A stretch of DNA of 16,750 nucleotides from an uncultured archaeon (GCA_964590575.1 CAZPWM010000070.1:1-16750); one strand, 5' to 3'. Positions 1 through 16,750 are shown, numbered from the stretch's first letter. Program-made: numbers and translations. Notes: generated from the sequence alone by a model not told the origin.

Positions 1-298
1 CGTTTGATCCGCATTGCCATTGTTTTTTCAAACTAAACATTCGACGGATGCAGAAATAGATATCCTGATTGTAGTGTGCTCATACGCAAAGTTGATGTGA
101 GTTCAGACGATAGTAGATATGACTTTAGATGGCTCGTACTCGGAAAACAAAGAGAGCCAAGGTGTCGCCCCTTGGAACCACCATTCCTGCTAGATATAGA
201 GCACACCCTATGATGCTTACCCGATGGATGACTGATATAGATAATTATGCTAGAAAGAAGAAACATAAGACTCCTAGAGCTCTAAGACACCCTCAGAA

Positions 299-901
299 TT
301 AGACAGATCCACTAGCAATCATCATAGCCTTCGCAAGAAGGAATGTTCTATGATGTAACTCATCATAACTTACGTTTGCCACAAATCTACTGCCCTTGAG
401 TGAGAAACCATGTCGAAGTGCAACGTTTCTGAGGTCACCATTCTCCAGTTCAGAAGACACAAGACGATAGGAGAACCAATCATCAGTCCCTTTTTCCTTA
501 ACATAGCAATTAATGCTAAATGATAATCCATTTTCGAGTGCAACTTTGAAGTGCTTGCCAATAGTCTGCTTAATCGTGACTTGTGGGCCAAGAATTCCTC
601 GAATAATTGAAGTCGTAAATAGTGAAGCAGGTCCAGGTAAGAATGCCCATGACCAGAAGCGGAAAGCTACAACCATCAGCGCTACTGCAAGTATGAGTCC
701 AACATTGTTGAAAGCTGCGATGACCTGAAGACCTTGAGTCCAACCAGTGCTTGGAGGGGTCGTTCCAAGACCTGCAATCCCATTTGTGTAGTAAACAAAG
801 AAAGTTATTGAGAAGATAATAATGAAGGCCGAGAGGGCAATCCTAATCCTATCTAAATAGAGTGCCTTTGCTTCAAGTAGGAGTTCATTCTCCACTTTCA
901 C
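299..901 (-). CDS. Hypothetical membrane protein (2 N-terminal TM helices plus soluble C-terminal domain)
   Basis: 200-aa ORF with hydrophobic segments IALSAFIIIFSITFFVYY and VGLILAVALMVVAFRFWSWAFL. Its GTG start overlaps the upstream TGA stop (GTGA, 898-901), suggesting translational coupling. Confidence 0.8.
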   Translation of the reverse strand: MKVENELLLEAKALYLDRIRIALSAFIIIFSITFFVYYTNGIAGLGTTPPSTGWTQGLQVIAAFNNVGLILAVALMVVAFRFWSWAFLPGPASLFTTSIIRGILGPQVTIKQTIGKHFKVALENGLSFSINCYVKEKGTDDWFSYRLVSSELENGDLRNVALRHGFSLKGSRFVANVSYDELHHRTFLLAKAMMIASGSV

Positions 902-1251
902 TCTTCCTCCAGCGCGTTCAAGTACATTTTACGTGAATATTTCCCATGTTTCTTACAGAGATCGACAAGAATGGTGAGCAACGGATGCTCATTATTTATT
1001 CGGATTGCGAAAAGCTTCGGTGTGAGCTGATCGATCTGAATCATTTCATTCTCTTGCAGATGCGATATGACACCTCTGTACAGACTTCTTGACTTTCCAC
1101 TGTAGCCAATGAGACGACTCAATTGAACACCACTCACGCTTCTAGGATAAATATGAGCCAGCGCAAGAAGTATAGCTCTTCTTGTGTCATTCAGTGATGA
1201 CATCAACTGGATCAATTCATACAAAGATACGTCTTTGGTGTCCTTCTCCAC
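898..1251 (-). CDS. Winged helix-turn-helix transcriptional regulator (ArsR/MarR-like)
   Basis: 117 aa. NDTRRAILLALA...SVSGVQLSRLIG...ISHLQENEMIQI follows the wHTH pattern. A GGTGG SD-like motif lies just upstream of the GTG start. Confidence 0.75.
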   Translation of the reverse strand: MEKDTKDVSLYELIQLMSSLNDTRRAILLALAHIYPRSVSGVQLSRLIGYSGKSRSLYRGVISHLQENEMIQIDQLTPKLFAIRINNEHPLLTILVDLCKKHGKYSRKMYLNALEEE

Positions 1252-1422
1252 TTTCCACCGACCTACTATTACCGTTGTTGTGTCCCAGTGAACACATTAT
1301 TCTAATGCTTCGAAAGTATGTTTTTTCAAAGTTTGTACAGAAGAGGTTAGCACTGAAACTATATCTCTGTTACTAATCCATCAATGCCAACTTTTTCGAT
1401 TTATTAAAGGTAAACATCGGCC

Positions 1423-1435
1423 AAAGTGTTAATAG
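1423..1435 (+). promoter_or_regulatory. Putative archaeal BRE/TATA for the membrane protein/surface protein operon
   Basis: AAAGTGTTAATAG is a purine run followed by TTAATA, about 40 nt upstream of the AGGAGGT SD in the divergent intergenic region. Confidence 0.35.
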
Positions 1436-1473
1436 CATAGAATCAGAAAATGTGTACTAGAACCTAACTCGTT

Positions 1474-1480
1474 AGGAGGT
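1474..1480 (+). promoter_or_regulatory. Strong Shine-Dalgarno site AGGAGGT
   Basis: Perfect AGGAGGT 7 nt before an in-frame ATT at 1488. Confidence 0.7.
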
Positions 1481-1487
1481 ATATACC

Positions 1488-2063
1488 ATTTCATCGTTTT
1501 CGAGCAAATACTTTGGTTGGCTCATTGCTTTAGCTATAGTCCTCATTGGGGGTTGGTTCCTACTGCCGGATGGCTATGAATCATTGATTGCCATCTTTGC
1601 GCCTCAATTTGGCAACTATTTGAGGCCAACAGTGGTCATGGTGAATCTTATACTCGTTAATCCAATGAGTAACTTTACAATGATTGCTATTTGGGCTGGA
1701 GCTGGCTTTGTTGGAGGAATGATGGCTGGAACAAAGAAGGGTGCCTTTGTCGTCGGTTTGATGACTTGGCTCTCCTGTCTTGTGTTAATTGCCCTATGCG
1801 TCTACCTGATATTTCAAGCAGGTATTTCATTAGGCTCATTCATTGTACCACCTGGATCATCAATTATTGACATTCTTGGAATACAATTAATCCAAGGAAT
1901 GATTGATCAAATATTGCCGCTTCTTACAGGTATGAGTGGTCTTGATATGAGTTCATTATTGACGCTTCTTACACCATTACTGATATGGTTCTTTACACCA
2001 GTCATTGTGGTCATTATAGCTGCTATTGTTGGAGCCGTAATCCGGCCAAAGGAGGATTTCTAG
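1488..2063 (+). CDS. Multi-pass membrane protein (191 aa if it starts at ATT 1488; ORF track start is 1584)
   Basis: The frame is open from the TAG at 1473-1475. The extension SSFSSKYFGWLIALAIVLIGGWFLLPDGYES adds a TM helix. The protein has a Gly-rich WAGAGFVGGMMAG helix and several more hydrophobic segments, and its stop is 1 nt before the next gene. Confidence 0.8.
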   Translation: MSSFSSKYFGWLIALAIVLIGGWFLLPDGYESLIAIFAPQFGNYLRPTVVMVNLILVNPMSNFTMIAIWAGAGFVGGMMAGTKKGAFVVGLMTWLSCLVLIALCVYLIFQAGISLGSFIVPPGSSIIDILGIQLIQGMIDQILPLLTGMSGLDMSSLLTLLTPLLIWFFTPVIVVIIAAIVGAVIRPKEDF

Positions 2064-2064
2064 A

Positions 2065-3726
2065 ATGAAACTGAACAGAAAGCACGCATTTGTCATTATT
2101 GCTATTGGATTCTTGTTCTCAATTCCTGTGGTAACAGCTGCCAGCTCTGGTAGCGTGATTATCGCTCAGGACATAGATGAGAATTTTTTCTTCAATCTGG
2201 TTGATAACGGAGCCGAGGTAGTCTTTACTGCTATAGATGAGCAAGGTGCGCCAGCTGTCGTCTATGGGCAACTAGGAGTACCGGATTCACAACTCGGATT
2301 GGGAGAATCAATGTATGATGGCTGTATTGTAATGGCATTATTAGCTACCCAAGGAGAGCTCTTGGAATATGTCTTGGATCTTGTCGGAGCAGATCTCTTC
2401 AACTTCACTGATGGTGGCGGTGGTGGTACGTTTTTCGCCCAACAGTTCGGTGAAGGTGGTTTTGATATAAACTCCATATTCGATATGCTTGGCACTGATT
2501 TTAACCTGCTAATCAATGCCTTCTTTGATTTGACAGATGCTGAGGCGCAAACGAACATGGCTGCTATCAGAACGCATCTCCACACTGAATTTGCGTTTGA
2601 TTTCGCGGAGTTATTGAATCTCCGTATTGATGAAGAATTCATTAGCGGTATAATTGGAGAACCTGTTGACCTTCCATTCACAGCAATCAACTTGTTCATC
2701 TACCAAGTCACTAATACATTCGAGGATGCAGTTGATAGTGTTCTTGATGTGATGGACCAGAGTGGTTTCATGGCATCAATCGACCGCACCGTCTTTACTG
2801 AAGCACGCGCTTCAGGTGCTGGTCTTCTTGCAGTACCAGACATGGGCGATCTTATGGATCTCATCGAGGGATTTGGTGGAGGAGAACCAACTCCAGCATC
2901 ATTTCTACTCTCTCAAATGCCTGCCCTTGATGGACCTTTGGCAATTGCTGCAGCTGGATACATTGGAGACCAGATTCTCTCAACCAGCTCTGATGAGCTC
3001 AACATCTTTGAAGACCTACTTGGTAAATCACCAACTGCGGTGGTCAACGGTCTAGATAGCGGTCAATCATTGGTTGCTGCGTTTCTACCTCCGAATATGA
3101 ATGTGACATCATACTCGCCTGAGGATGAGGCACTCGGCAAAACATACTATAACGAAACCGATCGCATAGTGTTCTGGAATGCAACTACATACGTTGATGT
3201 ACCCGACTATACGATAAGCTTTGTAGCTGGTGACTTTCCACCTTTGGTGACAATCTCACGAACATTTGACCCTGCAACAGCAGTACCCGGTGGGTTCACT
3301 CAAGTTACCGTCACAGTGACCAATGAAGGAACTGAACCTATCTATAACGTTACAGTTGCTGATGCAAATATTACGGCAACATATCCAAGTTCAACCACAT
3401 TTACAGGTTCAATCAGTGAATTCAACGCTATTGTGCCTGCAGGTGGAACAGTAACTATCACGTATACTGTGACATTTGCATATGAAGGTGTGTACGCATT
3501 TGCACCTGCTACGCTGGCTTACAGTCATGGAGGAAATGAGTACAGTAAACACACACACATAGATGGTTTCACTGTTAGCCCAGATCCGATAGGTCTTCTC
3601 CAGAGTATGTTCCTGGATGGAATGCCATTCACGGCTCTCATGGTCGGAGCTGTCGGATTAGGTGCTATATTTAATATCGTACGCATGGCTCGCGGTAAAG
3701 GCGGTGGCGGAATCTACCAGGTATAA
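2065..3726 (+). CDS. Secreted, C-terminally membrane-anchored acidic surface (S-layer-like) glycoprotein with a DUF11/CARDB-type Ig-like domain
   Basis: Signal peptide MKLNRKHAFVIIAIGFLFSIPVVTA. Very D/E-rich body. Ig-like segment LVTISRTFDPATAVPGGFTQVTVTVTNEGTEPIYNVTVAD...VPAGGTVTITYTV. Six N-x-T sequons (NFT, NVT, NET, NAT, NVT, NIT). C-terminal TM helix followed by a basic tail. Confidence 0.85.
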   Translation: MKLNRKHAFVIIAIGFLFSIPVVTAASSGSVIIAQDIDENFFFNLVDNGAEVVFTAIDEQGAPAVVYGQLGVPDSQLGLGESMYDGCIVMALLATQGELLEYVLDLVGADLFNFTDGGGGGTFFAQQFGEGGFDINSIFDMLGTDFNLLINAFFDLTDAEAQTNMAAIRTHLHTEFAFDFAELLNLRIDEEFISGIIGEPVDLPFTAINLFIYQVTNTFEDAVDSVLDVMDQSGFMASIDRTVFTEARASGAGLLAVPDMGDLMDLIEGFGGGEPTPASFLLSQMPALDGPLAIAAAGYIGDQILSTSSDELNIFEDLLGKSPTAVVNGLDSGQSLVAAFLPPNMNVTSYSPEDEALGKTYYNETDRIVFWNATTYVDVPDYTISFVAGDFPPLVTISRTFDPATAVPGGFTQVTVTVTNEGTEPIYNVTVADANITATYPSSTTFTGSISEFNAIVPAGGTVTITYTVTFAYEGVYAFAPATLAYSHGGNEYSKHTHIDGFTVSPDPIGLLQSMFLDGMPFTALMVGAVGLGAIFNIVRMARGKGGGGIYQV

Positions 3727-3735
3727 ATTAAATTG

Positions 3736-3797
3736 GTGATCCCTGAGGGAAAATATTTCTTCAGGGATTCACACTTCTCTTTCTTTTTTCTTCCTTT
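3736..3797 (+). terminator. Stem-loop plus pyrimidine tract terminator
   Basis: GTGATCCCTGAGGGAA-aata-TTTCTTCAGGGATTCAC (about 16-bp imperfect stem), followed by TTCTCTTTCTTTTTTCTTCCTTT just after the surface-protein stop. Confidence 0.75.
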
Positions 3798-3801
3798 GCA
3801 G

Positions 3802-3810
3802 TATATTTAT
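3802..3810 (+). promoter_or_regulatory. Putative TATA box for agmatinase (probably a leaderless transcript)
   Basis: TATATTTAT about 26 nt upstream of ATG 3836, with no SD before the ATG. Confidence 0.4.
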
Positions 3811-3835
3811 CTCATAACATCAATCTATTGAGCCT

Positions 3836-4759
3836 ATGCCTCTCAAGGATGAACTTAATGGCTATCTAAGGTTACCTCGAACATTCTTTGGAATTCCAGA
3901 TTCTAAAACCGGGAATCCAGATGTTGGCGTTATTGGTGTTCCATATGATATGACATCGAGCTATATGCCCGGTCCTCGTTTCGGACCAGATGCCATTCGA
4001 CGAGCAACAGATAGCGAACGATCTCACAGCTATTCATTATCTTTGGGACGAACACAATCAATAGATGAGCCTTTATCGAAGAGAATTACCTTAGAAGATG
4101 TAGGAGACCTAGAGGTACCCTTACGACTTCCAGAAGCAGCAGCCATCGATATCTCTGAAGCGTGTACTAAACTAGCTACAAGAAGTAGTCGCTTACTCTT
4201 TCTTGGCGGGGACCATTTCATTTCATATCCAATAATCAAAGGGCTTAAGAGAGGTCGACCCGGCCGTTATGGTCTCGTGTATTTAGATGCGCACGCGGAT
4301 TTATACTCGGACATGGGAGGATATCAACTGTCACACGCTACGGGAGTGCGGAGGATGGTTGATGACGAACTAATATCAATTGAAGACATCGCCGCATATG
4401 ATCTCCGTTCTGCGCTACCAACACAGCGAGAAGAGATGACTGGAAGCAAAACACCGATTTTATCAAAGGACCAGTTCCACAATCGTGTGAAGAAGATTGG
4501 TGAACAGGTCGATTTTCTTTATGTCTCAGTTGACATGGATGTCCTTGCTCCACAAGTTGCACCTGGTGTGAGTCATCCTGAATCAGGAGGTCTCTCTATG
4601 GTCGACCTAGTGGAACTTCTCATATCAGCTTTTAGAACAGGTAAAGTTCGGTATGCAGATGTAGTAGAGCTAAATCCCCTTATTGACCCAACAGGCATCA
4701 CTGCCATTGCTGCTCGAGACATCGTGAAGGAAATCTTGACTGGATTTGCTGCTCCGTAA
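3836..4759 (+). CDS. speB: Agmatinase / ureohydrolase (arginase family)
   Basis: Family motifs GVPYD...SYMPGPRFGPDAIR, GGDH, DAHAD, SHAT, SVDMDV, PGVSHPESGGL and VELNP. The metal ligands are present. Confidence 0.88.
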   Translation: MPLKDELNGYLRLPRTFFGIPDSKTGNPDVGVIGVPYDMTSSYMPGPRFGPDAIRRATDSERSHSYSLSLGRTQSIDEPLSKRITLEDVGDLEVPLRLPEAAAIDISEACTKLATRSSRLLFLGGDHFISYPIIKGLKRGRPGRYGLVYLDAHADLYSDMGGYQLSHATGVRRMVDDELISIEDIAAYDLRSALPTQREEMTGSKTPILSKDQFHNRVKKIGEQVDFLYVSVDMDVLAPQVAPGVSHPESGGLSMVDLVELLISAFRTGKVRYADVVELNPLIDPTGITAIAARDIVKEILTGFAAP

Positions 4760-4789
4760 CTATTTTAAGTAGCAATTACACATAATTTA

Positions 4790-5533
4790 ATGACAGAAAT
4801 GAACCTATCGAGTTTGAAGACTACAGATGAAATCACTACTCGTGCTGCATTAGCACTACGTGAGCTAGGATTTGGAGCTCACGAAACTGCAGTGATTTTA
4901 GCTCTAAATACAAGAGAGTCTGCAACAGTTTCTGATCTCGCAGATGAAACAGGAATTCATCATGCTAATCTGTATTCTGTGCTCGATACGTTGGTCGGAA
5001 AGGGATATGTCGTTCTTCAGGAAGGACGACCTAAAGTGTACCAATTTGCTCCCCTCTCACATCTAAAAGAAACACTGACATCAAAACTGAAGCAGCTGTT
5101 TGAAGACCTCGTGAAAATACAAGAGTCACGTGTTTTAACAAAAGCCATTCCTGCCCTCATCTATACAATAAGAGGCAACAATGATGTGAAGTCCAAGATG
5201 ATTTCAATGATTGCTAGAGCGGAAGACACGATTCTTCTAGTCGCTCCCAAACTAGATTATTTTGGTGAAGGTGCCATATCGGCTTTAGAAGAGGCAGCAG
5301 GACGAGGGGTAAAAATACGTTCTATTTTAGGTAAAAAGAGTAACTTCGAAATCCCTAACTTCCATCAACGTATTAAGGAGGATACATTAGCAATCGATAT
5401 AGTGATTGACTCAGAGGAGGCTCTGATTTCCATGCCTGACCTAAGTGTGTGTGGATGGGCAGACAATCCTTTGATCTCGATGCAACTCGAAGGGTTTCTA
5501 GAACAGACATGGCAAATGTCAAAGAAGGTATGA
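4790..5533 (+). CDS. TrmB-family transcriptional regulator (N-terminal HTH plus PLD-like effector domain)
   Basis: LRELGFGAHETAVILAL...TVSDLADETGIHHANLYSVLDTLVGKGYV...GRPKVY, then MIARAEDTILL...AAGRGVKIR...IVIDSEEALI. Confidence 0.9.
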   Translation: MTEMNLSSLKTTDEITTRAALALRELGFGAHETAVILALNTRESATVSDLADETGIHHANLYSVLDTLVGKGYVVLQEGRPKVYQFAPLSHLKETLTSKLKQLFEDLVKIQESRVLTKAIPALIYTIRGNNDVKSKMISMIARAEDTILLVAPKLDYFGEGAISALEEAAGRGVKIRSILGKKSNFEIPNFHQRIKEDTLAIDIVIDSEEALISMPDLSVCGWADNPLISMQLEGFLEQTWQMSKKV

Positions 5534-5536
5534 TTC

Positions 5537-6907
5537 ATGGTTGATTACGATGTTATTATTGCTGGTGCAGGGACCGGAGGTGCAACCATTGCCTACACAC
5601 TTGCTAAAAAGGGTCATTCAGTTCTCCTCATTGATAGAAAAGAAAGAGACAATATTGGCAACAAGACCTGTGGGGATGCTCTTGGTTCTCACCATATCAC
5701 TGAGCTGAGAGAACTTGTCGGGATTCCTGAGCTTCCAAAAGGTATTGTTGAGTATGAGGTGAATGGTATTGACCTCATTGCTCCTGATAGAGACCATCGC
5801 CTGAGGATGGAGGGCCCCACAACAACTGGGATGTCCTTCAACAGACTCAAGATGGGGCAATGGTTTGTTGGACTCGCAGAAAGTGCTGGTGCGGAAGTAT
5901 GGGCTTCTACTCGAGTGAAGCGGCTGATTTTCGAAGAAGGCAAAGTTGCTGGAGTCAAACTCTCAAAGGAAGATGGACCTGAAAAGGACATCAAAGGTCG
6001 AATAGTTGTTGATGCTACTGGAGCAACAGGGATGCTTAGAATGCAACTTCCTGAATCCTCACCTGTTGAACGAAATATAGCTAGCGAAGACAGAATGGTT
6101 GCGTGGCGGGACATCTATGAGACCCCTGATTTCGATTTTGAAACTCCAGACATCCTTGAAATATTCTGGAATCAAAAGGAAACCCTGGGAGGTTATACTT
6201 GGGTGTTCCCACAAGGCAAAAACCGCGTTAATGTAGGAAATGGTGTAATGACAATTGAGGGTCATCGTAATCCAAAAGACATTCAATATGATTTCGTAAA
6301 GAAAACCTGGATGGATTCGTGGGGTGATATCAAGGTCCTCGATAGCAGTGGAGGAGTTGCACCCATACGAAGACCCATTGACACGATGGTTGACAACAAC
6401 TTCATGCTAGTTGGTGACGCAGCTTGCCAAGTGAATCCAATTCATGGCGGCGGTATAGGCTCTTCACTCTTGGGTGGTGCTCACGCGGGTATTGTTGCTT
6501 CAGAGGCTCTGGAAAAAAATGATACATCTATTGGAGCGCTGTGGGATTACAATCCGAGATATCACAAGAGCTATGGCTCAAAACAAGCAGCACTTGATGT
6601 CTTCAGGTGGTTCTTACTTAATATCACGAATGAGGACATAGACTTTGCTTTCAAGAAGCAAATCATTAAGGCTAGTGACTTGCTTGATACTTCCATGACC
6701 GGAGAGGTCAATTTTGGTGTAGGTGATAAATTCAAGCGTTTGGTGTCAGGATTCGGTAAGATTCCACTTCTCCTTCGTGTATCGAAAGTTGCCAACTTGA
6801 TGAACGATATTCGTCGGGTGTACAGTGAATATCCATCTTCTCCAAAGGGCTTGAAAGCTTGGACAGAGAAGCTAGCGCCAATATACACGGCAGCCAAAGA
6901 AGCATAA
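5537..6907 (+). CDS. Digeranylgeranylglycerophospholipid reductase (geranylgeranyl reductase, FAD-dependent)
   Basis: GAGTGG FAD motif, KTCGDA catalytic Cys, GGYTWVFP, VPIRRP-like segment, GDAACQVNPIHGGG and C-terminal YGSKQAALDVFR...YP. The layout matches the Sulfolobus acidocaldarius-type GGR as recalled. Confidence 0.9.
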   Translation: MVDYDVIIAGAGTGGATIAYTLAKKGHSVLLIDRKERDNIGNKTCGDALGSHHITELRELVGIPELPKGIVEYEVNGIDLIAPDRDHRLRMEGPTTTGMSFNRLKMGQWFVGLAESAGAEVWASTRVKRLIFEEGKVAGVKLSKEDGPEKDIKGRIVVDATGATGMLRMQLPESSPVERNIASEDRMVAWRDIYETPDFDFETPDILEIFWNQKETLGGYTWVFPQGKNRVNVGNGVMTIEGHRNPKDIQYDFVKKTWMDSWGDIKVLDSSGGVAPIRRPIDTMVDNNFMLVGDAACQVNPIHGGGIGSSLLGGAHAGIVASEALEKNDTSIGALWDYNPRYHKSYGSKQAALDVFRWFLLNITNEDIDFAFKKQIIKASDLLDTSMTGEVNFGVGDKFKRLVSGFGKIPLLLRVSKVANLMNDIRRVYSEYPSSPKGLKAWTEKLAPIYTAAKEA

Positions 6908-6910
6908 GAG

Positions 6911-6953
6911 AGATTGTAGCATGCTCTAATGACGGAGCATGCTCCTACTATCT
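6911..6953 (+). repeat. Intergenic combined direct/inverted repeat (AGCATGCTC x2), possible hairpin
   Basis: AGCATGCTC at 6918-6926 and 6936-6944. GAGCATGCTC is itself palindromic. The flanks AGATtGTAG / CTACtATCT extend the stem. Confidence 0.55.
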
Positions 6954-6969
6954 TCGAGAGGACAGTCCG

Positions 6970-7941
6970 ATGCGTGTTGTTGGATCAGCAGCAGGAATCA
7001 ATCTTCATGCACCAGATGACGCCTACTTTTCATACTTCAACAGCCCCTACATTGGCCACAACATCGGGTCTGCTATTGACGTCTATCCACATCATCAGGA
7101 ATGGGGTGGTCCTATTGAAACCCCGATTTCGGGGAAGGTAGTCAAGATTAAGAAGATGAGGATGGGACAAGCAAAACAGTTTCCTACGAATGAGTATGAC
7201 TACGGTGTTGGAATTCTACCTGAAGGTTCGGTATCTGATATTGTTCGTATAATGCATTGTGAACCAACTGTAACAGAAGGAGAAACTGTCAATCTTGGAG
7301 ACCATATTGGGAGTGCAATTCGTTCACGTTATTTCAACTACTGGACAGGACCACACTATCATGTCGAGATTCAACCATTAGAATCATTTCACCGTTCGAG
7401 TAAATCATATCCACTAGAACTAGAGTATCATTTTGAATCAAAGAGACCTACAAATACGCAGAAGGATATTGGATTTCTAGTAGAATCCGTGACAGACGAC
7501 CATGTCACTGGTTATGCAGAGAATCTTGGATATGCTGCTATTAGAGATCTAGTTGGTCTCTCAGCCTTAAACCGAGAAAAGGAAACCGTAGGAATTCTAG
7601 ATGGGGGTTTCTCACACTACAAGATGGGGGGCGTAATCGGTACAACTGAGCTCAGCCAAGGCGAAACTATCATATTACTAGACTCTCCAATCGGTTCTGT
7701 TCGCAACGCTAAATCTGGTGCGAGTGTTTTTAGTAGAGGCCCCTTGATCACCTCATTCTTGGATGGTACTGAGTTACGTGGACTATCATGCTTCATCTAT
7801 ACGAAACACTACATGAGAAAAAAAATCCCACAGATAATTCTCATACCGAAAAAGTATGGTCAATTCAAGGGACTCTTCAATGAAGGAGACATTTGTGAAC
7901 TTCGAATTACTAGCAACAGCAACACGATTAAAGCAGATTAG
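6970..7941 (+). CDS. Peptidase M23-like (duplicated hybrid motif) zinc metalloenzyme with unknown C-terminal domain
   Basis: H-x6-D (HNIGSAID), TPISGKVV, RIMH, VTEGETVNLGDHIG and TGPHYHVEI (HxH). Start placed at ATG 6970 because the ORF-track start overlaps the GGR gene. No signal peptide. Confidence 0.7.
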   Translation: MRVVGSAAGINLHAPDDAYFSYFNSPYIGHNIGSAIDVYPHHQEWGGPIETPISGKVVKIKKMRMGQAKQFPTNEYDYGVGILPEGSVSDIVRIMHCEPTVTEGETVNLGDHIGSAIRSRYFNYWTGPHYHVEIQPLESFHRSSKSYPLELEYHFESKRPTNTQKDIGFLVESVTDDHVTGYAENLGYAAIRDLVGLSALNREKETVGILDGGFSHYKMGGVIGTTELSQGETIILLDSPIGSVRNAKSGASVFSRGPLITSFLDGTELRGLSCFIYTKHYMRKKIPQIILIPKKYGQFKGLFNEGDICELRITSNSNTIKAD

Positions 7942-7953
7942 GTCAAGTCTGAG

Positions 7954-8943
7954 ATGATTACCTTGGTCGAGAGAGTGCGCTTATCAATTGGGACAGCGAT
8001 TCAAATTGGGATAGAATCAGGAGGAAAAGTCCCCAACTTCACAACTGCTTTCTTCATGACTTACAGAGTAGGAGGATGTGAGGCGAACTGCGCATTCTGT
8101 CCTCAAGCTCAAGAGAGCACTTCTGCGTCAGATAGGCTCTCGCGGCTTTCTTGGCCTGAATACAATCTTAGCGAGGTGATTGAGAAATGGCCTCCTCCAG
8201 GTCAGTTCAGACGTATCTGTATTCAGACAATCTGCTATCCTGATGTAGTTCAGGATGTTGTGGACATTGTTAGTGAAATTCGTAAGGTTTCAAAATTACC
8301 AATCTCAGTCGCTATTCATCCAATCTCAACCAATGATATGGTCAAGTTGAAAGAAGTCGGGGTATCAAACATTGGGATTGCACTTGACGCAAGCACACCA
8401 GAAATCTTTGAAGAAATCAAAGGAGTAAAGCGGGGAGCAGATTATCGATGGGAAACTCATATACGAGGCCTCGACGATGCACTGAAGATTTTCGGAAAGG
8501 GACAAGTAACTACGCATCTTATAGTTGGCTTGGGAGAAACTGAGAAAGAAGCTGCACAGTTCGTCATCAAAATGTATGAGAGGGGAATTAATGTGGGACT
8601 ATTCGCCTTTACAAACATTAAAGGCACGTCACTAGAAAATCAATCCCCTCCAGATCTTTCCTCGTATCGAAGGATACAGGTAGTGCGGCAATTGGTTTCA
8701 CAAGGTCTTCTATCTTCAGACCAGATACAGGAAACTGAAGACGGACAAATATCAATCGTCATAGATGAAGAAGTACTTCGAGAAGCCTTATCATCTGGAG
8801 CGGCATTTCAAGTGACAGGATGTAAAGATTGCAATCGACCTTTCTACAATGAGAGACCTCGAGGTCCAATGTACAATTATCCCCGACCTTTGTCTGAAGA
8901 GGAAATATTGCGAGCTATAGAAGATACAAACCTGGTGGCGTGA
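7954..8943 (+). CDS. lipS2: Radical SAM protein, archaeal-type lipoyl synthase subunit LipS2 (biotin synthase-related)
   Basis: CEANCAFC (CX3CX2C), THLIVGLGETE, and C-terminal VTGCKDCNRPFYNERP resembling the LipS2 TxGCPxC(N/D)RP motif. Adjacent to lipoate ligase genes. Confidence 0.8.
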   Translation: MITLVERVRLSIGTAIQIGIESGGKVPNFTTAFFMTYRVGGCEANCAFCPQAQESTSASDRLSRLSWPEYNLSEVIEKWPPPGQFRRICIQTICYPDVVQDVVDIVSEIRKVSKLPISVAIHPISTNDMVKLKEVGVSNIGIALDASTPEIFEEIKGVKRGADYRWETHIRGLDDALKIFGKGQVTTHLIVGLGETEKEAAQFVIKMYERGINVGLFAFTNIKGTSLENQSPPDLSSYRRIQVVRQLVSQGLLSSDQIQETEDGQISIVIDEEVLREALSSGAAFQVTGCKDCNRPFYNERPRGPMYNYPRPLSEEEILRAIEDTNLVA

Positions 8944-9711
8944 ATGGAAGAGTTTCGATTCATAGACTTGGAGGAACATACCGCATTTGAGAATATGGCT
9001 ATTGACGAAGCAATAATGCTAGCAATACAAGAGGATAAGGCTCCACAAACACTCCGACTCTATCGTTGGAATCCTTCTGCTGTTTCTATTGGAACTTTCC
9101 AAGGCATGATGGATGAAGTGGATGTTGATTTCTGTGAATCGATTGGAATTGACTTCATTCGTCGAATAACAGGAGGCGGTGCAGTCTACCACGATTATGA
9201 AGGAGAAGTTACCTATAGCATCATTATGCCAAAGGATCATAGATTAGCACCCAATGACATTCTAGAATCGTACCGACTATTATGCGGAGGGATAGTCAAG
9301 GCTCTTGAACACTTGGGTATCGAAGGTGAATTCAAACCAATCAACGATGTTGATGTTGGGGGAAGGAAGGTCTCTGGGAATGCGATGACAAGACGTCATG
9401 GTTGTGTTCTTCAACATGGAACCATCTTGCTAGATTTGGATGTCAACCTGATGTTTACTATTTTGAAAGTGTCTCAGGAGAAGATTTCGGATAAGATGAT
9501 TGCTGATGTTAAAGAGCGAGTCACCTCGATACGTGACATTCTTGGTCGGGATGTACAGATTAGTGAGCTGAAGGATGCATTACAACTTGGATTTTCTGAA
9601 GCCTTGGATATCAAATTAATCCCTAGTAAACTGAGTACGGAGGAGCAGAATACATCAAAAAGATTGGCATTGGAAAAGTACTCCTCCCACGAATGGAACT
9701 TCTCGAGGTGA
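8944..9711 (+). CDS. lplA: Lipoate-protein ligase catalytic (N) subunit
   Basis: NMAIDEA, TLRLYRW, RRITGGGAVYHD, GRKVSGNA (catalytic Lys) and LQHGTIL. The C-terminal accessory domain is missing. Confidence 0.9.
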   Translation: MEEFRFIDLEEHTAFENMAIDEAIMLAIQEDKAPQTLRLYRWNPSAVSIGTFQGMMDEVDVDFCESIGIDFIRRITGGGAVYHDYEGEVTYSIIMPKDHRLAPNDILESYRLLCGGIVKALEHLGIEGEFKPINDVDVGGRKVSGNAMTRRHGCVLQHGTILLDLDVNLMFTILKVSQEKISDKMIADVKERVTSIRDILGRDVQISELKDALQLGFSEALDIKLIPSKLSTEEQNTSKRLALEKYSSHEWNFSR

Positions 9712-9716
9712 AAGTT

Positions 9717-9992
9717 GTGCGCGAATCCAGTTACAAGATTCCTGGTGGAAAGCTTGTGAAGGTCAAACTAAGGACTGCTTCTGGAAGGATTTCTGAAGTC
9801 AGAATTCTTGGTGATTTCTTCCTCCATCCAGAGGAAACCCTACAGAAAATTGAAAAATCTCTCATAGGAATTCCCATTGAAGAAACCACCCTCGAGAAGA
9901 TGATTACTCAGGTATTGTTAGAATTTGATGCAACACTAATTGGAGCAACAGCGGCAGATATTGCAAAGGCAATCATGCTGGCAGCAGAATGA
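9717..9992 (+). CDS. lplB: Lipoate-protein ligase accessory (C) subunit
   Basis: KIPGGKLVKV...ISEVRILGDFFLHPEETLQKIEKSLIG is the Lip_prot_lig_C pattern. Start placed at GTG 9717, 5 nt after GAGGTGA (alternatives are 9708 and 9693). Confidence 0.85.
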   Translation: MRESSYKIPGGKLVKVKLRTASGRISEVRILGDFFLHPEETLQKIEKSLIGIPIEETTLEKMITQVLLEFDATLIGATAADIAKAIMLAAE

Positions 9993-10520
9993 TCACATGA
10001 CTGATTCGATGGAGATTATCAAGCGCCTCCGACCAACATCAGTGATATTTTCTACCCTGATATTGGACTTTTCTAGTTTCATCTCGAACTTGTCTTCAAT
10101 ACCAAGATACACCTGTTGAAGTTTTTCAATAGGAGGCTCAGGAACTAAATCCTTGGGACTTTGTGGTTGTATTGCAATCACTCTATCACTTAAGCCTTGA
10201 ATATTCCATATCGTATTCACAATATTGTCCGCCTTCATTCTGTCGGTCGGTGGCGTAACTGCAGCAATGAAGCTCTTTGCTAAATCCTTCCCAAATGGAC
10301 TTACAGTCATTGGACTTCCAATCCAATCTCTATCAAGAAGTAAGATTCCAGAGTGCACCTTCTGGAATCGGTCTATCTTCATTTTGACATCGATGAACTC
10401 CTGGAAACCACCTGGTTTGAGATGTATCTCTTGCATTCCATCTATCATGGGTTTCCTTCCTGCCTCGGTAAAGTTGAAGAACGAAAATAGATTGGTCTTT
10501 TTGAGCTCATCGTAACTCAT
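9993..10520 (-). CDS. Hypothetical protein (soluble, about 175 aa)
   Basis: Protein-like ORF. AGGAGGT at 10530-10536 abuts ATG 10529, so ATG 10520 (9-nt spacing) is the preferred start. Its stop directly abuts the lplB stop (TGATCA). Confidence 0.75.
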   Translation of the reverse strand: MSYDELKKTNLFSFFNFTEAGRKPMIDGMQEIHLKPGGFQEFIDVKMKIDRFQKVHSGILLLDRDWIGSPMTVSPFGKDLAKSFIAAVTPPTDRMKADNIVNTIWNIQGLSDRVIAIQPQSPKDLVPEPPIEKLQQVYLGIEDKFEMKLEKSNIRVENITDVGRRRLIISIESVM

Positions 10521-10589
10521 CAAGAACATACCTCCTGATGAGCTATACTATATGAAACTAAACCACATTAGCCTTTCTCTGTTTGAAGT

Positions 10590-11540
10590 CTAGTCCCTTA
10601 AGTTGTTCATTCGTTTCGTTTGGAGATACTGGACTGCTCCCACGCTTATGGCTAGAAGAATCAAACCAACCCAATCAAGAGGTTGTGGAAACTCTCCGAG
10701 AAAGATGATTGAGAGGATTACAATCTGCGGCATCATCGTGCTATTGATGAGTGTCATGTCAATGGCTCTCAGAACTCGCATCGCTCTATTCCAAAGGGTG
10801 AAAGCTAACGCAGTATTAACTACAGCAAGCCATAGAATATAGATCCAAGATGTCAATGATAGTGGAGATAGTGGTTCACTGATAAGTCCAAATATCATGA
10901 GAAAGAAAGAGCCGATAGACATCATAATCCCCGTGACAATCAGTGAAGGTGTATCTCGAGCACGATTTATTGCCCGACCAATGAGAGCTGACGCTGAGTT
11001 TGCTAGAAGACTTACAACACCAATCAAGAGTCCTACTATAGACACCCCGACAAAATCCAATGGGTAGAAGTAGAGAAACACTCCAAATATTCCTGCAATA
11101 ACAAGAACTGATTCTATTCTCGATGGTTTTTCGCCTAACCATGGTATTGCTGCCAGAAGAACAATGATAGGAGTCAAATTTAGCAGTAGTGAGAATGTAA
11201 TTGCTGGAAGATAGAATAATCCTAGAAACTGCGTTCCCTGAGTTGCAGCGATGTATATGCACCCATAGAGAATGAGCATTCCCCACCACCTTCTTGATCT
11301 CCCTTTAAGTGATGAACGCATTTCTGTTTGCGCTAAAATCAAAGCAAGAAGAATCAACGAAGCGATTGAATACCTCAAACCGGCGAATGTCAATGGGGGG
11401 ATATCTTCCAAACCAAACTTGATGACAACAAATGATGAGGACCAGAGCACAGTAACAAACAATGCTTGAATCACTGCTATCATTTGAGTTCGTCTAGAAT
11501 CCTTCAAACTACTTTCGACCTCATCAGCCAAGTCAATCAT
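10590..11540 (-). CDS. DMT/EamA family transporter
   Basis: About 10 TM helices. LWSSSFVVIKFGLEDIPPLTFAGLR, PWLGEK, TALAFTLWNRA and IFLGE give a duplicated EamA repeat. Confidence 0.92.
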   Translation of the reverse strand: MIDLADEVESSLKDSRRTQMIAVIQALFVTVLWSSSFVVIKFGLEDIPPLTFAGLRYSIASLILLALILAQTEMRSSLKGRSRRWWGMLILYGCIYIAATQGTQFLGLFYLPAITFSLLLNLTPIIVLLAAIPWLGEKPSRIESVLVIAGIFGVFLYFYPLDFVGVSIVGLLIGVVSLLANSASALIGRAINRARDTPSLIVTGIMMSIGSFFLMIFGLISEPLSPLSLTSWIYILWLAVVNTALAFTLWNRAMRVLRAIDMTLINSTMMPQIVILSIIFLGEFPQPLDWVGLILLAISVGAVQYLQTKRMNNLRD

Positions 11541-11575
11541 TCTCCGACGATAGTAGATAGACTAAAGAAGGAATA

Positions 11576-11608
11576 GGTGTTATGCCGTCATACGACGGGT
11601 GTTTATAA
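11576..11608. promoter_or_regulatory. Putative operator and TATA in the divergent EamA/HTH_10 intergenic region
   Basis: Palindrome CCGTC-atac-GACGG (11585-11598) flanked by the direct repeat GGTGTT(T)AT, with TTTATAA at 11602-11608. Confidence 0.45.
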
Positions 11609-11609
11609 G

Positions 11610-12251
11610 ATGATAGAGGCAAAGCTGGAGATTAGTGCTGAAGGTTACTATTCATGTGATCTCACGAGAAAGATTCCTGTACGAGTTAATCTTGTTTCTA
11701 TAAACGGACCCCTTGGATTTGGTATCATTCAAAGCTTGACCGGAAAAGAAAAGCCACTCTCAGATTATGTGAAGGCATTGAGGAAGTCATCAAGTATTGT
11801 TGAAGTCCGAATCACACATGAAACTCCAACTCAATATTGGACTGAGGTGATTCATCAGTTAAAGAATAAATCAATTCATGAAACCATACTGGAGAGTGGC
11901 AGTATGTCTAAACTTCCAATAGTCATTGAAAGGGGTGTACAAATTCATCACCTTTTAGCTCCAGACCAAAATGCCTTCAGATCAGCATTTGATAAACTTC
12001 GTTCAAGGTTTTCAAAGGTGCGGGTCCTAAAAATCAGCCGCTCACCGGAGGGGTCTCTTGGACCAAATATGACTTCAAAGCAAATGGATGCAATGAAGTT
12101 GGCAATAGCAAAGGGCTATTATGACATTCCTCGAAAAATTGAGATCAAAGATATTGCAAAGGATTTGAAGATCAAACGTGTAGCAATGCAAGAGCGACTG
12201 CGTCGTGCTGAGAAAACAATAATCCACCAATTCGCTGAAGAATATCTCTAG
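11610..12251 (+). CDS. HTH_10 (bacterio-opsin activator-type) transcriptional regulator
   Basis: C-terminal MTSKQMDAMKLAIAKGYYDIPRKIEIKDIAKDLKIKRVAMQERLRRAE is the HTH_10 signature. ATG 11610 is preferred over GTG 11577. Confidence 0.9.
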   Translation: MIEAKLEISAEGYYSCDLTRKIPVRVNLVSINGPLGFGIIQSLTGKEKPLSDYVKALRKSSSIVEVRITHETPTQYWTEVIHQLKNKSIHETILESGSMSKLPIVIERGVQIHHLLAPDQNAFRSAFDKLRSRFSKVRVLKISRSPEGSLGPNMTSKQMDAMKLAIAKGYYDIPRKIEIKDIAKDLKIKRVAMQERLRRAEKTIIHQFAEEYL

Positions 12252-12302
12252 GATTCTAGGATAACAGTGATAAAGCAACGTATCACATGTACAACGATTA
12301 CA

Positions 12303-12779
12303 ATGGTAGATCCAAATTACTTGCAGGATAAGAAAGTCCAGAAGATTGATTCTGATATCAAACTTTTCGAAACCGATCTTCAAAGGAAAAAGATGGAACT
12401 TGAGGGTCTGGACTCTCGCTTAGATACAGAGATTGAGAGTTTTCGAGCAAAAGCCAAATCAAAACGAGATGCGTTTGAAGCGCTACGAGGACGGCTTCGA
12501 GAAACAGAACGAGACTGGAAAAGTGCGGATAAGGAATTCCAGGAAGCCAAGAAACGAAAAGACAAGACACGCTCCAATCTCCAAAAAGAAGTAAATACTC
12601 TTCGAACGAGAATTCGTAATGCAGAAACAACTAAGGAAAAACGGTTTCGCGAGTTAGACAATGAGAAGAAGAAAATTGTTGAGAAAGCAAAACAGGAAAA
12701 AGGTCGAGAGATGGACAAGGAGAAAGCAAGGGAAGTAGATAAGGTAGAGGGTGAAAAAAGGAAAGAACTGGGTCTATAG
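12303..12779 (+). CDS. Highly charged coiled-coil protein (158 aa)
   Basis: K/E/R/D-dominated heptad sequence with almost no Pro or Gly. ATG 12303 is preferred over GTG 12267. Confidence 0.75.
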   Translation: MVDPNYLQDKKVQKIDSDIKLFETDLQRKKMELEGLDSRLDTEIESFRAKAKSKRDAFEALRGRLRETERDWKSADKEFQEAKKRKDKTRSNLQKEVNTLRTRIRNAETTKEKRFRELDNEKKKIVEKAKQEKGREMDKEKAREVDKVEGEKRKELGL

Positions 12780-12807
12780 TTCTGAAATTCTTCGAGGGGC
12801 TTGATAA

Positions 12808-13803
12808 ATGAACGCATATTTCACAATAGTCCTTCTTGGTTTTGTGTTGTTCTTCATTGTATGGGGGCTTGGTTGGTTGCTAGAGAGTCTCTCGCACATC
12901 ATGCTTCGAACAACGCAAGACCCTGGTTCACGCTCATGGTATATGCTCGTAGGACCAGGCGTCGCATTACATGAGTCATCTCATGCACTTGGATGCGTCT
13001 TCACAAGAACCGAGATTGTCGAGTTCAAACCTATCAATGTAGAAAAGAAAAAAGATGAAGTAATTCTGGGCTATGTCAAATATATTAAACCAAACAGTCG
13101 TTTCAAGAATGCTGTCATCAATCTAGCGCCAGTAGCTGTTTCTCTCGTATTACTAATCCTATTTGCGTTCGGAGCTACTTATCTTGTGCCAGATAGACCA
13201 GAGCTTGGAACGAATGCTCTGGACCTACTGAATAATTTAATCAATGTGAAATTAACTCCCGCACAACTAGCGGATTGGATGTATCCCTTGAATGCAATCG
13301 GGAGTTTTGTATATAGTTTCCTTTACACCTTTGCTCAGCTCACAGTCATTAACCCCATATTTTGGATTATTGCTTTCTTGGCAATGACAATCATGTTTTC
13401 TAATGCACCTTCTAGCGTGGATATTGCCAATGCGTCAGCAGGACTTAAGGCAATACTCATCTTCAATCTCATTTGGTTGATTATTGCATATTTCCTTCCA
13501 GTTGCAGGATGGTTACTATTCGGTCTTTACGAAGCACTAGCTGTTTTATTCTCGTTAGCACTTGCATTTGCTGCAGTCGGATACGGATTCTTCATCCTAG
13601 TCGCTGCAATGTCAAAACTGAAGTCGCCTTATCAGATTCTGCCATTTCTGGGATGCATTCTGACGGGAATTGCATTCTATATGATGGGACCAGCCTATGA
13701 AACCATAGTTTCTCTAGCGATGCAAACAGTGATCTCAATCGGAGTCTTCGTAGTCATTGCGCTACCAATGTTGATGATGAAATCCCTGAGAAAACCAGTG
13801 TAA
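12808..13803 (+). CDS. Integral membrane zinc metalloprotease (M50/M50B-like, HExxH)
   Basis: GPGVALHESSHALGC, LGYV, INLAP, a downstream NAPSSVD candidate third ligand, and many TM helices. Confidence 0.75.
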   Translation: MNAYFTIVLLGFVLFFIVWGLGWLLESLSHIMLRTTQDPGSRSWYMLVGPGVALHESSHALGCVFTRTEIVEFKPINVEKKKDEVILGYVKYIKPNSRFKNAVINLAPVAVSLVLLILFAFGATYLVPDRPELGTNALDLLNNLINVKLTPAQLADWMYPLNAIGSFVYSFLYTFAQLTVINPIFWIIAFLAMTIMFSNAPSSVDIANASAGLKAILIFNLIWLIIAYFLPVAGWLLFGLYEALAVLFSLALAFAAVGYGFFILVAAMSKLKSPYQILPFLGCILTGIAFYMMGPAYETIVSLAMQTVISIGVFVVIALPMLMMKSLRKPV

Positions 13804-13851
13804 TACCTAGTGTCTTATTTGAACAAGAGGGTCATTCTTCAGGGTCTGACC

Positions 13852-14199
13852 ATGGCGAAGATAGACCTAATTCGAAGACCATCACTCATTAGTCCAAGAC
13901 ATCTCTTACGTTATGTCTTCTTCACTGAGATGCAGGTCGAGCAAGCTTCAAAAATTCTCAACACAATAATGAGCAAGGATGGGGTAGTCAAAGACTCAGA
14001 CTGGAATGTGTTTGTACTATCAAGTAGAGGACTCTATGTCAAGGTGATGCGCAAGCTCCGCGACGTAGGTCTCGTCGAGAAGAGAATGGGGGAGTTTCGT
14101 CTTGCTGAAGACTTTTCAAGAGCCATGACAAAGCTTTCAGATTACTGGTCTCAAATTATAAAGTCATATGGTGAGGGAGACCGATCTATCGAGTTCTGA
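13852..14199 (+). CDS. Small winged-helix-like protein
   Basis: SRGLYVKVMRKLRDVGLVEKRMGEFRL is a recognition helix plus wing, followed by an amphipathic helix. ATG 13852 is preferred over GTG 13810. Confidence 0.7.
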   Translation: MAKIDLIRRPSLISPRHLLRYVFFTEMQVEQASKILNTIMSKDGVVKDSDWNVFVLSSRGLYVKVMRKLRDVGLVEKRMGEFRLAEDFSRAMTKLSDYWSQIIKSYGEGDRSIEF

Positions 14200-14219
14200 T
14201 TAGTATTTCGAGTTCTGTT

Positions 14220-15800
14220 CTATTTGTCTACTTTAACCTCGCCTTCTTTGACGTCCATTTTTTTGAGAGTCGATTTTACGGTTTCGCCTTTAATTTCAAG
14301 AACACCGAGTTTGTCAAGTTCTCTTGCCCATTTCGTTGCCTGTCCTTTCGGAACTCCTAATGATTTTGCTAATTCAGTAAAGTTGATAGAGCCAACCTCA
14401 TCGACAAGCAGTAGGACCTTAGTATTACCTTCCATTCCGAGGACCTTAATGTATCTCTGCGTTCGTTCATTGGAAAGGTCTTTTTGTTGCAGAGCCATAT
14501 CTCGTTCCTTTTCCATCAAGCGAGTGGCTTTTTCGAAGGCGTCCTTCTGCAGCTCTAAGATCTTGATCTGTTCATCGGAATCCTTTTTGTTTCGTTCGAG
14601 GTTATGGATCTTTTCATCCATCTTTTTGATTTCTTCGATACGATGTTGAAGACTATCAAGCTCCGCGAGTCTCTCTGCGGCTTCCTTCTCAGCTCCAGCT
14701 TTTCCACCTTGAAGGTCCTCAATCTGAGTTTCTAATTGCTTAATGATAGCAGCTGTGGCATCGCCTTCCTTACGTTTATCCTCGAGTGTTGATTCGAGTA
14801 ATTCTATCTTAGAAGCCAAGGCTTCAATCTCAGCCTCCGTCTTCTCGGAATGTGGTTTTGCTAGTGCAGCTTCTTCCTTGTAAACTTCGATTTCACTCAT
14901 CGCTTCGCCAAGTTTGTGAGTCAATTCCTCTACTTCTTTCCGGGCTTCCTCAGTGTTCTGAGTCCGTTTCTCCACCAGAGCATCCTTTAAGAGCAGGTCG
15001 TCTTTGAGGTCCTTGACTTCCTCTTCCAATGCTGTGATACGCCGCTCATACTCGTCTTTGGCTATTCCCACTGCTTTTCCGGTATCCACCCTTGATTGAA
15101 GACTTCTTACCTCCAATTCGAGTTTTGTTACCTCAGCCTGTTTCTCAGCTAATTCAGTTCTTTGTGCAACCGTTTCCTCTTCTAGACTGGTCATGAATGA
15201 TCTTACAATGTCTTGCTGCTCTACAATCGTTCTTCGTAGATCAACTTCTGATTCTCTAACTCGAAGGGCAAATTCCTTGAATCGTTCCTGAGTTTGCTCA
15301 ACAATTTTGTCAACTAGCTCCTTTTCAAGGGCTGCAAACTCTGAATCAACAATATCAACAAACATTGACTCAATAAATTGTTTGTAAAACTTCATTCTGA
15401 GGCGTTCTACCATTTCTTCAGATATTCGAGTTTTCAGGTCTACAACATTTCCTCTGAAAGTTAGAAGCTGTGCAGCGAAAACACCAACTACACCTCGTTG
15501 CAGAGAGGATATATCTGCTCTCAATGTTTCTAGCTTTTTCAGGAGAGCGTCAAATCCAGCGACAGCATCTTCATCCCCGGTCAGTTCGCGAGGAGCTGAG
15601 GTTTCCAGATGCTCCACAAAATCTAGTGCAAGTGCTGCAGCAGAAATGAGATCTTCACCATCTTCCACCGGCATTATTGTCTCGCCAGATTCATCCACAC
15701 CTTCTGCTAACCTCTCAATTTCTGCATCTGAGAGAACTGCCCCTTTGAGAGCTTCATCCAGCGAGGCTTTTTCCTTGTCGGTGAGTTTTTTTCCGGACAT
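14220..15800 (-). CDS. Long coiled-coil protein with C-terminal winged-helix domain (526 aa)
   Basis: Acidic N-terminus, a helical domain, roughly 280 aa of heptad repeats, then KVLLLVDEVGSINFTELAKSLGVPKGQATKWARELDKLGVLEIKG (wHTH). ATG 15800 follows an AGGGG SD. No Walker A/B motif. Confidence 0.85.
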   Translation of the reverse strand: MSGKKLTDKEKASLDEALKGAVLSDAEIERLAEGVDESGETIMPVEDGEDLISAAALALDFVEHLETSAPRELTGDEDAVAGFDALLKKLETLRADISSLQRGVVGVFAAQLLTFRGNVVDLKTRISEEMVERLRMKFYKQFIESMFVDIVDSEFAALEKELVDKIVEQTQERFKEFALRVRESEVDLRRTIVEQQDIVRSFMTSLEEETVAQRTELAEKQAEVTKLELEVRSLQSRVDTGKAVGIAKDEYERRITALEEEVKDLKDDLLLKDALVEKRTQNTEEARKEVEELTHKLGEAMSEIEVYKEEAALAKPHSEKTEAEIEALASKIELLESTLEDKRKEGDATAAIIKQLETQIEDLQGGKAGAEKEAAERLAELDSLQHRIEEIKKMDEKIHNLERNKKDSDEQIKILELQKDAFEKATRLMEKERDMALQQKDLSNERTQRYIKVLGMEGNTKVLLLVDEVGSINFTELAKSLGVPKGQATKWARELDKLGVLEIKGETVKSTLKKMDVKEGEVKVDK

Positions 15801-15914
15801 AGTGTTTTCCCCTGCAACCAAGGTAGTTGTTAACAGCGCTTGGCTCTGTATAAGGTTTGCGAGAAATTATGCCTATTTGTACTTATACACTCCTATGACT
15901 ATATCCTTGATATA

Positions 15915-16703
15915 TTACCTTCTGATAAATATCAAGAAGCTATAGTGACCCAAACTGCTCATTGTTTTAGGTTCCGTGAAATGATTTATTGATACAACTG
16001 ACCCATCTAAGAGATTAATATCAAACCCTTCAAGAAATTCAAATCCAACGGATTCTAAAATTCCCACATTATCAACAACATATTGGGAACATGGCATGGT
16101 TACTACTAGAAGAGCGCCTTTCTTGAGGCATTTGTGTACTTTCTGGAGACCTACCTTAGCATCACTATATTCCATGTAGTATTCATGAAGATAGCCTACA
16201 ACATCATTGTTCAAAACACCAATGTCGAAGGTTTCCGGCGGGATGAAGCATTTTTTTTTCAGATGGATGTCAAGCCGGGTCAGAGATGAGTGACTGTTTG
16301 CGAGATATTCTAACATGCCAGGTCGAAGATGTGCGTCTTCATCCATTGTTTCCAATTTGGCGTGCACTACTCTCACATTTTCCAGCAGTGCAGCCTCCTC
16401 GAGTTTACCCATAAGACTGTCAAGACGCAGGGCATGCAAGTCAGTACAATAAACGGTTGTTCGTTTCTTCAACACCATAACTTTAGCAACTAGTTCTGGT
16501 AGAATTCTTACGAAAAACGATGGCACTCTATCATGCTCTCCCGAAGCAAAATCAGCTACTAAGAAGTCTATGGCTTGTTCATCTGTTTGGTCCATTTCGT
16601 GAATTGAGGATATATAATCCATCAGAACCCGGCTTTTTGCAATCCAAGCGATAGGGTAAACTTTGTAGATTGCAGATTCTAATTTCTTATTTTCAGTCAG
16701 CAG
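15915..16703 (-). CDS. Class I SAM-dependent methyltransferase-like protein (start CTG 16703/16700 proposed; first ATG is 16622)
   Basis: VADFASG (motif I), VYCTDL, FDIGVL and LQKVHKCLKKGALLVV. The frame stays open upstream to a GAGGTAAGGAG SD followed by CTG CTG. Confidence 0.7.
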   Translation of the reverse strand: MLTENKKLESAIYKVYPIAWIAKSRVLMDYISSIHEMDQTDEQAIDFLVADFASGEHDRVPSFFVRILPELVAKVMVLKKRTTVYCTDLHALRLDSLMGKLEEAALLENVRVVHAKLETMDEDAHLRPGMLEYLANSHSSLTRLDIHLKKKCFIPPETFDIGVLNNDVVGYLHEYYMEYSDAKVGLQKVHKCLKKGALLVVTMPCSQYVVDNVGILESVGFEFLEGFDINLLDGSVVSINHFTEPKTMSSLGHYSFLIFIRR

Positions 16704-16750
16704 GATTCGCTCCTTACCTCTTACATATGATTATGGATATTTAATCTCGA

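Follow-up and report, generated by a model that had tools for sequence, protein, structure and literature searches.

The locus examined here raises the question of why a gene for an M23-like protein stands beside genes of lipoate assembly in an archaeon. M23 enzymes are known to act on peptide bonds in peptidoglycan, not on acyl-lysine amides, and the host archaea lack murein. The window, a stretch of 16,750 nucleotides, was taken from the genome of an uncultured archaeon (GCA_964590575.1, contig CAZPWM010000070.1). The archaeal LplAB-LipS1/LipS2 route has been elucidated only in recent years, and the literature searched yielded no account of an M23 or DUF8155 protein that takes part in lipoate assembly, in agreement with the original prediction, which knew of no M23 component in this route. 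The operon position of the gene, together with its adjacency to lipoate genes in many distant archaea, indicates that it probably encodes an undescribed helper enzyme of the lipoate-attachment pathway.

Position and surroundings of the M23-like gene

The M23-like gene (Pfam DUF8155 and DUF8155_C) occupies positions 6970..7941 on the plus strand and encodes a protein of 323 aa. The open frame on this strand extends over 6859..7941 and begins with TTG; the 323-aa product starts at the ATG at 6970, and the methionine encoded there is shared by the homologues in the alignment. The stop codon (7939-7941) is separated by 12 nt from the ATG of lipS2 at 7954. LipS2, the radical-SAM lipoyl synthase subunit (7954..8943, plus strand), was identified by NF053743 (338.3 bits, cut-off 270) and PF04055. 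Its stop codon (8941-8943) directly abuts the ATG at 8944 of lplA, with a gap of 0 nt. LplA, the catalytic (large) subunit of lipoate-protein ligase (8944..9711, plus strand), matched PF21948 with 196 bits and the NCBIfam profile NF053750 (LplA_large) with 213.6 bits, which is under the cut-off of 480. The gene for the small subunit, LplB (9693..9992, plus strand; NF053749 78.8 bits, cut-off 65; PF10437), overlaps lplA by 19 nt. All four genes thus lie on one strand at tight spacing in the source genome, and both the coordinates and the profile matches bear out the 12-nt distance to lipS2, and the close succession of lplA and lplB, that had been reported earlier. Co-transcription of the M23-like gene with lipS2-lplA-lplB may well occur here and is proposed as part of the best explanation developed below.

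The placement of the gene at the head of an operon held only in part. The three lipoate genes do follow it, but it is not strictly the first gene, since a co-directional gene for a geranylgeranyl-reductase-family FAD oxidoreductase (5537..6907, plus strand) ends 62 nt upstream. This protein scored 197.9 bits against GG-red-SF (cut-off 158.8) and 442 bits against DGGGPL_reductase, under the cut-off of 580. Three near-equal paralogues, this one included, occur in the source genome, and its cluster was found upstream of the M23-like gene in 28 of the 29 loci of the source genome's own family. In the portions of PMC10332631 consulted, LipT is described as the FAD-binding oxidoreductase of lipS1-lpl(AB)-lipT-lipS2 clusters. 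Judging from sequence, the upstream oxidoreductase is possibly a candidate LipT-type electron donor; the word "geranylgeranyl" does not appear in the consulted text of PMC10332631 and PMC6067878.

The 62-nt spacer upstream of the M23-like gene contains a perfect 9-bp inverted repeat with an 8-nt loop (6918..6943). Identical arms precede the orthologous gene in two further loci (L007 and L013), and 7-bp inverted repeats occupy the equivalent spacer of two others (L019 and L022), the arms in L022 being a truncated version of those at 6918..6943. A scan for sigma-70 promoters and terminators yielded 9 sites against 11.1 expected, a result that is uninformative for an archaeon.

No match to the LipS1 profile (NF053742) turned up in the source genome, whose completeness is 91%. 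Of the 86 genomes in the same family, 81 carry a LipS1-like gene (about 210 bits) on another contig, so that an assembly gap most likely accounts for the missing gene. The replacement of LipS1 by the M23-like protein was considered and rejected on the same grounds.

The M23/LytM domain and the C-terminal domain

The AlphaFold (AF2) model of the protein reached a pLDDT of 93.9 and a pTM of 0.92, and a beta strand is confidently predicted already at residue 2. Its N-terminal half (residues about 1-153; 6970..7428, plus strand) adopts the M23/LytM fold, as anticipated. With VIA-align, the best match was EnpA (6smk; Z 13.2, rmsd 2.4 Å over 116 residues, model residues 6-150), followed by lysostaphin (Z 11.5) and LytM (Z 11.3), and 69 chains in total gave Z of at least 8. 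M23 structures were matched at Z values from 13.2 to 10, with rmsd of 2.4-3.3 Å over about 110-120 residues. Foldseek returned a probability of 1.0 for the N-terminal domain against lysostaphin, LytM and LytU.

At the level of sequence profiles the similarity is low. The Pfam M23 model (PF01551) reached 19.9 bits over residues 46-135 (E 8.5e-4), below its threshold of 28.7, so the M23 assignment rests on the predicted structure. No match to NCBIfam profiles was obtained, and sequence searches of the PDB returned chance-level or weak rows only. In weak profile alignments, LH and PHxH align to ShyA, and AIDxY aligns to the 2638A endolysin domain.

All motifs named in the original prediction are present: H30-x6-D37 (GHNIGSAID), RIMH (H96) and TGPHYHVE (H129 and H131). 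The spacing of the first departs from the canonical HxxxD of M23 enzymes. The five residues H30, D37, H96, H129 and H131 are invariant in 60/60 diverse homologues, and also in 136/136 family sequences, which comprise the members from all fetched loci and include a divergent short form; such invariance indicates that the motifs are not due to chance. By analogy with LytM and lysostaphin, H30, D37 and H131 are predicted to be the metal ligands and H96 and H129 the catalytic residues, and the protein is expected to bind zinc and to act as a hydrolase.

The reported absence of a signal peptide was confirmed, the highest Kyte-Doolittle mean over 19 residues being 0.84. None of the 60 homologues reached 1.6, and none carried a signal peptide or a transmembrane-like segment; the M23-like protein itself likewise has neither a signal peptide nor a membrane segment. 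The data thus support a cytoplasmic protein of M23 fold with a complete set of metal-binding and catalytic residues.

The C-terminal all-beta domain (DUF8155_C; residues 160-323; 7447..7938, plus strand) carries the motifs GILDGGxxHY and RGLS and was modelled with a pLDDT of 93.5. Foldseek gave no match to the PDB at E ≤0.001. The best VIA-align score among 48,161 chains was Z 6.2 (AlaX-M, riboflavin-synthase and FNR-type barrels), where the noise level is about 8. This half of the protein, described earlier as unassigned, therefore has no clear structural relative by either method. It may well be a family-specific domain packed against the M23 domain, a point that belongs to the same overall explanation as the proposed co-transcription.

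Membership in DUF8155 (PF26482) and DUF8155_C (PF26483) was assigned indirectly, through the precomputed matches of homologues, namely the 93%-identical P0002 and most of the listed homologues, and in Atlas the query grouped with clusters of DUF8155 at 0.98. No fused forms were found among longer proteins of 567-2000 aa, a search that constitutes weak evidence. The Atlas taxon line hinted at bacterial (Synergistota) members; none was recovered. P0208 was considered as a bacterial member and rejected, as it belongs to Thermoproteota.

The residues conserved in the family also bear on a possible amidotransferase that would take octanoyl or lipoyl groups off GcvH and pass them on to further lipoyl domains in the manner of LipL. 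According to the consulted portions of PMC10332631, unknown amidotransferases may stand in for LipL in some organisms. The source genome encodes GcvH twice, as well as additional proteins with lipoyl domains. However, no invariant Cys was present in the M23-like family in an alignment of 60 sequences, and the genome carries two additional genes of the LplA family, of which one lies about 1.7 kb away from an ORF with a Biotin_lipoyl domain (C7). M23 chemistry employs zinc-activated water without an acyl-enzyme intermediate, which fits acyl transfer poorly. An amidotransferase is thus considered very improbable.

Linkage and co-occurrence with lipoylation genes

For the analysis of gene neighbourhoods, 75 species-representative loci were chosen regardless of context (pattern scan, 7-sequence alignment). 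LipS1, LipS2, LplA or LplB was located within 5 kb in 23 of the 75, and no lipoylation gene was nearby in the remaining 52, many of which have very short flanks. By our estimate, intervals reaching 5 kb to either side of a small number of lipoylation loci would cover roughly 1-2% of a genome of 2-4 Mb. Linkage recurred in Thor-, Jord-, Frey-, Atabey-, Bathy- and Hadesarchaea as well as in Thermoproteota. Of the 29 loci in the source genome's own family, 27 have lipS2 immediately downstream of the M23-like gene, and the remaining two lack downstream DNA.

About ten distinct gene orders pair the M23-like gene with lipoylation genes (T denotes the M23-like gene, and > or < the direction relative to T). 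Besides T>LipS2>LplA>LplB, the following were observed: T>LplB, overlapping or at most 15 nt apart, in 10 Jord/Frey loci; T><LplA<LplB in 8 Bathyarchaeia loci; and Lpl(AB)>LipS1>LipS2>T>(HDAC) in ten complete Thermoproteota genomes. The others were LplB>LplA>T, LplB>LplA..T, LplA>LplB><LipS2 T>LipS1, T>LipS1>.<LplA<LipS2, T..<LipS2<LipS1<LplA and T..CoaBC><LipS1<LipS2. In 8 of the 10 complete Thermoproteota genomes, the gene directly 3' of the M23-like gene encodes an HDAC-family protein (PF00850, 188 bits).

The close coupling to lplB in the 10 Jord/Frey loci, with stop-start overlaps or gaps of at most 15 nt, suggests stoichiometric co-production and would suit a non-hydrolytic partner that binds or activates LplB/LplA or LipS1/LipS2, in the manner of degenerate LytM proteins such as EnvC, NlpD and SpoIIQ. 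Non-catalytic LytM domains (SpoIIQ, EnvC, DipM) also appear among the VIA-align matches. Against this, all five site residues are kept in every one of the 136 sequences, which argues for catalysis, and a non-hydrolytic role is regarded as improbable.

The tree of the M23-like protein matches taxonomy, and the label "linked" must change no fewer than 8 times along branches with good support. One family (f22, 54 genomes with the M23-like gene) stood apart, its 8 fetched loci (L045-L051 and L059) containing no lipoylation gene within about 7 kb. These 8 unlinked loci would be expected if the protein were a housekeeping cytoplasmic peptidase without a lipoylation role, its linkage reflecting inherited order or a general neighbourhood of cofactor genes. 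Most loci outside the linked clades also have unrelated neighbours, among them genes for a cold-shock protein, PurP-type DUF1297/1246, nitroreductase, malate dehydrogenase, riboflavin kinase and CysRS. About ten orders and orientations occur, however, in clades far apart on the protein tree, so that inherited synteny alone is insufficient. The linked fraction of the representative loci (23 of 75) is also far above the estimated genome coverage, and a LipS2-family gene accompanies the M23-like gene in nearly all genomes sampled, as detailed below. A housekeeping peptidase is accordingly held to be unlikely.

Co-occurrence was determined by cross-reading of match tables. In the Asgard sample, a LipS2-family match was present in 132 of 138 genomes with the M23-like gene, compared to 158 of 262 without it; the corresponding values for the Thermoproteota sample were 40 of 42 and 105 of 359. 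Across both samples, 172 of 180 genomes with the M23-like gene also have a LipS2-family gene, counts which overstate the number of independent events because related genomes are not independent. The M23-like gene was found in none of the 80 genomes of families f8-f12, f20 and f24-f26, which have no LipS2-family match. It is dispensable in many LipS2-bearing genomes, namely the 158 Asgard and 105 Thermoproteota genomes without it. Linkage and co-occurrence with lipoylation genes, set beforehand as the test on which the proposed role could fail, were therefore both observed, the former in many lineages and gene orders.

The neighbouring genes would also suit a supplier of octanoate, that is, a hydrolase that would free octanoate for the ligase from a putative bound or conjugated donor (amide or thioester) in archaea without acyl carrier protein. 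According to the consulted portions of PMC13692748 and PMC10332631, the ligase takes free octanoate, the Thermococcus kodakarensis enzyme rejects octanoyl-CoA, and the octanoate source in archaea lacking ACP is unclear. The M23-like gene stands most consistently beside ligase genes, as in the Jord/Frey (T>LplB) and Bathyarchaeia (LplA/LplB) loci, and in Jord/Frey and Atabeyarchaeia the cluster adjoins genes of CoA biosynthesis (CoaBC, pantoate kinase-like and phosphopantothenate synthetase). This CoA-gene neighbourhood occurs, however, only in Asgard lineages that are related to one another, where it may reflect inherited synteny, and many genomes with LplAB and LipS2 do not have the M23-like gene. 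We also know of no precedent for a bound-octanoyl substrate among M23 enzymes. The supplier role is rated as a minor possibility, on a par with the housekeeping peptidase.

Proposed role and comparison with known systems

The explanation preferred here, at slightly less than an even chance, is that the protein assists the Lpl/LipS pathway as an accessory zinc amidohydrolase, engaged in salvage or editing of lipoyl- or octanoyl-lysine. The DUF8155 protein would be a soluble cytoplasmic two-domain zinc hydrolase with an M23/LytM-fold catalytic domain, serving the archaeal LplA/LplB and LipS1/LipS2 system as an accessory enzyme. Its likeliest chemistry would be amide hydrolysis at or beside the lipoyl/octanoyl-lysine arm. 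In salvage, lipoate or octanoate would be freed from lipoyl-lysine, lipoyl-peptides or carrier proteins and re-used by the ligase; in editing, wrongly acylated or dead-end carrier proteins would be cleared. A stronger version, in which DUF8155 forms a new class of cofactor-arm hydrolases, the M23 fold having been repurposed within the cytoplasm of archaea for cleavage of the amide of lipoyl/octanoyl-lysine or of the peptide around it, is regarded as more doubtful. If it applies, archaea would gain for LplAB-LipS1/LipS2 either a step of lipoate recycling or proofreading or the supply of free acyl substrate that the pathway still lacks. To our knowledge, no cytoplasmic role has yet been described for an M23-fold enzyme in organisms that lack murein, and this one would be the first.

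The interpretation originally offered, a cytoplasmic amidohydrolase such as a lipoamidase, was supported in part. The cytoplasmic M23-fold protein with its fully conserved site and the recurrent linkage to lipoylation genes both stood, but several facts oppose a simple lipoamidase. The HDAC family is a more conventional candidate for acyl-lysine cleavage, and the HDAC-type deacylase gene 3' of the M23-like gene in one lineage weakens the simple lipoamidase idea and suggests that the M23-like protein may do something else there. The T. kodakarensis route comprises only four proteins, the ligase plus LipS1/LipS2, in the consulted portions of PMC13692748. Together with the LipS2-bearing genomes that have no M23-like gene, this implies that the gene is inessential to the pathway. 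Co-folding of LplA, LplB and the M23-like protein, run without controls, gave a score of 0.00, which counts neither for nor against an association.

Several points are open in print, as far as the consulted portions of PMC13692748 and PMC10332631 extend: the source of free octanoate without ACP, the serving of carrier proteins and the roles of accessory genes. With its conservation and its apparently active site, a predicted zinc hydrolase that accompanies these genes in two or more phyla of archaea offers a concrete candidate for one missing step. The operon form Lpl(AB)-LipS1-LipS2-T-(HDAC) in complete Thermoproteota genomes makes the question genetically tractable.

The window shares lipS2-lplA-lplB and a preceding FAD oxidoreductase gene with the sLpl(AB)/LplAB-LipS1/LipS2 clusters, as described in the consulted text of Tanabe et al. 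2023 (PMC10332631) and Cao et al. 2018 (PMC6067878), which, supplementary tables aside, contains no mention of M23 or peptidase. The known clusters carry the accessory genes lipT, lipX and lipY, so that accessory genes without an assigned role have precedent; lipX, a putative glutamine amidotransferase gene, is translationally coupled to slpl(AB) (PMC10332631, consulted portions). This coupling resembles that of the M23-like gene to lplB in the Jord/Frey loci. As far as compared, the M23-like protein is unrelated to LipX by name or fold.

Known lipoamidases and delipoylases include Lpa of Enterococcus faecalis and the sirtuins CobB and SIRT4. Their reaction, hydrolysis of the lipoyl-lysine amide, is the one proposed for the M23-like protein. 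The enzymes themselves differ, being of the amidase-signature Ser-Ser-Lys type or NAD-dependent sirtuins, whereas a zinc M23 fold is predicted here; we know of no homology between the M23-like protein and known lipoamidase families.

With the M23/LytM enzymes (EnpA, lysostaphin, LytM, ShyA; PF01551), the protein shares the fold and the set of one Asp and four His. It differs from them in its sub-threshold Pfam score, its H-x6-D spacing and its lack of a signal peptide or anchor, and in carrying a unique C-terminal beta domain in place of the SH3b or LysM-type wall-binding modules. Its gene is located in lipoylation operons of murein-less archaea, and its predicted location does not agree with export or with a peptidoglycan substrate. 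The fold is also common to the degenerate LytM factors EnvC, NlpD, DipM and SpoIIQ (Z 10-11.8), which act by protein-protein contacts. Non-catalytic LytM domains have lost their metal ligands; in contrast, the M23-like family retains all site residues in 136/136 sequences.

Gene arrangement and sequence family

Within the window of 16,750 bases, the gene under study (T) lies at 6970-7941 (+) and encodes an M23-like protein of 323 aa from the ATG at 6970, the common start of its homologues in an alignment of 60 members. On the same strand, it is preceded by an arginase-family gene (3836-4759, +), a TrmB-type regulator (4790-5533, +) and, directly upstream, a geranylgeranyl-reductase-family FAD oxidoreductase (5537-6907, +). 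It is followed by genes for the lipoyl synthase subunit LipS2 (7954-8943, +; NF053743, 338 bits, cut-off 270) and the large and small subunits of lipoate-protein ligase, LplA (8944-9711, +) and LplB (9693-9992, +; NF053749, 78.8 bits, cut-off 65). The tight spacing described in the original prediction was reproduced: 12 nt separate T from LipS2, 0 nt LipS2 from LplA, and LplA and LplB overlap by 19 nt. For a 178-aa ORF convergent with LplB (9993-10529, −), no Pfam or NCBIfam match was obtained.

The 62-nt spacer before T contains a perfect 9-bp inverted repeat (6918-6943; arms AGCATGCTC and GAGCATGCT, 8 nt between them), which may represent an operator or an RNA hairpin. Identical arms precede the T orthologue in loci L007 and L013, and 7-bp inverted repeats occur at this position in L019 and L022.

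The match of T to PF01551 (M23) was sub-threshold (19.9 bits versus a cut-off of 28.7), NCBIfam gave no match, and a sequence search of the PDB returned nothing useful. Relatives of T carry Pfam PF26482 and PF26483, named DUF8155 and DUF8155_C in the Atlas. The family is small: of 1.84 billion representatives searched, 215 representative clusters matched with an E value of 0.001 or lower. Its members are annotated at source as "hypothetical protein", "M23 family metallopeptidase" or "MepM/NlpD", and the closest homologues are named as Candidatus Thorarchaeota proteins. No mention of DUF8155 was found in the literature searched, and the search for M23 metallopeptidases with lipoate gave unrelated work only. 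The terms "M23" and "peptidase" do not occur in the searched passages of Tanabe 2023 (PMC10332631), nor does "peptidase" in those of Cao 2018 (PMC6067878), a 2026 review (PMC13692748) and a 2026 preprint.

T has a predicted M23 fold with a conserved site, and is cytoplasmic

The AlphaFold2 model of T, based on the 60-member alignment, reached a pLDDT of 93.9 and a pTM of 0.92. Both halves of the protein were compared with known structures. Residues about 6-153 are predicted to adopt the M23/LytM fold, as also matched by Foldseek, with Z 13.2 against EnpA (rmsd 2.4 Å over 116 residues), 11.5 against lysostaphin and 11.3 against LytM; 69 chains matched the model at Z 8 or more. Residues 160-323, modelled alone, also folded confidently (pLDDT 93.5), with no Foldseek match at E 0.001 or better and no clear structural relative among 48,161 chains (best Z 6.2).

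Across 60 diverse homologues, S25, P26, H30, D37, H96, G114, W125, H129, H131, G213 and G271 are invariant. The metal and catalytic residues recognized earlier (H30, D37, H96, H129 and H131) are unchanged in all 136 family sequences from the fetched loci, including a divergent short form. A TM-like segment was detected in none of the 60 members, in line with the predicted lack of a signal peptide, and the host archaea have no murein. Because of the fold, the invariant site and this lack of TM-like segments, T is a soluble cytoplasmic protein whose M23 site is under strong purifying selection. It is a new cytoplasmic two-domain form of M23.

T is associated with lipoylation genes

In its own taxonomic family, LipS2 lies directly downstream of T in 27 of 29 fetched loci, 26 of them at a distance of at most 27 nt, and the two remaining loci end at a contig edge. 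The FAD-oxidoreductase gene is upstream in 28 of the 29. A context-blind pattern scan, with each species represented by a single genome, yielded 75 T loci from Bathyarchaeia, Jord- and Freyarchaeia, Atabeyarchaeia, Hadesarchaea, Desulfurococcales, Nitrososphaeria, Sif- and Borrarchaeota and Thermoplasmata. Lipoylation genes were called by HMMs built from sequences gathered in this analysis. LipS1, LipS2, LplA or LplB was present within 5 kb in 23 of the 75 loci (within 2.3 kb in 22), many of the negatives having a flank of only a few hundred bases.

The recurrent linkage is accompanied by gene orders that vary between lineages. T>LipS2>LplA>LplB is found in Thorarchaeia and in one Bathyarchaeota locus (L089, LipS1 nearby), and the convergent T><LplA<LplB in eight Bathyarchaeia loci. 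In 10 distinct Jord/Frey loci, T>LplB overlap or lie at most 15 nt apart, beside CoA-biosynthesis genes. Single arrangements include LplB>LplA>T (L116), LplA>LplB><LipS2 T>LipS1 (L122), T>LipS1>.<LplA<LipS2 (L100) and, in Hadesarchaea, T followed after 1.1 kb by <LipS2<LipS1<LplA (L087); in L056/L111, T is followed after 3.7 kb containing CoaBC by <LipS1<LipS2. The tight T>LplB coupling in the Jord/Frey loci would also suit a rival reading in which T serves LplB or LipS as a partner without hydrolytic activity.

The CoA cluster adjoining the Jord-/Freyarchaeia pair (L040:8202-11619; L042:116-6694) comprises CoaBC, a GHMP kinase (pantoate-kinase-like), phosphopantothenate synthetase, ketopantoate reductase and a PLP decarboxylase. 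CoaBC also stands between T and LipS1-LipS2 in Atabeyarchaeia.

Among Thermoproteota, T was detected in 42 of 401 sampled genomes, and 12 of the 20 loci fetched were linked to lipoylation genes. The order was Lpl(AB)>LipS1>LipS2>T in all 10 complete genomes (1.8-3.0 Mb) and LplB>LplA..T in two more loci. An HDAC-family gene (PF00850, 188 bits) directly follows T in eight of the 10 complete genomes and in loci of no other lineage. It overlaps the end of T at the operon tail (L142:7782-8810, +; same position in L143-L149) and is a second zinc-hydrolase-type gene in the lipoate operon. For acyl-lysine cleavage this HDAC-family neighbour is a more conventional candidate, which counts against the simple lipoamidase reading of T.

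A quick tree was inferred by maximum likelihood from 93 T sequences; of the 29 close Thorarchaeia loci 21 were omitted, as were four duplicate contigs and ORFs below 250 aa. The tree follows taxonomy, and the label "linked" requires at least eight changes on well-supported branches. LipS2-family matches, counted by cross-reading of tables (in the Asgard sample at E 1e-40 or better), occurred in 132 of 138 genomes with T versus 158 of 262 without it in Asgard, and in 40 of 42 versus 105 of 359 in Thermoproteota; these counts are descriptive, since related genomes are not independent. Taken as a whole, the original observation of an M23-like gene in a lipoate operon is real and beyond chance, and strong comparative evidence ties T to archaeal lipoate assembly.

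Unlinked loci, possible function and known systems

Several results go against a lipoylation role and bear on the rival reading of T as an unrelated peptidase. No lipoylation gene was present within about 7 kb in eight fetched loci of f22, an Asgard family with 54 T-carrying genomes in the sample, or found nearby in most Bathyarchaeia loci; the neighbours there are unrelated housekeeping or cofactor genes. Many LipS2-bearing genomes are without T. The complete Freyarchaeota genome G117 has T-LplB, with LplA elsewhere beside a different radical-SAM gene, and no LipS2 above 63 bits or LipA above 45 bits.

In the region G117:C1:1060406-1063085, this radical-SAM gene lies about 1.5 kb downstream of LplA; it weakly matches the LipS2 and LipA families and may be a different lipoyl-synthase type; the arrangement recurs in G118:C412 and G120:C137.

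LipS1 was not found in the source genome (91% complete), but a LipS1-like gene lies on a separate contig in 81 of 86 related genomes, and T as a LipS1 replacement was therefore rejected. The source genome has two further LplA-family genes, on contigs C7 and C23; a Biotin_lipoyl-domain ORF (C7:32326-32535) lies at a distance of about 1.7 kb from the former.

The analysis establishes the fold, the conserved site, the cytoplasmic location and the association with lipoylation genes, from which metal binding, activity and substrate are predicted. The best-supported reading is that T is a putative accessory zinc amidohydrolase of the Lpl/LipS system. It would act on the lipoyl/octanoyl-lysine arm, its likely substrate, or on the peptide context of the arm, in salvage, recycling or editing. 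Alternatively, T might be a LipL-like transferase, or it might supply free octanoate, a supply that is an open point in the literature (PMC13692748).

Tanabe 2023 (PMC10332631) describes lipT, lipX and lipY as accessory genes; lipT encodes an FAD oxidoreductase, and lipX, which shows translational coupling with the ligase gene, a putative glutamine amidotransferase. LipT belongs to bacterial lipS1-lpl(AB)-lipT-lipS2 clusters, and in the window an FAD oxidoreductase (5537-6907) stands upstream of T-LipS2-LplA-LplB; it could be a candidate archaeal counterpart of LipT. This oxidoreductase is one of three near-equal paralogues in the genome; against NF041080 they score 447, 442 and 431 bits, none reaching the cut-off. 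The known M23 enzymes EnpA, lysostaphin and LytM share the fold of the N-terminal domain of T, whereas T is cytoplasmic, has two domains and occurs in hosts without murein.
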